Source: a virus | Taxonomy: Duplodnaviria > Caudoviricetes | Direction: 5' to 3' (one strand) | Length of the DNA stretch: 64,000 nucleotides | IMG/VR virus record: IMGVR_UViG_3300031555_003155 | Shown here: positions 1 through 64,000 of the stretch, piece by piece | How positions within the stretch are numbered: the stretch's first letter is position 1 | Layout of the letters: each line of letters starts with the position of its first letter | The notes under the pieces: model-generated | What the model was told of the DNA's origin: nothing | Database searches by the model: none | What the model saw: only the letters and a program-made list of their open reading frames with translations | Translations under genes and position numbers: made by a program

Positions 1-85
1 AACGGCTGAACTTGCTACAGAAGAAAAATCAGAAAAAAATAATTACTATAAAAACAATAAACACAATAAATATAATAAAAGATAA
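1..85 (+). CDS. 3' end of a gene truncated by the window edge
   Basis: Open frame from position 2 (TAELATEEKSEKNNYYKNNKHNKYNKR) ends in TAA at 83-85, directly followed by a terminator hairpin. Confidence 0.6.
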   Translation, partial: TAELATEEKSEKNNYYKNNKHNKYNKR

Positions 86-88
86 AAA

Positions 89-127
89 AAATTGAGATAT
101 ATGATAAAAAATCATATATCTCAATTT
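89..127. terminator. bidirectional intrinsic terminator
   Basis: 17-bp perfect inverted repeat AAATTGAGATATATGAT/ATCATATATCTCAATTT between convergent genes. Confidence 0.8.
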
Positions 128-143
128 AATTTTCTTGCAATGA

Positions 144-290
144 TTACATTACGTATTCATTACTTTCGATTCCCATTGTTTCGCCGTCCAATACAAGAGA
201 ATCGCCTTCGAAAATGTTTTCTTCATCCATAATATTGCGTTGCATATGGATGAATAATAAGTAAGAGGAATGTATGTTAAATCCATACAC
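144..290 (-). CDS. small hypothetical early protein (48 aa, not in ORF track)
   Basis: GTG start with AGGAGG RBS; MYGFNIHSSYLLFIHMQRNIMDEENIFEGDSLVLDGETMGIESNEYVM; preceded by early motif at 354-363. Confidence 0.5.
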   Translation of the reverse strand: MYGFNIHSSYLLFIHMQRNIMDEENIFEGDSLVLDGETMGIESNEYVM

Positions 291-353
291 AACAATTTCC
301 CTCCTTTTCGTAATTCTTAGTTGCTTAATTAGAATTTGTTCTCTTACAGGTTA

Positions 354-363
354 ATAATATATA
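354..363 (-). promoter_or_regulatory. early-type promoter motif TATATATTAT
   Basis: One of 11 intergenic copies upstream of non-structural genes. Confidence 0.6.
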
Positions 364-365
364 TG

Positions 366-542
366 TCAATCGTCCGAATTAACGGTGATTGTATCTATAT
401 ATTCATGCGCTTCCTGAAATGATGCAACTTCTATAGTGGAATATGAATCATCCGAAAAATCTTTTGATATAAATATGTTATTGCTATCGTCTTTTCCGAC
501 CTCGTATCCGCTATACGAATATAAAACCTCATACTTACTCAT
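366..542 (-). CDS. small acidic hypothetical early protein (58 aa, not in ORF track)
   Basis: ATG at 542 with AAGGAGG RBS; MSKYEVLYSYSGYEVGKDDSNNIFISKDFSDDSYSTIEVASFQEAHEYIDTITVNSDD; TGA at 366-368. Confidence 0.65.
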   Translation of the reverse strand: MSKYEVLYSYSGYEVGKDDSNNIFISKDFSDDSYSTIEVASFQEAHEYIDTITVNSDD

Positions 543-576
543 TTTAAATCCTCCTTACATATTTTATTATATTATT

Positions 577-586
577 ATAATATATA
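577..586 (-). promoter_or_regulatory. early-type promoter motif TATATATTAT
   Basis: Intergenic copy upstream of 366..542. Confidence 0.6.
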
Positions 587-625
587 TTTAATGATAAAAC
601 TAATACGAAAAAAAAGATAAGAATA

Positions 626-1657
626 TTATCTTATCTTTTTTTGTATTATAGATATCCTGTCTTTTGGAACACCAAAATCTTTTTCATATTCATTATAGAA
701 TAACCGGATATCTTTAAACCATAATCCTAATTCAGATTTTATTTTTTTATAAAACCACGGCTCTTTATCTTTATCGGAATATATATTAATAGTGATGTTA
801 TCTCCAAATAATCCTAATTGAATAAAATATTTTATAACTGCAGCATATGCTGAACCAGAAACTGCTGCATATATGTTATTTTTTTCATTCTTATTCTTTA
901 CATGATAATATACTCCTAATATATCATATACACCTTCTGCTAAATTTATATTTATCTTATCAGAAGTCATTAAGTCTATACTCGTAGGAATACTATAAAA
1001 TTTCCTAGTATTATCTATATTTTTAAATACAGAATATTTATCATAACGCAATTTATTTTTATTAGTTATATCTCTACAAATAATAAACTCATTTCTTATA
1101 GATAAGAAACCAACATAATCTTTATCTAACAAAGATGCTCTTTGTTGAGATACTGTTAAATCACTAATATTATTTTGAGTAATAAATTCTTTTAAACTAA
1201 ATACCGCTTTTAATCGCATCAGTTCTCTAAAAGATAAATTTAATCCAAGCCTATTATTAATATATTCTTTTTTAATATGATTAGATTGTATGTTTGCTGG
1301 TATAGGAACTTTGAAGTCAAATTTATTGTCAACGATACCAAATTCTTTTTTAAATTTTTTAACAGACCCTTTATTAAATCCTAATAACTTACTATTTGTC
1401 GTCAAATCACTAATTTCAAATGTTCGCATTACTGATGGAGTTAGTATACCACTAACTCCACAGTTAAAGCAATTATATAAAATTGGTTCATCATTATTAG
1501 GATTTATTTTAATATAAAACCTTGTTTTATTTGGGTCTTTTTTACTATCTCCACAAAATTCACAACGAACAGCTATTTGGTCAAATGAAACTGCATGTGC
1601 ATGTGGTAATTCTAAAAATTTTTCGCGTATATCAGATTTTAATTCACCAATATCCAT
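626..1657 (-). CDS. DnaG-type DNA primase (Zn finger + TOPRIM)
   Basis: N-terminal CEFCGD...YNCFNC zinc finger; TOPRIM motifs AEGVYD and YSDKD. Confidence 0.75.
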   Translation of the reverse strand: MDIGELKSDIREKFLELPHAHAVSFDQIAVRCEFCGDSKKDPNKTRFYIKINPNNDEPILYNCFNCGVSGILTPSVMRTFEISDLTTNSKLLGFNKGSVKKFKKEFGIVDNKFDFKVPIPANIQSNHIKKEYINNRLGLNLSFRELMRLKAVFSLKEFITQNNISDLTVSQQRASLLDKDYVGFLSIRNEFIICRDITNKNKLRYDKYSVFKNIDNTRKFYSIPTSIDLMTSDKININLAEGVYDILGVYYHVKNKNEKNNIYAAVSGSAYAAVIKYFIQLGLFGDNITINIYSDKDKEPWFYKKIKSELGLWFKDIRLFYNEYEKDFGVPKDRISIIQKKIR

Positions 1658-1686
1658 TCATTGTCACCCACCCCACTTTGTTATGT

Positions 1687-2058
1687 TTATACTGTCACAC
1701 GCACTGGTTTACTTAAATATACTAACACAGACTCAAATTCAGAATCTTTAACTATTGTATCAAAATAATATATCGTACCATCAACGTCTATAGTTTCGAG
1801 TGTTGAATCTGTTAAAATTTCATCAAATAATTCAACACACGCATCTGATAATTCTGCCAAACCATATTCATCGAGTTCACTAATATTTCTATTTTTTGAA
1901 TCAAATAATAATTCTGTTATGTCAGCAGTAACCATTGCATTTTTTAATGTTTCTGGTTCCATATAAGGAATTTCCAACATCAATTTATCAACTCTTCTGT
2001 TTTTAATTTCTACACAAACATTTGCATTACAATCTTTAAATACCAACACTTTTTCCAT
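1687..2058 (-). CDS. hypothetical protein
   Basis: 123-aa ORF with AAGGAGG RBS. Confidence 0.7.
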   Translation of the reverse strand: MEKVLVFKDCNANVCVEIKNRRVDKLMLEIPYMEPETLKNAMVTADITELLFDSKNRNISELDEYGLAELSDACVELFDEILTDSTLETIDVDGTIYYFDTIVKDSEFESVLVYLSKPVRVTV

Positions 2059-2101
2059 TTTACATAGATCCTCCTTAAATTTATTAAAAAATAAAATAAT
2101 C

Positions 2102-2139
2102 GCGTGATACCAGAGTATTTTATTTACCCGGTATCACGC
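2102..2139 (-). terminator. intrinsic terminator-like hairpin
   Basis: GCGTGATACC/GGTATCACGC stem followed on the minus strand by a T-rich tract. Confidence 0.6.
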
Positions 2140-2253
2140 ATATTGTTTATAAAGAAAAATGATCAACAACATGTGGAAGGAGTAAAAACCTGATTAGGTT
2201 TACTTTATAAATCATTTTCTCTTTATAGTTTTTGTTCATACATAAATATTTTA

Positions 2254-3732
2254 TTATAATTGATTTAAGTAGTTTAGAAATTCATCTGATACTATATCTT
2301 GATTTATTTCTATTGGTTTACCCAACATATCCTGCCTATCATAATCTACAAATGTAAATGTTGTATTTATAAGAGTAGATAATAAATTTAATATCATATC
2401 AGATTTATTTATATCTGCTAATGTAGAATATTTGTCACTAATTATTGATTGATAAATTGATGATGTTTCTATTTTGGTCAAAAATTTATCATTTCTAATA
2501 GTTCTGCTGTTTAATCTGCTTTCTATATTAGAAGTAAGTATCTGTGGCAAATATATAAAATTCTGATATTGTAAACGCTTTTTAAGCATTATTAACAATT
2601 TTAAATATTGTGTTCTATTAAGAAGATTTAAATCTCTATAACCATTAAAGAACTTCGCATAGAAATAGAATACTAATTGGGTTTGGAATTTAGTTATCTT
2701 AAGATGTTTTCTATAAAATTCTAATTCCTCTTTGTCTATATCAATATGCATCTTTTTCTTAATACGTTTAATGGTTTTCTTTATATTTATATTGGATAGT
2801 ATTATTGTCGATTCATCCATCTTTGTTGCATTCATTTCGAGCTTGTCAAGCCCGCTAAGCCCATTCAAATCCTTTTTAGCAGAAAGTTCTATTCGATTCT
2901 GCTGGTACGGCTCAATTAAAAAGAATCTTAATTGCTTTTCCAGCACTACGTAATTAAAACTTATAATATTCTTATTAAAAGCATATTTGAACATAGTTTC
3001 TGATATTATTTTATCTTTTAATAATTCATTCATATGAGTTAATTGATCTGTACCAAATATTTCTCTTTGAGCCCATATCGTTTTATTTCGTATATAGTTT
3101 ACATTTACTTTAGAGTATATAGATATCCACAACTTATTATAAATATCTATTTCACCACCGAATAAATCAAATAATCCTTCATAAAATCTATAGATATATT
3201 TTCTATCTTTAATTAGACCATATGAGTTCATATAATGAAACATAACCGGAACCATTAATTTCATAGCCATAGAAATTTGCATCATTATTTTAGCATGTTC
3301 TTTAGTAAATTCCAAAGTTTCATTATACTTTATTCCGGTATCTGAGGTTAAATCTATATAGTAATTATCCTCAACCATATTAATTATTTTATCAACTATA
3401 CTATCTGAGAGCAATATATTATATATCAACTTTATGTAAGTTGATATGGATATATTATTCTTCTTATTATCTACAAGAAATTTAAGTTTAAGATATGCGA
3501 GAAGAAGTTCGTTATCAGGATCATAGAATTTAATAAAATAATTAATATAATTTGTTATTTCATCTAATTTCTTTACATAAGATTCTTTTTTAATTATAAA
3601 ATTATTAAGAGTATCAACATTCGTTTTGTCGAATATTTTATCAAATGGTATAACTATAAGTTTACCATCATATGTTACTTTTACATCATTCTTTGAAGGT
3701 TTCCATTCATCTACTTTAATAAATTTTTTCAT
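2254..3732 (-). CDS. promoter-specificity (sigma-like) subunit of the non-virion RNA polymerase, AR9 gp226-like
   Basis: Blocks IPFDKIF...NNFIIKKESY, NKLWISIYSKV...IW, NIISFNYVVLEKQL and LSGLDKLEMN resemble AR9 gp226 as I recall it; similar size; two genes from a chaperonin, as for AR9 gp226/gp228; has an early promoter motif. Confidence 0.75.
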   Translation of the reverse strand: MKKFIKVDEWKPSKNDVKVTYDGKLIVIPFDKIFDKTNVDTLNNFIIKKESYVKKLDEITNYINYFIKFYDPDNELLLAYLKLKFLVDNKKNNISISTYIKLIYNILLSDSIVDKIINMVEDNYYIDLTSDTGIKYNETLEFTKEHAKIMMQISMAMKLMVPVMFHYMNSYGLIKDRKYIYRFYEGLFDLFGGEIDIYNKLWISIYSKVNVNYIRNKTIWAQREIFGTDQLTHMNELLKDKIISETMFKYAFNKNIISFNYVVLEKQLRFFLIEPYQQNRIELSAKKDLNGLSGLDKLEMNATKMDESTIILSNINIKKTIKRIKKKMHIDIDKEELEFYRKHLKITKFQTQLVFYFYAKFFNGYRDLNLLNRTQYLKLLIMLKKRLQYQNFIYLPQILTSNIESRLNSRTIRNDKFLTKIETSSIYQSIISDKYSTLADINKSDMILNLLSTLINTTFTFVDYDRQDMLGKPIEINQDIVSDEFLNYLNQL

Positions 3733-3778
3733 GTTAAAATACTTCCCCCATTTCTATATGTCTATTAAGTATATAATC

Positions 3779-3788
3779 ATAATATATA
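3779..3788 (-). promoter_or_regulatory. early-type promoter motif TATATATTAT
   Basis: Upstream of the sigma-like subunit gene. Confidence 0.65.
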
Positions 3789-3816
3789 CTTATAAACTAA
3801 TTTTATAGAAAGCGTG

Positions 3817-4581
3817 CTATTTTTCTCCTATTTTCTTACGTGGTTTAATTTTTTTAGATGCTTTTATCACATTAACACCTTTTCTTTTCTCTCCACGAAT
3901 TTTTGTACCACTAGTAGTAGATCTTCTATTTTTTCTCTCTTTATCTTCTTTATCTTTTTTCTTCTCATTTCTGAGACGATTTTCTTCTTTCTTTATTTCA
4001 AGCATTATATCAGAGTTTGACCGTATTATGTCGTATAACTCTTTTTTATTTAACTTTTTAGCAGTACCCATACTCATTTTATTTAATAATATTTTATGAG
4101 TCTCAAGATATTTACAAGCAAAATATATAGATTTTTCAAAGCTTATAATCTCTCCAGGGTTTCTTGTTACGGGATTATCATCAATAACTTTATCTTCATA
4201 TTTATTTTTTAAGAAATCGATTAATAAATCATAGTCATTATACACATAAGCAAATGTATATGTAAAACTTGGACAATTACTAAAAAACTTAAGATAATAT
4301 CTGTTGAGATTAATATCCGATTTAAAATTTTCTTCACCTTCAGTGAATTGTATTATAACATCGTAAGTGTTATTTCTTTCAGATTCACTTGGTATTATAA
4401 AATGAAAATAAAAATCATTTCTATCATAATATATAGTATACTTAAAATTCTTATTTTCTTTAATAAGTTTTTCATATCTTTTATTTAAATCGTCTTTTAT
4501 TAATTGACGGTTCATTATAGCTGTAGAGCCTTTACCCATAGGATTATCAAGATAATCCTTTAGTGTTTGTGGCATAAACAT
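3817..4581 (-). CDS. hypothetical protein with basic C-terminal tail (degenerate SWIM-like FSNCPSF segment)
   Basis: 254-aa ORF; Lys/Arg-rich C-terminus suggests nucleic acid binding. Confidence 0.6.
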   Translation of the reverse strand: MFMPQTLKDYLDNPMGKGSTAIMNRQLIKDDLNKRYEKLIKENKNFKYTIYYDRNDFYFHFIIPSESERNNTYDVIIQFTEGEENFKSDINLNRYYLKFFSNCPSFTYTFAYVYNDYDLLIDFLKNKYEDKVIDDNPVTRNPGEIISFEKSIYFACKYLETHKILLNKMSMGTAKKLNKKELYDIIRSNSDIMLEIKKEENRLRNEKKKDKEDKERKNRRSTTSGTKIRGEKRKGVNVIKASKKIKPRKKIGEK

Positions 4582-4620
4582 ATATCTCTCACCATCCTTA
4601 TAACTAAAATTTATGGGGTC

Positions 4621-4660
4621 TGATAGAGAATAGAAGTAAAATACGTTCTATTCTCTATCA
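4621..4660 (-). terminator. intrinsic terminator after chaperonin
   Basis: 15-bp inverted repeat TGATAGAGAATAGAA/TTCTATTCTCTATCA. Confidence 0.65.
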
Positions 4661-4669
4661 TTTATTTTT

Positions 4670-6361
4670 TTATTCTCTTCTCATATCGGATTTGTTCATA
4701 ATAGAAATGTACTGATTACTTGAAATTAATAATGAAACTATTGATACTGTCGCTTTTAAGATTTCAATATCAGTAATGCACGAATTGATAATTGTATCAA
4801 CATATTCGTCTGTTATGAGATCATAACACACCAATTTATCATCATTATTATACAAGCACTTTTCTATCATAGATTCAATTTCATCATTCGACATATCGAT
4901 GAATTTATTCTTAAGTACAGTTGTATATACATTGATAAATGCCTGATAAATCATACTATATACAATATGTTCATTATCTTTAAGAGATGACGAAGTTTCG
5001 TTAAGAATATTATTAACAGTTTTAGGGATAATTAAACTACCACCACAGTTGTATCCATGCTTATATGCAGATTCACATGCCTTAATAGCATCTTCAACAA
5101 GATCGTAATTCGCTTTCTTTTCTAATGTAGAATATCCACCAACATGAATGATACCCATTGAACCTTTAAGTTTTGTGGCTCTCTGTTTAACTTCATTTAA
5201 TTTAGTATCGATTATGCCTTTATTACGATATTCTTCTTCCATAGCGTTATATTTAGCTTCAGCATCTTCAACGATTTTCTTATACATATTTTCATTTCGT
5301 TTAGTAAATCCTTTAACAAATGTAGTCTTACTATTTATAGAAATACTATCAACTTCACCAATAAAATCATATAATTTCTCTACATTAAATTCCGACGCAA
5401 CCTGTTCTGTTATTACTTCGCCACCAACCATAACTGCAAAGTCATTATACAATTCATGTGATAAGTTATTAACCAACGATACTCTAGTATATACAACATT
5501 AGATGTACCTCTAACTCTATATTCAGCCATTGTATCATTTTTAATTCTATCAAGTAAGAATGTATCATAGTTTGGCGCAACAACAACAAGTCTTCTATTG
5601 TTGGATGCAGCCAATCTCATAGCATCCTGGATAATTGGGTATGACATATCTAAATCAACTTTATGATTAAACATCAATAATGCAGGATTATCAATATCAC
5701 AAGAACCTGTATCTGTGTTTGTAAATATTGTATCGATATATGTTATATTAGCTTTATAACCACTTGATATAACTTCACATCTTGTTTCATCAGTTTTTGA
5801 CTGAATATATTCGATACTCGGATTATCGGTTTCTTTATAAATCCTTTGTATCATCGATGCGATATTATCATCACCATTTGTTGCGACATATGCAATTCGA
5901 TAAATTTCATCAAAAGTTTCTTTATTAATTTTATTAGAATTTGCATAAATTCTATCCGTGATGTTAGTTACACATTTATTAAGCAATTCCATAAAATCTT
6001 TAGGTCTAATATTATTTAAAAGGGATTTTCCTTTTTCAATTTCTGATAATATTGAATTAGCAGCAACGATTGATGATGTTGAGCCATCACCGACTTTAAT
6101 AACAACTTGGGCGCTAATTCTCAATAATAATAAAAGTATATTATTATCGATAGGGTCGTCAAATTTTATATTTTTTAATACTTGAAAACCGTCTTTTGTT
6201 ATATGCATTTCGCCATATTGTTCAATTATAGTTGTTGAGCCATATGGTCCTAATGTGTTTGTCAATACACCAGATACATAGTCAAATACCGCTCTGGTTT
6301 TAGTTCTAAATTCTTTTTCACTAATAACATTAGATGATAAGTTTAAGTTTTCTGTACTCAT
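4670..6361 (-). CDS. groEL: phage chaperonin (GroEL/Cpn60-like)
   Basis: TLGPYG, ITKDG, VGDGSTS, IHVGG...EKK...VEDA and GG motifs; no GGM tail. Confidence 0.92.
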   Translation of the reverse strand: MSTENLNLSSNVISEKEFRTKTRAVFDYVSGVLTNTLGPYGSTTIIEQYGEMHITKDGFQVLKNIKFDDPIDNNILLLLLRISAQVVIKVGDGSTSSIVAANSILSEIEKGKSLLNNIRPKDFMELLNKCVTNITDRIYANSNKINKETFDEIYRIAYVATNGDDNIASMIQRIYKETDNPSIEYIQSKTDETRCEVISSGYKANITYIDTIFTNTDTGSCDIDNPALLMFNHKVDLDMSYPIIQDAMRLAASNNRRLVVVAPNYDTFLLDRIKNDTMAEYRVRGTSNVVYTRVSLVNNLSHELYNDFAVMVGGEVITEQVASEFNVEKLYDFIGEVDSISINSKTTFVKGFTKRNENMYKKIVEDAEAKYNAMEEEYRNKGIIDTKLNEVKQRATKLKGSMGIIHVGGYSTLEKKANYDLVEDAIKACESAYKHGYNCGGSLIIPKTVNNILNETSSSLKDNEHIVYSMIYQAFINVYTTVLKNKFIDMSNDEIESMIEKCLYNNDDKLVCYDLITDEYVDTIINSCITDIEILKATVSIVSLLISSNQYISIMNKSDMRRE

Positions 6362-6388
6362 AAAATAAACCTCCTATTTATTATATAA

Positions 6389-6400
6389 TAAGTAATTGTT
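6389..6400 (-). promoter_or_regulatory. late promoter AACA-N6-TA
   Basis: AACAATTACTTA upstream of chaperonin. Confidence 0.65.
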
Positions 6401-6420
6401 GATAGTATAATAACTTTAAA

Positions 6421-7128
6421 CTAATATATTATATTTTTATCAACTCTGAATGTGCCAGATTTAAATATGTATTTTTTCATCTTTTCCTCAATCCCATCCA
6501 CATCTAATACGGCTTTCCCTTCTTTATTTTTTTTATAGTTCCAGCCACAATCTGCAATTAAAATATTTGTGTATTCAGCTTTACCAGCATTTATAATACC
6601 ATCGACTAATTTAATATCATTTATTATAAATGTGGTTATTTTCTCTTCAACGCTGTTTACGGCATCAATAAAGTCCCCAGTTATGTAATTTATTCTGTTC
6701 ATATCCTGATACGAATTTTGTATGTCTTCATGTATTCTTCTATCATATATTTCTGTGTGTATATAGATTTTTGTAACATATTTTTGTTTTAATAAGAAAT
6801 GTATACTGCTTCCTATTGCTAAATGCTTAGATTCAGAAAACATATCAGGAAAACTTGTATATAAACTGCTCATACATGCATGGTAATTAAATGGAACTTT
6901 CATGACTGTTTTTAAGATATTTTTATCTATACTCTTTACAACAAGTCCTAATAATTGACTATCGCTATAATCTTTGAACATATCGAAATCTATACAATAA
7001 TCATATCCTTTTCTATAATCTTCATTATATAGTAATCGAGTCAATAGATATGGTTTAAATGACTTTATAATATCATGATATTGTATAAATAAACATTCTT
7101 CACTATTTATATACTCATTATTTATCAT
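6421..7128 (-). CDS. hypothetical protein, possible degenerate HAD/NT5C-like fold
   Basis: LFIQYHD at motif I position, FIIND and ILIADCGWN near the C-terminus; catalytic DxD absent. Confidence 0.35.
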   Translation of the reverse strand: MINNEYINSEECLFIQYHDIIKSFKPYLLTRLLYNEDYRKGYDYCIDFDMFKDYSDSQLLGLVVKSIDKNILKTVMKVPFNYHACMSSLYTSFPDMFSESKHLAIGSSIHFLLKQKYVTKIYIHTEIYDRRIHEDIQNSYQDMNRINYITGDFIDAVNSVEEKITTFIINDIKLVDGIINAGKAEYTNILIADCGWNYKKNKEGKAVLDVDGIEEKMKKYIFKSGTFRVDKNIIY

Positions 7129-7156
7129 AAAAACTCCTCCGTTTCAAATGAAAAAA

Positions 7157-7184
7157 AAATAGAATGACAGAAGTCATTCTATTT
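7157..7184 (-). terminator. intrinsic terminator
   Basis: AAATAGAATGAC/GTCATTCTATTT stem with poly-T on the minus strand. Confidence 0.75.
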
Positions 7185-7193
7185 ATAGTTTAA

Positions 7194-7997
7194 TTAATTT
7201 AAATAATCTTCCATTTGGTCAAAGTTGCTTAATTGTGCAGCTTCTGCCATAGCTAATTCCGAGTCTTGTGTCGATTGTGAACCCCATGATGTTCTTTGTC
7301 CACTAAATCCCATACGACTAGCTCCTCTAGGTGTGACATTCGCTCCAACCTTTTCTCCAATAGATACAACAGCATCGTATAGTCTATCGTTAACGAATTT
7401 ATTTACATATCTATCAGAATGGGTTCCAGCATTGCTCATACCAACGATAGTACTCTTTAATAATTCAATAAATAATAATAATTCACTATACACCTTTGTT
7501 CCTAATGTATATTTACCTGTATTTGGGTCATAATCATCAATACTATCAATAGTTTTAAATTCATAGTATATTGACAATTCGGCTTTTTTAGTATCAGGAT
7601 TAATTCCTTTAAATAAAGCAAGGAATGGTCTGATTGAACCCGTGATACTTTTTCCTGTTCCAATAGCAATCATTCCATCATTACCAACCGCAACCCCAAT
7701 ACTTTTATCAGCATCATTTTCGATTGCAGGAATAATTTCTTTTGTAATTTTATACATTAATGACATAACTTTTTCTAAAGTTAATGATGTTTTAACAGAT
7801 TTCTCATAATCATAAAATCTATCATTGGTCTGTTTTGATGGTTCTAATGCCGGATTGATAGTTATTGTCATTTTATCATCCCAGAAACCAATATTCATTG
7901 CAGAAGGTTCGAAGCCTTCCCTATTCATAAAAGTATACCCGCGGGTATTTACACTCTGTTTGTCTTTACTATTATTTTGCTTATAACTTGAATTCAT
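7194..7997 (-). CDS. hypothetical protein, possibly ssDNA-binding
   Basis: Beta-rich core, G/S/Q-rich linker and acidic tail (FDQMEDYLN), as in SSBs; no firm motif. Confidence 0.4.
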   Translation of the reverse strand: MNSSYKQNNSKDKQSVNTRGYTFMNREGFEPSAMNIGFWDDKMTITINPALEPSKQTNDRFYDYEKSVKTSLTLEKVMSLMYKITKEIIPAIENDADKSIGVAVGNDGMIAIGTGKSITGSIRPFLALFKGINPDTKKAELSIYYEFKTIDSIDDYDPNTGKYTLGTKVYSELLLFIELLKSTIVGMSNAGTHSDRYVNKFVNDRLYDAVVSIGEKVGANVTPRGASRMGFSGQRTSWGSQSTQDSELAMAEAAQLSNFDQMEDYLN

Positions 7998-8043
7998 TAT
8001 TATTTCCTCCTAAATTTTTATTAAGTTTTAATAATAAGTTGAA

Positions 8044-8286
8044 TCATTTATTATTAATCATTTCTATAATCTGATCGTATGTGTAATTTATATCATTTAT
8101 AGTTAATATAGTGGTATCTCCTGTGATTTTAGATATATCAAACGCGTCTGAGGTTACTATTAATGTAAAATCTTTACTTAAGTTTTCATGAAATGCATTT
8201 AATTGCTTAGATAATACATCGCTCGGAATATTTTCTAACTTATCCATATCCAGTTTTATATGTATTAATGTTTTTTCTTTATCCAT
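8044..8286 (-). CDS. hypothetical protein
   Basis: 80-aa ORF with GGAGG RBS. Confidence 0.65.
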   Translation of the reverse strand: MDKEKTLIHIKLDMDKLENIPSDVLSKQLNAFHENLSKDFTLIVTSDAFDISKITGDTTILTINDINYTYDQIIEMINNK

Positions 8287-8299
8287 TATTTAATTCCTC

Positions 8300-8770
8300 C
8301 TAAATATATTTTTCTACAAACTTTGAAATTTTCTTATAAAATAATATAATATCTTTAGCCATCGCATCACATTCATTATTAAAAATGTTATCAGCATGCC
8401 CTTTGACATGAATTATATTAACATTGTGATATTCAACTAATTCAATTATTTTTTCCCATAAATCTTTATTCGCAACATCTTCACCTTTAGAATTTTTCCA
8501 TCCATTTTTCATCCAATTGATATACCATTTTTTATTGTATCCGTTGCATACGTATGATGAATCTGTAAATAAAGAAATATTTCTTTTGTCTTTAAAATAC
8601 GATAATGCCGAAATTACCGCCATCATTTCCATTCGTTGATTAGTTGTGTTAGGTTCATACCCAGAAACTTTAATAGGTTTCTGGGTATCAAAGATTATTG
8701 CAGCATAACCACCATTACCGCCAGGGTTCTTATCACAAGAACCGTCAGTATATACTATTACATTATCCAT
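8300..8770 (-). CDS. rnhA: ribonuclease HI
   Basis: YTDGS, NPGGNGG, TTNQRME, TDSSY, WKNSKGEDVANKDLW, HVKGH, NNECDAMA. Confidence 0.95.
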   Translation of the reverse strand: MDNVIVYTDGSCDKNPGGNGGYAAIIFDTQKPIKVSGYEPNTTNQRMEMMAVISALSYFKDKRNISLFTDSSYVCNGYNKKWYINWMKNGWKNSKGEDVANKDLWEKIIELVEYHNVNIIHVKGHADNIFNNECDAMAKDIILFYKKISKFVEKYI

Positions 8771-8797
8771 ACAATTATTCTCCTCAATGTTTCTACA

Positions 8798-9151
8798 TCA
8801 ATACCCGTATCTTCTAAAAAACTCACCATACGAGATATTGAGCTCTTTACATAATTTATCTATCTCCACTAAAGACTTTTTACTGTTTTCTGATTGGATT
8901 TTTCTTTTTCGTTTAGTTTGCTTATTTGCATTATCTTCACATTTTTTAGAACAATATTTTTCATCTTTTTTTGTTTGAAATATTTTATTGCAATATTCAC
9001 ATTTTATATCATGCCAAGCAGACCTTTGCTCTTTTAATTTAGCTTCATTTCTGCATTTATCGCAACAATATTTTTTATTTTTGTGAAAACTTATAAATTC
9101 TTTTTCACAATTCTTACAATATGCAATAATATCTTTCGATTTTTCTTCCAC
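8798..9151 (-). CDS. small protein with two CxxC...YCxxxC zinc-binding repeats
   Basis: CKNC...YCCDKC and CEYC...YCSKKC; C-terminal ISYG motif. Confidence 0.65.
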   Translation of the reverse strand: MEEKSKDIIAYCKNCEKEFISFHKNKKYCCDKCRNEAKLKEQRSAWHDIKCEYCNKIFQTKKDEKYCSKKCEDNANKQTKRKRKIQSENSKKSLVEIDKLCKELNISYGEFFRRYGY

Positions 9152-9174
9152 GTTAAATGCATTCCCTTCTTATA

Positions 9175-10068
9175 TTAATTAGTGGTTATAAAAGAATGAA
9201 ATCCTAAAGATTCTAATTCCGCTCGTACATTTATAGCATTTTGTTTTTTAGAAAAAGCTCCTACTTGAACTTTGTATAAATCGTTAACACGTCGAATATA
9301 AGCTTTGCCATAATTTATTCCTATATTACTTTTTAGTTTTCTAATAACTTTAAGATATTCTTTAGCCCCAGCTTCTCTACCATATGCACCGAGCTGTACA
9401 CGATAAAGTACTTTTTGTTCTTGTTTTAGTTCTTCTTTCTTTAAATATATGCACAATACATTATCTACTGGTCTATTAGTCAAATCGCGTGTAATCGAAT
9501 CACCATTTGCATCCAAGCATTTTGTACTACCACCACCATCTAAATTGATGGCATAATCACAACCTGCGTCGAGCATAATATCCTGACACTCATTTAAAGT
9601 TTTCCCTGGGTTTTCAACTAATAAAATGTATACATTTTCAGAATTATAACCTAATATAGTTCTTCTCGCTTTATAATTAATTTCATTAGCATATGAAATA
9701 TCAACTTTTTCTCGATTATCAATTAAGTTTGGAAACCCAGAAATAAAGTCAGTCCAATCTTCATAATCTAAACAACCGTATTTTAATGTATTATCCGGTA
9801 GCAAACCCATACCCCATCGATGTAGACTATAATTGGATTTAATTTCTTTATCATCCATATAATTGAATACAGTGTCACCTGTACTCATATTAAAAAATCC
9901 TGCATTTGTAATTATGTCAGGTTTAATAGTTTGTCTGTCATAGAAGTTTTTTAATGTCTCTCGCGGTTCTTTACATTTTGCAAAATCAATTTTTTCAATC
10001 TCATCTTTATCGATAATAATCAAATGTGAATTATCATGATAATTTTTAAGTACTGTCATACGAATCAT
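9175..10068 (-). CDS. phosphodiester glycosidase (NAGPA/DUF2233-like) with C-terminal SPOR domain
   Basis: NAGFF, ARRTILG, AINLDGGGS; C-terminal YRVQLGAY...YKVQVGAFSKKQNA SPOR repeats. Confidence 0.85.
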   Translation of the reverse strand: MIRMTVLKNYHDNSHLIIIDKDEIEKIDFAKCKEPRETLKNFYDRQTIKPDIITNAGFFNMSTGDTVFNYMDDKEIKSNYSLHRWGMGLLPDNTLKYGCLDYEDWTDFISGFPNLIDNREKVDISYANEINYKARRTILGYNSENVYILLVENPGKTLNECQDIMLDAGCDYAINLDGGGSTKCLDANGDSITRDLTNRPVDNVLCIYLKKEELKQEQKVLYRVQLGAYGREAGAKEYLKVIRKLKSNIGINYGKAYIRRVNDLYKVQVGAFSKKQNAINVRAELESLGFHSFITTN

Positions 10069-10089
10069 TTCCTTTCAGTCTTTATTTAA

Positions 10090-12042
10090 TTAGAGATTAA
10101 TAATATTACTAAAATACTCTTTCTTTGATGTCTTTATTGTCTCTAATCCTAAACTAGCTAATATTGGATAGAATTTTTTAAGTACATTATAAGCTAACGT
10201 ATCGTAGTCAATAAATTCTAATATCCAATCTGGTATTTTATCCAGATTTCTTGGAATTGCTATAACGGGCACACCTTTCGATGATATTCTTTTATCAGGA
10301 TGATTTAAAATATTTTTTTCTATAATATCATATATTTCACGGTTCCTGTATTTCAATTTTTGCAATTCACTCTCTTGTGTAAGAGTTAATTTAACAATAT
10401 CTACTTTTGCAGGGAGTTCTATGCTCATATCTGGGTGTAAATAATTCCATGTTATAATTGCCCTAACTCCTTGCTCTTTAAGAGGTTCAGTATATGCTCC
10501 TAACTCTTTTACTGATTTTGGAATAAGATAAGTTCTATCTCCATTTTCTAGAGATTTCATTATTTCGTTTTCAAATAGTTCTAAGTCTTGAAGGATTGTA
10601 GATATATTTATTTCTTTACTTTGAAGTACTCTCTTCTGTACTATATTCTGAAATCTGCTCTTTGTTTCTTCAGTTGCAGTAGATTTCATGAATTCATGTC
10701 CTTTTATATCTATCTTTTCTGGGAATATCTCATCACCCTCACGTAATCGTATACTAGATACATATTTCTTTTTCTTATTTGACAAAATCATTCTTGAAAA
10801 TAGGAACTCATTTTTCATATTAATTTTATCTCTATATTCTTCAGGAATATTAGCATTAAGTGTATATTTACCCAAAGAGTCACCTATCATATTGGTTATA
10901 ATATATGACATAGTATTTATAGAAATAAAACGAAGTTCTTCCCTGTCTCTATTTGAAAAATCATCATTTGGGTTTATTATTGTATTAAACATATATTCTA
11001 CCCAAGGATTTAAATTCAACATATTAGAATCAGTGTCTATAGTTATAACGCATTTTCTTTTATCATTCTTTAATCGCTGAATGCGGTTTATTGGGGAATG
11101 ATTATAAAATACGAAATCTTTATAATACTCCCACAATTCTTTTAAGTGTCCTTCAATGCTCTCAGGAACTTTATTTGGATCTTTAAATTCTGTACTATTA
11201 TAAATTATGCTTGTTAATATTTGTTGTATGATATCTATATTAGAAAATTCATATAGATTATTTTTATAATATATTTTATTTAAATCTATTTGACTTAATG
11301 AAGATAAATATTCATAAATGATCTCCGTGTACGAATCTCTATAATCATAAAACATATTTATGATTCGACTTAGTACACTGCTTATAGATACATCTGGCAA
11401 TATATTAACATCATGTGAATATTCTTCATCTAATATATTAGATATGAATGACATACACTCATTTATATTATTGAATGCAACATTATTAGCCATAAATGAT
11501 TCAAATGCCAATTCTGTTGTGCTTATCAATGACTGTCCTGTTCCTGTTACAGATGGAGCAGTATATTTATTATGAAGAAATGATATTGCATTTCCAAATG
11601 TTCCATAAATTGAGTTAGCATTAACTTTTTCAGACATCTGTTTTCTATCATATGTTTTATATTCATATGATGTTTTGTCTGGTATAAATCTAAGTTTTCC
11701 TTTGAACAATTTACGACTTGTTAAAAATTTTTGTATCATTATAGCTAACGGATTTATCACTTCATGTTGATTTTTATAAAATACACCAAATCCACCACAT
11801 ATAGGTTTAGTTGTTTTTACCCAATCATATACTTCTAATAATGAAGATTTAATACTAACATTAGCGTAGTTATTATCGATAATACACTCAGGGTTATTTA
11901 AATTATTTTTAATAATTTCATCTAAAAACAAATTAATTTCTTTTTTAGATATTTCGGGATGCATTCTTTTTAAAATCTTTCTAACTTTTCTTCTCCATTC
12001 AGTTATAAATATGTGTTTTTGTTGTTTACTCAATGAATTCAC
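10090..12042 (-). CDS. family B DNA polymerase, C-terminal half (motifs B and C, thumb)
   Basis: QMSEKVNANSIYG (motif B), TIDTDS (motif C), KKKY, IKG; no exonuclease domain or motif A. Confidence 0.85.
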   Translation of the reverse strand: MNSLSKQQKHIFITEWRRKVRKILKRMHPEISKKEINLFLDEIIKNNLNNPECIIDNNYANVSIKSSLLEVYDWVKTTKPICGGFGVFYKNQHEVINPLAIMIQKFLTSRKLFKGKLRFIPDKTSYEYKTYDRKQMSEKVNANSIYGTFGNAISFLHNKYTAPSVTGTGQSLISTTELAFESFMANNVAFNNINECMSFISNILDEEYSHDVNILPDVSISSVLSRIINMFYDYRDSYTEIIYEYLSSLSQIDLNKIYYKNNLYEFSNIDIIQQILTSIIYNSTEFKDPNKVPESIEGHLKELWEYYKDFVFYNHSPINRIQRLKNDKRKCVITIDTDSNMLNLNPWVEYMFNTIINPNDDFSNRDREELRFISINTMSYIITNMIGDSLGKYTLNANIPEEYRDKINMKNEFLFSRMILSNKKKKYVSSIRLREGDEIFPEKIDIKGHEFMKSTATEETKSRFQNIVQKRVLQSKEINISTILQDLELFENEIMKSLENGDRTYLIPKSVKELGAYTEPLKEQGVRAIITWNYLHPDMSIELPAKVDIVKLTLTQESELQKLKYRNREIYDIIEKNILNHPDKRISSKGVPVIAIPRNLDKIPDWILEFIDYDTLAYNVLKKFYPILASLGLETIKTSKKEYFSNIINL

Positions 12043-12156
12043 TCCCTGTTTATTTTAATTTATATAATGTTAATTATTATTTATATTTTGAAAAAATATA
12101 AAATCTAGAATAGAGGATTAATTACAACTTCCCCCATTCTAGACTTATAGTTTGTA

Positions 12157-12612
12157 CTATTTTTCATATTTATATATAACAACACCATCCGAATCACTAA
12201 ATACATCGTTAATGATATTATAAACGGTGTCCCAATCCCCTCCTCCTAATCCGCAGCCAATTCCATAAGGTATAGCTACGGTTTTGTTTTTAGATTTAAT
12301 AACCTCGAATCCTTTACGAAGTGCATCATAATCAGTATATTGTTTATTTGTACCATAATCATACTGCCCAAATATATTAGCTATAGTATTATGTCTTGTA
12401 TTTACAAATAAAACCGTACCCAATAAATCTTTACTATACTTACTTTTTTGACATTGTATAATATATGAGTAATATACTTCTGGGTATTTTACTCGTATTT
12501 GTAATCCAAGTCCTTTACCCATAACACTTCGACAATTAACTTGTTGACATATTATAGATTCTTTGGCATCGTTAAGTATATCACCATTGATTATAGGAAT
12601 CATATTATTCAC
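12157..12612 (-). CDS. macrodomain ADP-ribose hydrolase (Poa1p/DarG-like)
   Basis: GDIL, QQVNCRSVMGKGLG, IANIFGQ, AIPYGIGCGLGGGDW. Confidence 0.88.
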   Translation of the reverse strand: MNNMIPIINGDILNDAKESIICQQVNCRSVMGKGLGLQIRVKYPEVYYSYIIQCQKSKYSKDLLGTVLFVNTRHNTIANIFGQYDYGTNKQYTDYDALRKGFEVIKSKNKTVAIPYGIGCGLGGGDWDTVYNIINDVFSDSDGVVIYKYEK

Positions 12613-12624
12613 TCCTTTCTCTAT

Positions 12625-12634
12625 ATAATATATA
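12625..12634 (-). promoter_or_regulatory. early-type promoter motif TATATATTAT
   Basis: Upstream of macrodomain gene. Confidence 0.65.
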
Positions 12635-12694
12635 AATGTTTTCTATATACACAATTCATTTAGTATTTTAAGGTTATATTTTTATAGGATAACG

Positions 12695-12706
12695 AACAAA
12701 TATATA
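12695..12706 (+). promoter_or_regulatory. late promoter AACA-N6-TA
   Basis: AACAAATATATA upstream of 12735. Confidence 0.7.
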
Positions 12707-12734
12707 AAAAAATAATGAAAGGAAGTGTTATTCG

Positions 12735-13190
12735 ATGCTTTTTGGTAATGACGGTCACATTGACAACGAATACATTAGCACTGAATCAATGAACTATATC
12801 ATGGAAGCTGCTATGAGAGAGGGCTTAACTGATGAAGAACTTTCTATGTTCCTTGAGAACCAAACAGAAGTAAATGCTGCTCTTAACGAGAATATTCTTA
12901 TGGAGAAGACAATTGTGCGTTTAGATAAGAAAGCAAAATTATCTAAAGCTCACAAAATGGCTATCTTTACAATTGCTAAAGAAAAGAAAGATCCTAAATA
13001 TAAGAAGCTCGTTACAGTATGGAAAATGGAACGTTTCTTAGAAGCATACTTAGCAAAGAAGTACGGCAATGAAGCACTTCGTAGAGCTAAGAAAGCTGTT
13101 CAGAATTCTCAGAAGTCATCTTCAAGTATGGTTCAGAAAGCAGCTAACAAAGTTAAAACACAATTGAACGGTGATAAAGTTAAAAAGTAA
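12735..13190 (+). CDS. putative internal head protein (acidic propeptide, basic mature part)
   Basis: Late promoter; N-terminal ISTES/IMEAA/FLEN/LMEK sites followed by a Lys-rich helical region. Confidence 0.55.
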   Translation: MLFGNDGHIDNEYISTESMNYIMEAAMREGLTDEELSMFLENQTEVNAALNENILMEKTIVRLDKKAKLSKAHKMAIFTIAKEKKDPKYKKLVTVWKMERFLEAYLAKKYGNEALRRAKKAVQNSQKSSSSMVQKAANKVKTQLNGDKVKK

Positions 13191-13192
13191 TT

Positions 13193-13234
13193 AAATGGTA
13201 CTAAGCATAATCTATACTATGCTTAGTACCATTT
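13193..13234 (+). terminator. intrinsic terminator
   Basis: AAATGGTACTAAGCATA/TATGCTTAGTACCATTT stem plus T tract. Confidence 0.8.
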
Positions 13235-13238
13235 TATT

Positions 13239-13248
13239 TATATATTAT
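13239..13248 (+). promoter_or_regulatory. early-type promoter motif TATATATTAT
   Basis: Upstream of the polymerase exonuclease half. Confidence 0.65.
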
Positions 13249-13286
13249 CAAGATAGAAGTATTAGTTATGATATTATTTTATAATT

Positions 13287-13298
13287 AACATACTTCTA
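13287..13298 (+). promoter_or_regulatory. late-type promoter AACA-N6-TA
   Basis: AACATACTTCTA; second promoter for the same gene. Confidence 0.55.
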
Positions 13299-13325
13299 AT
13301 TCTACGATTTAGGAGGACAATAAAT

Positions 13326-15164
13326 ATGAAATTTTTGGGACCAAATGTAGACAAAGATAATATAATGCTATTAGATGTTTTATATCATAATGGTAATAAA
13401 GACACAGAATATACTGATTATATTGATATTATCTACAAGAATACAAAAAGTGGAGAGAAATTATTAAAAACTATAGAAAAGCCAGAAATAGAAATTTATT
13501 TCACTAAAGAAGAATATAGAGATTATGATTATAATAAAACTTTTATGGAATTGGACAAGACAGAAAAGCATACTGTTCCATATAAATCATTGCCATGGTA
13601 TATAGCAAAACAGGCTGGAGAACAATATGTATCTCAATTAAAAAATTATATAGAATTGGGTAAATATAGAGATATATCTAAAATTCATGCATATCCATAT
13701 GTATTTGGTTCAGATTGTCCTATAGATGCATTTTATAGAGTCAATTGGTTATTAGAATATGATAATGAAGCCGAGAAGAAAGTTACAAAACAATTTCTCG
13801 ATATTGAGGTTGATACAATAGATATTGAGGGCTTCCCAAGAGATGGAGAATGTCCTATTAATGCAGTAACTATTGTTGACGAAGAAGGTATGGCATGTTA
13901 TACATTCTTATTAAATAATCCCAATAATCCTTTAATAAAAGAATTTATAGATGATATAGATTCATTTATAGATGAACTGCATGATATGTTCGATGAATCC
14001 TATGGGGTGCTGGATTATCAGATATATATGTATGATGATGAAAGAGACCTAATAATTAGCACATTTAGATTAATCAATACATTGAAGCGCGATTTTATGT
14101 TAATATGGAATGGTGGTGGGTTTGATATACCATATATGATTGAAAGAATAAAAGTATTGGGGTTGAAACCTGAAGATGTTATGTGTCATTCTGACTTTCC
14201 TGTTAAACGATGTAGATTTATTAAAGATACTAAAAACTTTGCAGTCGCGAATAAAGGTGATTGTTTAAAATTATCATCATATACTAAATATATAGACCAA
14301 ATGATATTATATGCAGCAACACGTAAAGGACAAAGCGAACTTCGTTCTCATTCATTGAACTTTATAGCACAACATGAATTAAATGATGATAAGTTAAATT
14401 ATGATGATGAAGCAAACATCAAAACTTTACCATATAAAAATTATAGAAAATTTGTAGCATATAATATAAAGGACGTTTTGCTTCAATTTGGTATCGAAAG
14501 AAAAACTAATGATGTTGATGGACTTTATTTACGTTCATATTCAAATGCAACAGATTATGATAAAATATTCAAACAAACGGTTATGCTTAAATGTCGTGCC
14601 TATTACGAATTTTTATTACAAGGCTATATTATTGGTAATAATATAAACGTCTTTATACCGAATGATGGGGAAACTTTTGCTGGGGCAATAGTTGGAGATC
14701 CGATGTTAAATTCTCATACAGGAATATCGATATTTGGTAAAAAAAGTATGTTTGTCTATGATAATGTAACAGATATGGATTTCTCTGCAATGTATCCCCA
14801 TATAATTATTGCATTTAATATTGAAAGAAATACTATGATAGGAAAACTAATTATACCAGGTTTTGAAGAGGACAGATATGAGCATTTCTATATAACAAGT
14901 AATACGGCGACACAAACAGAAGATGATGAAGAAGAGGATGATGAAAACGATTCATTATCATCAACATATGATGCTGGTAAAGACTATGTGGATAATATGT
15001 TGTGTGGAGATGTTATTAGTTTAGGAACAAAATGGCACAATTTACCTGATTTTGAAACTCTATATATGGAATTCAGAAAACAGTATAATATAAAACCAAA
15101 AGACAGATTTTCATTATCTCGTATAACGAAAAAATTTATAGAAGCAATAAAAATTGATATATAG
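13326..15164 (+). CDS. family B DNA polymerase, N-terminal half (3'-5' exonuclease + motif A)
   Basis: ExoI FLDIEV, ExoII WNGGGFDIPY, ExoIII YNIKDV, FAGAIV, motif A DMDFSAMYPHII. Confidence 0.88.
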   Translation: MKFLGPNVDKDNIMLLDVLYHNGNKDTEYTDYIDIIYKNTKSGEKLLKTIEKPEIEIYFTKEEYRDYDYNKTFMELDKTEKHTVPYKSLPWYIAKQAGEQYVSQLKNYIELGKYRDISKIHAYPYVFGSDCPIDAFYRVNWLLEYDNEAEKKVTKQFLDIEVDTIDIEGFPRDGECPINAVTIVDEEGMACYTFLLNNPNNPLIKEFIDDIDSFIDELHDMFDESYGVLDYQIYMYDDERDLIISTFRLINTLKRDFMLIWNGGGFDIPYMIERIKVLGLKPEDVMCHSDFPVKRCRFIKDTKNFAVANKGDCLKLSSYTKYIDQMILYAATRKGQSELRSHSLNFIAQHELNDDKLNYDDEANIKTLPYKNYRKFVAYNIKDVLLQFGIERKTNDVDGLYLRSYSNATDYDKIFKQTVMLKCRAYYEFLLQGYIIGNNINVFIPNDGETFAGAIVGDPMLNSHTGISIFGKKSMFVYDNVTDMDFSAMYPHIIIAFNIERNTMIGKLIIPGFEEDRYEHFYITSNTATQTEDDEEEDDENDSLSSTYDAGKDYVDNMLCGDVISLGTKWHNLPDFETLYMEFRKQYNIKPKDRFSLSRITKKFIEAIKIDI

Positions 15165-15181
15165 GATAAGCGGGGAGAGAT

Positions 15182-15859
15182 GTGATTGTGAATATAGAAA
15201 ATATAACAATGGATATACCTAAAGGATTTTTAAAATCATTAAATGATTTTAATCAAGATATAAAAAATATATTTTCATCATATTATATATATCCAAGCGG
15301 ACTAGTTATATCGAAATCATCGAATGAATTATGTAAATTAGGAAATCATTTCTGTATAACCAATTATGTATTTTTAGATAAATATTTGAATTTTATAATA
15401 AATCTAGAGTCTGATGTTGTATTTAAAACAATTAAGGAATATAAAAAATATATAAAAACTATATCTATTAAGAATGGTAATATAGAATTGAATACAGATG
15501 ATTCAGATTTTGTTATAGGACGTATAATTGACTCAAATGGTATAGAGGCTACATCATTAAAGAATATATACTCGAGTGTTATATCTATTTCAGATAATAT
15601 TGTAGATAAAGACCCATATAGAATACAGATATCTGATGATGATATATTAGATTTAACAAAAAATGCATATAAAAATATAGTTTCCAATAAATATAGGTGT
15701 AGAATAACTAGAGAACTTATTCCGGGTCTAAAAAAGACTCATAAAATGGATATACATTTTAATGATAATATTGATGATGATAGATTATTTAATATGCATA
15801 TTGTTGTGGAACGATCTCAATTAAGAAGTTATCATAACTATGTATGTATATACATTTAA
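15182..15859 (+). CDS. hypothetical protein co-transcribed with DNA polymerase half
   Basis: 225-aa ORF with GGGGAG RBS. Confidence 0.65.
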   Translation: MIVNIENITMDIPKGFLKSLNDFNQDIKNIFSSYYIYPSGLVISKSSNELCKLGNHFCITNYVFLDKYLNFIINLESDVVFKTIKEYKKYIKTISIKNGNIELNTDDSDFVIGRIIDSNGIEATSLKNIYSSVISISDNIVDKDPYRIQISDDDILDLTKNAYKNIVSNKYRCRITRELIPGLKKTHKMDIHFNDNIDDDRLFNMHIVVERSQLRSYHNYVCIYI

Positions 15860-15863
15860 TACA

Positions 15864-15890
15864 AAAGACTGCGTATTTTTCGCAGTCTTT
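15864..15890 (+). terminator. intrinsic terminator
   Basis: AAAGACTGCG/CGCAGTCTTT plus T tract. Confidence 0.8.
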
Positions 15891-15917
15891 ATTTTTTTAG
15901 TTTACTTTAACGGTACG

Positions 15918-15929
15918 AACAAGACTATA
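15918..15929 (+). promoter_or_regulatory. late promoter AACA-N6-TA
   Basis: AACAAGACTATA upstream of portal. Confidence 0.7.
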
Positions 15930-15968
15930 ATGCTTTAACGATATAAATTATAAGAAAGGTTGTGATAA

Positions 15969-18209
15969 GTGATGGCTAGTAAATCAAAAAAACCTGACAC
16001 AGAACAGGAAAAGAAAAAACTTCTTGACCTGAATAACTTGTTTAGACAAACTGTTACAAGCATTTCACAAAGCATGGATGGGGTAGACACATCACGAGAT
16101 AATGAAATAGATATATTATCAACAAAAATTGATAATATAATATCTAATGAATTGAATAATACTAAAAGTATCACATCTGATGATATGTCAACATTTTTAG
16201 TTAAATTATTTAATGATTTTGACCAAAGAGATAATGTTGATAAAAAGGATATACAGGGTATATTTACTGATGAGTCGTCTGGGTTATTTCAATTCTTTCA
16301 GCAACGATATCAGAATAAGAACTTATTGTATGAAGACTTAAACATGATAACTCAGCAATTATTTGAATTGGATGAAGCGGTATTGACAACGCGTGATGCA
16401 ATAATAACATCCGATGATATATCTCAAACCATATCAAGAACTATTGGATTCACTAATGTAAATAAAGACGATAATGAATACAATACTTATATAAAAACAG
16501 TAGAAGAATTAGAACGTCGATTATCTCTTCCTAAAAAATTAAAAAATATGGTTATTCCAAATACATTAACATATGGCAATTACTATGTTTATGTATGCCC
16601 ATATTCAAAATTGTTTGAACAACAGTATGTCAATAAACTCAAAGATATAACAACAAGAGATACATTAAAAGAATCTATAACCGAAAGCTTTATTGCTGAA
16701 TTTAAAGAATCACCTGTAATTAAAAATTCAACATCAATATCAAATAAAGATTTAAAGAAACAATTCGAATCATATGCAGATGGTATACGTGTATATAATG
16801 ACATATATTCGATACCATTATTAGAAGGAACCGATTTGACTGCATTATTAGATACCGATAAATTTAATAAAAACAGAGATACAGCAATTAAAAATGCAGA
16901 AAAAGTTGCATCAGCATATGATGGCACTATTGATGTTGATAAAAAAGTTGAAGGAATGTTTGATGAGCAATCAGGTTGCTATATTAAATATATAGAACCT
17001 AAAAAAATGATACCTGTAAAAATTTTAGATACAGTAATAGGATATTATTATATCCATGATGTAGATTTTCAGGTAAATAAATCACCATTTTCAACATCAA
17101 TAAAAGTAACAAGTGGACTTCAACAAACAAATGAAGAAGTAGAAACTATGTTTTTATCAAAGATAACTGATAAAATAGTCGCTTCATTTGATAAGAAATT
17201 CTTAGAAAATAATATTAAATTTAAAGATATGATTTTAAACGCATTATTATATAATGATTTATATAAAAAACAAATAACTTTCCAATTTATTCCAGCAGAT
17301 TATGTCGTTGAATTTAAAGTAAACGAAGATGTCGATGGAAATGGTCAGTCTATACTTGCTAAATCATTATTCTATGCTAAATTATATTTAGCATTATTGA
17401 TATTTAAGATGATATCTATAATAACTCGTTCAAATGATACCAAAGTATATTATATAAAAAACAGCGGAATGGAAGCTAATATAACTAATAAAATCCAAGA
17501 AGTTGCCCGTTCTGTAAAAGGACGTCAAATAAACTTCATGGATTTATTAAATTATAATTCTATTATATCAAAAATAGGCGCATACAAAGAGATATTTATT
17601 CCCGTAGGCAGGAGTGGGGAACGTGGAATCGAATTTGATATATTGTCAGGACAGGATGTTCCATTAAATACAGATTTGATGGAAATGCTTAGAAGCAACA
17701 TGATAAATGGAACTGGGGTACCATCAGTAATAATGAATTATGTTAATGAGGCTGATTACGCTAAAACGCTTGTAATGGCTAACTCTAAGTTTGTCGGTCG
17801 TGTTGTTTCATTACAGATGGATATAAACCCATCAGCAACAGAGTTATATAAAAAGATTATGATGTTTTCTAATATTGGTATTCCGCCAGAAGCTATAGAT
17901 GGGTTTGTATATACACTTAATTCACCAAAATCATTAAATACAATGAATATGACAGATATGATATCGAACGCAGACCAAGTTGTATCAAATGCAATTAAAG
18001 CCAAAACTGGCGAGAATGCAGACCAAACTGATGATAATAATAAGATTAAAGATTTAATGTATAATAATCTCATTAGACAATACTTACCCATGATTAATTG
18101 GGCACTAGTAGATGAGGCTTATGAAAATGCACAAATTGAATTAACTAGACTAAAGAAACAAGCTGAAACTCAACAACCTACTGATGATAATCAAAATTCT
18201 AATTATTAA
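15969..18209 (+). CDS. portal protein (T4 gp20-like)
   Basis: SIITRSNDTKVYYI and EIFIPVGRSGERGIEFDILSG parallel the T4 gp20 RAPxRRVxY and DYWL..R...EVDTLPG blocks; GVPS motif. Confidence 0.8.
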   Translation: MMASKSKKPDTEQEKKKLLDLNNLFRQTVTSISQSMDGVDTSRDNEIDILSTKIDNIISNELNNTKSITSDDMSTFLVKLFNDFDQRDNVDKKDIQGIFTDESSGLFQFFQQRYQNKNLLYEDLNMITQQLFELDEAVLTTRDAIITSDDISQTISRTIGFTNVNKDDNEYNTYIKTVEELERRLSLPKKLKNMVIPNTLTYGNYYVYVCPYSKLFEQQYVNKLKDITTRDTLKESITESFIAEFKESPVIKNSTSISNKDLKKQFESYADGIRVYNDIYSIPLLEGTDLTALLDTDKFNKNRDTAIKNAEKVASAYDGTIDVDKKVEGMFDEQSGCYIKYIEPKKMIPVKILDTVIGYYYIHDVDFQVNKSPFSTSIKVTSGLQQTNEEVETMFLSKITDKIVASFDKKFLENNIKFKDMILNALLYNDLYKKQITFQFIPADYVVEFKVNEDVDGNGQSILAKSLFYAKLYLALLIFKMISIITRSNDTKVYYIKNSGMEANITNKIQEVARSVKGRQINFMDLLNYNSIISKIGAYKEIFIPVGRSGERGIEFDILSGQDVPLNTDLMEMLRSNMINGTGVPSVIMNYVNEADYAKTLVMANSKFVGRVVSLQMDINPSATELYKKIMMFSNIGIPPEAIDGFVYTLNSPKSLNTMNMTDMISNADQVVSNAIKAKTGENADQTDDNNKIKDLMYNNLIRQYLPMINWALVDEAYENAQIELTRLKKQAETQQPTDDNQNSNY

Positions 18210-18221
18210 ATAAAAAAAAAT

Positions 18222-18255
18222 TTCCCTATACTGGATTAATTTCCAGTATAGGGAA
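18222..18255. terminator. bidirectional terminator between portal and tail tube
   Basis: TTCCCTATACTGGA/TCCAGTATAGGGAA between convergent genes. Confidence 0.8.
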
Positions 18256-18270
18256 TTTATATTTAATTTA

Positions 18271-19119
18271 TTATTCGCTAGCGCCTTCGTTTGCTTTATC
18301 ATCCCAGTTGATGATTCTTGGTTTATAGTGATCATTAACATCCTGCTGTGTATATTCACTATTGAAATCAAGATAATCTCTCATTGTCTGGAATCTAGCC
18401 ATTAACGATTTGGCTACAGAGTTAATCTGTGGTGATTCGTACTTAACTGCACTAAATTCGCAATCAAGTGTAACGAGACCATGTGTACCAGATTCATAGT
18501 TGAACTGGTCTTTCTTAACCTGTTTAGGAATCATGTTTGTTAAAAGACATGCATACTCAACACCGTCTGAACGACCTGTTGGGTCTGTTGCAACATAAAT
18601 TGCTTCCATAACATGATTATGTTGTGAATATTTGATACTAGGATCCATATCCATAGCACCATGATAGTGTCCTAATCCTGTATATGGATCAGAAATACCA
18701 CTAATCCACATATCGAGATATTCTCTAACAGGTGAACCTGCGAATTCGTATAGTGAAATGGTAATAGCTTGTGTCTCATCTTTAGCAACAGTACCAACGT
18801 CAAACTGACGACCAGCGTAACCACCAGTAATCTGTTCTGTTTCTAAAGTTGTGTTACCTATACCATCGATTTTTGTAAATCCGTATTCTACTAAATGACG
18901 GAATCTTTTTGTCTGATCAGGAAGGATTTTCTGCATAAATACAGGCATTCTTAATAAGAAAATTCGATTATAACCAGTTTTTAACGGGTCATACTGTTCT
19001 AAGGATGACTGTGTTGCATTTAATCCGCCTAAGAATAATGAATAATTAGTTATAAATGAACTATCGTATTCTTTAATATTACTTTGTAATGTTCTTACAA
19101 TTTGCTTTTCTCCAGCCAT
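18271..19119 (-). CDS. tail tube protein
   Basis: Directly downstream of sheath; WISGISDPYTG-type tube motif; size fits. Confidence 0.75.
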   Translation of the reverse strand: MAGEKQIVRTLQSNIKEYDSSFITNYSLFLGGLNATQSSLEQYDPLKTGYNRIFLLRMPVFMQKILPDQTKRFRHLVEYGFTKIDGIGNTTLETEQITGGYAGRQFDVGTVAKDETQAITISLYEFAGSPVREYLDMWISGISDPYTGLGHYHGAMDMDPSIKYSQHNHVMEAIYVATDPTGRSDGVEYACLLTNMIPKQVKKDQFNYESGTHGLVTLDCEFSAVKYESPQINSVAKSLMARFQTMRDYLDFNSEYTQQDVNDHYKPRIINWDDKANEGASE

Positions 19120-19143
19120 TGTTTATTCGCTCCTTTCATTGAA

Positions 19144-21276
19144 TTATACGCGCTTGTTAATATCGATTTCGATAATACCACGCTTAGCAATCGTTCTAAA
19201 TACAACTGCAAGGTAACAATGGAGAATGCTTCTTTCTTCTTCGAAAGCATTCATGTCGAAATATACATTAAAGCTTCTAACCTTTTTATTTCTATAATCA
19301 GCGAATAATCTATCAGCATCTTGAGTAAATAATACTCTATCTTCAGCTTCAGCAAAATTATAGAGTTTTGAAGAAACAAATTCTTCAAGAATTCTCTTCA
19401 TTTCAAGAACAACAGCAACGTTGTTTTCTTCAGAGAGATCTGACCATTGTTTCTGTGATGTACCTTGTACTCCACGAACGTATGTATCTTCAGCGATACA
19501 TTCAAAGAAGTTAACTCTATTTGTATATAATGCTTCTTTTGTATCAATATCATCGGCATCAATCATAGGTCTAAGAGAATTCTTAATATATCCTGTGAGT
19601 AATGCATAATCGCGACCAACAAATGGAACTTGATTACCAAATGTTGTATAGTGTGTTGGAATATTAGCAGCTAAATAATATGTTGTTGTGACCCTCATAG
19701 TCTTTCCTGTGAACGGGTCTCTCATTTTATAGTTATTACATTCTTTACTAATAATTTTATCAGAAATATTGAATATTCCGTTAGGATTTGTAGCCCATGT
19801 AATAGCTTCTTGTGTTGTATTAAGTAAATTAGCATCCAGAATACAGCGTGCGTCATAACGTTTAATAGCTAATGCTGCTAATGCTTGTTTAACCTTCATG
19901 CTATAATTTGCATCATAAATAACTTCTGCAGGTGTGCGTCTCTTACTTAAAATAGCAGTGTCGATTTCACCCTTAAACGCCGCAATATATGCATCATCAA
20001 GGGCTTTAAGTCTATCTGCAGCATTTGCTGTAGATGAGAACGTCGAATCATCACCACCATTAAGAATGATTCCACCACCCTCAATATCAAATGATATAGT
20101 ATCATCATCACTAATAATCACATATCCTGCAACATTTGAAGCATGAATGAAGTCAAACTTTTCATAAGGAATTTTAGCTTCTTCGGGAACTTTAACGATA
20201 TTATCTTTGTTTTCATTATATTCTTTTATCTTTGCCTGTCTTTCTGCAAATACTTCTTCATATAACTTGTATATTTCTTCTAAATTACCTGTCGATGTAT
20301 TAACTTCGACCCATGAACTATTATCATCAGATTCATTAATAACATCATCAGCAAATATAGATACATTGCTAACAATAGCATTAGAATTCAATGATGCTGT
20401 AAATGTTTCCTTCTTTGATGATCCTCCATCTTTATCATATACTTCAAATGCATAGTTTTTATATCCGTTATCTTGATCAGATAATGAATCAGTTACAATT
20501 CTTAAGCTTAATGCATTACCATACACACCTCTACCCTTAGAAATAACTCCTAAAATTGGGTAGGGATAATATGTGTCTCCATTTGTGGTTGAACCATCAG
20601 CATTTGTTATTTGTTCAGGTTCTCCAGTAGTAGTATTCTTATACTTTTCAGATATTGTTGCAAATTCATCTTTATTTGTAATACCCTGATAAGTTATTGT
20701 TTTAATATTTTCACCATCTGCATTTGTTTCTGTCTTCTCAATTTTATCATTATTTTCTGTTCTAAATTTAACTCTAAGAACAGGAAGAGTTAATTCTTTT
20801 GCAGCAACTGCTTGTTGTGTTGTTGTGCCATTTCCATCTTTTACTTCAGGTATTGCAGGTTCTACTGTAATTGTTTCTGTTGTAGAGAACGTTTGTTTAC
20901 CATCTTCATCAGTAGTTTTACCTGATGTGATGTTAGCAACAACAATGGCGTTTGCATATGTTGCTGTGTCCGGCATAACTCTCATACACCAGCATTTTGC
21001 ATTCTGGCTAGTTAATGCCGCATATGGCATATATCCCGGCTGACCATATAAATCATAATTAGGTATACCGTATTCTTCAAGGTATTCTGTGGTGCTTGTG
21101 ATCTCTTTTATAACACCATCTTCTCCCTTAGGAGATGCGAATACATGTATAGAGCGAACTCCGTTTTCTGAAGGAGTTGCAGCGGTATCCTGGAAAATGC
21201 TATAATCATTAATATAAGTTTCAACATGAGGGACTAATGCGGTTGGAATAATTTGTCCTTGTCTGGGCATATCCAT
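19144..21276 (-). CDS. contractile tail sheath protein
   Basis: PHVETYIND N-terminus, GRGVYGN, LYTNRVNFF, LSEENN and C-terminal FRTIAKRGIIEIDI sheath pattern. Confidence 0.88.
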   Translation of the reverse strand: MDMPRQGQIIPTALVPHVETYINDYSIFQDTAATPSENGVRSIHVFASPKGEDGVIKEITSTTEYLEEYGIPNYDLYGQPGYMPYAALTSQNAKCWCMRVMPDTATYANAIVVANITSGKTTDEDGKQTFSTTETITVEPAIPEVKDGNGTTTQQAVAAKELTLPVLRVKFRTENNDKIEKTETNADGENIKTITYQGITNKDEFATISEKYKNTTTGEPEQITNADGSTTNGDTYYPYPILGVISKGRGVYGNALSLRIVTDSLSDQDNGYKNYAFEVYDKDGGSSKKETFTASLNSNAIVSNVSIFADDVINESDDNSSWVEVNTSTGNLEEIYKLYEEVFAERQAKIKEYNENKDNIVKVPEEAKIPYEKFDFIHASNVAGYVIISDDDTISFDIEGGGIILNGGDDSTFSSTANAADRLKALDDAYIAAFKGEIDTAILSKRRTPAEVIYDANYSMKVKQALAALAIKRYDARCILDANLLNTTQEAITWATNPNGIFNISDKIISKECNNYKMRDPFTGKTMRVTTTYYLAANIPTHYTTFGNQVPFVGRDYALLTGYIKNSLRPMIDADDIDTKEALYTNRVNFFECIAEDTYVRGVQGTSQKQWSDLSEENNVAVVLEMKRILEEFVSSKLYNFAEAEDRVLFTQDADRLFADYRNKKVRSFNVYFDMNAFEEERSILHCYLAVVFRTIAKRGIIEIDINKRV

Positions 21277-21295
21277 GACCTCCTTTTTATTATTT

Positions 21296-21307
21296 TATAA
21301 AAATGTT
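21296..21307 (-). promoter_or_regulatory. late promoter AACA-N6-TA
   Basis: AACATTTTTATA upstream of sheath. Confidence 0.7.
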
Positions 21308-21320
21308 CGCTTGTGCCGTA

Positions 21321-22058
21321 TTACATCTTTATTATTTTTTCGATAGGAGATTGAACCTGTTTCTTATTGTATTTATTGATATTTAATGAGGTTGTTATCA
21401 TTGCATCCATATCTTCAAATGTCAATGCTGCAAATGTAGAGTTTCGAGAACATATTTCACGAATACTAGCAGCTCGATAATCAAACTGTGACATTTTTGG
21501 ATCATTTCCTATTGCTTTAGCAAATCGTTCATTGGGATTATTTTTATTTCTATATATTTCTGCAATAATTATTTCTAATATAGATGCAGCGACATTCATT
21601 TTAACATTATTTAATTCAAGATTCTTTTCCCAAATATCTAATAATTTATTATAAGGAATATTGTTTTCTAATTTATTTCCAAAAATTATATCAATAAATA
21701 CTTCAGCATTAGAACTATCTTGTGGAATCGAATTAGGCATTACGGTGTCGCCTTTATAAAATTTACATACTTTATATTTTTTAGGTTCGGGATTCGGGTC
21801 ATTTTTCATATGCATAGTAACATCTCCCAGTTCTGATGGATATAAATAAATCAATGACGGAAGGTTTAATATTTCTGTTAAAACTTCTTTCATATTACTA
21901 TCGAATACGGTACATGTTAGTACACCGAATGTTTTAACAGAACGTCCTTGAGTTTCTGCTAATTTGCTATCATAATAACTCATAGGAATATATATTTCCA
22001 TATAATGACCGTTAAATACAAAACTAGACCCGTTATCAGATAAATATTTATCTAACAT
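21321..22058 (-). CDS. RNA polymerase beta' extreme C-terminal fragment (probably virion RNAP)
   Basis: ILEIIIAEIYR resembles beta' HIEVIVRQM; NSTFAALTFEDMDAMITTSL resembles [20 protein letters not shown]. Confidence 0.6.
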   Translation of the reverse strand: MLDKYLSDNGSSFVFNGHYMEIYIPMSYYDSKLAETQGRSVKTFGVLTCTVFDSNMKEVLTEILNLPSLIYLYPSELGDVTMHMKNDPNPEPKKYKVCKFYKGDTVMPNSIPQDSSNAEVFIDIIFGNKLENNIPYNKLLDIWEKNLELNNVKMNVAASILEIIIAEIYRNKNNPNERFAKAIGNDPKMSQFDYRAASIREICSRNSTFAALTFEDMDAMITTSLNINKYNKKQVQSPIEKIIKM

Positions 22059-22085
22059 AGTATACCTCCTTTTAATACAAAATAA

Positions 22086-22139
22086 ATATGGATAAAGGAA
22101 GAGATTATATATTCAATATATATCTTCCTTTATCCATAT
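22086..22139 (-). terminator. long hairpin with embedded late promoter (22131-22142)
   Basis: 17-bp stem ATATGGATAAAGGAAGA/TCTTCCTTTATCCATAT; AACATATGGATA on the minus strand overlaps one arm. Confidence 0.6.
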
Positions 22140-22164
22140 GTTTTTATTGTTCTCCGGAATATGA

Positions 22165-23139
22165 TTAATCGATTAAATCCATTACTTCTGTGATATTTGC
22201 TATAAATTTAGCTCTCTCTTCTTCACTATCAAACTTATTATAGAATAAGTTTTTGATATTTATTGTGAACTGTGTTAAGAATAATCCCCTATTCTTATTA
22301 TTGGTATTTTTAGCCCAACTAGCAACCATTGATATAATTGCAAATATAAAAATATTAGGATGTGACTGATGGTCTTCCGATAAGAATTTTTTTTCTAAAC
22401 CAGCAAAAGATGCTAAATCGGTAGTGATACCTAAAGACTGAATAACTTTCTTATATTTTCTATAAATATAATTTGAACGTTTATCATCTTTATAATCGCC
22501 CAATACATTTCTAGCTCTAAAAGTAGAATAAAAATCTTTTACATTGTCTAATGTAAATCCATAGTCATATTCTTTTATCAATAAAGAATATAATTCTTTT
22601 TTTCCTTCATCCGTAGCAGTTTCATATTTTTCAACCAATTTACTACGAATTAGATTACTCATATTACCAAATGTTGATACTACTCTATCAAACTCTTCCT
22701 GATTATCAGCAATTTCTTTTTCAATCTTAGCAAGTTCCTCGTCAAATCTTTCCATAGTATCTGATGATTTTTTCATAAATACTAGGAAATCTTTTTTAAA
22801 TTCCATCTCTTTATCATGAGTGTCGAAAGAAATACTTAATTCAAATTTCTCACCATTAATAGTATAAATATCTTCAACCTGAGAATATGATAGGTTTTCT
22901 ACTTCTTCAACACTCATTGATGCTAATCTTTCATCTATGATTTCGGCTTTATCTACATCTTTTATAAGCTTATTCTGCTCATTTTTCATTGTGTTCATCA
23001 TATTCTTAACATCATTTCTTTTTGATAACAAATTGAGCATTTTGAATTCATCAGCATTGTCATCTGTGACTATAGAATCCATAACATCATTATTTGTACT
23101 ATCAGTTGTTACATTATCCTTTTCTGTAATTTCGCTCAT
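22165..23139 (-). CDS. hypothetical helical protein
   Basis: 324-aa ORF with AGGAGG RBS; coiled-coil character. Confidence 0.7.
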   Translation of the reverse strand: MSEITEKDNVTTDSTNNDVMDSIVTDDNADEFKMLNLLSKRNDVKNMMNTMKNEQNKLIKDVDKAEIIDERLASMSVEEVENLSYSQVEDIYTINGEKFELSISFDTHDKEMEFKKDFLVFMKKSSDTMERFDEELAKIEKEIADNQEEFDRVVSTFGNMSNLIRSKLVEKYETATDEGKKELYSLLIKEYDYGFTLDNVKDFYSTFRARNVLGDYKDDKRSNYIYRKYKKVIQSLGITTDLASFAGLEKKFLSEDHQSHPNIFIFAIISMVASWAKNTNNKNRGLFLTQFTINIKNLFYNKFDSEEERAKFIANITEVMDLID

Positions 23140-23153
23140 AATATAAATTCCTC

Positions 23154-23912
23154 CTATTTCATTATTTTTTTAATTAATCTCATTTTTATATCAGTCTGAA
23201 TTTCATCGATAATATATTCATGATTATCTACACTCAGACCTATATACTTATTAACAAAATCTCCAAGCATTTGATTAGATTCTATTAACGATTTTATTGT
23301 CAATCCCTCATAATTATCAGAACCTGTGCTCAAGTCAATAAATTCATATGGTTCAATATCCAAATTTATAATATATTTAATTATTGATGGAAGGTTTGTA
23401 ATTATTGATAAGTCGTCAGGATTTTTTATTTGTTTCTTAAATGCTAGAGTAGATACATCTTTTTTATTTTTATCATTATAATACTCGGCAAGTTCTTTTT
23501 TATGTCTAATAATATATTTGGTTATATATTTGCTAATATTTTTCACATAACGTAAAATGAAATAATGATATAATACTTCACCTATCTCAATAACATCTGT
23601 TCTTGCCGATATTGTATTAATATCCAATCCTAATTCAAATTTATTATCTATTTCTTCAATAATAGATACAAAAAAACTGTGTAAATTATCATTTAAATCA
23701 CGTATAATATCTTCATTGTTTTCATAAGTAGATTTAAATGCATCGCATTTCTCTATAATAATATCAATATAATCAATATTAGTAGATAATGGGTCGTTTA
23801 TTTGTTCAGTTATACTTTCTTTAATTAATTGGAAAGGCAGTTCTGCCAATAAACTATTTGTTTCAAAATCTGATGATAACTCATAATTTTCACTATCATA
23901 AAATAATGACAT
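23154..23912 (-). CDS. hypothetical late protein
   Basis: Start reassigned to ATG 23912 (MSLFY) after AAAGGAG; late promoter at 23940-23951. Confidence 0.7.
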   Translation of the reverse strand: MSLFYDSENYELSSDFETNSLLAELPFQLIKESITEQINDPLSTNIDYIDIIIEKCDAFKSTYENNEDIIRDLNDNLHSFFVSIIEEIDNKFELGLDINTISARTDVIEIGEVLYHYFILRYVKNISKYITKYIIRHKKELAEYYNDKNKKDVSTLAFKKQIKNPDDLSIITNLPSIIKYIINLDIEPYEFIDLSTGSDNYEGLTIKSLIESNQMLGDFVNKYIGLSVDNHEYIIDEIQTDIKMRLIKKIMK

Positions 23913-23939
23913 TATAATATCTCTCCTTTCATACATTTT

Positions 23940-23951
23940 TATTCATTTGTT
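23940..23951 (-). promoter_or_regulatory. late promoter AACA-N6-TA
   Basis: AACAAATGAATA. Confidence 0.7.
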
Positions 23952-23962
23952 ATAATAAAAAT

Positions 23963-24008
23963 AATATTATACATATAATGGTTTTTGCCCCATTATATGT
24001 ATAATATT
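23963..24008 (-). terminator. intrinsic terminator after terL
   Basis: 19-bp stem AATATTATACATATAATGG/CCATTATATGTATAATATT. Confidence 0.75.
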
Positions 24009-26219
24009 CTATTCATTCAATTCATCAAATAAATCTAATGGCATATCGTCAAGAGTTTCGTCCATATCTAAATCCATGTTTTCAGAACTGCTAACAAATT
24101 TAATATTTCTATTAAATAAATCGGATTCTCTTTGAGCTTTTGCCATTTCATTTCTTATTTTAAGTTCGTACTCATCAAGTTTTCGCGGTTGAGGAATGTT
24201 ATTTGTTTTCTTTTTGCCTGATGCCATATCCAATTCTTCATGAGTAACTAATCCTCGCTTATCTTCTATTAGTTGTTTCACATTGTCAATGACATTTATT
24301 TCATCTAATGATGTAAAGTTTACACCTTTAAAGAATTCTTTATCATTTTCTGATAAATAATCTTCCATTTGGTCATATGTCATGCCCTTATTTCGATTAT
24401 CTTCATCCGGCAATTGACCTCTAACGAAACCAAATCTGTGTAGATTATTACCGTAATAATATAAATACAGACACATAAGATAAGACATAATAGAGTCGTC
24501 GTGGAACCCTGGTCCGGCAGCGATTTTCCCTGTCTTTGTGCGAACAAGTTTCATTAAATCATTTATTATGTTATTTGTAATAAATTTATCTTTATAATCT
24601 TTTATGTGTCCTTCAAGTAAACTAAACATAAGCTCTCTTGATTTACCTTGTGTGTAAATACCATATAACTTTCTTCGTTTAGCCTCTCGAACCAACATAC
24701 CTTGTGCATCAAGTTTATCATCAATATTACTACCAACCATATCCTTACTATTATCAAAATAGATATTTCCTCGTATATCGGTATCACGCAGATGATCAAG
24801 AACTGCTTCACCATTCGCGTTTCGTTCTATCGCCAATATAGAACGGGGCAAATGTTTTCTAACCAATACATATAAGAACTTTATTAAATCCTTTACACCT
24901 ATATTTGCTGACATAAATTCTGCTGCAGGCTGAATAGTATATGGGTCGAATATAGTTACGGCAGAGTTATCTTCACCATATCCATTTGCGACATCGACCC
25001 CTATGAAATAGCATTTATCTTTACGTAAAGGCTCATATATATCTAATTTGAATAATTTATTTATAAATATCTCTTCTTTTATTTGTCCTTTCAATTCTTC
25101 TATTCGAGCCAAATCTTCCGGTTCATATGGAGATTGAGATGAACCTCTTAATCTTTGAAGGAATATTTCTCTCTTTATTTTTAATGGATTATTATTTAAC
25201 AGCGAGCATACTTTATTGAACCAAACATCATCTTTACCGAGCTGTGTATATGAATATTCTATATACACAATATTATTTCCAGAGTTTATTTCAATATATT
25301 CCTTTACATCTTCTATAGGCTTATCATAAAAATGCTCTGTCCATTTACATGTATTTTCAACAACAGCCAATGCATCCTGACCAGACTGTGAGTCTAAGTC
25401 GCCCGGTGTGCTTGTGAATACACGACAGTACATAGCATTATTTCTTTTAGCATTCTCAGATGCAGTATTATATGCAGGACCTGAGGCTTCCATAATAGTT
25501 TTAACAAAATCTATAAACTCAAACTCATCATAGTATTGGATAGGCTGAGTCGCACCACGCCCTATCTTTTCTGCTTGAACAAGAGATCTTGCTGATGATT
25601 TTGTCACTATACTATTATTATTTGAGCCGTTTTTCAAAGTTTTAACGTTATCTGTAGCTTTTATTTCATTACCCTCTTCATCATACGCAATTTTAAATTG
25701 TAAATATTTAGGTAATAAATCTCTCTGGTCTTTTAAACGAGATAAGTTTTCAATTGCTTTATCTGCAAGCATGTTTATAAACATTATTTCCGAGTCAGTT
25801 GTTCCTAATAAAAATGTCCAGTTAATTATAGCAACAGTAGACTGCGTTTTACCTATCTGACGTGGTATTACTAGGTAATGGTCTATACCATTTAAAAAAC
25901 ACCAAGTTGCTGCTAGGTTTGCTCTATTTAATTGGTATGGGACGCCTTTTGGGTTACCTTGGTCGGGTATTCTTGCAACTTCTCGTAAAAAATACCAAGG
26001 ATTGACTATACACTCATTCACAATTCTAATGATCTGGTCATTAGATAAATAAGGGGAGTATGGGTCTACTCCCCTTAATGATGGATCATATAGAGCAAGG
26101 AAAAACATATTATTTTTTATTCCTAAACGTTTTAAATCGACCGCAGTTTGAATAAAGGATATATTGGTAGTTTCTGTATCATATATATACCGGCGTTTGA
26201 CCATAATATAGTCCTCCAT
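24009..26219 (-). CDS. terL: terminase large subunit
   Basis: Walker A PRQIGKT, Walker B YYDEFEF, coupling motif TSTP, nuclease GVDVANG...DNSA, IERN, HDDSIM. Confidence 0.93.
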   Translation of the reverse strand: MEDYIMVKRRYIYDTETTNISFIQTAVDLKRLGIKNNMFFLALYDPSLRGVDPYSPYLSNDQIIRIVNECIVNPWYFLREVARIPDQGNPKGVPYQLNRANLAATWCFLNGIDHYLVIPRQIGKTQSTVAIINWTFLLGTTDSEIMFINMLADKAIENLSRLKDQRDLLPKYLQFKIAYDEEGNEIKATDNVKTLKNGSNNNSIVTKSSARSLVQAEKIGRGATQPIQYYDEFEFIDFVKTIMEASGPAYNTASENAKRNNAMYCRVFTSTPGDLDSQSGQDALAVVENTCKWTEHFYDKPIEDVKEYIEINSGNNIVYIEYSYTQLGKDDVWFNKVCSLLNNNPLKIKREIFLQRLRGSSQSPYEPEDLARIEELKGQIKEEIFINKLFKLDIYEPLRKDKCYFIGVDVANGYGEDNSAVTIFDPYTIQPAAEFMSANIGVKDLIKFLYVLVRKHLPRSILAIERNANGEAVLDHLRDTDIRGNIYFDNSKDMVGSNIDDKLDAQGMLVREAKRRKLYGIYTQGKSRELMFSLLEGHIKDYKDKFITNNIINDLMKLVRTKTGKIAAGPGFHDDSIMSYLMCLYLYYYGNNLHRFGFVRGQLPDEDNRNKGMTYDQMEDYLSENDKEFFKGVNFTSLDEINVIDNVKQLIEDKRGLVTHEELDMASGKKKTNNIPQPRKLDEYELKIRNEMAKAQRESDLFNRNIKFVSSSENMDLDMDETLDDMPLDLFDELNE

Positions 26220-26222
26220 TCA

Positions 26223-27206
26223 TTAGCGTTTTAATAATAACTCCCTATCGACAGAATATTTATCGTTATTCAGCAATTTAGCATGGTTTATAAACCACTC
26301 ATCATCATATCCTAATTCTCTATAAGAATATTCAATACCAATATAATTGGTCAAACTATCTCTGCGGAGTTTATCCTTAACCGCTTCGATAGAAAGATCG
26401 TAAAACCAATCTTCCCAATGTAGTGATGTTTCGACGAACATTGCAATTTTATCATATTCAGGCATTTCATCAGGAATTATTTCTGTTGGTAATATAGAAT
26501 ATGATTTTGTTTCCATAGGAAGTGATGTTAATAAATCTGTAGTAACTGCCATTATTTCAAAATCCGGATATACAGAAATATTGTCTTTATTTTCATTTCT
26601 AATATCTTCAATTGTGCGTTTACTAACAGGAAATTTACTAGCTTCTAATTTTATCTCACCAGTATCGACGCGAGTTATCGTATAATTTTCTTTATCATAT
26701 ATTACTTTCTTTGCCATATATTCTGGCAAAGAATCAATTATATCACAAATAAATATGAAGAAAAGATTACCGAAATTATATATATCATTAATAATAATCT
26801 TATTATAATCTTTTCCAAATAATAATTCCCACACCATCATTGCTGCAGAACAATGCATATTATATGTAAATCTAGGTGTGACTATATGGTTATTTATATT
26901 ATTTATACAGCAATATACTGATGCCAGTTTTGCTAAATCTAGTTTATACTGAGTAGTTCCACCATCTGCAGTTTTAAATCTTACAATATTTCTTAAAAAA
27001 TACCATACATTATCTTCGCATTCAGAATTTATGATAGATATTTCCCCATCAGTTAATGATGGGGAAAATATATCCAATTCATCAGCAGAAGGATTTAATG
27101 TTTTTAAAAAGAAATCATTATTCATAACATGCTTATTTTTTAATAATTCCGATACATTTACAAATGACTCGTTAATTTGCATGTTTAAACCCTCCTTATA
27201 TAACAT
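26223..27206 (-). CDS. degenerate paralog of the terminase ATPase domain
   Basis: Colinear with TerL N-half (NNDFFL/NNMFFL, NVWYFLR/NPWYFLR, IEYSYRELGYDDEWF/IEYSYTQLGKDDVWF) but Walker A and B are altered. Confidence 0.8.
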   Translation of the reverse strand: MLYKEGLNMQINESFVNVSELLKNKHVMNNDFFLKTLNPSADELDIFSPSLTDGEISIINSECEDNVWYFLRNIVRFKTADGGTTQYKLDLAKLASVYCCINNINNHIVTPRFTYNMHCSAAMMVWELLFGKDYNKIIINDIYNFGNLFFIFICDIIDSLPEYMAKKVIYDKENYTITRVDTGEIKLEASKFPVSKRTIEDIRNENKDNISVYPDFEIMAVTTDLLTSLPMETKSYSILPTEIIPDEMPEYDKIAMFVETSLHWEDWFYDLSIEAVKDKLRRDSLTNYIGIEYSYRELGYDDEWFINHAKLLNNDKYSVDRELLLKR

Positions 27207-27209
27207 TTA

Positions 27210-28493
27210 TTAACCTTGATAACCTTTTGGATAACGTATAAAAACGCCATATTCCTTATCAATTATCTTCATAGCCATAATCTGTTCTCTTAATTTGAGT
27301 AGCTGGTCTTTCATATTCATAAGTGTACTCTTTGATTGAGACACTCTATTAGATTTACCCATTTCAATCAAATCTAATGCAGTATTTATCTGGTCGAGCA
27401 GTACATACAATCTATCCAGTAAATATATTTTATCATCAGTATTTTGAATATTACCGATATCAACTTCAAGAATATCTATATCGGACTGTGATACTTTCTT
27501 AACTTTTCCAAGTTTATCAAATAAACCAACGGATGCTTCTTTCAATATTTTATTAACATCATTCATCAGTATCTGTTCGTATTTCATTTGACTGTACACA
27601 TCTTGCGGTACTCTTGAATACTGCTCGGATAATAATTCACGATATTTATCAGTAGACTCACCAAAGAATGAAGCATGAATATCCTGGACAACTCTTTTAG
27701 TCAAATCACTAGGAGTCTTAAGCATTTCAACTTTAAGAGAATTTCGTAAAACTTTCTTTCTAAATTCAAGTTCTTTAATATTAAGCACTGTCCAGTTAAC
27801 TATTATTTCTATTTCTTTTTCAACTTCTTTATCTTCTCTATTAATTAATGAATTACCTTGAGATTGAATCAATTTTCCTATAAATTCATCCAATTCATTA
27901 CCATATCCATACTTAATAACGAACTTATCAGCATGTCTTTCAGTATTAGTATTTGTAAATGCAAATGATTTTGTTGTGCATGACTCTAATATTGCTAAAT
28001 TAAAAAGCTTTCTTATCTTCTTATTAGCAACTAATGCTTTCATCTGATAATTTAACTTCATTAATTTAAAGCGAAGAATCTTATTTAATCTTCTCGGAAT
28101 TGTATTGTCATAGACTATATGACCAATTTCATGCAATAATACAGCCACAATCTCGCTTGGGTTAGCATTGAGTTTTGTATCATATAATAATATGCTATCA
28201 ATTTCGATATACCAAACATCATTATTCTGCCATAATTTTACGATCTCTTCTGTAGAAGATTTCTTTTCAATGATAGATTCTACAAGAATATCCATTGTAG
28301 ATACTGACGGGAATATATTCATCCCAAAAAATGAATTTGTTGCATTATTTACTATAGATAAATTAAAATTGAGGTCAAATTCACGTGAAAGTGTTCGTTC
28401 GATTTTGGCGAGGTTACCATTAACATCGTCTTTGTTCTTTATAGAACCAAAACACTTTTCTATGAAAATCAAATTATCACTTTTAGTTTTCAT
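27210..28493 (-). CDS. putative virion zincin-like metalloprotease
   Basis: EIVAVLLHEIGH (HExxH) with downstream ERHADKF; located right after the capsid gene. Confidence 0.65.
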   Translation of the reverse strand: MKTKSDNLIFIEKCFGSIKNKDDVNGNLAKIERTLSREFDLNFNLSIVNNATNSFFGMNIFPSVSTMDILVESIIEKKSSTEEIVKLWQNNDVWYIEIDSILLYDTKLNANPSEIVAVLLHEIGHIVYDNTIPRRLNKILRFKLMKLNYQMKALVANKKIRKLFNLAILESCTTKSFAFTNTNTERHADKFVIKYGYGNELDEFIGKLIQSQGNSLINREDKEVEKEIEIIVNWTVLNIKELEFRKKVLRNSLKVEMLKTPSDLTKRVVQDIHASFFGESTDKYRELLSEQYSRVPQDVYSQMKYEQILMNDVNKILKEASVGLFDKLGKVKKVSQSDIDILEVDIGNIQNTDDKIYLLDRLYVLLDQINTALDLIEMGKSNRVSQSKSTLMNMKDQLLKLREQIMAMKIIDKEYGVFIRYPKGYQG

Positions 28494-28528
28494 ATCCTAT
28501 CACCCTTTCATAAAAATAGTAAAAAAAT

Positions 28529-28561
28529 ATAGAGAACTCTTATTAATTAAGAGTTCTCTAT
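28529..28561 (-). terminator. intrinsic terminator after major capsid gene
   Basis: ATAGAGAACTCTTA/TAAGAGTTCTCTAT plus T tract on minus strand. Confidence 0.8.
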
Positions 28562-28576
28562 GTTATTATTAAAAAA

Positions 28577-30526
28577 TTATTCGTTGATAACGTAATCTGC
28601 AGAAACAACAGTGCTCGGAATCATACCTGCTTTAACAGCAATTACTTTAAGTGTGCTTGTAGCAGCGATTGTTACAGCACCGTTAACTAATTCTGATGTT
28701 GTTGTCGGCTCATTACCGTCTACAGTGTAGTAGAGATTTACTCCAGGTGTTGCACAGCTAATTGTTACTGTCTGAGCGCCTGTGTATGTACCAGCAGCTA
28801 AGCTGATTACAGGTGCAGCAACCTGAGCTGTTGCAGGAGCACTAGGATCTTTTAAACTAAACTGATTGTCAAGAATATGGAACTCACCCTGAACAGGAAG
28901 AACTTCAGTTGTAATAAATCTAGATGTACCCATAACGTTCGGAGTAAGCGGTGTTAATGCATTTCTATATGCATTTTCGATGTTCAAGCTATATTTATAG
29001 TGCTTGAATGTGATAACTTCTTTTGTAAGAGGATATGCAACAACACGGAGACCACGTGATTTCGGGCATTTCATTGTGCTGATTACATGAATTCTGTTCT
29101 TATTAGCGGTCATAACACCGAATCTGTAGTCGAGCTGAATACCACCGATCTTGGTGTCTTCATCAATTACCCAACGTACATTATCCTGGATAAGGCTGAT
29201 AAGGTTCGGATGACCATATACAACGAACATTAAGTCCTGATTACGTAATTTAACTTTTAATTCGTCAATGAAACGATTTAAGTCAAATTTTAATTCGCTG
29301 TCGATCCACTGTGATCTTGTAACGAATTTATTTGCCGGAGGTTCGCAGTTGAAGTAACCTTCTTCAACGAATCCATCAGTGTAACCGAATGGGAGGTCTT
29401 TTCTTGTTCTCCACATATCATAGCTATTATTCAAGAAACCAAGAATTTCGCTATCTTCATACTGTGTTAATACAGTACTCATATCGGCAATGATTTCTGT
29501 TGTAATATCGAAATCAAATAAAGCTTTATAATCTTTGATCTTTTCGAGTGTTAAACCAGTGTTGATACGTGTACCATCCGGAATCTTCCACTCTAAAAGT
29601 TCTCTTTCTCTGTCAAGTTCGATTGTTTCTGTGTTGTTTTCATTTGATAAGTGTCCGCCAAACTGTACCTGTGTGATGAGACCCTTAGTTGAAGCACATG
29701 AAACTAAACCGTTATAGAAGTCAACCTGACCAACGAGAATATCTTCAACGGTTGTACCGTCATCTTTTACATACTTAACTCTGTATGTAAATGAGCTGTT
29801 TGCAGCCATGTTAGGTGATACGTTCACTGCAACAGGAACAACTTCACCATCTACTGTAAGCATAACGCTCTGAATACAGAAGTCGTAAGCAAGGCTATCA
29901 CGGCGAGCGATTGAACCGCCACTTTCTTCAAGAATATTTAAATCCTGGAACGGTAATGTTGAACCGGTAGGATAATACTGTGAAGATACCTGAGCACCCT
30001 TACCTTTATTCATGATTTCTTTATATGAATCATCATAGAAGATATCCGGAATATAATACTTCTTACCAGCAGCATCTTTCAAGAAGCGTCTTTCATAAGC
30101 AGCTTTGATGATGGGCTTAGTAGGAACTTCGGTCATAACGATATCTTTTGAATGACCTTCGATATAAGATTTCTTTAAGATAGGTAAGCTGATACCAACG
30201 ATAGGAGCAAGTGCTGCTACACCAGATTCGGTAAGCATTTCGAGAGAAGAGTTCTCGAATAACTGCTCAAGTTTCTGAGGCATCATTGAATAGTAAGGAT
30301 CTTCGAAAGAGCTTTCCATTACATCGCTTAAAAGCATGTCTTTATAAGCTTCTTTCATAGTATCTACTCTAAGGATTTTTGTAATGTCCGTGATTGCATC
30401 CATTTGATAGGTGCTTTGGAATCCTTCGAACAAGTTCTTTACGTTATCTTTGAAGTCTGCATTCTTATCGTGTGAGAATGAGCCAATAACTTTAACCTGC
30501 TCAGGATTATCTAAATACTCATACAT
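28577..30526 (-). CDS. major capsid protein with C-terminal Ig-like (Fn3-associated/CHB_HEX_C-like) domain
   Basis: High-expression codon usage, propeptide ending near LTESG, own late promoter and terminator; C-terminal APVIS...YYTVDGNEPT...TLKVIAVK. Confidence 0.82.
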   Translation of the reverse strand: MYEYLDNPEQVKVIGSFSHDKNADFKDNVKNLFEGFQSTYQMDAITDITKILRVDTMKEAYKDMLLSDVMESSFEDPYYSMMPQKLEQLFENSSLEMLTESGVAALAPIVGISLPILKKSYIEGHSKDIVMTEVPTKPIIKAAYERRFLKDAAGKKYYIPDIFYDDSYKEIMNKGKGAQVSSQYYPTGSTLPFQDLNILEESGGSIARRDSLAYDFCIQSVMLTVDGEVVPVAVNVSPNMAANSSFTYRVKYVKDDGTTVEDILVGQVDFYNGLVSCASTKGLITQVQFGGHLSNENNTETIELDRERELLEWKIPDGTRINTGLTLEKIKDYKALFDFDITTEIIADMSTVLTQYEDSEILGFLNNSYDMWRTRKDLPFGYTDGFVEEGYFNCEPPANKFVTRSQWIDSELKFDLNRFIDELKVKLRNQDLMFVVYGHPNLISLIQDNVRWVIDEDTKIGGIQLDYRFGVMTANKNRIHVISTMKCPKSRGLRVVAYPLTKEVITFKHYKYSLNIENAYRNALTPLTPNVMGTSRFITTEVLPVQGEFHILDNQFSLKDPSAPATAQVAAPVISLAAGTYTGAQTVTISCATPGVNLYYTVDGNEPTTTSELVNGAVTIAATSTLKVIAVKAGMIPSTVVSADYVINE

Positions 30527-30555
30527 AATTTGAGCACTTCCTTTCTAATATTTTT

Positions 30556-30567
30556 TATATATTTGTT
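30556..30567 (-). promoter_or_regulatory. late promoter AACA-N6-TA
   Basis: AACAAATATATA upstream of capsid gene. Confidence 0.75.
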
Positions 30568-31212
30568 TTATGTATTTAACGTAAAAACACTTATTTTTTT
30601 AAGCATTTCCACATTAATTTTATAAGCTTCTATAAAATAATTATACGTATATAAGTTTTTAACATACGTATCGGTTGTGAATGTTCGTGTTATATACTCA
30701 TATAAATAATCTAGCAGTACTGTGAAATTCTTCTTAACCTGAATAACTATCTTATTAGCTACTATGTCTATATGGGACATTGTATCCAATTTAACAATAT
30801 TATTTTTTATATTAAAATATAAATTTATTGAAGAATTTAATAAATGTAATTCTTTTTGAGCTTCTTCTGGTGATGGTTTTTCTTCATCACCAGTTTCGTC
30901 AACATTAGTTCCAGTATCAACACCATCATCAGTTTGAGTTTCATCGGTTGTATCATCAGGAGTCACTTCTTCAGTATCTTCTGTATGGTCTCCAGATTCG
31001 TCTGAAGACTCATCTTCTGTAGTTGTATCATCTTCAATGGGTTCCTCCGGTTCTTCTTCAGTCTCATCTGTATTAGTATCTTCGGAAGTCTCATCGTCCT
31101 GTTGTTGATTATCATCTTCTGTAGTCTCTTCTTGTTTTGTTTCTTTTGCATCCTTTTCTTTTTCTGTACTATCTGGGTCTTTTGCTTCTTTGAGAATTTC
31201 AAATATATCCAT
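30568..31212 (-). CDS. highly acidic protein, possible scaffold/prohead core
   Basis: About 100 residues of D/E/T low complexity followed by a helical domain; directly upstream of capsid gene. Confidence 0.5.
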   Translation of the reverse strand: MDIFEILKEAKDPDSTEKEKDAKETKQEETTEDDNQQQDDETSEDTNTDETEEEPEEPIEDDTTTEDESSDESGDHTEDTEEVTPDDTTDETQTDDGVDTGTNVDETGDEEKPSPEEAQKELHLLNSSINLYFNIKNNIVKLDTMSHIDIVANKIVIQVKKNFTVLLDYLYEYITRTFTTDTYVKNLYTYNYFIEAYKINVEMLKKISVFTLNT

Positions 31213-31226
31213 AATCGACCCTCCTT

Positions 31227-32849
31227 TTATTTTTCATCTAAGCGATATTTGATACGTTCGATATCCTTTTCGAGTTTCTGTTTAATTCTCATTAATTCAT
31301 ACTTCTCTTTACGTTGATTATCGCTCTTAGCATCATCGATTTTTTCATTAACAATCTTTAATTCACCTTCAAGGTCTTGAAGGATTTTTTTACGTTCTTT
31401 TTCATCTAAACGCTTATCAATAGCCCAAGCTGTTAATGTGCCGATTATTGCTATTAATGGATTTACTAATCGAGCACCTGTTATTCCATTGGCTATTAAT
31501 TTACCTGTAGCGATTGTTAATATTCCTTTTTTAAGGAAATTTGATAATTTAAATCTATATTTTCCTGTAATTATTCTGTTTCTTCTCTCATCAGAATCTT
31601 TTTTCTTAATCTCATCAATAGTATTATTAATAGCATTTATGAATGGGTCGGTAACTTTATTGATAGCAGTATCTATACGCTTAACGTTACCAACAACCTT
31701 TCTAGCTTTATGCAATACCTTTCTACCAGATTTGCCTATAGCATTTGCCGCTTTAGATATACCTGTTGCAGATTTACTATCTTCTTCGAGAATCATGCCA
31801 TTTAAGAGGGTTGTTTTGTTATATAGATTAACTATACTTTCGATAACTGTATCGTCGAATTCGTCATCTTCATCGAATACCATATTTGTTATAGTGTCTT
31901 CAATTTCAGCAACTATATCTTCAACAACAGCTTCATCATACTGAATTATATCGGGTTGCATTTCTGCAACGCCTTCTTTAACAATACCACAGTATTTTCC
32001 TAACATATCTGATGCTCTACGGATTTTATCCATATAATCACGATATATTACATACTTTCTATTGTCTCCATCTTTCAGTTCCTTATACATTGTAGTTATT
32101 TGTTTATTCATAATATTTATATATGCTTTAGCCTGACTCTTGGATACTTTTAATTCTATTATCTTTTCGGCAATAGTTATAGGCATATCTGTCAATACCT
32201 GAGCAGGTGTTCCGCTCATAGGGATTTCTAAAGCAACAAGCATCTGAGTGCTCTTTTCTATCAGTTTTGGAAAACTAGAAAGATATTCTGTTGTATGACT
32301 TGTTTTTATTCGTCTAAGGAGTAATTCATAATCAGTAATCGTTTCAGGATTATAATTTATATTATGAATTAAAATCTCCATCTCATCAACAAGATAAGAT
32401 TCAAATAAACAACCAGAATTGGCTCTATTAATATAAAATTCCATCTGAACTTCATCTTTGATATTTTTTACATCATTTTTCTGTTCTATAGTATCATCTA
32501 TAATGTCGACAGTATTTTCTAATTCTTTTATATGATCCCCATCCACATAATTAGATTCTTTTAATGTTTTTATAAATGTCACAAGACTTTCTTTCTGGAC
32601 TTGTAATTCATTTACATTATCATATGAAGTGCGTATGATATGGTTCATAAATGACGTGCCCTGTGATGGGATTGTGTACATATATGATAAATTTTCTTTA
32701 ATAACATTTGTTGGCTGGTTTCTAAATTCATTCATAAATAAAATCCTATTAGCTGGAGTATCATTCGCCTTTAATTGGTTAAATGATTCTCTTAACGCAT
32801 CTATTTTAGGTTTTTTAGAATTTAGAATACTTTCTTTATTTATATACAT
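31227..32849 (-). CDS. putative internal head protein
   Basis: Many [ILV]xE[SAG] sites; hydrophobic segment LVNPLIAIIGTLTAWAI; C-terminal coiled coil. Confidence 0.55.
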   Translation of the reverse strand: MYINKESILNSKKPKIDALRESFNQLKANDTPANRILFMNEFRNQPTNVIKENLSYMYTIPSQGTSFMNHIIRTSYDNVNELQVQKESLVTFIKTLKESNYVDGDHIKELENTVDIIDDTIEQKNDVKNIKDEVQMEFYINRANSGCLFESYLVDEMEILIHNINYNPETITDYELLLRRIKTSHTTEYLSSFPKLIEKSTQMLVALEIPMSGTPAQVLTDMPITIAEKIIELKVSKSQAKAYINIMNKQITTMYKELKDGDNRKYVIYRDYMDKIRRASDMLGKYCGIVKEGVAEMQPDIIQYDEAVVEDIVAEIEDTITNMVFDEDDEFDDTVIESIVNLYNKTTLLNGMILEEDSKSATGISKAANAIGKSGRKVLHKARKVVGNVKRIDTAINKVTDPFINAINNTIDEIKKKDSDERRNRIITGKYRFKLSNFLKKGILTIATGKLIANGITGARLVNPLIAIIGTLTAWAIDKRLDEKERKKILQDLEGELKIVNEKIDDAKSDNQRKEKYELMRIKQKLEKDIERIKYRLDEK

Positions 32850-32890
32850 GATTGTATATCCTCCTTTCTATCTATAGTTATATAATAAAA

Positions 32891-33403
32891 TCATTTAATT
32901 TTAGATTTTTCTAAGCATTCATTACGTTTTTTCATCAATCCTGCAATGAATTTATCGTTAATGTGTCTAGCACGTGCACGACTAGCTCCTTTAATTTTAC
33001 CGGTTGTTATAATGCCTGCTAAGATAATGCCCCATAAAGCATATGATACAAATGGAATAAACCCACCTAAGAAATCTTCAATATTTTCATCAGGAATTTT
33101 ATCAATGATCTTATATATGGATTTTGCTCTAGTTATAGCCTTATCATAATATGTTAACGCTTCTTTGTAGTTGCCTGCTCTTTCTAACTTCTCAGCTTTT
33201 TCCCAATATCTTGTTGCGTTGTGTTTTGTTATACTGAAATCAACCTTCAAAGCCTCCCAAGATGCCGCAGCTTCTGTTGTTATATAGTATTCATCATCTG
33301 AACTATCTAAGAACGAATCTATTATTGTAATGAATGCATTAATATCAATTTCTATTCCGGACTCCTGGTGAATATTATTTTGTGTAAGTTTATTAAAAAA
33401 CAT
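32891..33403 (-). CDS. putative virion protein, paralog of 33431..33940 (TPR-like hairpin + hydrophobic helix)
   Basis: Near-identical to neighbour; ITTEAA site; ALWGIILAGIITTG. Confidence 0.7.
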   Translation of the reverse strand: MFFNKLTQNNIHQESGIEIDINAFITIIDSFLDSSDDEYYITTEAAASWEALKVDFSITKHNATRYWEKAEKLERAGNYKEALTYYDKAITRAKSIYKIIDKIPDENIEDFLGGFIPFVSYALWGIILAGIITTGKIKGASRARARHINDKFIAGLMKKRNECLEKSKIK

Positions 33404-33846
33404 ACATCAAACACCCTTTCGTATTCTATATTATTTATTTTTAGATTTCTCTAAGCATTCATTACGTTTTTTCATTAATCCTGCAATGAAGTTATCGTTA
33501 ACCTTTTTAGCATACGCACGACTAGCTCCTTTAATTTTACCAGTCGTAATTGTGCCAACTAAGATAATGCCCCATAAAGTATATGATATATAAGGGATGT
33601 ATCCTGCTAAGAAATCCATGAGATTTTCATCCGGAATTTTATCAATAATCTTATATATAGATTTTGCTTCAGTGATTGCTTTATCATATAATTTTAATGC
33701 CTCTTTATATTCGCCTTTCTTTTCAAGTTTCTTAGCTTCTTTCCAATGTTTTTTAGATTCTTTTTTAATGTCACTAAAATCAATCTTCAAAGCCTCCCAA
33801 GATGCCGCAGCTTCTGTTGTTATATAGTATTCATCATCTGAACTAT
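33245..33846. repeat. 62-bp identical direct repeat within a 540-bp tandem gene duplication
   Basis: 33245-33306 is identical to 33785-33846. Confidence 0.9.
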
Positions 33847-33940
33847 ATAATAATGATTCAGTTATCGTTATGAATGCATTAATATCCATTTCAACACAAG
33901 ATTCTTTTAAATTATCATTTGAATTGTTTGTAAAAAACAT
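33431..33940 (-). CDS. putative virion protein, paralog of 32891..33403
   Basis: Tandem duplicate; late promoter at 33968-33979. Confidence 0.7.
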   Translation of the reverse strand: MFFTNNSNDNLKESCVEMDINAFITITESLLYSSDDEYYITTEAAASWEALKIDFSDIKKESKKHWKEAKKLEKKGEYKEALKLYDKAITEAKSIYKIIDKIPDENLMDFLAGYIPYISYTLWGIILVGTITTGKIKGASRAYAKKVNDNFIAGLMKKRNECLEKSKNK

Positions 33941-33967
33941 AAAATCTGCCCCTTTCGATTATATAAT

Positions 33968-33979
33968 TACCATAATGTT
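33968..33979 (-). promoter_or_regulatory. late promoter AACA-N6-TA
   Basis: AACATTATGGTA. Confidence 0.7.
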
Positions 33980-34011
33980 TTTGAATTACGATCATAATAA
34001 TTGTGGCAACA

Positions 34012-34023
34012 AACAATATTTTA
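34012..34023 (+). promoter_or_regulatory. late promoter AACA-N6-TA
   Basis: AACAATATTTTA, divergent from the 33968 copy. Confidence 0.7.
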
Positions 34024-34052
34024 AATATAAATCTAAGAAAGGAATGAGTTTC

Positions 34053-34883
34053 ATGAATAAACAAGAAGTAGCCGCTTATCTTATCATGGAATCAACATCC
34101 GAACCGTCAAGAGTAGACAATCTTGAAGTGTTCGACAAGAATAGTTTATTCTATTTACGATTTGATACAAATCTTCAGGATTTTAATATTCGCAATAGAA
34201 ATAGACGTATATATATGGGTAATGCCATGGTTCCATCATTACAGGCTGAGCACATAATCGAACTTCAAAATAAAAAATCTTGGTTCGGTGAAGCTGGTCA
34301 TCCGATGACTGATGATATTAAACGTATATTAACTATAGACCCTAAATTAATATCTCATAAAATAGTATCTCATACTGCAACCAATACTGGATGTAAAGGT
34401 ACTATTGAGACATTAGATAATAAATATGGTCGTGAAATGACAAAACACATTCTTCAGGGAATGGAACCAGCATTCAGTTTACGTGCTCTTGCACCATTGG
34501 TTAAAAAACCAAATGGCGACTCAGTTGTTCAATCTAAAGCACATGTCGTTACATATGACTGGGTTATTTTACCTAGCCATAAAACTGCATATAGAGATGA
34601 AAGTAAACCCGTTGAAAAAATTATCAAAAAAATAACAGATGGTGGTAATACTGTGCAGGAATGTGCAATAACTCCTGTTCAGGAATCAATGATTAAAGAT
34701 TTTATTGCAATGGAATCGACTAACGTACATTTAATTTCTAATGTATGTGAAGTTGCATTAGAGTCTATGCAGTTAACTGATGATTTAAAGAATGTAATAT
34801 TGAAAGAGAATAATTTAACATATGTCGTATCTCTTGAAGATAAAATTTCTCACGATATAAATCAGTATATGAGAAATTTATAA
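34053..34883 (+). CDS. prohead protease (T4 gp21-like)
   Basis: NRNRRIY, GEAGHP (catalytic His), AFSLRA (catalytic Ser), TYDWVILPS; start reassigned to ATG 34053 after AAAGGA. Confidence 0.88.
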   Translation: MNKQEVAAYLIMESTSEPSRVDNLEVFDKNSLFYLRFDTNLQDFNIRNRNRRIYMGNAMVPSLQAEHIIELQNKKSWFGEAGHPMTDDIKRILTIDPKLISHKIVSHTATNTGCKGTIETLDNKYGREMTKHILQGMEPAFSLRALAPLVKKPNGDSVVQSKAHVVTYDWVILPSHKTAYRDESKPVEKIIKKITDGGNTVQECAITPVQESMIKDFIAMESTNVHLISNVCEVALESMQLTDDLKNVILKENNLTYVVSLEDKISHDINQYMRNL

Positions 34884-34893
34884 AAAAAAATAA

Positions 34894-34927
34894 AATATCC
34901 GGTATATGTAATCATATACTGGATATT
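34894..34927 (+). terminator. intrinsic terminator-like hairpin
   Basis: AATATCCGGTATATG/CATATACTGGATATT. Confidence 0.65.
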
Positions 34928-34955
34928 ATTACTTGTAAAATTAATATAAAAGGAT

Positions 34956-35696
34956 GTGATATATCATATGATGAATTTATCTCAATTATTAACTGCTATA
35001 AAAATGGATTTAGGAATATATGGGTTACGATTACCATTTGATAACCCAGATGAAGCTCTTATGGATGTTATAAAATTAAAAACATTAAATACATTCAGCA
35101 CATTTTTACCTCAAGTAAAAGAATTGTCGATAGATTTAACTAAAGACATGGAATGTATAAAAGAGGAGTATACGGAATCGATATATATACTTCCAAATTT
35201 CTTTGCTGATAGGGAAATATTATATATAAGAAAAATAACTCCTAAAAGTAAATTACTTGGTAATGGGTTTATATCTCCAACATTTGATGGCTCTATAGAG
35301 ACTTATAATATGTTAATGATGACTCAAGCAAATGCTAACTTAGCATCTGTATCGGCACCTGCCATAACATTTAAATTTGAACCACCAAACAAATTATATT
35401 TATATAATATGGCAACGTCTTATGGTATATTAGATATTGAATTCGCATTAGAACATGCGCCAAACTTATCTACTATAACAAAAACATCATGGGAAACTTT
35501 TTATGAACTAGCATTACTTGATGTTAAACGTTTCTTATATAATAGTATGAAACATTATACGGAAATTCAAACAGCATATGGTAATATTAACTTGAAAATA
35601 GATGAGTGGTCAAATGCTGAATCTGATAGAAAAGAAATAATAGAAAAAATGAGAGACCTGTATCACTTAGAAGTGGAACAGTACTTCATTATTTAA
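34956..35696 (+). CDS. putative neck/head-completion protein
   Basis: Size, position and a T4 gp13-like layout (IKMDLG N-terminus; YGNINL near C-terminus); weak evidence. Confidence 0.45.
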   Translation: MIYHMMNLSQLLTAIKMDLGIYGLRLPFDNPDEALMDVIKLKTLNTFSTFLPQVKELSIDLTKDMECIKEEYTESIYILPNFFADREILYIRKITPKSKLLGNGFISPTFDGSIETYNMLMMTQANANLASVSAPAITFKFEPPNKLYLYNMATSYGILDIEFALEHAPNLSTITKTSWETFYELALLDVKRFLYNSMKHYTEIQTAYGNINLKIDEWSNAESDRKEIIEKMRDLYHLEVEQYFII

Positions 35697-35713
35697 TAAG
35701 GAGGTCATTTGGA

Positions 35714-36163
35714 ATGAAAGATTTACAAAAATTATTTACAGCATTAGTTTTATCAAAACACAATATTCAAATTCTTCATTGGAAAGCTATCGGTGTTGAG
35801 TTTGATGCAGTTCATTCAGTCATGGATGACTATGGAAAGTGTTTAAGCAAATTAATCGATGAAGTTGGAGAAATTATGGTTGAAATGAAAATCGATCCAT
35901 TATGCATTCATGGGGTCATGGAATTAGCAGAAAAAGATTCTGATAATGATTATTTATGTATTGACCCAACTCGTGATTATCCTGCTAAAGAAGCATTCGG
36001 TCATCTAAATACTATGCTTACCCTTTTATGCAAATTATATGATTGCATTTGTAAAGATGGTAATATTCCTGAAAATGTTATCGGCAAACTTCAGGAACAC
36101 CAGAGATGGATATCTCTCGAATTAAACTATAAAAATGCAAGAAGAATGTGTTTAACAGAATAA
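35714..36163 (+). CDS. Dps/ferritin-like protein
   Basis: LHWKAIGVEFDAVHSVMDDY...LIDEVGE keeps the H, H, D, E ferroxidase ligands of Dps. Confidence 0.75.
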   Translation: MKDLQKLFTALVLSKHNIQILHWKAIGVEFDAVHSVMDDYGKCLSKLIDEVGEIMVEMKIDPLCIHGVMELAEKDSDNDYLCIDPTRDYPAKEAFGHLNTMLTLLCKLYDCICKDGNIPENVIGKLQEHQRWISLELNYKNARRMCLTE

Positions 36164-36166
36164 AAA

Positions 36167-36201
36167 AATAACGGAAGAAGTTTATCGCTTCTTCCGTTAT
36201 T
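36167..36201. terminator. bidirectional terminator
   Basis: AATAACGGAAGAAG/CTTCTTCCGTTATT between convergent genes. Confidence 0.8.
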
Positions 36202-36211
36202 CTCTTTTCGA

Positions 36212-36553
36212 TTACTCAGTATATGTATCTTCAGAATTTTTCTTTACCATATACTTTTTGAAAACGTTTTCTATATTTTCAAAATATCTATGGAATGCTC
36301 TGTACACAGACTTAAATAATGGCATACAGATTCCTATTAATGATTTATTTTCTTTAATGACATCTGTTAAGAAATCCGGGTTGATAGTGACTTCGATACC
36401 ATCCTCATATTCTTCAATATTAGTTATCTTTTTAAATCGTTCATCAACTTTCCAAACTTCTTCCGAAATATCTTTAGTCTCGATTTCTTCACACACAGAT
36501 TTAATTAAATCATTAATAATACACTTTTCATCTTTTTCAAAATAAATTTTCAT
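36212..36553 (-). CDS. hypothetical early protein
   Basis: 113-aa ORF with AAGGGGAG RBS and early motif. Confidence 0.7.
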   Translation of the reverse strand: MKIYFEKDEKCIINDLIKSVCEEIETKDISEEVWKVDERFKKITNIEEYEDGIEVTINPDFLTDVIKENKSLIGICMPLFKSVYRAFHRYFENIENVFKKYMVKKNSEDTYTE

Positions 36554-36589
36554 ATTTATTTCTCCCCTTTTTATATTTATATTACATTA

Positions 36590-36645
36590 ATAATATATAT
36601 CCATATGCATGTAATATACGATTTTTTATTTTAATTATATATTAT
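36590..36645. promoter_or_regulatory. divergent pair of early-type promoter motifs
   Basis: TATATATTAT at 36590-36599 (minus) and 36636-36645 (plus). Confidence 0.65.
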
Positions 36646-36672
36646 CATTATGAATGAAAGGAGTAATATAAT

Positions 36673-36756
36673 TTGTATGTTCCTCTGTTACCTTATGAGG
36701 AAATAATAATATCGGTCGATAACAATATTTTTATTTTTGAGAGGAGAAAAATATGA
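36673..36756 (+). CDS. possible 27-aa leader peptide
   Basis: AAAGGAG RBS, TTG start, stop overlaps the next start (ATGA). Confidence 0.35.
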   Translation: MYVPLLPYEEIIISVDNNIFIFERRKI

Positions 36757-37550
36757 ACGAATTAAATGCCAATTCATCACCAGTTGTGTGTGCATTTCCT
36801 GGAACAGGAAAAACTTATATGTATGAATTATATAAAGAACGAGCATGCATTTTCGATTCGGATTCTAGTAAATTTTCATGGTTAGAACCTGGAGTTAGAA
36901 ATCCTGAATTTCCAAACAATTATATCGAACACATTAAAGAAGAGATTAAGAATGGAGCTCAAATCATATTAGTATCAACGCATAGTGTTGTGCGTAAAGC
37001 ATTATTAGAGAATGACATACCATTTACTATAGTATACCCGCATATCGAAGATAAAGAAGTGTATTTAAGAAGATATAGAACTCGTGGAAGTAGTGATGAC
37101 TTTATTAAAATGATGGATGAAAATTATGAAAAATTCATCACAGAAATAATGGATGAAGTATCACAAAATCCAAATATGATTGATCCAATAGTATTAGAAA
37201 GTCATCAATATATAACTGACAGAATTGCTTATGTTGATTATAACGAAGATAATACCGATATTGCAAATTTCTATTCTATTGATATGTGCGTAAAAGGATT
37301 GCGTGGCGTTAGTGACTATATAGATCTTATGGGATATCCCGAAACTGCAGAGCGAATCGATTTAATTTGTGATAAAATAGAAGAAATAGCCGATAGTTTA
37401 TCTGCCAATTTAAATTTAATGCAGGATAAACTTTCCAAATTAAATGAAAATTTAAATAAAATCGAGAGTATTCAATCCGCTATCGGCGAATTAAGTGAGG
37501 ATACTGAAGAAAATATGGTTAATATTTCAAAGATATGCACAAATGAGTAA
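36753..37550 (+). CDS. P-loop NTPase/kinase-like protein with C-terminal coiled coil
   Basis: AFPGTGKT Walker A, DSDSS, YRTRGS lid-like segment. Confidence 0.7.
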   Translation: MNELNANSSPVVCAFPGTGKTYMYELYKERACIFDSDSSKFSWLEPGVRNPEFPNNYIEHIKEEIKNGAQIILVSTHSVVRKALLENDIPFTIVYPHIEDKEVYLRRYRTRGSSDDFIKMMDENYEKFITEIMDEVSQNPNMIDPIVLESHQYITDRIAYVDYNEDNTDIANFYSIDMCVKGLRGVSDYIDLMGYPETAERIDLICDKIEEIADSLSANLNLMQDKLSKLNENLNKIESIQSAIGELSEDTEENMVNISKICTNE

Positions 37551-37582
37551 AGTTATTAGTACACAAATTATGTGATAAAATT

Positions 37583-37613
37583 TGGGAAATGCAAATATTA
37601 ATTGCATTTCCCA
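37583..37613. terminator. bidirectional terminator
   Basis: TGGGAAATGCAA/TTGCATTTCCCA between convergent genes. Confidence 0.8.
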
Positions 37614-37623
37614 TTATTTTTTT

Positions 37624-39195
37624 TTATTCAAATTTTGTCATCATATACAAGGTTTGGATACCTTCATTTGCTATTTTTCTCATATTTGAACCATATATAT
37701 TTAGTATATGAGATTTAGATTTCATTTGCTTTTCCGCTTCAGCATTAGCCTCTTGACTGAATAATCCTTTTATTGAAATCTGATCACCGTCATAGTCACC
37801 GCCCAAGCCTGCAAGATATAGGTTAGACATAGATACTGTATCTATAAAACTAACTGCAACTTCATTCTTTGATGCTTTCAAATCTATATACGGATAATTC
37901 AAATACACACGATTATTTATATAGACGGGTATTGTTTTATGTGTGCTTAATACTGTTATTTTATTAGGAAAAGTTCCAAAATAGTCCGTCATCGGATATC
38001 GTGTAACATATACATGCTTATCTCTTGTAATATCTACAGCAGCCTGATAGAATATATCTGCCCAAGTTGCATATCGTTCTATAATATTACTTTCACTCTC
38101 TGGTTTATTTTTATCATATTCCCTAGCAACGAATGAAAAATAAACTTTATTCTTCGAATTCTTTACTGGCAATTCAATGGGATTAAATCTATCTGCATGA
38201 GCAAATACAAAATTGTCAACTTGTTTTTTTATAAAATCATTATTAAAATATAATTCCGGATTATCTAATTCAACAAGTTCAATTTCGCCTTTTGAATTCT
38301 TTACAGGATATTTATTTCCAGATTTAACGAATTCTTGGGTGAAATAATTTTTAACCCATGCAATTATAAATGGAGTGAATAACGAACAACATTGAGCCAG
38401 AGGAACACCTGTATGATAAAAATCTATAGTCATTTCTGATGGTTTATTTGCATTAAATGTTGGTGCAGAAATAACTGAACGTGCACCATAATCTATCGAC
38501 TTTCCTAATAAATTCTTACGAATCATACCTTGTTTTTTTTCTAATTTACTTTTTAGAAAATCATATATATCAACTAATTGGTCCTGTATTTTTGCTCTTG
38601 TTCCATCGAGAACAAAATCAAAATTATTACTGTTTCTTATAATACTAGTTAATCTTATTAATTTAGAATATTTATCATTGAGTATTCTGTGTGATAGTAT
38701 TCCTTTTTCCATTGATTGGAAATTTACATCTCGATAGAATGGAGGAATTACTATCCAATATTTCGTGAATAAAATATTTTTTTTATATGCTTTTAAAACA
38801 TCTATACGCTCATTACGCATAAGGCTGTTATTTTTTTCGAAATTAATTTTATCCCAATTCTTATAAAGAAATTTTAAGCCGGTTTCCCCGTTTTCTTCAT
38901 CTTCAACTAATACACCATCTTTAATAATAAATCTTCTATTACCATGGACAATACTTTCAAATTTTCTATCCATTCGTTTTAATAGTTTATAGATAAATGG
39001 GTGTAAAAATGTATCAGATAAATCTATATAAGCATAAGTTTCTTTTCGTTCTTTAACGGATACTCCAAATATATCTGTTGATATTAATCCACGAGGGGAT
39101 GGAACCGCACCTTTACTAAATAAAACAGGGTCATCAACCTCTTTAAGATCATTAACTTTTATAAATTCGGCAGTATCATACAAATCTATTAGCAT
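37624..39195 (-). CDS. rpoC: multisubunit RNA polymerase beta' N-terminal/catalytic fragment (probably virion RNAP)
   Basis: GLISTDIFG, VIPPFYR, KQGMIRKNLLGKSIDYGARSVIS, TRYP, catalytic GGDYDGDQ; ends shortly after the active site; start reassigned to ATG 39195. Confidence 0.92.
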   Translation of the reverse strand: MLIDLYDTAEFIKVNDLKEVDDPVLFSKGAVPSPRGLISTDIFGVSVKERKETYAYIDLSDTFLHPFIYKLLKRMDRKFESIVHGNRRFIIKDGVLVEDEENGETGLKFLYKNWDKINFEKNNSLMRNERIDVLKAYKKNILFTKYWIVIPPFYRDVNFQSMEKGILSHRILNDKYSKLIRLTSIIRNSNNFDFVLDGTRAKIQDQLVDIYDFLKSKLEKKQGMIRKNLLGKSIDYGARSVISAPTFNANKPSEMTIDFYHTGVPLAQCCSLFTPFIIAWVKNYFTQEFVKSGNKYPVKNSKGEIELVELDNPELYFNNDFIKKQVDNFVFAHADRFNPIELPVKNSKNKVYFSFVAREYDKNKPESESNIIERYATWADIFYQAAVDITRDKHVYVTRYPMTDYFGTFPNKITVLSTHKTIPVYINNRVYLNYPYIDLKASKNEVAVSFIDTVSMSNLYLAGLGGDYDGDQISIKGLFSQEANAEAEKQMKSKSHILNIYGSNMRKIANEGIQTLYMMTKFE

Positions 39196-39553
39196 ATATA
39201 TCACCTTCCTCACGGTCATTTTTCATACCTATATCAACGACAATGTTATTATACTCTTCAATAATATCGACTGTAAAATATTTAGATGAACTATAATCAT
39301 TTTTACAATTATTGATAGCAAATACTATGTCATTTATATATTTGTTTTCATGAGGAACTATATATACTTTGATATTATTTTTCTTTTCTTTACAGTATAT
39401 TTTTTCTATCTTTTTCAAATCTATATCATTTATTAAAAAATAAAAATATCTGAATTTCTCATAATGATATTCGAGGATATTTTCAAATAAGGTATAATCA
39501 GCTAACTCCGATGAAGTTAGCTGATTGAATATTGTTACCATATCATGACGCAT
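39176..39553 (-). CDS. hypothetical protein overlapping the RNAP gene start
   Basis: 125-aa ORF with AAAGGGG RBS. Confidence 0.65.
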   Translation of the reverse strand: MRHDMVTIFNQLTSSELADYTLFENILEYHYEKFRYFYFLINDIDLKKIEKIYCKEKKNNIKVYIVPHENKYINDIVFAINNCKNDYSSSKYFTVDIIEEYNNIVVDIGMKNDREEGDIYANRFV

Positions 39554-39643
39554 GTATTTAAAAGCCCCTTTCTTTCTTTCTTTATTTTTATATCGACAGG
39601 AGAGATTGTGGGGCTTAAAAATATCTTCATCGTAATTGGGAAA

Positions 39644-39883
39644 TTACTGTAAATCTTCTAGGGCTCTCATGTCCATACCACCAGAAGCTTCTCTTTCTTT
39701 TTTTAGGCGGTCGACACGAATATTTCTAAGTGTGACCGCCTCTTTATAGCTTAATTTATATTTTAAATCGTCAAGAGGAATTTGGTTTTTAAATAAATCC
39801 AAAAATTCATCTATAAATAAATAAAAATTTTTTATTCGATTGTTGATGTCATCGCCTGTCGATACCTGTAAAAAAGTATGGAC
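39644..39883 (-). CDS. -1 frame extension of the upstream chaperone (unannotated; likely reached by frameshift)
   Basis: 80-codon open frame without RBS or ATG near its 5' end, overlapping the 3' end of 39832..41379; T6 run at 39870-39875. Confidence 0.6.
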   Translation of the reverse strand, partial: VHTFLQVSTGDDINNRIKNFYLFIDEFLDLFKNQIPLDDLKYKLSYKEAVTLRNIRVDRLKKEREASGGMDMRALEDLQ

Positions 39884-41379
39884 TCAAGATCCATTTCTAA
39901 TGTTGGTGTGTAGTGTTTACATGCGGGGCATGTAATTCCCATTAAACCAAATTCAATAGAAAGGTCTTCCATCATATCTTCGCCTAAACGACGAATAATC
40001 ATAACATCTTTTTCATTTAATGTATATAAAGTTCTTGCGATTTCTGCAGCAGTATCAACCTCAAAATAGCTACCATCTTCATCCGGATCAGGAATATAGA
40101 AAGTTCTAATTAATGTAGATAAGATCGATGCTTGATTATATTTAGGATCTTTATTATCTGCAAGGTCTTTAATTGATTTATTTATAAGATCATAAGCAGT
40201 CTGTACATATATTTCTGCAATGATGCCGCTCTGAGGCAATCTTACACGTTTAACCTGACTAATCGGTGCATTTGCATGCACTTCTTTAGCGGTATCTTCA
40301 GATACAGAACTGTCAACTATAGTCATAATAGCATCTCTAAGCTTATCTTTCATAGCTTCTGCACGAATTAACGATTTGGTTGAATATCTATGAGAAAACT
40401 CTTTCTTACATTTTTCACAAACAAGCGGAATAGTATCGTCATCAGGATATGTAGAACATAATAAACCATAAATAAATACATTATAATCTGCTGCTGCAGT
40501 ATTTAATAAGAAATCGTTAAAACTCATATTACCAAGACTGGTTGACTCAAGTTTACTATGAATTAAGCTCCATTTATTTTGCGCATCAAGTAACGCATTA
40601 TTATTACCATCAATCAATGAAATTAATTCATATGCAGAACACCCTTTCATTGTTGCTGTATATCCTGAAATTGGAAGCACAATGCTTGTGCTATGGATAT
40701 TAGTTACCCTCTTGATGATCTTATCCAATTCTGATTTCTTGCGGATTTTTTTAGTCTTAATACTTTCCAAAGAGATTGTTTCAACTTCTTCAAGTTTAAT
40801 TTTCTTACTTTTCTCAAGTTTTTCATGCTCCTCATCGGTGAAATTAATTAATGTGCCGAAGCCAGTTTTATCAATAACAACAACTGCTTCATTATATTTA
40901 GCCTCAAATTCATCTTTTGTCATTCCAGGGTCTTCCTCTTCCCCATCATCATCTTTATAAATAAGGTCATCTTCTTCTGCTTGCTTTTCAGCAATGTCTG
41001 TTTCAATTTGGTCTTTCTTTTCTTTTAATTCGTCAATAGCTTCATCCATCTCCTGGAGATATGCATCCACTGCACTTTGAGTATCAGGAGTTATTCCTGT
41101 GTACTTCATCGGTTTGTCATCCTGTTTATCAAGGTCTTCATTATCAATAACTAAACCAGGTCCAGAATATGATTTATTTTCAACAGGAACAATTTCATCA
41201 TCATGTTGATTAGATATAGTTTCTTCTTTCTGTTCTATAGGTTTTTCGGGTTCTTTAGTAGCTTTTAATACTTCAGAAAAATCTCCGCCAATAACTTTAG
41301 TTTCCTGATTATCAAAATCATCATCAGAAATTTGCTCAGCGGCTTGTTTAATTTTAGTTAAATCCATATTATTATCCAT
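39832..41379 (-). CDS. baseplate hub/tail assembly chaperone (T4 gp26/gp51-like) with long acidic N-terminus
   Basis: IVLPISG and VRLPQSG internal repeat, CEKC and CPAC zinc knuckles; adjacent to gp25-like gene. Confidence 0.65.
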   Translation of the reverse strand: MDNNMDLTKIKQAAEQISDDDFDNQETKVIGGDFSEVLKATKEPEKPIEQKEETISNQHDDEIVPVENKSYSGPGLVIDNEDLDKQDDKPMKYTGITPDTQSAVDAYLQEMDEAIDELKEKKDQIETDIAEKQAEEDDLIYKDDDGEEEDPGMTKDEFEAKYNEAVVVIDKTGFGTLINFTDEEHEKLEKSKKIKLEEVETISLESIKTKKIRKKSELDKIIKRVTNIHSTSIVLPISGYTATMKGCSAYELISLIDGNNNALLDAQNKWSLIHSKLESTSLGNMSFNDFLLNTAAADYNVFIYGLLCSTYPDDDTIPLVCEKCKKEFSHRYSTKSLIRAEAMKDKLRDAIMTIVDSSVSEDTAKEVHANAPISQVKRVRLPQSGIIAEIYVQTAYDLINKSIKDLADNKDPKYNQASILSTLIRTFYIPDPDEDGSYFEVDTAAEIARTLYTLNEKDVMIIRRLGEDMMEDLSIEFGLMGITCPACKHYTPTLEMDLESILFYRYRQAMTSTIE

Positions 41380-41411
41380 TTGTGTGTTCCTCCTTATTTT
41401 TTATATATTTA

Positions 41412-41828
41412 TTATTTTAATTTATCTTCAAATTGATAATTAAAAACAATTTCACCACTATTACTGTCTTTTTTAAATCCAATCAATAAAGTTTCATTTT
41501 GACTACTTATAGAAAGGGGAATTATTAACATCAATACACCTTCGCCGTGATAATCTACTACCATTAAACGAAGACCTGTTAAATCGAGATATGGTATCAA
41601 AAGTGAGCACTGATAATTTATCTCTTTTTTCAATGCCTCGGAATCGATATCTTCTTCAAATTTATATAAATATTTTCTAATATCAATTCCTATATGGGGC
41701 ATACTAGGCATTTGTCCAGGTCTCATTAATAGTATATTTAAAATAAGTTGAGCGATAGTTTCCGATTGAGATAATATTTTTTGTTTCCCGAAATTATCGA
41801 GACCAAAATCTAATTCAGATTTTATCAT
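41412..41828 (-). CDS. baseplate wedge/sheath initiator (gp25-like)
   Basis: ILNILLMRPGQMPSMPHIGIDIRKYLY matches the gp25 family pattern. Confidence 0.8.
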   Translation of the reverse strand: MIKSELDFGLDNFGKQKILSQSETIAQLILNILLMRPGQMPSMPHIGIDIRKYLYKFEEDIDSEALKKEINYQCSLLIPYLDLTGLRLMVVDYHGEGVLMLIIPLSISSQNETLLIGFKKDSNSGEIVFNYQFEDKLK

Positions 41829-41919
41829 ATTATCACCTCTTTCTTATTTTATATGATTTTACTATTATGTAGATTAAGTAAAAATGTATTTAAAAAAAAA
41901 ATAAAAAAAAGATTATGTG

Positions 41920-42264
41920 CTATTCGGCACATAATCTGAAGAATATCTCATCACAAAGATATTTTACTACAATATGAGTTATCATACTGACGTCATCTTT
42001 TGACGAGTTCATTATTTCGATAAGAATTTTATAATTCTTCACAAATAACCATGCATTAAAAACTTCTAATCGCATATTATCGGGCTCTTTATAACTCATA
42101 TAGTGTTTGACAAATTGATTTTCTATATAATCCAACCCATCATGCCTTCTTAAATTTATAACTGAATCTGTAACATCATATTTCCTTCTCATAGCATAAA
42201 TCTCATTCATAACGGTATTAAAATTTGTAACATCTAATTCTCTAAAAGTATCCATAGTAATCAT
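41920..42264 (-). CDS. hypothetical early protein
   Basis: 114-aa ORF with early motif at 42311-42320. Confidence 0.65.
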   Translation of the reverse strand: MITMDTFRELDVTNFNTVMNEIYAMRRKYDVTDSVINLRRHDGLDYIENQFVKHYMSYKEPDNMRLEVFNAWLFVKNYKILIEIMNSSKDDVSMITHIVVKYLCDEIFFRLCAE

Positions 42265-42310
42265 TTTTATTCCCCCAATATGTTTATTTGTTATATTACT
42301 ATATACTATT

Positions 42311-42320
42311 ATAATATATA
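42311..42320 (-). promoter_or_regulatory. early-type promoter motif TATATATTAT
   Basis: Upstream of 41920..42264. Confidence 0.6.
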
Positions 42321-42357
42321 GATAGAATATTGAAGTTTACTGTATTATGATAGTTTT

Positions 42358-42369
42358 AACAATTCTTTA
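42358..42369 (+). promoter_or_regulatory. late promoter AACA-N6-TA
   Basis: AACAATTCTTTA upstream of the 1123-aa gene. Confidence 0.7.
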
Positions 42370-42388
42370 ATAAAAATGAGTTGAAAGG

Positions 42389-45300
42389 ATGATTACAATG
42401 AAGACTACAAAATATAAAAAACTCAAATGCCCTTTATGCGATGACTCATATACAAAAATAGAGGGGCTTTACGCACATATTGAAGATGAACATGATGATG
42501 AACTTCCACAAAATTATACCCCTGCAAGATATTTATATTATTTAAAAACAGGAAGAACTTCAGGAAGTTGTGTCATTGACCATAAACCAACAGATTGGAA
42601 TGAATCTACAGGGAAATATAATAGATTTTGTAATAACCCAAAATGTAAAGAAAAATATAGAGAAGAGTTTAAGAAACGCATGATGGGTAAATATGGTAAA
42701 GTTAATTTATTAAAAGACCCAGAGCAACAGAAAAAGATGTTAGCACATAGAAAAATCTCCGGAGAATATGTGTGGACTGATGGAACTAAAGTCACATATA
42801 CAGGTAGCTATGAAAAAGAATTTTTGCAGTTCTTAGACGTATTTATGAATTTTGAAAGTTCTGATATTATGGCTCCGTCACCACACACATATTACTATAC
42901 ATATAATGGAGAAAAATTATTCTACATACCAGACTTCTTTATACCATCATTAAACTTAGAAGTTGAAATAAAAGATGGTGGAGATAACGCTAATAAACAT
43001 CCAAAAATCCAAGCTGTTGATAAAGTTAAAGAAAAATTAAAAGATGAAGTTATGAAAACCCAAAAAGACTATGATTATATAAAAATAGTTAATAAAAATT
43101 ATGATAACTTCTTCGAATATTTATTATCCCAAAAAGAAAGTGTCGAGTCTAAAAAATCCGGAGCAGCAGGAACTATATTGACTGAAAGTATTAATAACTT
43201 CGATTTATTATTAGAAATGGATATTGATTATGATTTACGATTCACCAAATCAATTAAACAAACAAAAGAAATAATCGACACACTGGATGAGGAAGATATA
43301 AAGAGTATTAATATACCAAAAACTCAAAATCCAAATTATTCGATATATAGAGAGGTTGCTGTATTCGGTGGTGTTCCTGTAGCATTCATCGAAGTGTTTC
43401 AATTTCCGAATATGAAAAAAGATGAGGCTGCAATAATATTAGTATGTCGAACTGAAAAGAAATACAAAGGATATCATAATTCAGCACTACTTATAATGCG
43501 AATGCTTAATGCATTGCGTAATGAAAGCATAAGAACCGTTAAATGGGTATTTAATAACACTAATGAGAAAACGGCACTGAATAAAAAGAATTTTAAACTT
43601 AAACCGAATGGTGAAATTGTGTTGGAAGATTCTAATACAATATGTGAAGATCCTCATCTATTTCCTGGAGAAGACAAATTAAATGCGGTAAAAACTTCTA
43701 TAAAAAATGATACTGTTATAGTATTAAATATTGATGAGTTCCCACAAAATACGTTTATTACATCCGATTTGCATTTATATCGAAATAATGATGGGAGCAA
43801 CGTTGCGGAGATGGTTAAGAATATAAATGCTAATGTTAAGCATGATGATACATTAATTATTCTTGGTGACATCGGATATAAAAAAGACCCAGATATGAAA
43901 GAGCATATTGAAAGATTTTTAAACGATATAAACTGTTCTCATATATGGTTGGTTATCGGTAACCATGATATATTAGATATTGATGATTATATTGAGCTAG
44001 GATTTGAAAAGGTGTGTCATAGAATTAATTATAGAGGTCATTCGTTGACACACTACCCAATACACAATTCCGATGGAATATCTGTACATGGACATCTCCA
44101 TAATGAGTATCTTCCGTTTGAAGATGAACCTACTGACGATGAAAGATTTCGCAACGTATATTATTACACCAGACCAATTAAGAGTATTAATGAGTACATT
44201 AATGAAAATATGATTTTAGATGAAGGTCTATTTAATTTTAAAGGACGTCAATTATATTATATATCAAAAAATAAAAATGAAAAATTTAATAAATCAACAG
44301 TATTTACTGCAGATAAAAAGAAAGCATTGTCCTGGTTTATGGAACAAAATAGCAATATAAAATATAAGGAAATAAAAAAATCAGAATATTCATCATGGTT
44401 TAAAGATACGACTGAATTGGTTATTGATAAATCATTAGAAGGTAGAATAAATGATAAAGTATACCTATACACTGTTAGTAAGTCTGCATTTGATTCTATT
44501 GAAGAGTATGGTAACTATATTAAAGATATAGAAAAGCTTAATATATTAAATACGGAAGAGATTAAACTGATAGATTTGATACAGCAGGTTGGAATTAAAG
44601 TTACATTTAATACATCAAATCCTGCGGAAATATCCAATAGAAAAAAGATTGTGTCAACTCTTCGTAGCAGATTTCAATCATTAATATCTAAATCAGATTA
44701 TGTGAAATTTAAAACAACAAAAAGTTTAATTCTTGATTTAGATTCTGAGGATGTTGAGGATTTTGTTAATGGAAATTCTGATAGATTGTCATTTATTCAT
44801 TATGATTTAAATAAGTTTTACAATAATAAAGCAAGACAATATATGAATGAAGATTCAGCAAAAGAATATTCAGATCTATATAAAGCATTCACAAATGAAT
44901 TGTTATCGGATAAGACATTATCTAAAATAACTATAAAATCGGATGGTGATTGGGATGATGGTAAATACTCTGCAGTAATTAAATCTGATAATAAGAGCAT
45001 AATGGAATCATCTGAATCTTCTATATTAGAAGCTAATTTCGGTGGATTCTTAACAAAAAAAGAAATAAATCCATCAAAAATAAAAACTCCTAAAGATTTA
45101 TTAAATGTATTAAATACTTGGGGATATGGATTATTAACTAAGAATAAAGAAGTTATAACTAATGATATTGAACCCGAGCAATTCGCAGATTTATACAGAA
45201 CCATATCGCCACAAGATTTTGAAAAATATAAAGTTGGTGTGTGTTGGGACTATACTGAATATGAAAGATATTATTTCAAAAAATACTTTGATTATAAATT

Positions 45301-45760
45301 CAAGACATACTATATAGAATTGGATAATTTATCTTCATCAACTCATACATTTTTAGTGTATGAAGACTCTGGTAAATATTACTATTTTGAATCATCATAC
45401 AGAAGATATCAGGGTATACATGTATTTGAAACAATGCAGGATGTATTCAACTATGTATTAACTGCTATGTTTAGAGATGAGGGTAGAACGTATCCTTATG
45501 CTATATATGAATATACCGAAATGCCTTCAGGATTAACTACTTTAGGATTTATGGATATGCTTATAGTAAATGGTAAAAAAATATATCACACATATAAACT
45601 ATATCGTTTAACAGAAAGTGTGGATATTCCTGTATTAAAATCGGAATATCCTAAATGCACTATGAGATGTTCATTAATGAGCAAGTATGCTGATAGAGGT
45701 ATTGATTGTAGGAAAAATTGCAGACATTATGCTAATATGCTAACACACATTGAAGAATAA
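42389..45760 (+). CDS. multidomain late protein: C2H2 Zn finger + PD-(D/E)XK nuclease, GNAT-like, metallophosphoesterase, ART-like/unknown, transglutaminase/papain-like
   Basis: CPLC...H...H; YIPDFF...EVEIK; SDLH, GD, GNHD, HGHLH; GVCWD...THTFLV...YYFE. Confidence 0.75.
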   Translation: MITMKTTKYKKLKCPLCDDSYTKIEGLYAHIEDEHDDELPQNYTPARYLYYLKTGRTSGSCVIDHKPTDWNESTGKYNRFCNNPKCKEKYREEFKKRMMGKYGKVNLLKDPEQQKKMLAHRKISGEYVWTDGTKVTYTGSYEKEFLQFLDVFMNFESSDIMAPSPHTYYYTYNGEKLFYIPDFFIPSLNLEVEIKDGGDNANKHPKIQAVDKVKEKLKDEVMKTQKDYDYIKIVNKNYDNFFEYLLSQKESVESKKSGAAGTILTESINNFDLLLEMDIDYDLRFTKSIKQTKEIIDTLDEEDIKSINIPKTQNPNYSIYREVAVFGGVPVAFIEVFQFPNMKKDEAAIILVCRTEKKYKGYHNSALLIMRMLNALRNESIRTVKWVFNNTNEKTALNKKNFKLKPNGEIVLEDSNTICEDPHLFPGEDKLNAVKTSIKNDTVIVLNIDEFPQNTFITSDLHLYRNNDGSNVAEMVKNINANVKHDDTLIILGDIGYKKDPDMKEHIERFLNDINCSHIWLVIGNHDILDIDDYIELGFEKVCHRINYRGHSLTHYPIHNSDGISVHGHLHNEYLPFEDEPTDDERFRNVYYYTRPIKSINEYINENMILDEGLFNFKGRQLYYISKNKNEKFNKSTVFTADKKKALSWFMEQNSNIKYKEIKKSEYSSWFKDTTELVIDKSLEGRINDKVYLYTVSKSAFDSIEEYGNYIKDIEKLNILNTEEIKLIDLIQQVGIKVTFNTSNPAEISNRKKIVSTLRSRFQSLISKSDYVKFKTTKSLILDLDSEDVEDFVNGNSDRLSFIHYDLNKFYNNKARQYMNEDSAKEYSDLYKAFTNELLSDKTLSKITIKSDGDWDDGKYSAVIKSDNKSIMESSESSILEANFGGFLTKKEINPSKIKTPKDLLNVLNTWGYGLLTKNKEVITNDIEPEQFADLYRTISPQDFEKYKVGVCWDYTEYERYYFKKYFDYKFKTYYIELDNLSSSTHTFLVYEDSGKYYYFESSYRRYQGIHVFETMQDVFNYVLTAMFRDEGRTYPYAIYEYTEMPSGLTTLGFMDMLIVNGKKIYHTYKLYRLTESVDIPVLKSEYPKCTMRCSLMSKYADRGIDCRKNCRHYANMLTHIEE

Positions 45761-45780
45761 CAAAAAAAAATAATATTAAT

Positions 45781-45813
45781 GGAGAGTAGGATTATAAAAC
45801 AATCCTACTCTCC
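45781..45813. terminator. bidirectional terminator
   Basis: GGAGAGTAGGATT/AATCCTACTCTCC between convergent genes. Confidence 0.8.
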
Positions 45814-45826
45814 CTTTTATATGCTG

Positions 45827-47233
45827 TTAGTTGGACGATTCATCATCACCAAACAGCGCCGTATTTAAATCCGCAAAGTTTTTCGAAATAATCTCACAAA
45901 TAGTACCACAAATGTTCTCAATCTGATTTGTGTCAAAACGACGCTCACCAATCGAATATGTAAAAGAAGCAGTATTAATGCGTACACCTCGAAAACTCTT
46001 TTTGAAGTCTATATTATCAAAAATAGAATATTCTGGATCGTTACAAACAGCATACATATCGGCAGGAACTGAAGCTTCGCCCGGAAACATATTCAGCTTA
46101 GCACAGATTTCATCTACAATATCATATGCATATATACCATCATATTGCCAATCGAGATTTATGATGAAATTCGTTGTTCCAGGTCTATCGATACATACTA
46201 ATCCATTATCGATAAAGTTACACACCATTTCATATCTAATATCCATAGCGGCTTCAACAGCGTTCGAGAAGTTCACCGATAACGCATATTCACCGGCAGC
46301 AATTTTTCCACAAAGTTCGAGAATATTATCACACTCTGTCCCACTAAGGCATATTGAATTGGTAACTAGATTTTCTATAGATAGTTCTCTGACATGGGAG
46401 ATATGAGAACTATCTTCAAGTTCGCATGCAATATTATAGGTTAATGCTACCCATTCATCTGGACCTCCAAAAATACCGTTAGTTTTACATAATACTATAT
46501 CATAACCAAGACTGTTCTTATCGTCAAGGTCTGTACGAAACAATCCTAATGTATCATAACAACCTGCAGCAATCGGCGCACCGATTTCAGTAATATTAGC
46601 TATTAAAATACAATCATATTCATAAATCTCTTCCTTGATAGTATTAACGGCATTTGCAATATCATAATAATTAATACACCTGTCAAGATCTGTAAAAAAT
46701 ACATCCGGGAGTTCATCAACATATATTACATACGGGTCAGTATCATTTATCTTTTTAAATAACTTTTGATAAAACTCATCATATGTCATTTTAGGAGTCT
46801 CGAAAAACGATATAGCATCATTGTGAGATAATGATGGTACTGAGCTGATATCTCTGCCGATAAAAAACTCATCCCTAGTAATAACGAGAAGCCCATCCCC
46901 TTTATTACTCTTAATAATACCATCTTCAAGATGTGAAAATAATTCTTTAGGTGGGTAGATTGATGTCAACGCTCTATATATTCCGTTCGTATTAAACACA
47001 TCATCCCATATATCATTACACAAACGTTCCAATTGTTTTTGAACATAATAATCATTAATAAGATCTGAAGCGATTGCATGGTTCATTAATGATTTTGCTT
47101 TCAAATTAAGTTTTGTGTAATTAGGTCGCAAATCAATGCATCCTTCATACTCTGCGAATATACCCTCAATGATATTATACGCATCATTAGGATTCGTAGA
47201 TTTGTCCAATTTTTCATTTTCATAATTTTTCAT
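45827..47233 (-). CDS. degenerate serine hydroxymethyltransferase-like protein (fold-type I PLP fold, Schiff-base Lys missing)
   Basis: NITEIGAPIAAG vs DMAHVAGLVAAG; DIVLCKTNGIFGGP vs HVVTTTTHKTLAGP; GVRINTASFT vs GIRVGTPAIT. Confidence 0.65.
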   Translation of the reverse strand: MKNYENEKLDKSTNPNDAYNIIEGIFAEYEGCIDLRPNYTKLNLKAKSLMNHAIASDLINDYYVQKQLERLCNDIWDDVFNTNGIYRALTSIYPPKELFSHLEDGIIKSNKGDGLLVITRDEFFIGRDISSVPSLSHNDAISFFETPKMTYDEFYQKLFKKINDTDPYVIYVDELPDVFFTDLDRCINYYDIANAVNTIKEEIYEYDCILIANITEIGAPIAAGCYDTLGLFRTDLDDKNSLGYDIVLCKTNGIFGGPDEWVALTYNIACELEDSSHISHVRELSIENLVTNSICLSGTECDNILELCGKIAAGEYALSVNFSNAVEAAMDIRYEMVCNFIDNGLVCIDRPGTTNFIINLDWQYDGIYAYDIVDEICAKLNMFPGEASVPADMYAVCNDPEYSIFDNIDFKKSFRGVRINTASFTYSIGERRFDTNQIENICGTICEIISKNFADLNTALFGDDESSN

Positions 47234-47270
47234 TACATAACTTCCTTTCTCTTTATATAGTTATATGATT

Positions 47271-47280
47271 ATAATATATA
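47271..47280 (-). promoter_or_regulatory. early-type promoter motif TATATATTAT
   Basis: Upstream of SHMT-like gene. Confidence 0.65.
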
Positions 47281-47300
47281 TTCAAATCTACACACAAATT

Positions 47301-47312
47301 AACAATGAAGTA
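47301..47312 (+). promoter_or_regulatory. late promoter AACA-N6-TA
   Basis: AACAATGAAGTA. Confidence 0.6.
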
Positions 47313-47342
47313 ATATTTTAAAATATAAAGGAGGGCTTTATT

Positions 47343-47756
47343 ATGGGTTGTGTGTTTTGTGAAAAAAATCATGCTGGTGCTAAAATAAAAGACAATATGG
47401 AATCTAGCAAGCATTACTTGACGTGTGATGGCAAAAAACTATTCTTAACAACAAGTGATTATAAATACAAAGGTTGTTTCGATATTAAATTTTGTCCAGT
47501 ATGTGGACGAGAATTAATCAGTCCCATATATAGTTTATATAGGGGATGTAAACAGTGCAGGTATCATGATGTGTGTGTGAAACGTCATAAAAATAGGTAT
47601 TGTATTGAGTATAAAGCGATGTTCGGATGTAGTGAATTTAGTGATAAGGAACGTAGTAAATCGACATTTATAACAGTTAGTAAATTAATAATTAAACGAA
47701 TACACTTCGCTATATATAAACTACAGCCAAAAGCTAATAAAAAAACGGACATGTAA
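47343..47756 (+). CDS. Cys-rich zinc-binding hypothetical protein
   Basis: CVFC, IKFCPVCGREL, CKQC...C...C. Confidence 0.65.
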   Translation: MGCVFCEKNHAGAKIKDNMESSKHYLTCDGKKLFLTTSDYKYKGCFDIKFCPVCGRELISPIYSLYRGCKQCRYHDVCVKRHKNRYCIEYKAMFGCSEFSDKERSKSTFITVSKLIIKRIHFAIYKLQPKANKKTDM

Positions 47757-47769
47757 AAAATACCTATTC

Positions 47770-47781
47770 AACATTACCTTA
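47770..47781 (+). promoter_or_regulatory. late promoter AACA-N6-TA
   Basis: AACATTACCTTA. Confidence 0.7.
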
Positions 47782-47788
47782 ATAAAAT

Positions 47789-49537
47789 ATGAAAGTGAGA
47801 GTGGAAACTATGAGAAATGTGTTCGAAACTAAACTTTCGACAGAAGATAGAAATGATCTGGAAGATAAAATGTTCGGTCTTCCAAAAGAACGTAAATATC
47901 CATTAAATGATGAAACTAGAATACGTAAAGCTATTCAGTTTTTTAAATACTGTCCACATAAAGACAGAAATGAATTGGCTACTAATATAAATAAACGATT
48001 AAGAGAAACTGGATTAAAGATAGAGGTCGGAGAAGATAATCCTTTTTATAAGTATGCAAATAAAGAACTTATAGAAAGTATTGTGACGGAAAATATTTCT
48101 TCACCGTCTATGAATAATCCTGTTATAATAGTCAATCGTTCTTCAATACAAGGAATTGAAGATGAAAATTGCCATATGATGGATAAGCGTATGTGCGAAA
48201 CTCGTGACAATGAGTTAGCTAAAGATATGGTTCGTATAAATAACAATTTGTATACCATGTATATAGATTACATAAAATATGTAAATTACGAAGGTGCTCA
48301 AATAACAGAAATTCCATATAGAGTAATACATGATTTGGGTACATTGGCAGTATTATCATTACAGCAAAGAAATATTAAGCTTGCTGAAAATGCATGTATT
48401 GTATTAAATAGATTAGCAGGTCTCGATAGAACTAATAAGCATCATATATTTAGAGAAGCTATATGTATAAAATACTTTATAAAGGTTTTATACGGGATCG
48501 ATTATTCTGAAACACGTGCTCTATATAAATTAATACAAGAAATATCTAATATAGATATAACTAGAAATAAAGTTAATGTATGGTATGGAGTAGGGTACGA
48601 AGACGAGATATTAACAATATTATATAATTCTGGTTTAGAAAAACATTGCACATGTCTTCAGGAATATTTTGAAGAATGTCGAAGAAATAAAGAAAGTGAA
48701 TTATATATTATTGATTTGGATAAAAATGATGCATTTAGAAATATTGTATTTAGTCCAATAGAGACATTTCCTCTTACAGCACAAATCAAAATAAATGAAA
48801 TAACAAATTTATTTATAACAGAAAAACTTATGCATCTTAATTATAAGAATTTATCCACAAAGTTAACAAATACACAATTAGTTCGATTAATGAATTTACG
48901 TCGTCTTGATAATGTTACTGTAATACGTGATAGATATGGAGATGATTTATATTGTGGAAATATTAAAAATGAAGTATATTTGATATTATCCGATAAAACA
49001 GAAAATGAACAAATTGTGTTAATAGAATTAACTGATGATGTTATATCACATTTTATAAGTTCATATGATATAGATAGACCTATTAAATTATATAGGTTCA
49101 AATTTATTAATAAAGAGATTAACAAAAATAAATCTTTAACTGAAGGATTCGCTATGGACGATGATGGTAATATGAAAATAACAATATCATCTAAGAAGTC
49201 CTATATGGATGAATACTCACAAAATCATAAACTTCTTGTAGAGAACTGGAAAAATAAAAATTACGAGGGGGTGAAGAAGAATCTCGCATTTGTGTTTGCG
49301 TTGATAAATATTATTGAACGGGATAAAAAATATAAAGAAAGAGATCCCGAAATTGTTAAAGCTAGAGCTTTTGCTACTAATGATTTTAAGACATATTTAA
49401 AAAAGCTCACTGATATTGAGAAGAACTTTGATTTTGTTGATTATTATAAAAATTCCGACTACGATAAGTTAATCATTAACTTACCAAAACAAACAATTGC
49501 CGGAATTAAAATGCTATTTAAAATGATAGTGAAATAA
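47789..49537 (+). CDS. putative head protein with N-terminal DUF6582-like module
   Basis: LSTEDRNDL...FGLPKERKYPLNDETRIRKAIQFF; LIES and LTEG sites bracket the middle region. Confidence 0.55.
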   Translation: MKVRVETMRNVFETKLSTEDRNDLEDKMFGLPKERKYPLNDETRIRKAIQFFKYCPHKDRNELATNINKRLRETGLKIEVGEDNPFYKYANKELIESIVTENISSPSMNNPVIIVNRSSIQGIEDENCHMMDKRMCETRDNELAKDMVRINNNLYTMYIDYIKYVNYEGAQITEIPYRVIHDLGTLAVLSLQQRNIKLAENACIVLNRLAGLDRTNKHHIFREAICIKYFIKVLYGIDYSETRALYKLIQEISNIDITRNKVNVWYGVGYEDEILTILYNSGLEKHCTCLQEYFEECRRNKESELYIIDLDKNDAFRNIVFSPIETFPLTAQIKINEITNLFITEKLMHLNYKNLSTKLTNTQLVRLMNLRRLDNVTVIRDRYGDDLYCGNIKNEVYLILSDKTENEQIVLIELTDDVISHFISSYDIDRPIKLYRFKFINKEINKNKSLTEGFAMDDDGNMKITISSKKSYMDEYSQNHKLLVENWKNKNYEGVKKNLAFVFALINIIERDKKYKERDPEIVKARAFATNDFKTYLKKLTDIEKNFDFVDYYKNSDYDKLIINLPKQTIAGIKMLFKMIVK

Positions 49538-49636
49538 GTATACATTTAATATAGTGAATGCCTTTATATATACAATATATAGGGCATTCACATTTGTATT
49601 TTCATTAATGTATGCGTAAAGAAAGGATTTGAAATT

Positions 49637-50536
49637 ATGGATAAAGTTAATAATAAACTTTATAACCGAATTGCAAAATTAGAAAGTAAGAACACTCGTC
49701 AAAGTTATGCGATTTATATTCTAGTGTTAATGTGCATATTAAGCATGAGCGTTAATATCACATTAGCAACAGAATCATATGCTAGCGGTCAAATTATTGA
49801 CGATATTATGAGTACAGACGATCGTAGTGAAGATCAGGATACTCTTACCAAAACCGAACCAATTATCAAACTTAAACCTACAGACGGCGATGGCGTAGAA
49901 CTATTCAGCGACACAAAAATCGGAGAACAATTCGATTTGCCAATATACAAATCTTCGGAACGCACAACGTATAGTGATTGGCTTAAACAATTAGAGACTA
50001 GACCGGAAGCTAAACTAACTTCCAATACAGAAAAAGAAACTAAACCAGAAGAACCTGAACCAGTCTCTGAACCTCAATTTCCAGAAACAGAATTAACTGG
50101 AAATGCTAACTTGGATAGAGATGTGCTGACGAAAGTTATTTCAGAAGTTGCTCCAGCTTTAGCAGGAATTGAAGACGCATTATTACATAACTATAATACT
50201 CATGGAATAAAACCATCATTCTCATTAGCTGTAGCGTGTTTAGAATCCGGATATGGAAAATCTGATTTAGCTAAATACAAAAATAATTTATACGGTATGA
50301 ATGCATACCCATATAACGGTTTAACCGCATATCAACATGCGTTTACATATAATTCTAAGTCGGACTCCGTTATAGACTTTGGGGACAAAATATATAGCCA
50401 ATATATGCTTAAAGGATTGACAACGTTAGAGAGTATAAATAGGATATATTGTCCACCAAATCCACAATGGGCGTCTCATGTTAGAAGCATTAAAAATAAG
50501 ATTGAAAACATATACGATGAATATAGTACAGTTTAA
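49637..50536 (+). CDS. membrane-anchored glucosaminidase-type (GH73-like) peptidoglycan hydrolase
   Basis: N-terminal hydrophobic helix YAIYILVLMCILSMSV, P/E-rich linker, ACLESGYGKS...KNNLYG, YC...W. Confidence 0.8.
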   Translation: MDKVNNKLYNRIAKLESKNTRQSYAIYILVLMCILSMSVNITLATESYASGQIIDDIMSTDDRSEDQDTLTKTEPIIKLKPTDGDGVELFSDTKIGEQFDLPIYKSSERTTYSDWLKQLETRPEAKLTSNTEKETKPEEPEPVSEPQFPETELTGNANLDRDVLTKVISEVAPALAGIEDALLHNYNTHGIKPSFSLAVACLESGYGKSDLAKYKNNLYGMNAYPYNGLTAYQHAFTYNSKSDSVIDFGDKIYSQYMLKGLTTLESINRIYCPPNPQWASHVRSIKNKIENIYDEYSTV

Positions 50537-50549
50537 TATGGTTTTCAGT

Positions 50550-50559
50550 TATATATTAT
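50550..50559 (+). promoter_or_regulatory. early-type promoter motif TATATATTAT
   Basis: Upstream of 50632. Confidence 0.65.
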
Positions 50560-50631
50560 ATGCGTGTAATATAATAAATTATTATATTAATAAAAACAAA
50601 TTCATAAAAACCAATAGGAGGTAATTTTGTC

Positions 50632-51216
50632 ATGACAGAAACAAACAGACCAGTTAGAAGGAATTTACTCGACAAAGCAGTTGATATCGAACCTACAGGT
50701 GTTCTTTATGATATCAAAGGCTCAATGATTGAGAACTTTGTTGAGGAGTATCTTGCAGCACTTAATATTGATGGGGTTGAAAAAGTATACTTAAAGGTGC
50801 AGAGCGAAGGATATACAAATCCTCGTGTTGCATTGTATTTATTTATGTCAACAAACTCATCTATGATTGTATCATCGGCTGATAACGTTCCGGCTGCACT
50901 TAAGAACAAAATGGACAAGATCAGCATTAAAATGAAAGATGAACTTAAGAAAGCACTTTATCCATTATGCGGAAGTGATTTCGAAGCAGGAAAGAAAGAC
51001 AACAGAACATGCTATGTTCAGTTAAACATCTTTAGAGCTCTCGGTCTTATGTTTAAGGCTGATGCGGCAACACAGCAGATTGTTGTATCAAACGCAAGAC
51101 GCGAAGGCAAAGATAGTGTTATTAGCGTCATTAAACAAATTAAATATGTGGGCGGAAAGAGAACAGGTAATGACGACAAGTACGCTCGTATGATTGATGA
51201 TATTGAACGTAGATAA
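50632..51216 (+). CDS. hypothetical early protein
   Basis: 194-aa ORF with AGGAGG RBS and terminator at 51237-51269. Confidence 0.75.
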   Translation: MTETNRPVRRNLLDKAVDIEPTGVLYDIKGSMIENFVEEYLAALNIDGVEKVYLKVQSEGYTNPRVALYLFMSTNSSMIVSSADNVPAALKNKMDKISIKMKDELKKALYPLCGSDFEAGKKDNRTCYVQLNIFRALGLMFKADAATQQIVVSNARREGKDSVISVIKQIKYVGGKRTGNDDKYARMIDDIERR

Positions 51217-51296
51217 TAACATCAAACAAAAAAAATAAAAGATGATAAGTTTTATACTTATCATCTTTTTTTTATTCACTTTGTTTTATTAAAGGA

Positions 51297-51671
51297 GTGA
51301 TTATTATGGGATTTAAAAAAAGTGGAGAATTTAAATATAATATAGAAACTATGTTGGGAACTCTTAAAGAGAGTGATAAGCATGATTGGATTAAAGCTGT
51401 TATGCGAGTCGCATGGGGAGATAATCCAACAACATTAGATGTTAGAAGTTTAAACCCTGCAACAAAATTTGTAGGTAAAGGAATAAGCTTAACCAATGAA
51501 GAAGCTGATAAGTTAGTTGATATTTTACTTCAGAATGATTATGGAACATTAGAAGAATTGGAAGCTGCTGTTAAACGCAAAAGAGATATATTTTCAATTT
51601 CAAATAATGTAGATTTTATGTGCAGCGATGATGGAGATTATTTTAAAATTGATGTAAACATAGAGGACTGA
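51297..51671 (+). CDS. PC4/YdbC-like ssDNA-binding protein
   Basis: LGTLKES...W...VAWG...LDVR...GKGISLTNEE. Confidence 0.75.
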   Translation: MIIMGFKKSGEFKYNIETMLGTLKESDKHDWIKAVMRVAWGDNPTTLDVRSLNPATKFVGKGISLTNEEADKLVDILLQNDYGTLEELEAAVKRKRDIFSISNNVDFMCSDDGDYFKIDVNIED

Positions 51672-51675
51672 TATT

Positions 51676-52782
51676 ATGAATTTATATTTTAATCTATTTA
51701 AAGTTAAATTTACAAAACTTGATGAAATTATTCAAAATACTATAGGAGGGTTGCCTAGAGGTAGCGCTGTTAATGTATTTATAAATCTTGAAGATGTTAT
51801 AAGAAAATTAGCAAATCCTAAAGTAGATGAATATTTGCGTATAAGTGGTGAAAATAAACATATCGAATTGATATCAGAAATAATAAATCTCGCGTCACAT
51901 TATAGATTATATTTTGCAAAAAATAAAATACATTCAAATGTATATTTGTATATTCAGTATCCTTTTAAAGGTATTCAAAAAAATAGTATGTTTAATAAAG
52001 ACTATAGAAAATATTATTATCATAAATTTAATAATGACATATCGTATTTCTCATTATCCGAAGCATTGCATAATGCAATACCTTTAGCTAAGATAGTATT
52101 AGAGTATATAGAGGGAGTTTATTTTATAGAAAGCGGAAATATAGAAAATTCAGTTGTGCCTAAAGTTATTATGGAACACACAAAACCTACTGATTTACAT
52201 AATAGAGAAATTAATGCTAATTTTATTGTATCTACAGGGATATACGACTATCAATATGTAAATAATAATACATATGTAATTATATCCAAGCAAGATGAAA
52301 GTGAGATTTTAACTAAAGATAATGTTATTAAATATATTAAACGTACAAATAATATTAATAGTAATCATAATATAACTTCTCAATTTATACCATTTATATT
52401 ATCTATTATTGGAAATAAGCATAGGAATATATACAATATAAAAGGATATGGTATTAAGAAAGTATTTAAATTATTGGATACTGCTCTTAATGAGAATTTA
52501 ATTACAGAAAATATGAATAATATAAATTTATTATCAAGTATAATAAAATCTGGATATCGGGATATTGTTATGAATAATTATTATTGTACAGATATAGGAT
52601 TTCAATACAAACAGTTAAATACAAAAGATATTAATGATATAACATCTCAAATTGTTGATAGATTTGATAATATATCATTAAAGAAAATAAATGATGAGTT
52701 TTTTGCAAATACACCATTGAATTTAATGGAGATAACAGCAAAGGTTTCAGACATAAAAAATAAACCTAAGGTTATATTTTAA
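51676..52782 (+). CDS. 5'-3' exonuclease/flap endonuclease-like protein, probably inactive
   Basis: H3TH-like IIGNKHRNIYNIKGYGIKK; VSTGIYDYQYV in place of SxDKDLxQL; EADD motif replaced by ENSV. Confidence 0.6.
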   Translation: MNLYFNLFKVKFTKLDEIIQNTIGGLPRGSAVNVFINLEDVIRKLANPKVDEYLRISGENKHIELISEIINLASHYRLYFAKNKIHSNVYLYIQYPFKGIQKNSMFNKDYRKYYYHKFNNDISYFSLSEALHNAIPLAKIVLEYIEGVYFIESGNIENSVVPKVIMEHTKPTDLHNREINANFIVSTGIYDYQYVNNNTYVIISKQDESEILTKDNVIKYIKRTNNINSNHNITSQFIPFILSIIGNKHRNIYNIKGYGIKKVFKLLDTALNENLITENMNNINLLSSIIKSGYRDIVMNNYYCTDIGFQYKQLNTKDINDITSQIVDRFDNISLKKINDEFFANTPLNLMEITAKVSDIKNKPKVIF

Positions 52783-52790
52783 AGGAGGGG

Positions 52791-53177
52791 TTGATGGTGG
52801 ATAATACATTCATGTCAAAAATAGATCTTGTTCGCTCAATAAGAATTATTCTATCCGAGTCATACAAGTTAGGTGATTTTGGTTTTAGTATGGCTACTAT
52901 AAGTAAAGTTAAGGCAATAACTCTACTACTCCGTGTATTTGGAATATATGAAATGACGGAGCGTTTAGATATGCCAGTATTTGATGATGTTGTGCTCCAT
53001 AAAATTGATATCATATCTGATAAAACGATACCCGCAATAAAAAAGTCATCTCATCTACATAATAAATCAGCGTTCGACATAGTAGAAATTGTATGTCAAA
53101 CAATATGTGCATATCCTGATGACTCGGATATGTTAAATAATATTGAAATGTATTTATCTGATATATTTAAACTGTAA
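52791..53177 (+). CDS. hypothetical protein
   Basis: 128-aa ORF with AAGGAGG RBS. Confidence 0.65.
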   Translation: MMVDNTFMSKIDLVRSIRIILSESYKLGDFGFSMATISKVKAITLLLRVFGIYEMTERLDMPVFDDVVLHKIDIISDKTIPAIKKSSHLHNKSAFDIVEIVCQTICAYPDDSDMLNNIEMYLSDIFKL

Positions 53178-53193
53178 GGAGTGATATCGATAT

Positions 53194-53766
53194 ATGATAA
53201 ATAAACAATATCTTATTGATAATAATATTAAATTAACCCATGATAACACAATATTCTTTTGGAATCCAAAAAAAGAAAATGGGTTTTTATCTCAATGGTA
53301 TCATAGTGAATTTACATTATTTAATGTAGATTATACATGTGCAGAACAATGTATGATGTTTTATAAGGCATTATTATTTAACGATGTTTGGAGCGGACTA
53401 CTCATAAGTAAACAATATAAAACACCAAAAATGTATAAAGAGCTTGGACGCAATGTTAAAAATTTTGATCAAAAAATATGGGATGAAAATAAAGTTAAAA
53501 TAGTGTGGTTAACAAATATTGCGAAATTTACAGATAATAAAGAACTCACGAATATGTTATTAGATACTGGAAACAAGTATTTGATAGAAGCATCACCATA
53601 TGATAATGTATGGGGAATAGGTTTAACTGCTCATGACCCTAAACGGTTTAAACCAAATGAATGGAATGGTGAAAATTTATTAGGTTTCACGTTAATGCGT
53701 GTGAGGGATTGTTTAATGAAACATAAGAAAATTAATGAAAATAAAGATGAGGTACTAACCGAATAG
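53194..53766 (+). CDS. NADAR family protein (YbiA/DUF1768)
   Basis: FLSQWY, AEQCMMFYKALLFND, KELGR, AKF, LIEASPYDNVWGIG, GENLLGFTLMRVR. Confidence 0.92.
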   Translation: MINKQYLIDNNIKLTHDNTIFFWNPKKENGFLSQWYHSEFTLFNVDYTCAEQCMMFYKALLFNDVWSGLLISKQYKTPKMYKELGRNVKNFDQKIWDENKVKIVWLTNIAKFTDNKELTNMLLDTGNKYLIEASPYDNVWGIGLTAHDPKRFKPNEWNGENLLGFTLMRVRDCLMKHKKINENKDEVLTE

Positions 53767-53851
53767 GTTAGTACCTCAATTATACATTATTCTTTATTTT
53801 TTTATTATCACACATTTAATTAATAAAAAATATTAAAGGAGATGATTATTA

Positions 53852-55093
53852 ATGGCTTTAGTTAAAGAAACTGACCATTATAAATATAGAATTTCTTTGC
53901 TTGAAATCGTTATTCCCGGACAAGATACAGTTACGTTAAAAACACCTAATATAAATTCAATGGGAATAGAAAAAGACTTTGATAATGACCATTTTCCTAT
54001 ATTACATTTAAGTTTAAATATACCACCAGAGTTGTATTTTAATATTTTAGAAAATAAAACTACTGTTAAATTTCGAGTTAGATTAGAAAGTTATATATAT
54101 GATGCGAATAATGAGATCCGAAGAACTAATGTTGTATTTAATGATAGTTTTTCTATTTTTATTGATGATAATGCAACATTTGTCGATAAAGACTTATACT
54201 TAAAAGCAAAAGAGGAGAATGGTGGAAATTATCAATTAACAGACTTCTCTCAACCAAGAGACTTTTTCTTATTTAAAGAAAAAGATTTGCTTGGTTCAAA
54301 AACTATAACTAATGCTGTAATTACATCAGGAAACATGACAGATATTTCCACATTTTTATTATCTAATGCTAATATAAATAATATTCTTATGACACCATTA
54401 GATAATAACCAGGTATATAATGAAGTAGTTCTATTACCAGTATCGACTATACATAATCTTATCTATTTGGAAAAACAATATGGTATGTATTATCACGGGT
54501 TATTACTGTTCTTTGATTTCGAAAGAGCATATTTTATTAATAAAACATCAGAGTGTACAGCTTGGAAATCGGGTGAATTTAAAGATGTTGTTGTTGAAAG
54601 TTTTAAAAGTTCTAACCCTAATTCAATAACTCCAGGATGTATTCGTGATGAAGATAATAAAAAGTATATAATCCATGCAGCAAAAGATAGTATAGAGATG
54701 ATAACATCATCCATAGTAGACGATCAATTGTCTGGTAATGATATGGTTGTTATTGATGCTGGTACCGGAAATGTTACTAATGTAACTCCTAGTGTACAAC
54801 AAAGAGGTTCTGGTACGAAAAAAATATTAATTGATAATTTCAATAATCCATTCACAAAGAAGAGTATGGAATATAGAAAATTAGAGAATGATGGTATATT
54901 GAAATTAACATTACAAAATATCGATATGGAAGCATTGACTCCTAATAAAAAATTCACATTTATATTTGAAGATACAGCTATACAGAAACAGCGCGGCGGT
55001 TCTTACAGATTAAGTAATGTTATTTATACATTTGATAAACAGGGTCTCGAGTATACAGTGAGAGCCAAAACAGTATTTAAAAAAATAAAATAA
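53852..55093 (+). CDS. putative baseplate hub/tail structural protein
   Basis: Beta-rich; C-terminal LTPNKKF...GSYRLSNVIYTF resembles gp27/gpD hub ends; CACA-N6-TA promoter variant at 53811. Confidence 0.5.
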   Translation: MALVKETDHYKYRISLLEIVIPGQDTVTLKTPNINSMGIEKDFDNDHFPILHLSLNIPPELYFNILENKTTVKFRVRLESYIYDANNEIRRTNVVFNDSFSIFIDDNATFVDKDLYLKAKEENGGNYQLTDFSQPRDFFLFKEKDLLGSKTITNAVITSGNMTDISTFLLSNANINNILMTPLDNNQVYNEVVLLPVSTIHNLIYLEKQYGMYYHGLLLFFDFERAYFINKTSECTAWKSGEFKDVVVESFKSSNPNSITPGCIRDEDNKKYIIHAAKDSIEMITSSIVDDQLSGNDMVVIDAGTGNVTNVTPSVQQRGSGTKKILIDNFNNPFTKKSMEYRKLENDGILKLTLQNIDMEALTPNKKFTFIFEDTAIQKQRGGSYRLSNVIYTFDKQGLEYTVRAKTVFKKIK

Positions 55094-55222
55094 TATATAG
55101 GATATATGGAATGCTACCATATATCCTATATATTTAATGATTTTCTTAATGTTAGGAAAATCATGTAGTAATAAAAAATAGATGATTGGTAAAGAATACC
55201 AATCATCTATATATTTAATCAA

Positions 55223-56254
55223 TTAGATTAAATCCATTGCAGATTCAAGAATTGACTTAGCGCCAGTTCCAGTTTCAACTGCAGATTCTTTAGCAGGTTT
55301 GAATGTAAGGTATTTCTTAAGAATATGAACATACTGTCTGTATACTTCTTTATACGCCTGCTGTTTAAGTGAATACATGTTCTGTGCAACAGAGATACAT
55401 GCTTTAAGGTTAGTTGCAACTGTACTAACAACACCAGTAATACCTGTTTCTTCGCCCTTGTAAGATTTACCAGCGGATTCAATTTTCTTAATGCAGTTTG
55501 ATAAGTTCTTATCTGCTTCAGCAGCATCTTTCTTAACCGCTTCGATACATTTCTTGAATCCTTCAACGAATGAAATCATTTCTGATTTGCTGTTTCCTTC
55601 GAAGTCTTTAAGTTCAAGTTCTTTATCAATGTTTCCGCGTAAATCTCTAGTAATATCTGCTTTGATATCAGTAATAGCTTTACCGAATACTTTTTCAACG
55701 AATTCAGAACCACTTAACTGAGCAACATCACCTAATCTCTTTTCAAGATCTTCTTTAGTGATTTTATCGAGGTTTCCTAAATCTGTGTTAGTATAACCTG
55801 ATGCTTTCTTAGCAACGTCATCGATAGATTTTTCCATCTTAGCAACGTCATACTTATAACCCTTGTAGTTAAAGCCTGTAGCTTTCTTGTCTTCAAGTTC
55901 TTTCTTGTACTTCTTAATGAACTTTTCACCACTCATGAATTGTACTTCAAGAGTCTTGATAACTTCTTTAAACCAAGCTTTAATTTTAGCCCAAAGCTTT
56001 TTAAATGCTTCAACGATTTTCTTAAAGAAATCACCTACAACATTTTCGAGTAATGCTTCAGGATTTTCAGCACCTTCCATAACAGACTGTTCGATGATAA
56101 CGTCTGATACATAAAGTGCTGCATTTATTTTATACATATCTTCAGCAAATTCATAAAGTATCTGATCGCTGGCTTCCATAGTAGGCATAATTTCTCCAAC
56201 TTCAGGAAGATTTACGTTTTCAGTTAAAACTTTATTAGATGTAAATATAGCCAT
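55223..56254 (-). CDS. abundant internal head protein, paralog of 56285..57325
   Basis: MAIFT start, acidic propeptide with xxE sites, KLWAKIKAWF amphipathic helix. Confidence 0.6.
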   Translation of the reverse strand: MAIFTSNKVLTENVNLPEVGEIMPTMEASDQILYEFAEDMYKINAALYVSDVIIEQSVMEGAENPEALLENVVGDFFKKIVEAFKKLWAKIKAWFKEVIKTLEVQFMSGEKFIKKYKKELEDKKATGFNYKGYKYDVAKMEKSIDDVAKKASGYTNTDLGNLDKITKEDLEKRLGDVAQLSGSEFVEKVFGKAITDIKADITRDLRGNIDKELELKDFEGNSKSEMISFVEGFKKCIEAVKKDAAEADKNLSNCIKKIESAGKSYKGEETGITGVVSTVATNLKACISVAQNMYSLKQQAYKEVYRQYVHILKKYLTFKPAKESAVETGTGAKSILESAMDLI

Positions 56255-56284
56255 GTACTTTCATTCCTTTCTATATACTATTAA

Positions 56285-57325
56285 TTAATCTTTTTTCTGA
56301 TTTTTCTTAGAGAGAGCAGCAACACAGATGCTCTTATATGTGCTTGTTTGCTCATTAACTGCAGATTTCCAAGCATTAATATAGGTATTATTTATTGTTT
56401 GGAATGCAGTGAAAACGGATACTGCCGCATTAAATGCACTCGCTTTAGCAGAACCTAATTCTCCGCCTTCACGATTAGCAGCATTTTCAGCACTCTTAGC
56501 TTTATTAATAATATTATTAAATGCTGCATCCGATGCATTTTGAAATTTCTTAATAGTATCTTTAGCTTTATTTGTTTTAAGCCAGTTAACAACTGCTTTA
56601 ACATCAACAGATATTTTTTCTTTATAATCTTTACCATTTCTAAAGAACATATATAATTCTTTTTGGTAATCTTCTGATTTTATCGCACCAGATTTATGAA
56701 CAGATTCTGCTCGCACCTCATCCATCATTTTATCTTTTTCTTCAGTGAATTCTTTCATAGCCTCTTTTAATTCAGGAATAGCGGATTCGTCTTTAGTATT
56801 CTGAATTTCTGAGATGAGTTCGTTTAAACCATTTTCTGTGTCTTTAATATCATTAACACTTTCATTTGAATCAGTTGTATAAATAAAGCACTCATAATCA
56901 ATCTTACCAACAGCATTTAACTGTTTTTCATACTTCTCAGCAAATTTCTTACCATTTAAGAATAAGCCATCGAAGAATTTAACTACGTTAGCAAAGAATG
57001 CTTTAATCTTAGCCCAAAGCTTAGAAAGCATTTCTCTGATCTTAGCCCAAATGTCTTTTAAAGAAGCTTCTGTAACTTCTTCAAGTTCTTTTTCTGCTTC
57101 TTCGATTTCTTCTGCATCCTCATCAGCTTCTCTCATAGCTGTGATTTTAGCACCAAGCTTCATTTCAGCAAGGTCTAATGCATGCATAGCTTCAATAACA
57201 GCAAGCTGGTCCTCAAAGCATTCAATGCAAGCATCCATATTTCCATTAGTTTCAGCTTCATAGCCTTCAACTACTGGAAGTTCAAAATCATCATAAGTAG
57301 ATGTTTTATTTGTAAATATAGCCAT
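56285..57325 (-). CDS. abundant internal head protein, paralog of 55223..56254
   Basis: MAIFT start, VTEAS site, KLWAKIKAFF; late promoter at 57352-57363. Confidence 0.6.
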   Translation of the reverse strand: MAIFTNKTSTYDDFELPVVEGYEAETNGNMDACIECFEDQLAVIEAMHALDLAEMKLGAKITAMREADEDAEEIEEAEKELEEVTEASLKDIWAKIREMLSKLWAKIKAFFANVVKFFDGLFLNGKKFAEKYEKQLNAVGKIDYECFIYTTDSNESVNDIKDTENGLNELISEIQNTKDESAIPELKEAMKEFTEEKDKMMDEVRAESVHKSGAIKSEDYQKELYMFFRNGKDYKEKISVDVKAVVNWLKTNKAKDTIKKFQNASDAAFNNIINKAKSAENAANREGGELGSAKASAFNAAVSVFTAFQTINNTYINAWKSAVNEQTSTYKSICVAALSKKNQKKD

Positions 57326-57351
57326 TTACTATCATCCTTTCATTATTTTTT

Positions 57352-57363
57352 TATATTAATGTT
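57352..57363 (-). promoter_or_regulatory. late promoter AACA-N6-TA
   Basis: AACATTAATATA. Confidence 0.7.
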
Positions 57364-58354
57364 ATAATAATTGGAAACCAGTCTTATCTGTCTGAACTGA
57401 ATCAGTCTTGATATCTGCTATTTTCCAACCTTCATTTTCTTTCTTAATATCAGTTTTAGACTTATCTTCTGCCATTTTACTGTTTACTTTAACTTTATCA
57501 GCCACGTTTCTCAACTTACCGATTAATTTTTCTTGTTTCTTTATAATTTCATTTTTTTTAGCAGCAGGCAATCCTGCAGCGTTAGCTTCTAAATTATTTC
57601 TATTCAATTCAAGGAACATTGCCTGAGTATTTAAGAAATCAGACAATTTCATTCTTGACTGATAGAAATAAAATATAGCTTCACGAATGATATTTACTAA
57701 TAATATAGAGCCTACTATAATAGCAGCAGGTATTGCTAAACTTACCCCAGTAAATCCTTGTGCACCTGATTTGATAACGGAGTTAATAACTTTAGAAAAA
57801 TCTCCATTAGCAACAGATTTGTTGAATTTATCGAGATTTGTTATAGAAATTCCGCCGATATTAATCTTTGAATTTACAACAGTAAATTCAAGCTTATCGA
57901 CTCTCTTAATATAATCTACAAGAGATACCATTAATAAAGTAGTTGATTCTACACACATAGCAACTAAAGTGTTATATTGTAAAATAATAAAATCTTTATT
58001 AAGTTTAAAACCTTTTTCAAATTGTTCTCGGTATGCTATTATATTTGAAATAGCCTTTTCGATAATACTTAATTCGTTCATTTTAATATTTGAACGAGTA
58101 GCAATATCACCAATTGTTTTTAAAGTTTCTGCCATTGTCTTATATCCGCTATATTTTGTAATATCACCCTTTGAATCAGGAATATCGTCAAAATCTACAT
58201 AAGATTTATCAATAGCAGATTTAAATAATTTGCCAACCATATTATTATTAACGTTATTGAGTTCTGCTTCAGTTAAAGCGAGAACTTCTCTACGTTCCGC
58301 ATATGTGTTTGCATTATCTAACAGAATCTGTATAGCATCATTTTGTGCAATCAT
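57362..58354 (-). CDS. putative virion protein with hydrophobic helix
   Basis: GVSLAIPAAIIVGSILLVNII segment; late operon. Confidence 0.55.
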   Translation of the reverse strand: MIAQNDAIQILLDNANTYAERREVLALTEAELNNVNNNMVGKLFKSAIDKSYVDFDDIPDSKGDITKYSGYKTMAETLKTIGDIATRSNIKMNELSIIEKAISNIIAYREQFEKGFKLNKDFIILQYNTLVAMCVESTTLLMVSLVDYIKRVDKLEFTVVNSKINIGGISITNLDKFNKSVANGDFSKVINSVIKSGAQGFTGVSLAIPAAIIVGSILLVNIIREAIFYFYQSRMKLSDFLNTQAMFLELNRNNLEANAAGLPAAKKNEIIKKQEKLIGKLRNVADKVKVNSKMAEDKSKTDIKKENEGWKIADIKTDSVQTDKTGFQLL

Positions 58355-58376
58355 TATTCCTCACACCTCCTTAAAC

Positions 58377-59750
58377 TTAATTTCTATTAATAGCTTTAAG
58401 CATTTCTTTAAACTTTCTTTCGCTATTAGTATTTTCTTTTTCTAAGCCAGAGAATGAAACAGACTGGAATTCTGATTGTCCATCAAATAAGAAATGAGCA
58501 ACCTGTGCAGAATTATCTACAACAACGAATCCTAATAAGAAAAATGTTTCCATAATCTTATTTGTAAATAATGGGTTGAATAAGTCATAACCATATTCAC
58601 TCTTAAGAATTTCAACTTCTTCCATAGATATAACTATTGTTGCATTAGGAAGAATTCTTTCTTTAGAGAACATTGAATCTTTCAATTTAGCCAATGCTTT
58701 TCTTCTCTTTAAAGTAATCCACCAAGGAGATGCACCTTTACTTCTGTTGACAACATCATCTTTCATTTCTTTTACTCCGAATAAGAAGTCTTTAAAGAAA
58801 GAAATTTCACCAGTTGTCCATCTTAAGAAGTTAAATGCTTTATTATTATTCTTGCATGCAATATTCATGTTAACTATCATTTCATCAGATTTGATAGGAT
58901 GCATTGTACATTTTACACCAAGAATAAAATCAACAGTACCATTATCAATATCTTTATCATTAATTAATTTGAGACGAATATGTAATGTAGTTGCAATCAA
59001 CTCATTGGCTTTTTTAACATCATTATCTTTTAATACATTCTGTGGAAGTGTAAATGTACCATCCTTGTGATTCCAATTTGGTTTAGTCTTATTAGAATCT
59101 GAGTCAACGCCTAGTTTAATAAGAGTGACTTTATCCTTTTTATCTGCAGATGGTTCGGGGTCGGAAGCGTCTTCAAATGCTTTATTAAATTTAGAATTAT
59201 ACTTTTTACTTAATTCTGGATTAGTAAAATTATAAATAGCTTCAACCTTAGGAGTATACTTATTATTAAGTATATCTTCTCTAACATCTTCCATTAAATC
59301 GATAAGTTGGTCTCTATTGCTAGCTACAATTCGATTAGTAGCTCCTTCATAGGCGGCACCATAGATAATAAAGTTTTCATTCTCAATAACATCATATGAT
59401 TCTAATGATAATGAACGCACTGCATCAAATTTATTAAACTTGGTTGGTGTATTCTGATGGAACTTTTTAAGATATTCTGCAATATTCTTATTAGCATCAG
59501 TGTCCATAAGATTTGATAAACTTAACACAACTTGCACAAAGGTCGCATAATTACGTTCGAGAGCCTTTGTGATAATTTGCATAGTTTCAATATCTAGGGT
59601 TCTACTAACTAATACGGGAAACTGCATAGTTCCTTCAGATGCACGTCTTGCAATAGAAGCACTATCTTGTTTAGATAATTTATCTTTAAGATCATCTTTT
59701 GCTGTTCCAATATCTTTCACAGTATCGACGATTTCACGAAAAATACCCAT
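58377..59750 (-). CDS. putative virion structural protein
   Basis: 457-aa ORF; late promoter at 59783-59794; internal SLES/AYEG/AFED sites. Confidence 0.55.
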   Translation of the reverse strand: MGIFREIVDTVKDIGTAKDDLKDKLSKQDSASIARRASEGTMQFPVLVSRTLDIETMQIITKALERNYATFVQVVLSLSNLMDTDANKNIAEYLKKFHQNTPTKFNKFDAVRSLSLESYDVIENENFIIYGAAYEGATNRIVASNRDQLIDLMEDVREDILNNKYTPKVEAIYNFTNPELSKKYNSKFNKAFEDASDPEPSADKKDKVTLIKLGVDSDSNKTKPNWNHKDGTFTLPQNVLKDNDVKKANELIATTLHIRLKLINDKDIDNGTVDFILGVKCTMHPIKSDEMIVNMNIACKNNNKAFNFLRWTTGEISFFKDFLFGVKEMKDDVVNRSKGASPWWITLKRRKALAKLKDSMFSKERILPNATIVISMEEVEILKSEYGYDLFNPLFTNKIMETFFLLGFVVVDNSAQVAHFLFDGQSEFQSVSFSGLEKENTNSERKFKEMLKAINRN

Positions 59751-59782
59751 ATTATATCTAACCTACCTTTCTTTGTCGTATT

Positions 59783-59794
59783 TATTTATATGTT
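59783..59794 (-). promoter_or_regulatory. late promoter AACA-N6-TA
   Basis: AACATATAAATA. Confidence 0.7.
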
Positions 59795-59875
59795 TAAAGG
59801 GGAAAAAAATATCCTACACCAAATAAACTATAAATTATAACAATTTCCATCATAGATAGAAATAGTTATTAATAT

Positions 59876-60103
59876 TTATCGTTTATTACGTCGATAATAT
59901 GCTTTTAAAGATTCTTGTGCTAATTCTTCATCACTCATATTTTCTCGACGTTTTTGTTTTTCTAATTTTCGTTTTTCAATTTCATCTCTTTTGTAATCTT
60001 TTAAATATGCTTTTATTCCTAATGCTTGTATGCCCATAAGCACACAATCTAAAACTTCGTCTGTTAAATCCAGACCATTTTCGTAGACTCTATAATCCCC
60101 CAT
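59876..60103 (-). CDS. small hypothetical early protein
   Basis: 75-aa ORF; early motif at 60230-60239. Confidence 0.6.
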   Translation of the reverse strand: MGDYRVYENGLDLTDEVLDCVLMGIQALGIKAYLKDYKRDEIEKRKLEKQKRRENMSDEELAQESLKAYYRRNKR

Positions 60104-60229
60104 AGAACCTTCATCTCCTTATTAAAAATTCATAATCAGTCATTATACTATATTTCTATTGACCGATTCACAAAACATTGCGGGATGAATTTTAATGCAA
60201 GTATTATATATTTACTCTACATTGAATAT

Positions 60230-60239
60230 ATAATATATA
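60230..60239 (-). promoter_or_regulatory. early-type promoter motif TATATATTAT
   Basis: Upstream of 59876..60103. Confidence 0.55.
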
Positions 60240-60270
60240 TCCGTATTTTTTCTTTATTTTTTAGCCGAGA

Positions 60271-60282
60271 AACAACTATATA
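60271..60282 (+). promoter_or_regulatory. late promoter AACA-N6-TA
   Basis: AACAACTATATA. Confidence 0.7.
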
Positions 60283-60310
60283 AGATTGAAAAATAAAGAG
60301 GTGATACTAA

Positions 60311-61849
60311 ATGGCTAAACGATTACGAGTAGTTTTCAAAAAAGTTAATGGAGATAATACTGGTTACTATACTCGTCAAGGTCCAGGTAAAACTTATCCT
60401 ACAGATGGTATACATTTTATGAGAAATTGTTCTGATGGTAAAACCTTTTATTGTGAACCAGAATCAGCAGGTAATGGTTATTATAAATTAATAGACCCCG
60501 CATCAAATGGAATAACTGTTTCTGCGGGTAAAGAATGTTATTCATGGTTGAATACAAGTTTTTGTGATTGGAGTGAAGAGGAGTACGAAGAACCTCAACC
60601 TCCAGCACAACAAAAACCAATTGTTTCAGATAATCCTGCCCAAAAGGTATATCAACCTAAACCACAAGCTAGAAGTGGAAATACAAATTTATTTGGTGAT
60701 ATGAATGCAGATACCGATGTTTGGCATTCTGGTAAAGGAGTATATACATCCGCTAAATTAAAACGGAATCAGGTGCGTGCATATCAATATTTGAATCAAG
60801 ATTATAAAGATACGAATGATAATTTACCATCATTAACAAAAATAAATCGCTCATCGTTTTACAATGATTATAGTGATTTATTAGATAATATGAGTATTAT
60901 TAGAAAAAATTTAAATATAAATGATTCAGCATCTAATCTGGTTGATATTAAATATAATATGGTTAATAGATTTGATAGATGGAAGGTTGCTCATCCCGAT
61001 ATTCAATTAACTAAATCATTCGCATATGTATTCTTTACAAGACCGGATTTAAATATATATGACCATTTAAGCTATACAGAAATGAAGCTTATTGATAGAG
61101 TTAGCAGAGACCCTGTATTTTATTATTTAGACAATAATAATAGACAGTTATTGAGATGCCTAACGAAAACATTTTCAGGTTATCATGATTTTAATCCATT
61201 TCTATCAAATATGGCAACATCATTTGAATTATCTGATGAAACTATTGATACAATTGAAACTGGCGAAACATTTACAGGTTATAAAGTTATGTATGGAAGG
61301 CATAATATAAAGTCTCGAACCGCTGGTACATTTAACATTTCATATGTAGATGATAATGAATATAAAGTATATAAAATACATCGTGCATGGGTTGACTATA
61401 TATCTAAAGTATATAGAGGCGAATTTGAAGCTAGTAAAGGCTATATTAGAGAGCGTATGTTGGACTATGCATGTTCAGTATATTATTTCCTTTGTGGTGA
61501 AGATGGGGAAACTATACTATTTTGGTCTAAATATACTGGAGTATTTCCAACAGCAATACCATCTGCAACATCGTCATGGACAAAAGGAAATACATTAAAA
61601 ATGCCCGAAATTAGTGTACCATATACATATTCATGGAAAGAAGATTTTAACCCTGTATCATTAGCTGAATTTAATAAAAACGGATTATCTAGTGGGCAAA
61701 ATACATTTGACTATATATCTACTTATGAACCAGAATTATTAACAACTGGTAAAACATTTACAGGTTCTCCATTTGTAGAAACATCTAAAAATGCTGGGGG
61801 CGACTATATATTCAAATTAAGATTTAGAGTCCCGAAAGATAATAACTAA
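60311..61849 (+). CDS. baseplate/tail tube initiator-like protein (tube fold) with small N-terminal accessory domain
   Basis: VFFTRPDLN, WVDYI, KYTGVFPT tube-like pattern; N-terminal TRQGPGKTY is SH3b-like; precedes baseplate wedge. Confidence 0.55.
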   Translation: MAKRLRVVFKKVNGDNTGYYTRQGPGKTYPTDGIHFMRNCSDGKTFYCEPESAGNGYYKLIDPASNGITVSAGKECYSWLNTSFCDWSEEEYEEPQPPAQQKPIVSDNPAQKVYQPKPQARSGNTNLFGDMNADTDVWHSGKGVYTSAKLKRNQVRAYQYLNQDYKDTNDNLPSLTKINRSSFYNDYSDLLDNMSIIRKNLNINDSASNLVDIKYNMVNRFDRWKVAHPDIQLTKSFAYVFFTRPDLNIYDHLSYTEMKLIDRVSRDPVFYYLDNNNRQLLRCLTKTFSGYHDFNPFLSNMATSFELSDETIDTIETGETFTGYKVMYGRHNIKSRTAGTFNISYVDDNEYKVYKIHRAWVDYISKVYRGEFEASKGYIRERMLDYACSVYYFLCGEDGETILFWSKYTGVFPTAIPSATSSWTKGNTLKMPEISVPYTYSWKEDFNPVSLAEFNKNGLSSGQNTFDYISTYEPELLTTGKTFTGSPFVETSKNAGGDYIFKLRFRVPKDNN

Positions 61850-61868
61850 TAAAGGAAGTGAGTTATAA

Positions 61869-64000
61869 ATGGATAAAAATTATTCAAGTATATATAGAAT
61901 AAAAGATTTTGCAGTCAATGAAATTGCACCAAAATACTTCAATATGGAACAAGTTAACGATTTAAATATCGGTCTTTTGGGTTACACTACAGAATTAGTA
62001 TCCAATTTAACTGAAGATAACTTTAATACTGTAACAACGTATATGAATGAAATGTTTCCAAACCTTGCAGTATTACCCGAAAGCATATATAGTTATGCAT
62101 CATTATTCCAAACCGATGGTTCATTTGCAACATCATCAGAATTGGATATGATGATATTTTTAGCAGAAGACGATATTATTAGACATGCTACACCTGTTGG
62201 CGGTTCTCAAACATCAAATGATAAATCGTTTGAATTCTTTTTAGATTCCAATATGATTATTGATGTTGAAGGTATACAATTTATGCCAGATTATGATATA
62301 CGAATATCGTTTATGCCACATCAGAATGATTACATATTTACGGCAGCGTATAATATGAGCAGATATGGAACATCTTTCGATAATACCATAAGCAATATAA
62401 CTAATCCATATATACGAATAAAACGAATATATTATAATAAAGTAAAATATTTAATAATGCTTATAAAAACACATCAAGTTAATAGATTTATTCAGACAGA
62501 AAATGTTTTGAGTAATGATATAATTAACACACCAACATTTAATATCGAATTTGATAATCAATTAGCATCATTTGAGATATTCTATAAAGACTCATCGACT
62601 GGTAGAACAACTCAGTTGATAAAAAGATTAGCTGGAACAACTGCATTAAAAGAACCATTCTGTTATTATAAAATAATAGATGAGAATAGACTAGAAATAT
62701 CATTCTCTAATAGAGATAATTATTTCCAACCAAAATTTAATTCAGAATTATATATTGAATATTATATGACTTCCGGCGAAGATGGTAACTTCCCGTTGTA
62801 TAATGGCACAAATATAACTGTTATTCCATCTTCAGACACATATGTATATAATAACAATATAGTGGTATTTGCAATACCTCAATCTGCGAGCGTTAATGGA
62901 AAAAATAGATTAACTTTGGAAGAATTACGGCGAATAGTTATAGAGAAATATTCAACAGTAGATTCATATACAGATGAAAATGATCTTCAAATGTATTTTT
63001 CAAGTTTTAAAGAACTATCCAATACTGATATATTATTTATTAAAAAACGGGATGACATATTTGAACGATTATTTACAGCATTTAGTTTATTTAAAAACTC
63101 TAATGATGATATATTTCATACAAATACACTCAATATGAAATTATTACCAGGGTTAATAAATAATGATGACACTAAAGGGAGTTTTGACATAGAAATTGCT
63201 CAAAATGGAATATATATATTAAAGCCCGGACATATGTTTGAGTATGCTGATGGAATGTATGATACAATTTTGCCTATAAATCAGATGCTACCAAACGCTA
63301 TAGAAAAATTACCAGATAAACCATTTTTATATACTAACCCATTTTTGATTTACTTCTCAAAATCACCAGCAGTAGTTGGATACTATCTCAATACAGTAAA
63401 TAATAATTATATTGTAGACTATGAAGAAGTTAATAATACATCATTCGTTCAATTTATATGCAATTCATTAACAGTTCAACGTAATGCCATACATGGTGAA
63501 AATACATATAAAATAACTATAATGGTTACACCAACAACAGAACTGACTGATATGAATCCGATTGTTGTTATGGATGAAGATGGTAACTACACAGAAGAAA
63601 ATGTAAATTTAAAAGTTAGATTAGCTGTAACTGAAGATTCTTTATCCACACCAACTTGTTATATCGATTTAAAGTTAACTAATGTGAATTTAACAGATAA
63701 TATATACACATATACTGGAGAAATAGAAACCAATGATGTGATTATGATTGGAAATGGTAATAAACTAGGTGTTACAAATATGAAGGAATGGGATAGTGGT
63801 GATGACAATCCGAATTTAAATATTCCTATGACAGACTGTAAAGTATTAATATATACTCAATATAGATATTCAGATGATACAGAGTTTATAACTACTAACA
63901 CATACTCAACAAATACAAATAGAGTTACTTTTGTATATCCTATAAGTATGATTAGGAGTAGATCGTCATATATAAATACCGGAGATGCATCCGAAGATTA
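61869..64000 (+). CDS. baseplate wedge protein (T4 gp6-like), truncated at window end
   Basis: ATG 61869 after AAGGAAGTG; MDKNYSSIY...NEMFPNLAVLPESIYSYA and YYMTSGEDGN resemble gp6/J-like wedge motifs; absent from the ORF track, consistent with running off the window end. Confidence 0.7.
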   Translation, partial: MDKNYSSIYRIKDFAVNEIAPKYFNMEQVNDLNIGLLGYTTELVSNLTEDNFNTVTTYMNEMFPNLAVLPESIYSYASLFQTDGSFATSSELDMMIFLAEDDIIRHATPVGGSQTSNDKSFEFFLDSNMIIDVEGIQFMPDYDIRISFMPHQNDYIFTAAYNMSRYGTSFDNTISNITNPYIRIKRIYYNKVKYLIMLIKTHQVNRFIQTENVLSNDIINTPTFNIEFDNQLASFEIFYKDSSTGRTTQLIKRLAGTTALKEPFCYYKIIDENRLEISFSNRDNYFQPKFNSELYIEYYMTSGEDGNFPLYNGTNITVIPSSDTYVYNNNIVVFAIPQSASVNGKNRLTLEELRRIVIEKYSTVDSYTDENDLQMYFSSFKELSNTDILFIKKRDDIFERLFTAFSLFKNSNDDIFHTNTLNMKLLPGLINNDDTKGSFDIEIAQNGIYILKPGHMFEYADGMYDTILPINQMLPNAIEKLPDKPFLYTNPFLIYFSKSPAVVGYYLNTVNNNYIVDYEEVNNTSFVQFICNSLTVQRNAIHGENTYKITIMVTPTTELTDMNPIVVMDEDGNYTEENVNLKVRLAVTEDSLSTPTCYIDLKLTNVNLTDNIYTYTGEIETNDVIMIGNGNKLGVTNMKEWDSGDDNPNLNIPMTDCKVLIYTQYRYSDDTEFITTNTYSTNTNRVTFVYPISMIRSRSSYINTGDASED

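Follow-up and report, generated by a model that had tools for sequence, protein, structure and literature searches.

A short, catalytically degenerate copy of the terminase ATPase domain directly upstream of terL in an uncultured phiKZ/AR9-like jumbo phage

The DNA analysed here, in the following called the window, is a stretch of 64,000 nucleotides (IMG/VR record IMGVR_UViG_3300031555_003155) with a G+C content of about 29%. It stems from an uncultured jumbo phage with genes of the phiKZ/AR9 type, among them a split multisubunit RNA polymerase, a split family-B DNA polymerase, a GroEL-like protein, a phiKZ-type major capsid protein (MCP) and a tail sheath. A megablast search of the region against cultured phages gave no close relative. 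On the minus strand the MCP is followed by an HExxH/M48-like protein, by a short paralog of the large terminase (TerL) and by TerL itself, and the tail sheath is encoded farther downstream (Table 1).

Table 1. Features of the MCP-terL region of the window.
Feature	Position	Strand	Basis
MCP	28577..30526	-	phrog_20655 major head protein, E 4.7e-55
HExxH (M48-like zincin) protein	27210..28493	-	Pfam Peptidase_M48, E 1e-5
Shine-Dalgarno sequence of the paralog, AAGGAGG	27191..27197	-	8 nt upstream of ATG 27182; read from sequence
TerL ATPase-domain-only paralog (pseudo-ATPase), 319 aa	26223..27182	-	BLASTP to TerL, Shine-Dalgarno-supported start, AF2/Foldseek
Degenerate Walker A, PRFTYNM for PRQIGKT	26856..26876	-	alignment to TerL
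Degenerate Walker B, VYPDFEI for YYDEFEF	26553..26573	-	P and D in place of the D-E catalytic pair
TerL (ATPase + nuclease), 731 aa likely	24009..26204	-	phrog_32359, phrog_2 and phrog_24361 terminase matches; intact PRQIGKT, DE, TSTP

The longest open reading frame of the paralog covers positions 26223-27206 of the minus strand, and the ATG at 27182 is its second ATG. Since this ATG is preceded by a strong Shine-Dalgarno sequence, and since both the database copy P0005 and the orthologs start there, we consider it the likely start. The longest open reading frame of TerL (24009-26219, minus strand) contains a Shine-Dalgarno sequence as well, GGAGG at 26217-26213, which lies 8 nt before an ATG at 26204. 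TerL therefore probably starts at 26204. The initial annotation had described two intact genes separated by 3 bp; the genes are indeed adjacent and intact, but the spacer is probably 18 nt long. The supported starts and the short distance fit with co-expression of the two genes.

Using BLASTP, we found that the paralog shares 31% identity and 48% positives with the adjacent TerL over 343 columns (E 7e-39). The alignment is colinear, pairing residues 12-327 of the paralog (numbering of the long reading frame) with residues 19-356 of TerL, and it closes with DRELLLKR in the paralog and KREIFLQR in TerL. This bears out the initial annotation, which had placed the gene colinear with roughly the first 355 residues of TerL and its end at the boundary of the ATPase domain. 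Identity is unevenly distributed, with 35% over paralog residues 1-100, 22% over 101-150, 16% over 151-240 and 39% over 241-319. The paralog also matches the TerL family phrog_32359 (E 1.2e-18), and a Pfam search assigned neither the paralog nor TerL to a family.

The loss of Walker A, Walker B, the TSTP motif and the nuclease domain, all read from the letters at the outset, is visible in this alignment. Apart from the two degenerate Walker motifs, the coupling motif C is replaced (ILPTEIIPD in the paralog, FTSTPGD in TerL), the adenine-binding YQ of the Q motif has become YK, and the arginine of GRG is also gone. The C-terminal RNase H-like nuclease domain is absent, as the reading frame stops where the ATPase domain ends. 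Of the features that characterise a large terminase, the paralog hence retains homology of the fold and lacks Walker A, Walker B/motif C and the nuclease domain. It is best explained as a pseudoenzyme whose gene arose when the 5' half of terL was duplicated in tandem, and with such motifs it is predicted to be no longer able to bind or hydrolyse ATP.

Three metagenomic relatives of the same length, with 66, 47 and 30% identity to the paralog, are all intact (L003, L005 and L006, listed without regard to identity), and each of them is placed between an HExxH gene and a complete terL. They came only from protein collections; a search of viral contigs with the paralog returned no related loci. 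For the closest pair, the window and L006, we obtained a pN of 0.209 and a pS of 0.656 for the paralog. The pN well below pS indicates purifying selection. In the same comparison, pN was 0.016 in the corresponding region of TerL and 0.086 in the HExxH gene, so that, by pN, the evolutionary rate of the paralog is about 13 times that of the TerL region, a rough ratio because dS is near saturation. One would not usually expect an obligate motor subunit to evolve so much faster than TerL.

The paralog is a real, selected gene and not a pseudogene. The initial annotation would have given up its proposal if the alignment to TerL were insignificant or if homologs showed neutral decay with frameshifts. 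We found a highly significant alignment, open frames despite heavy divergence and purifying selection. A decaying product of a recent partial duplication, devoid of function, would account for the loss of all catalytic motifs and the fast divergence, yet it is highly improbable in view of a frame that is uninterrupted even in an ortholog with only 30% identity, of a length and ends that are kept in at least seven lineages, of pN 0.21 against pS 0.66, of the gene's own strong Shine-Dalgarno sequence, of its very confident AF2 fold and of the dozens of 50%-identity clusters with the same architecture.

Two further explanations were considered and rejected. A read-through or fusion of the paralog with TerL is contradicted by two consecutive stops, TAA then TGA, which close the frame of the paralog in the window, and by the different frames of the two genes in L005, L022 and L023; they share a frame in the window, L003, L006 and L020. 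The paralog is also neither an alternative exon of TerL nor a fragment of it related to an intron, since the TerL downstream is complete by itself. The group I intron of L003 (Rfam, 104 bits) sits within terL just before Walker B and not between the paralog and terL.

An AlphaFold2 model of the paralog, calculated from an alignment of 105 rows, reached a mean pLDDT of 96.1. The structural comparison called for in the initial annotation supports the assignment: the best PDB matches found by Foldseek were the ATPase domain of T4 gp17 (E 3e-9, TMq 0.57-0.59, about 290 columns), after which came the ATPase domains of other TerLs. Both subdomains of the gp17 ATPase domain (PDB 2o0h/2o0j/3cpe) are shared by the paralog, in which the K/T of Walker A, the D-E of Walker B, motif C, the adenine-binding Q and the GRG arginine of gp17 are replaced and the nuclease is missing. 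Moreover, the profile of the paralog family aligns to gp17 residues 113-292 (E 1.7e-10), a stretch that takes in Walker A, LLPDFL, Walker B and motif C.

Comparison of live TerLs with dead copies revealed which positions have been released. R120, Q121 and K124 (Walker A), N158, N202, R221-G222, D231-E232 (Walker B) and T271 (motif C) are invariant in the live proteins and free in the dead ones. Kept in both are the N-terminal approximately 90 residues, LP.Y, YD, I.Y..LG.D..W and the terminal RE.LL.R; the kept N-terminal residues are, in paralog numbering, N4, S6, F7, L14, N21, F24, L26, P38, E54, N58, Y61, R64 and E65. No conserved motif specific to the dead copies was seen in this comparison. 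The paralog of the window is strongly acidic, with a pI of 4.7 and a net charge of -19, which is extreme. Dead domains have a median net charge of -4 versus +4 for live ones (Mann-Whitney p 5e-8, uncorrected for kinship). The acidity of the paralog argues against a DNA-recognising role similar to that of the small terminase (TerS).

A profile built from four paralogs was searched against 1.84 billion representatives and gave 1245 matches, the best 150 of which were examined. Among these 150, all 80 proteins of at least 600 aa keep K[ST] in Walker A and DE in Walker B, with the Walker A K and T invariant or nearly so across the 80 full-length TerLs. Proteins of up to 420 aa lack at least one Walker motif in 57 of 63 cases and both motifs in 41 of 63. 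The dead-copy architecture was seen in dozens of 50%-identity clusters. By this profile search, the family is wide and metagenomic and resides in phiKZ/AR9-like jumbo phages. No PHROG is dedicated to the dead copies, which match TerL PHROGs only.

Among the sampled contexts, the order MCP-HExxH-paralog-TerL is repeated in L020, L022 (a 235.7-kb contig) and L023, so that the same pair of genes, which the initial annotation had proposed to look for in related phages, recurs beyond the three orthologs. The copy lies directly upstream of terL in the window, L003, L005, L006, L020, L022 and L023. Two tandem dead copies stand ahead of terL in L016, one dead copy lies one gene downstream of terL in L021, and the copy of L014 is unlinked. 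The HExxH gene always precedes the paralog/TerL slot and was found in L003, L006, L020, L022, L023 and Listeria phage LPJP1. One protein of the family carries a fusion to BspA-type leucine-rich repeats, and some members have unrelated extensions. The C-terminal extensions of the longer members were considered as remnants of the nuclease; this was rejected, since they show no similarity to the C-terminal half of TerL.

Trees were calculated with FastTree (152 rows) and with a quick IQ-TREE run under a mixture model (57 rows, rooted on the TerL of phage CBB). They require between 4 and 7 changes between live and dead, and some dead copies fall, with high support, beside the TerL of the lineage to which they belong (97 for the L016 copies, 100 for P0048 and 99 for P0091). 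This pattern suggests several independent duplications of the ATPase half of TerL. Long branches together with gene conversion with the adjacent terL could mimic it, and the dead copies could then have a single old origin.

In about 300 cultured phiKZ-like genomes, the queries match essentially only TerL itself. Phage BpSp gave a single profile match, and the two matches in LPJP1 are pieces of one interrupted TerL. About 20 cultured phage records have a second place by tblastn; those of LPJP1 and pir03 were among the second places inspected. The only two cultured carriers of this lineage that we found are Vibrio phage vB_pir03 and its near-twin C-ZP2022, which encode an unannotated and unlinked 321-aa paralog of the N-terminal part of TerL. 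The protein of vB_pir03 (QNI21149.1, 'hypothetical protein') resembles the paralog of the window in being a second short copy of the TerL N-terminus in a phiKZ-like phage and in its degenerate Walker A, TPRQRGRS. However, its gene lies 131 kb from terL, and the protein is TerL-like only over its first approximately 160 residues. The paralog seems to be missing from the cultured relatives examined, so that it can be accessory at most.

Genes of comparable architecture have been described in other phage groups. According to Buttimer et al. (2017), an incomplete gp17 domain is encoded by CBB_274, which directly precedes the large terminase CBB_275 (PMC5259590). A 'truncated large terminase' beside terL was noted in Rak2-like jumbo phages (vB_PcaM_CBB) and in the Sinorhizobium phages phiM12/phiN3, and no function was given (PMC5259590). 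Like the paralog, these genes are short, stand immediately upstream of terL, are homologous only to the ATPase part, lack the nuclease domain and are conserved within a phage group. However, CBB_274, the one Rak2-like copy that we compared, shows no significant similarity to the paralog by BLASTP (best E 0.049 over 24 residues), and it has 235 aa, whereas the 319 aa of the paralog span the whole ATPase domain. Since the paralog is 31% identical to its own TerL, and the TerLs of this lineage are its closest matches, it most likely arose independently inside the phiKZ/AR9-like lineage. In the literature we found no published mention of such a gene in the phiKZ/AR9-like group. This kind of gene is already in print, and by sequence comparison the copy in the window is a separate lineage of the same kind.

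In its position directly upstream of terL, the paralog occupies the slot usual for TerS (e.g. gp16 of T4), as the initial annotation had pointed out. A regulatory role towards TerL, as in TerS (PMC9958956), may also apply to the paralog. In contrast, TerS has an unrelated fold and size, a DNA-binding HTH protein would not be strongly acidic, and the paralog has no match to a TerS family in Pfam or PHROGs. Non-catalytic paralogous subunits are familiar from other ATPase machines, namely the clamp-loader subunits delta/delta' and the alpha subunit of F1. Like the paralog, these are duplicated P-loop ATPase subunits that lost catalysis and kept the fold. They also retain their interfaces. The parallel is a mechanistic analogy; for the dead terminase copy, entry into the TerL ring is hypothetical, and the paralog is not universal among relatives.

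Taken from the sequence evidence, the paralog would most plausibly be a non-catalytic partner or regulator of the packaging motor. The specific reading that we favour, still a tentative one, is an accessory packaging regulator that binds TerL or the portal, acts in a stoichiometric manner and is not a DNA-recognising TerS. The paralog would be co-transcribed with TerL and translated just ahead of it, and it would take part in DNA packaging stoichiometrically. It may use the surfaces that it still has in common with TerL, i.e. the N-terminal approximately 90 residues and the C-terminal subdomain beside the hinge. We infer that it would bind whatever the TerL ATPase domain binds, either TerL itself or the portal clip, and that binding would modulate the assembly or the activity of the motor. 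In T4, it is the ATPase ring that rests on the portal, through a contact mapped to a helix-loop-helix close to the hinge (PMC9958956). This contact region would correspond to the conserved C-terminal block of the paralog by position rather than by residue-level alignment. A prediction of the complex between TerL(1-675) and the paralog, both supplied as alignments, scored below the mark and counts neither for nor against binding. A more far-reaching version, which we regard as rather unlikely, is that jumbo phages without a recognisable TerS repeatedly and independently turned a duplicated TerL ATPase domain into a dead but integral regulatory subunit of the packaging machinery, which might for example gate docking at the portal or restrain the nuclease. 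Fast evolution, patchy distribution and variable copy number speak against an obligate subunit and fit an accessory or a conflict role equally well.

The dead domain might instead be a conflict gene that interferes with something recognising or using the terminase fold. It could serve as a sponge or mask for a host sensor of TerL (Avs1-3-type STAND NTPases) or act as a dominant-negative poison of a terminase or portal that belongs to a competing phage or satellite. We consider this unlikely. It would fit the fast evolution relative to TerL and the neighbouring genes, the patchy distribution with apparently several independent origins, the acidic shift of the dead-copy group and the member fused to BspA-type leucine-rich repeats; copy number and position, which both vary, also fit conflict genes. 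For Avs3, binding to a TerL is known, and PDB entry 8dgc is found among the fold matches. However, contact with the target fold triggers Avs sensors (PMC13581612), so that an extra copy should raise detection unless it is bound without activation. Moreover, the gene is probably not early but expressed together with TerL, its usual site within the head and packaging module suits a morphogenetic role, and selection is overall purifying rather than diversifying, with pN well below pS. No precedent for terminase decoys was found in the literature, and we regard the Avs-decoy reading of the paralog as unsupported. Quite unlikely, in our estimation, is a neofunctionalised structural or scaffold protein outside DNA packaging, for instance one acting in head assembly beside the MCP and the HExxH protein, in which the ATPase fold would only have been kept. 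The gene's position in the head module right behind the MCP and the conserved HExxH protein, the absence of the catalytic motifs and the unrelated extensions of some members agree with such a role, but the conserved parts are the same as in TerL, which suggests a shared rather than a new partner, and no conserved motif specific to the dead copies was seen.

To our knowledge, no small terminase has been recognised in phiKZ/AR9-like jumbo phages. A conserved pseudo-ATPase that is putatively co-expressed with TerL and apparently recurrent is a candidate for the missing accessory factor of packaging; alternatively, it may be a conflict gene of a new type, based on the terminase fold. If the reading as a regulatory subunit is true, it would establish a new, TerL-derived class of terminase accessory subunits. 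Since the same architecture occurs in Rak2-like, phiM12-like and phiKZ/AR9-like lineages, a result obtained with any cultivable carrier would inform the whole class.

The cultured, phiKZ-like Vibrio phage vB_pir03 also encodes a TerL paralog, which among cultured phages it has in common only with phage C-ZP2022. This protein resembles the first ~160 residues of the phage's own TerL (E 4e-22) and has TPRQRGRS as its Walker A motif. Its gene lies 131 kb away from terL, directly behind a giant gene. In the relative L016, terL (8505-10691) is preceded by a 112-aa gene and, ahead of that, by two tandem motif-dead copies of the TerL ATPase domain. In the tree both copies cluster with the TerL of the same phage.

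Several members of the family are larger. The 591-aa protein P0009, a metagenomic relative of the window paralog, is a fusion of a dead TerL ATPase domain, at residues 4-298, with BspA-type leucine-rich repeats (LRR_5, E 1e-20). In P0012, P0034, P0113 and P0128, unrelated extensions are present at the N- or C-terminus.

The terL gene of the window is uninterrupted, unlike that of its close relative L003, where a group I intron splits the gene immediately ahead of the Walker B motif and a further interruption seems to follow ...MEASG. In the relative L005, terL lacks any ATG, GTG or TTG from the stop ahead of it up to the conserved N-terminus (1440-1470; …GTG ATG TAA ATT GGG ATA AGA…), which suggests that translation starts at ATT or ATA, or by re-initiation following a one-codon ORF.

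Features of the window and of related loci
Feature	Locus	Position	Strand	Details
TerL paralog, unannotated	L013 (vB_pir03)	5002-5967 (MT811961.1 188001-188966)		321 aa
Tandem motif-dead TerL ATPase-domain copies (2)	L016	6001-7071; 7064-8074		
Group I intron in terL	L003	9625-9927		Rfam RF00028, 104 bits
HExxH protein, Peptidase_M48-like	window	27210-28493	-	427 aa, E 1e-5
GroEL-like chaperonin, phage-encoded	window	4670-6361	-	phrog_5725, E 7e-84
Family-B DNA polymerase part	window	10090-12042	-	phrog_2927/phrog_3011 pair
Family-B DNA polymerase part	window	13326-15164	+	phrog_2927/phrog_3011 pair
1123-aa ORF	window	42389-45760	+	phrog_15137, phrog_547

In the head module of the window, the gene of the HExxH protein is flanked by the major capsid protein gene on one side and by the terminase genes on the other. 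The protein is 75-86% identical to those of the close relatives L003 and L006, with matches also in L020, L021, L022 and L023, and Listeria phage LPJP1 has a counterpart at the same position (E 4e-5). Elsewhere in the window, the N-terminal part of the 1123-aa ORF belongs to an endonuclease family (phrog_15137, E 4e-71); the ORF also has a phosphoesterase region (phrog_547), and its remainder has no assignment. The family-B DNA polymerase appears to be split, its two genes (phrog_2927 and phrog_3011) lying on opposite strands.

Follow-up and report, generated by a model that had tools for sequence, protein, structure and literature searches.

A giant gut jumbo phage from animal faeces, an uncultured relative of Bacillus phage AR9 (AR9/PBS1-like), encodes a 1123-aa protein in which a nuclease is followed by a chain of unrelated enzyme modules. 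Because the nuclease is found in related virions and a prohead protease cut motif stands at nearly every joint of the chain, we infer that the protein is probably packaged in the head, cut and delivered: it would be a polyvalent protein that rides on a resident virion nuclease and is cleaved by the S80 prohead protease. On this reading, the protein would vary in a new way the "polyvalent protein" concept already in print (Iyer, Burroughs, Anand, de Souza, Aravind 2017; PMC5512222). The window, that is, the whole 64,000-nucleotide stretch of DNA analyzed, harbors the MCP, terminase, sheath, protease and RNAP subunit genes of an AR9-like jumbo phage. The features discussed below are collected in Table 1.

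Table 1. Positions in the window of the polyvalent protein gene, its modules and linkers, and the elements of the maturation machinery
Feature	Residues	Position	Strand	Content or basis
Capsid maturation site	LTE100/S101	30224..30235	-	Homologous to the phiR1-37 MCP cut in GenBank
Prohead protease, Peptidase_S80, presumed cutting enzyme		34053..34883	+	PHROG, PF20034
Late-promoter-like motif		42358..42369	+	AACAattcttTA; predicted TSS A42369
Polyvalent protein gene	1123 aa	42389..45760	+	Open ORF
N-domain	1-256	42389..43156	+	C2H2 zinc finger, second Cys cluster, PD-(D/E)XK core
Linker 1	257-282	43157..43234	+	ILTE266/S, LLE276/M; predicted disordered, pLDDT <50 at 259-277
Module 2, GNAT-like acetyltransferase fold	283-404	43235..43600	+	BLAST partners with Pfam
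Linker 2	405-424	43601..43660	+	VLE413/D, ICE420/D
Module 3, calcineurin-like metallophosphoesterase	425-595	43661..44173	+	phrog_547, motifs
Linker 3	596-617	44174..44239	+	INE602/Y, INE606/N, LDE612/G; predicted disordered, pLDDT <50 at 596-617
Module 4, two lobes	618-867	44240..44989	+	AlphaFold pLDDT 74
Linker 4	868-884	44990..45040	+	IME873/S, ILE881/A; predicted disordered, pLDDT <50 at 868-890
Module 5, DUF553 transglutaminase-like	885-1070	45041..45598	+	C952, H986, E1001
Linker 5	1071-1077	45599..45619	+	RLTE1076/S
C-terminal Cys-rich mini-module	1078-1123	45620..45757	+	CxxxC-x12-CxxxC

The real start codon is likely the ATG at 42398 (M4), because the ribosome-binding site gaaagga (42383-42389) abuts this first ATG. 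The protein sequence recurred identically in a fragment from another assembly (P0002), and contigs of six faecal runs bridged the module borders with zero differences. Upstream of the gene, a motif of the type AACA-N6-TA ends 20-29 nt before the start codon; the AR9 late promoter consensus is AACA-N6-TA/G (PMC5312081). The motif was not enriched in a count over the whole window, and what informs is therefore only where it sits. In AR9, a late TSS of the ortholog g233 has been mapped behind AACAatatttTA, a motif of the same type, and the expression of this gene (0.47, 141 and 1092 at 5, 20 and 40 min) follows late kinetics. The initial annotation had likewise assigned a late promoter to the gene in the window.

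In the N-domain, a C2H2 zinc finger spans aa 14-35, a second cluster of cysteines comprises C61, C81 and C86, and D182, E193 and K195 form the nuclease core; C14, C17, H30, H35 and all three core residues are conserved across its relatives. It matched the phrog_15137 profile (4e-71, aa 12-249), and Pfam DUF7487 scored in relatives only, not in the window protein. By tblastn, matches were found in AR9, PBS1, S6-like phages, LPJP1 and phiR1-37, with 40-48% identity to the cultured-phage orthologs over aa 6-255. The orthologs AR9 gp233, phiR1-37 g237 and SA1 ORF234 have been described as an "endonuclease fused to N-terminal Zn finger domain". The AlphaFold model (pLDDT 86.8) was most similar in fold to TnsA (Z 7.8), I-Bth0305I (Z 6.9) and Vsr (Z 6.6). 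The TnsA half of the "T4 gp4/TnsA-like" label first given to this domain therefore held; T4 gp4 itself did not appear among the top 50 BFVD or PDB matches.

In the window, the gene is divergent from a baseplate-wedge gene, an arrangement that it also has in AR9, BpSp, DC4 and phiR1-37. Profile, C2H2 finger, D...E-x-K core and baseplate-wedge neighbor all identify the locus as that of the DUF7487/phrog_15137 endonuclease. Assignment to the free-standing homing endonucleases was considered and rejected, locus and orientation being fixed in these four phages. The gene adjoins a baseplate gene, and its product may reside in the head or in the tail. Detection of the orthologs in virions is sparse: phiR1-37 g237 carries the GenBank note "phage structural protein", and SA1 ORF234 was detected by LC-MS/MS with 2 peptides, alongside proteins of replication. 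The window protein shares the orthologous N-domain and the locus with AR9 gp233, phiR1-37 g237 and SA1 ORF234, and the late promoter type with AR9, but it alone carries cargo behind a protease-type linker. Indeed, all cultured relatives in the searched phage collection (25 records) are standalone N-domains, which counts against our main reading; these proteins measure 235-245 aa in cultured phages, whereas some 870 aa of cargo follow the domain in the window protein.

The borders of the cargo modules were set from BLAST homology breaks, independently of the cut sites (1-250, 283-404, 425-595, 613-864, 885-1070 and 1078-1114). The chain of modules described earlier was recovered, with an open reading frame of the expected length and every quoted motif in place, and two or more disparate activities (nuclease, GNAT, metallophosphoesterase and a DUF553 Cys-His-Glu domain) lie on one polypeptide. 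The GNAT-like call for Module 2 is supported transitively: its BLAST partners carry PF00583 or PF13302 where they align with it, its Atlas feature matches were all GNAT (score 0.95-0.96), and a direct Pfam search of the window protein (P0001) gave no GNAT match. Its acetyl-CoA loop is atypical (KYKGYH versus Q/R-x-x-G-x-G/A). Module 3 matched phrog_547 (4e-17) and contains, in order, DLH460, GD493, GNHD524 and HGHLH567, in agreement with a calcineurin-like phosphoesterase; PF00149 did not reach E <= 0.1 on the window sequence and did so on the relatives aligning to this module.

Module 4, for which three or four homologs were found, had been read as ART-like plus a DGDWDDG module. The two lobes and the motif (DGDWDDG852) are present, and the ART likeness is weak: lobe a (about 615-740) matched members of the ART superfamily (MbcT, ParT, PARP13, LT, pertussis toxin S1, Arr) at Z 4.8-5.8, and no ART catalytic triad (R-S-E or H-Y-E) was identified in it from an alignment of 5 sequences. 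The module also gave a MotB-like match (Z 7.0). Lobe b (about 742-867), an alpha/beta domain to which no function was assigned, ends in DGDWDDG. In Module 5, the residues C952 (GVCWD950), H986 (HTFL986) and E1001 (FESS1000) were invariant in 34 aligned homologs, 13 of which matched PF04473 (best E 3e-8; the window copy did not). This is in good agreement with the Cys-His-Glu transglutaminase/papain-like domain originally proposed. The 1,319 relatives of this module occur both standalone and within giant proteins. The terminal Cys-rich mini-module is 65% identical to residues 585-621 of one relative (P0004), where it thus occupies another position.

We then considered where the putative cut sites lie. 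All six strict sites (Phi-x-E-[SANG]) fall in the gaps between modules, which make up 8.5% of the chain, as do 10 of the 21 loose sites ([ILVM]xE), the remaining eleven lying inside domains; a hypergeometric test over the Glu residues gave p = 3.4e-6 for the strict and 1.7e-5 for the loose sites. LTE/S occurs twice, along with IME/S, ILE/A, INE/N and LDE/G, and modules are flanked by site doublets. The [ILV]xE sites listed in the initial annotation were all present (264, 274, 411, 418, 600, 604, 610, 871, 879 and 1074), and the three linkers that were modeled are all predicted to be disordered. The protein as a whole is no richer in sites than the window (0.53 versus 0.68 per 100 aa), which, like the eleven loose sites inside domains, counts against our main reading; it is the placement of the sites, not their total density, that is non-random. 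Judging by the motif, cleavage at the joint between GNAT and phosphoesterase (Linker 2) is doubtful, because its P1' residue is atypical (only Asp).

To what extent this placement is shared was assessed in 79 non-redundant relatives. Motif density at module starts was increased 4.1-fold, and still 3.4-fold when the first linker was left out. In comparison, motifs with Asp or Lys instead of Glu at P1 were flat (0.83- to 1.04-fold), Glu as a whole was enriched about 1.5-fold in linkers, and Phi-x-E followed by a residue other than [SANG] was enriched only as much as Glu generally. The objection that such sites are no commoner in linkers than within domains is therefore rejected. A first-linker site was present in 76 of the 79 relatives versus 20% of control windows, and the column of E276 was Glu in 59 of 62. 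At the counterpart of Linker 3, an LEEG/LF junction is kept at a module start in P0003. The N-domain was N-terminal in 102 of 103 relatives, whereas the cargo was highly variable, swapped among close relatives, and included SNF2, NUDIX and kinase domains; a constant N-domain, variable cargo and conserved Glu linkers are what had been predicted for the orthologs.

On the N-domain tree, the fused and standalone states switch at least 5-8 times. Many standalone orthologs end in "...KPIFM[IVP]", where fused forms read "KPIFxxxE/S", and many stop one or two residues short of the first-linker site.

The presumed cutting enzyme matched the PHROG head maturation protease profile (1e-20) and PF20034, Peptidase_S80 (1.1e-7, above its cutoff). 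Its start at M62 is backed by the homolog alignment and an AACA-N6-TA motif at 34012. It had been called a T4 gp21-type protease: it is a prohead protease, but its family is Peptidase_S80 (phiKZ gp175) and not strictly that of T4 gp21. The protease contains the motif itself, as LIME/ST near its N terminus and as VQE/SM, AME/ST and ALE/SM near its C terminus, and the capsid protein (28577-30526, minus strand) contains VME/SS and MLTE/SG, so that the motifs reported earlier in both proteins were all found. For the phiR1-37 MCP, GenBank notes a "mature N-terminus at Ser87" and the cut must therefore lie after LQE86 (LQE/S87). In the same column, AR9 has LQE/S, the window LTE/S, and 12 of 15 related phages Phi-x-E/[SNA]. 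The linker motif is thus identical to the capsid maturation motif annotated in this clade, and the phage encodes an S77/S80-type protease and carries that motif in accessible linkers (pLDDT <50) of the window protein. In a clade with Ala at P3 of the MCP site (AVE/S, ATE/S), the linker sites have Ala at P3 too, a co-variation that amounts to about one phylogenetic event.

We thus propose the following course of events. The polyvalent protein would be expressed late and loaded into the prohead, its zinc-finger/PD-(D/E)XK nuclease acting as carrier for the rest of the chain. There, the S80 (phiKZ gp175-type) protease would cut after Glu in Phi-x-E/[S/A/N/G] within the disordered linkers. The predicted products are a nuclease of about 31 kDa (1-266), which would end no more than one or two residues away from the point where many standalone orthologs end, a GNAT plus metallophosphoesterase piece of about 39 kDa that may be cut again, an unassigned module of 30 kDa, a transglutaminase-like Cys-His-Glu enzyme of 23.5 kDa, and a Cys-rich peptide of 5.5 kDa. 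These folded products would remain in the capsid and pass into the next host together with the DNA; there, the enzymes may act on host proteins or nucleotides, in takeover or counter-defence.

The protein could instead be packaged but cut at the first linker only, or nowhere, its cargo forming one multi-enzyme chain in which the later Phi-x-E sites are tolerated linker sequence, as in the uncut N4 virion RNA polymerase and P1 DarB. No other site is conserved nearly as well as that of the first linker, the joint between GNAT and phosphoesterase lacks a canonical site, and large cargo proteins delivered uncut are on record (PMC5512222). Nevertheless, we regard this as rather unlikely: the enrichment at module starts outlasts removal of the first linker, strict sites fall in the later gaps (606, 612, 873, 881 and 1076), and doublets flank the modules.

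It is unlikely that the protein stays in the cytoplasm as a late multi-enzyme and never enters the virion, with the Glu motif serving another role or another protease. Such a protein would fit the virion MS of BpSp (23 proteins), in which the ortholog gp288 was not listed, and the general Glu richness of the linkers, and packaging of the polyprotein is itself our inference. It would not fit the motif-specific fourfold enrichment over flat Asp and Lys controls, the match to the capsid maturation site of the clade, the orthologs in two virion preparations (phiR1-37 and SA1), or the standalone forms that end at the first site.

Self-processing by the embedded transglutaminase/papain-like domain, the mechanism suggested by Iyer et al. 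for those polyvalent proteins that contain embedded peptidases, is very unlikely. Its triad is intact and invariant in the family, and the published model favors embedded peptidases (PMC5512222); however, the DUF553 domain is present in just 25 of the 79 family members, 52 of the 54 members without it keep the first-linker site, and the motif fits the capsid site of the prohead protease. That the N-domain is a selfish homing endonuclease with accidental or hitch-hiking fusions and no virion role is likewise very unlikely and the least probable reading: the resemblance to I-Bth0305I, the phage "putative homing endonuclease" entries among its BFVD neighbors and the position of the core at or beside gyrA in Fusobacterium phages are set against a locus kept beside the baseplate-wedge gene in Bacillus, Staphylococcus and Yersinia phages, late expression of the AR9 ortholog, orthologs in virion preparations and a conserved protease-type linker grammar.

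If the protein is packaged and cut as proposed, it is conceivable, although we hold this only tentatively, that the DUF7487 nuclease of AR9-like jumbo phages is a natural plug-and-play chassis for capsid delivery. Any enzyme placed behind a short Phi-x-E/S doublet would then be packaged, freed by the S80 protease and injected, and the protease sites would double as seams for the exchange of cassettes between phages. The DNA of AR9, PBS1, S6 and phiR1-37 contains dU and, for this sole reason, the nuclease may even act as a weapon upon injection, sparing the uracil-containing DNA of the phage itself.

The resemblance to polyvalent proteins (PMC5512222) lies in unrelated enzyme domains (GNAT, phosphoesterase, peptidase-like) on one phage-encoded polypeptide, in predicted packaging and delivery with the DNA, and in rapid turnover of architecture. 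That study makes no mention of AR9, jumbo phages or a zinc-finger nuclease as carrier, and in its model embedded peptidases release the domains, whereas here the joints carry the motif of a separately encoded prohead protease and most members lack an embedded peptidase. The setting is likewise that of a polyvalent protein: phage-encoded and late, by its promoter motif, within a late-gene/virion context.

The T4 internal proteins IPI-III and Alt have a capsid targeting sequence that is trimmed by the prohead protease gp21. Like them, the window protein is encoded by a late gene near baseplate genes and, as predicted from its sequence, would be an effector enzyme that enters the head, is cut there after (L/I)-x-E and reaches the host by injection. 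Unlike the T4 targeting peptide of about 10 residues, removed by a single cut, the carrier here is a folded nuclease of 250 aa that would itself be retained, several enzymes share one chain with predicted cuts between them, and the protease is S80 rather than S77. Packaging of Alt and its baseplate-gene neighborhood have been discussed before (PMC5512222). The head substrates of phiKZ, 201phi2-1 and SPN3US (gp175/gp245; PMC10052503) share with our case the Peptidase_S80 family, cleavage after Glu with Ser preferred at P1', and ejection proteins stored in the head. SPN3US gp245 cuts after A-x-E, and the known substrate cuts all remove N-terminal propeptides, which are then degraded (PMC10052503). 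Here, in contrast, most sites have L, I or V at P3, and cleavage is predicted to preserve the N-terminal part and to divide the chain into functional enzymes. Cutting one enzyme polyprotein at several points would be a novel task for a prohead protease, which weighs against our main reading.

MuF-anchored polymorphic toxins combine a head-resident N-terminal domain with a variable C-terminal effector. The window protein has the same plan of conserved N-terminal carrier and variable C-terminal cargo, but on another carrier fold. To our knowledge, no protease-site grammar between modules has been described in published MuF work. Fusions to MuF and portal proteins are also found among polyvalent proteins (PMC5512222).

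The window comes from an uncultured AR9/PBS1-like jumbo phage and encodes, besides the head genes listed in the table, a terminase, a tail sheath and a multisubunit-RNAP beta-like gene. An uninterrupted ORF at 42389-45760 (+) codes for a modular protein of 1123 aa. Because its ribosome binding site (gaaagga) directly adjoins the first ATG (42389) and sits at a normal spacing of 8-9 nt ahead of the ATG at 42398 (M4), M4 is the likelier start; a public protein atlas record also begins at M4. Since contigs from six animal-faeces metagenome runs (phage depth about 3-6x) spanned the module borders with zero differences, and an identical protein fragment (P0002) came from a different assembly, a chimeric ORF or assembly artefact was ruled out. 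Three reported contig joints were set aside, their sides being merely 21-23 letters long with 85% likeness. Megablast found no match to the gene in the phage collection, and none of the listed runs carrying it was an RNA run.

Head genes of the window and modules of the 1123-aa protein
Feature	Position	Strand	Evidence
Peptidase_S80 head-maturation protease	33870/34053-34883	+	
Major capsid protein (MCP)	28577-30526	minus	
C2H2 zinc finger + second Cys cluster + PD-(D/E)XK nuclease core (N-domain)	aa 1-256		phrog_15137, 4e-71
GNAT	aa 283-404		aligned partners with PF00583/PF13302 on that stretch; atlas features; acetyl-CoA loop atypical
Metallophosphoesterase	aa 425-595		phrog_547, 4e-17; motifs DLH, GD, GNHD, HGHLH
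Two-lobed module	aa 618-867		three or four homologs; lobe a with ART-superfamily matches, Z 4.8-5.8
DUF553 transglutaminase-like domain	aa 885-1070		C952, H986, E1001 invariant in 34 homologs
Cys-rich mini-module	aa 1078-1123		other position in relative P0004

The N-domain is 40-48% identical to AR9 gp233, phiR1-37 g237 and others, and residues C14, C17, H30, H35, D182, E193 and K195 are kept across 57 sequences. Its AlphaFold model (pLDDT 86.8) matched TnsA (Z 7.8), I-Bth0305I (Z 6.9) and Vsr (Z 6.6) when aligned to PDB structures with VIA-align; Foldseek against the PDB returned nothing at E <= 0.001. The DUF553 transglutaminase-like domain has 1319 relatives, and 13 of the 34 homologs match PF04473; a profile of the C-terminal domain had no meaningful match among PDB sequences. 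For the two-lobed module, the atlas search gave no usable match, and BFVD a single weak one to an uncharacterised protein.

We then considered where the predicted cut sites, Phi-x-E↓[SANG] (cut after the Glu at P1, Phi at P3), fall along the chain. Module borders were set without reference to the sites, from the ends of BLAST alignments with relatives of other architectures and from AlphaFold confidence, which was below 50 at aa 259-277, 596-617 and 868-890. The resulting gaps account for 8.5% of the chain. All six strict sites ([ILVMAF]-x-E-[SANG]; E266, 606, 612, 873, 881 and 1076) lie in these gaps (p = 3.4e-6 among Glu residues), as do 10 of the 21 loose sites (p = 1.7e-5 among Glu residues). 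The signal is in the placement of the sites, their density being ordinary (0.53 per 100 aa vs 0.68 window-wide). The gap between the GNAT and phosphoesterase modules harbors VLE↓D and ICE↓D alone, and these are probably not real sites, since Phi-x-E followed by a residue outside [SANG] was enriched no more than Glu generally.

The same arrangement was found across the family. Among 5.8 billion proteins searched, 88 relatives (617-1966 aa) match the protein over its N-terminal 21-24% only and carry GNAT, metallophosphoesterase, HAD, SNF2, SET, NUDIX, P-loop kinase, transglutaminase-like, WDGH, DUF6582, DUF362 or M23 domains as cargo. The N-domain is N-terminal in 102 of the 103 proteins that contain it. 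Within the otherwise unalignable first linker, 59 of 62 non-redundant sequences share a Glu in one column, with V, A, I or L at P3 and S (35), A, N or G at P1'. The constant N-terminal domain, variable cargo and conserved Glu linkers anticipated by the initial annotation are thus all present. Among 79 non-redundant members, the density of the strict motif was 0.025 per residue at module starts vs 0.006 within modules, an enrichment of 4.1x (3.4x without the first linker), while control motifs with Asp or Lys at P1 gave 0.83-1.04x and all Glu about 1.5x. Sites are therefore not equally frequent in linkers and domains, and the earlier claim that they mark the linkers withstood this comparison. 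A first-linker site was present in 76 of the 79 members vs 20% of control windows. One relative, P0148 (873 aa), is the only one with an internal nuclease domain (aa 420-659), preceded by a transglutaminase-like domain (aa 14-184); it departs from the rule of an N-terminal carrier, or is possibly a fused gene call.

Gene neighbourhoods and counts of standalone (N-domain only) and fused (N-domain plus cargo) forms were taken from IMG/VR loci. The 75 complete genes comprised 44 standalone (235-269 aa) and 31 fused (289-1681 aa) forms. About two-thirds of the standalone proteins end in ...KPIFM[IVP], the rest stopping 10-12 residues before this point. At this very end point the fused forms read KPIFxxxE↓S, so that the predicted first cut would yield a nuclease of standalone length. 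The N-domain tree implied 8 changes between the fused and standalone states, of which well-supported branches require at least 5, and near-identical carriers were found with cargo of differing length.

The motif can be anchored on an annotated capsid N terminus. Indeed, the GenBank note on the phiR1-37 capsid protein gives "mature N-terminus at Ser87", where the local sequence is MLQE86↓S87. At the homologous column, AR9 has ILQE↓S and the window MCP has MLTE100↓S101; of 15 related phages, 12 have Phi-x-E↓[S/N/A] there. The LTE↓S of the window MCP recurs exactly at positions 264-267 and 1074-1077 of the modular protein. Furthermore, the protease itself harbors LIME↓S near its N terminus, with I-x-E kept in homologs, and three Phi-x-E↓S near its C terminus. 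The clade with Ala at P3 of the capsid site (AVE↓S, ATE↓S) also has Ala in its first-linker sites (AALE↓S, IATE↓S and others), and clades with L, I or V at the capsid P3 have no Ala there. This co-variation is suggestive, although it amounts to about one evolutionary event. The protease gene lies inside the 10-kb flank at only 6 IMG/VR loci, a sample too small for comparing protease and linker evolution. For comparison, the S80 protease of the related SPN3US system (gp245) favours Ser at P1' and cuts after A-x-E, and its known substrate cuts all take off N-terminal propeptides.

As to the virion, phiR1-37 g237 carries the annotation of a structural protein. LC-MS/MS gave two peptides for SA1 ORF234, and the proteins listed with it include non-structural ones. 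The BpSp ortholog gp288 is not among the 23 proteins of that virion proteome. AR9 reportedly has 43 virion proteins. In AR9, a late TSS has been mapped behind AACAatatttTA for g233, whose expression was 0.47, 141 and 1092 at 5, 20 and 40 min. In the window, AACAattcttTA is found at 42358-42369; AACA-N6-TR as such was not enriched across the window (103 found vs 127 expected) and is informative only by its position upstream of starts. The gene adjoins a baseplate gene, as T4 alt does.

The most economical reading of these sequence data is that a virion-resident nuclease would bring an enzyme cassette into the prohead, where the S80 protease would cut the linkers; the folded pieces would be retained in the head and then ejected alongside the DNA. 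A head rather than a tail location is inferred here from the protease motif alone. Alternatively, the N-domain could be a homing endonuclease. This agrees with its fold, and its BFVD matches include homing-endonuclease-like phage proteins, but it is at odds with the fixed locus, late expression and virion detection. Self-cleavage by the embedded Cys-His-Glu domain cannot account for the family in general, since only 25 of 79 members have this domain. The Fusobacterium phages JD-Fnp1/4/6/7 (H22-H25) have matches to the nuclease core (query aa 59-205), for the most part lacking the zinc finger, in DNA that is annotated as gyrase subunit A or adjoins it; this suggests that other large phages use the same fold as a homing endonuclease or in association with inteins.

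Injected polyvalent proteins released via embedded peptidases are a published concept (PMC5512222), to which a later jumbo-phage survey merely refers back. Our literature search found no mention of DUF7487, the family of the N-domain, and no phage polyprotein cut by a prohead protease. The proposed cassette is therefore a new variation on polyvalent proteins: its carrier is new, and the evidence points to the capsid protease as the enzyme that releases the cargo. This analysis adds the anchoring of the motif on the phiR1-37 capsid, the agreement of standalone C termini with the first site, a controlled family-wide profile, and proteomic and transcript data on orthologs. Should cleavage and delivery be confirmed, the system would be a clear example of a tailed phage whose capsid-maturation protease works like the polyprotein proteases of RNA viruses, one late gene giving several separate enzymes that are on hand as soon as the DNA enters the cell. 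There would then be a defined carrier and linker grammar with which proteins could be loaded into jumbo-phage heads, of use in engineering AR9-/PBS1-type phages. The metagenomic cargo modules, which number in the hundreds (GNAT, phosphoesterases, SNF2, NUDIX, SET, transglutaminase-like and folds of no known type), would form a catalogue of candidate enzymes for first-minute takeover or counter-defence.

Several other features of the window were noted. The protease ORF can be extended by 61 codons 5' of M62 (33870-34052), but this extension is probably not translated, because homologs begin at M62 and a late-promoter-like AACAATATTTTA lies within it at 34012-34023. The MCP C terminus (aa 577-645) matches a CHB_HEX_C_1 / Fn3-associated domain (PF13290, 1.2e-18) and resembles a carbohydrate-binding or decoration domain in fusion with the capsid protein; it aligns with proteins of one Parageobacillus phage and one phage from human faeces, and not with the MCPs of AR9 and phiR1-37. 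Two genes with no PHROG match, located between those for the capsid protein and the protease, encode Phi-x-E-S towards the N terminus, at aa 21, 98 and 150 (31227-32849 (-)) and at aa 13 and 28 (33431-33940 (-)); their products may be additional substrates of the protease or scaffold/core proteins. The gene at 15969-18209 (+) encodes a virion structural protein of 746 aa (phrog_3004) with a Phi-x-E-S trio at aa 235, 239 and 247. By analogy with the SPN3US portal, from which a long propeptide (about 250 aa) is removed, this protein is possibly the portal. Finally, two DNA-polymerase-like genes lie on opposite strands (10090-12042 (-) and 13326-15164 (+)), and the small virion-structural-like gene between them (12735-13190) has the highest Phi-x-E-[SANG] density of the window, 3.3 per 100 aa.

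Follow-up and report, generated by a model that had tools for sequence, protein, structure and literature searches.

The locus and its genomic setting

On the minus strand of the window (the whole 64-kb stretch of phage DNA that was analyzed), we found an intact open reading frame (ORF) of 468 codons with no internal stop (Table 1). Its product, referred to here as P0001, has a pI of 4.27, a net charge of approximately -42, and 16 cysteines. The DNA is 34% G+C, and no ORF longer than 158 aa occurs in the other five frames across this region. Both flanking genes are located on the plus strand; the ORF converges at its 3' side with a 1123-aa multidomain gene, and the gene divergent from it at the 5' side is small and Cys-rich. 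The hairpin between the two convergent genes scored positive as a terminator in both directions. Reading along the strand of P0001, GAATATATATTAT-AATCAT-A is followed by AAAGGAAG, seven nucleotides, and the ATG. With its own promoter motif, ribosome-binding site (RBS), and terminator hairpin, the P0001 gene would thus form a stand-alone, monocistronic transcription unit. An intact ORF with an RBS had been reported in a preliminary description of this DNA, and both were recovered here (AAAGGAAG at 47248-47241).

Summing contig depth in three feces metagenomes also gave values over 45757-45813 and 47182-47295 that were 5-10x those across the gene body. Over these terminator and promoter-RBS regions, the surplus depth came from other contigs matching with 5-8 mismatches, which indicates that the short signal sequences are repeated elsewhere in the phage or its relatives.

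Table 1. Features of the P0001 locus, selected genes of the window, and P0001 counterparts of E. coli serine hydroxymethyltransferase (SHMT) residues, with the role of each residue in E. coli SHMT in parentheses.
Feature	Coordinates	Strand	Description
ORF for P0001	45827..47233	-	468 aa; probably a diverged SHMT-fold protein, apparently without PLP site
RBS AAAGGAAG	47241..47248	-	7 nt before ATG; identified by inspection of the sequence
AR9-type early (virion RNAP) promoter-like element	47264..47283	-	GAATATATATTAT, N6 (AATCAT), A
Two-way terminator hairpin	45781..45813		13-15 bp stem; separates the P0001 ORF from the convergent 1123-aa gene
TATATATTAT copies, examples	577-586, 3779-3788, 12625-12634, 13239-13248, 36590-36599
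TATATATTAT copies, further examples	36636-36645, 42311-42320, 47271-47280, 50550-50559, 60230-60239
1123-aa gene	42389-45760	+	AR9-like Zn-finger endonuclease (aa 12-249), calcineurin-type phosphoesterase (aa 450-620), about 500 further residues with no family match
137-aa gene	47343-47756	+	8% cysteine, several CxxC pairs, pI 9.4
DNA polymerase, first gene	10090-12042	-
DNA polymerase, second gene	13326-15164	+
Terminase large-subunit match	24009-26219	-	phrog_32359, 1.8e-49
Terminase large-subunit match	26223-27206	-	phrog_32359, 1.2e-18
S97, G98 (PLP phosphate)			deleted in P0001
S99 (PLP phosphate)			I107
H126 (stacks on PLP ring)			S134
S175 (O3')			T181
D200-M-A-H203 (D200, pyridine N1; H203, O3')	46586..46597	-	N213-I-T-E216; D200 to N213, H203 to E216
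T226-T-H-K229-T230 (K229, Schiff base in the T-T-T-H-K-T motif)	46472..46486	-	K250-T-N-G253-I254; K229 to G253
R235 (active-site Arg)			D259
G262, G263 (partner-subunit phosphate loop)			C301, D302
E57 (general acid/folate loop)			deleted, inside the A-E-G gap
Y64, Y65 (folate loop)			L68, E69
R363 (substrate carboxylate)	45980..45982	-	R418, kept; GVRINT against GIRVGT

The gene content of the window includes a split DNA polymerase, RNA polymerase beta-type pieces, GroEL, RNase H, a primase, a terminase, a major head protein, and a tail sheath. The N-terminus of the 1123-aa neighbor shares 48% identity with the Zn-finger endonuclease that Bacillus phages AR9 and PBS1 encode. The window phage is an AR9/phiKZ-like giant phage from the animal gut, having in common with AR9 the split RNA polymerase and DNA polymerase genes and the Zn-finger endonuclease homolog, whereas AR9 carries no homolog of P0001.

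Several further features of the window were recorded. The Cys-rich 137-aa neighbor is probably a small zinc-binding protein. The two DNA polymerase genes are separate and on opposite strands, with a phosphatase-like gene and a small virion-protein-like gene between them. Among the two adjacent terminase-like genes, the upstream one (327 aa) spans the N-terminal ATPase part alone and may represent a paralog or one piece of a split terminase. An MITM start common to two divergent genes near 42250/42389 was considered and dropped, the inverted repeat there being weak (22 nt, 77% complementary).

Sequence similarity of P0001 to SHMT

We compared P0001 with the E. coli SHMT, GlyA, and with further family members. 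The BLASTP alignment to E. coli GlyA was colinear, with residues 254-449 against 230-390 at an E-value of 0.005. Smith-Waterman scores (BLOSUM45) were then expressed as z-values against 100-200 composition-preserving shuffles. The four best values were 9.0 for Providencia, 8.7 for Aeromonas, 8.1 for Enterococcus, and 7.7 for E. coli GlyA, the last ranging over 6.5-7.9 across shuffle sets, while Bacillus, Staphylococcus, and Lactobacillus GlyA gave 3.6-5.5 and all 15 housekeeping-type GlyA tested spanned 2.1-9.0. The pattern was unchanged when windowed shuffles were used. By comparison, the z against P0001 was at most 2.7 for 26 further E. coli PLP enzymes of fold type I, drawn from classes I/II, III and V and from the beta-eliminating lyases, and 36 other proteins of the window phage reached at most 2.4 against GlyA. 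By these alignment statistics, the similarity of P0001 to GlyA exceeds chance.

Identity to E. coli GlyA amounts to 78/371 positions (approximately 21%), and the matches to SHMT are colinear over the whole length both in a global BLOSUM45 alignment and in a MAFFT alignment with SHMTs. The preliminary description had aligned the protein by eye with SHMT along its length, an assignment with which the colinear matches, the SHMT-specific z-values, and the structural neighbors described below agree. Most of its motif pairs recur in the BLASTP, global BLOSUM45, and MAFFT alignments, namely (phage against SHMT) NYT with NYT, SLSH with HLTH, DPYVIYV with KPKMIIG, ILIANITEIGAPIAAGCY with LFVDMAHVAGLVAAGVY, FGGP with LAGP, GTTNFI with GTDNHL, and GVRINTA with GIRVGTP. 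The pairing of LERLCNDIWDDVF with VEQLAIDRAKELF did not recur and was rejected, the computed alignments placing the phage KELF (96-99) on the E. coli KELF (83-86). The reading of SLSH was also corrected, as it is His137 that corresponds to the retained H129, and the PLP-stacking H126 is replaced by Ser134.

Family-level searches with P0001 were largely blank. In Pfam, PF00464 was absent even at an E-value of 10, short of its gathering threshold of 27 bits, and the PHROGs and PDB sequence searches returned noise matches only. An HMM built from 20 SHMT sequences scored P0001 at -0.1 bits (rank 8 among 2001 decoys), and hhalign against SHMT aligned the C-terminal motif alone, at an E-value of 0.078. 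The diverse SHMTs used for comparison were drawn from plasmid and phage records. Searched against five bacterial genomes, one of them E. coli K-12, P0001 gave no match at an E-value of 10, which places the similarity to SHMT below genome-scale significance.

Structure prediction was examined as well. The ESM Atlas model of the exact P0001 sequence is of low confidence (pLDDT 0.56, pTM 0.59), and its ten nearest structural neighbors are all SHMT clusters (TM 0.56-0.59), matching over approximately 350 residues that span 6-462. AlphaFold2, run with no alignment, gave a pLDDT of 35, and a homodimer prediction with ESMFold2 scored 0.00, with the partner's own fold uncertain. Of the profile and structure searches that had been proposed as a check on the assignment, the profiles thus yielded no PF00464 match and the structural comparison, made with a low-confidence model, returned SHMT for the ten nearest neighbors. 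The ESM Atlas model suggests that P0001 probably keeps the fold-type-I PLP-enzyme architecture. Taking the sequence and structural comparisons together, we regard descent of P0001 from SHMT as very probable.

Loss of the cofactor site

The active site was compared in an alignment of P0001 with 19 SHMTs from bacteria, archaea, and one phage, in which P0001 keeps 14 of the 66 invariant SHMT columns. As aligned, every contact to PLP appears replaced or lost (Table 1). The counterpart of DMAH is NITE (N213..E216) and that of THKT is TNGI (T251..I254), both as first read by eye; an Asn stands for the pyridine-N Asp, and a Gly occupies the column of the Schiff-base Lys. Lys250 falls in the T226 column, three residues upstream of Gly253. 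These residue assignments depend on an alignment at approximately 21% identity, and a 3-residue insertion would set CK250T on HK229T; even in that register, the rest of the cofactor site would be gone. The most reliable calls are those in the D200/H203 block, within ILIANITEIGAPIAAGCY, and in the K229/R235 block, as identities on the flanks (AAGxY and GP) anchor them. Residues of SHMT that are retained in P0001 include Y55, N102, H129, T227, N347, R363 (as R418), and R372.

Compared to E. coli GlyA (b2551, EC 2.1.2.1, PF00464), P0001 shares the motifs NYT, KELF, hL(S/T)H, AAGxY, GP, GTxN, and G(I/V)RxxT and keeps the equivalent of Arg363. In contrast, the PLP contacts, the E57/Y64/Y65 loop, and the GGQGGP loop appear to be lost. 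P0001 additionally carries four insertions amounting to about 50 extra residues, and it is both more acidic than GlyA (pI 6.0) and richer in cysteine (3 in GlyA).

SHMT-family genes have been encountered before in phages. ORF008c of the Aeromonas T4-like phage 44RR2.8t is an ordinary SHMT by its Pfam E-value of 9.8e-180 (PMC1524935). We found that this working enzyme and those of phages 31 and Riv-10 are 52-54% identical to E. coli GlyA, while the alignment of P0001 with the Riv-10 SHMT gave a z of only about 2. The window phage resembles these phages as a large lytic phage with an SHMT-family gene, but P0001 differs from their enzymes in being unrecognizable to profiles and in apparently having no cofactor site. 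The existence of genuine SHMTs in Aeromonas T4-like phages makes an ancestral working copy plausible. Our literature searches returned no description of a phage SHMT pseudoenzyme.

An early-promoter motif upstream of P0001

The region upstream of the P0001 gene was compared with the promoters of AR9. The AR9 early promoters, which are read by the virion RNA polymerase, have the consensus AAATATATATTAT-N6-G(+1), and the late ones AACA-N6-TA/G (PMC5312081). The motif GAATATATATTAT occupies 47283-47271 on the minus strand, with an inferred +1 at the A in 47264, and the promoter-like element ends 37 nt before the ATG. It matches the AR9 early consensus at 12 of 13 positions and in the correct orientation, in keeping with the early promoter claimed for this gene previously. 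It differs from the AR9 early promoters in having G as its first base and A as its inferred +1.

The exact core TATATATTAT was found in 15 copies in the window, with 12 of these being intergenic. Most intergenic copies are aimed at a nearby gene start, and a purine lies 7 nt downstream in 11 of the 12. Conservation in the window phage is confined to TATATATTAT itself and, in contrast to AR9, does not extend to the three bases preceding it. This core looks like the phage's own early-promoter consensus. By analogy to AR9, the P0001 gene would be an early gene.

Distribution of the gene and signs of selection

We searched for relatives of P0001 in 5.8 billion proteins and in 1.84 billion representatives, recovering either P0001 itself or nothing. 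The same outcome was obtained in IMG/VR viral contigs and JGI metagenome contigs, and tblastn against phage records, AR9 included, gave no homolog at E-values of 1e-3 and 10. Near-identical phage DNA is present in several animal feces metagenomes, and a slightly different strain occurs in a bovine gut metagenome.

The closest relative that was retrieved is IMGVR_UViG_3300029305_003178 (227 kb, 92% complete), which shares the 582-aa neighbor at 36% identity. No match to P0001 or to PF00464 was found in this phage, and the slot of the P0001 gene is taken by an ORF of 410 aa that is unrelated but oriented the same way (locus coordinates 6357-7589). This indicates a variable accessory-gene position beside a conserved gene of 540-582 aa, and the P0001 gene is a lineage-specific accessory gene in that variable slot. 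As the relative lacks it, the gene also does not belong to a strategy conserved across the clade. A thymidylate synthase of the ThyA type is encoded by the relative (PF00303, 284 bits; 202995-203783), and ThyX was not found in it. These observations suggest that this AR9-like clade makes dTMP and has no uracil DNA. Doubt therefore falls on the earlier premise that the phage has uracil DNA and lowers dTTP.

Evidence on selection was drawn from field sequences and from the gene itself. One field variant was recovered, on a 377-nt bovine-gut contig of depth 4, carrying H52Y, P94S, and G114V. These are three non-synonymous and no synonymous changes over 125 codons, tiny numbers at low depth; the variant gives no sign of purifying selection and fits relaxed constraint. 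Contigs from three sequencing runs were fragmentary, identical to the window, and uninformative on selection. The frame nonetheless stays open over 468 codons at 34% G+C despite divergence to approximately 21% identity, and the flanking signals are intact. This long open frame and the intact signals suggest that the gene may have been kept by selection.

Possible roles of P0001

The observations above support the label of a pseudo-SHMT under an early promoter. Our favored reading, which we consider reasonably likely, is that P0001 is an early accessory protein that uses an SHMT scaffold for binding and not for catalysis. P0001 would be a very diverged SHMT descendant whose whole cofactor site and folate/general-acid loop have been lost, and which for that reason could not act as an SHMT or as an ordinary PLP enzyme. 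The early promoter would be read by the injected virion RNA polymerase, and this promoter, together with the RBS and terminator, makes production of P0001 within the first minutes of infection probable. The protein would then act by binding a ligand or a protein as opposed to catalysis, with one-carbon or serine-glycine metabolism as an obvious, if unproven, candidate target area. A narrower proposal, which we hold to be unlikely, is that a captured SHMT has become a cofactor-less early protein docking on a host component of one-carbon metabolism, serine-glycine metabolism, or nucleotide supply. Docking candidates may include GlyA itself, a GlyA partner, or a defense sensor of folate or nucleotide stress. 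If this were true, host metabolism would be rewired in the first minutes of infection, and P0001 would exemplify a phage pseudoenzyme serving as a metabolic decoy.

The preliminary description had suggested that the protein could poison host GlyA or act as a folate sink, mixed dimers or folate uptake cutting methylene-THF and dTMP. Active sites in SHMT are shared between the subunits of an obligate dimer, which together with the early-promoter motif and the retained equivalents of R363, N347, and Y55 would suit this idea. However, the cross-dimer elements E57, Y64, Y65, and the GGQGGP loop are deleted or replaced, and co-assembly with the host enzyme is unlikely at approximately 21% identity. 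The ThyA of the relative uses methylene-THF, and depleting the pool would harm such a phage; a phage making dTMP consumes methylene-THF, which argues against a shutdown of host SHMT as well as against the dTTP-lowering premise. The relative also lacks the P0001 gene. Poisoning or sequestration was left unsupported and somewhat disfavored, and we judge it very unlikely. It is quite unlikely that P0001 is still an enzyme, whether a PLP enzyme working through the shifted Lys250 or one with a cofactor-independent activity on the old scaffold. In SHMT, Thr226 lies close to C4' of PLP, so that Lys250 would stand near this atom from the Thr226 column, or on K229 itself given the 3-residue insertion; the carboxylate-binding Arg is retained, and the long open frame favors a function. 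Against this, changes extend to the pyridine-N Asp, the stacking His, R235, the O3' contacts, and both phosphate loops, and we know of no fold-type-I enzyme that functions without an Asp or Glu at N1.

Two further explanations would deny P0001 a function or a kinship with SHMT. The gene could be the decaying, functionless relic of a once-useful phage SHMT like the enzymes of Aeromonas T4-like phages, which we consider rather unlikely. Real SHMTs are present in phages (PMC1524935), the catalytic residues are all gone, the field variant holds three non-synonymous codon changes to no synonymous one, and the gene is missing from the relative phage. Yet the absence of any stop in 468 AT-rich codons at approximately 21% identity would be unexpected for unselected sequence, because stop-like triplets would make up an estimated 7% of codons at this composition, and the gene keeps an intact promoter motif, RBS, and terminator. 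The resemblance to SHMT could also be due to chance, in which case P0001 would be unrelated to the family. The Pfam, PHROGs, PDB sequence, and genome-scale searches and hhalign returned no significant match, and neither AlphaFold2 nor ESMFold2 was confident on the fold. This explanation nevertheless appears highly improbable, as among 27 fold-type-I enzymes only SHMT gave z-values as high as 7.7-9.0, its matches to P0001 run colinearly along the full length, and the ten best structural neighbors are all SHMT.

The P0001 gene is known from one phage lineage, and its case carries a caution for annotation. Pfam, PHROGs, and HMMER all miss P0001, and its origin was revealed only by targeted pairwise statistics together with a language-model fold. 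Auxiliary metabolic genes of phages are normally read as working enzymes, whereas P0001 would be a scaffold with no cofactor site that is yet kept as an early unit. If the binding role proves true, P0001 would give a compact means of studying how the one-carbon metabolism of the host is manipulated by giant phages, and it would provide an example of a viral pseudoenzyme.
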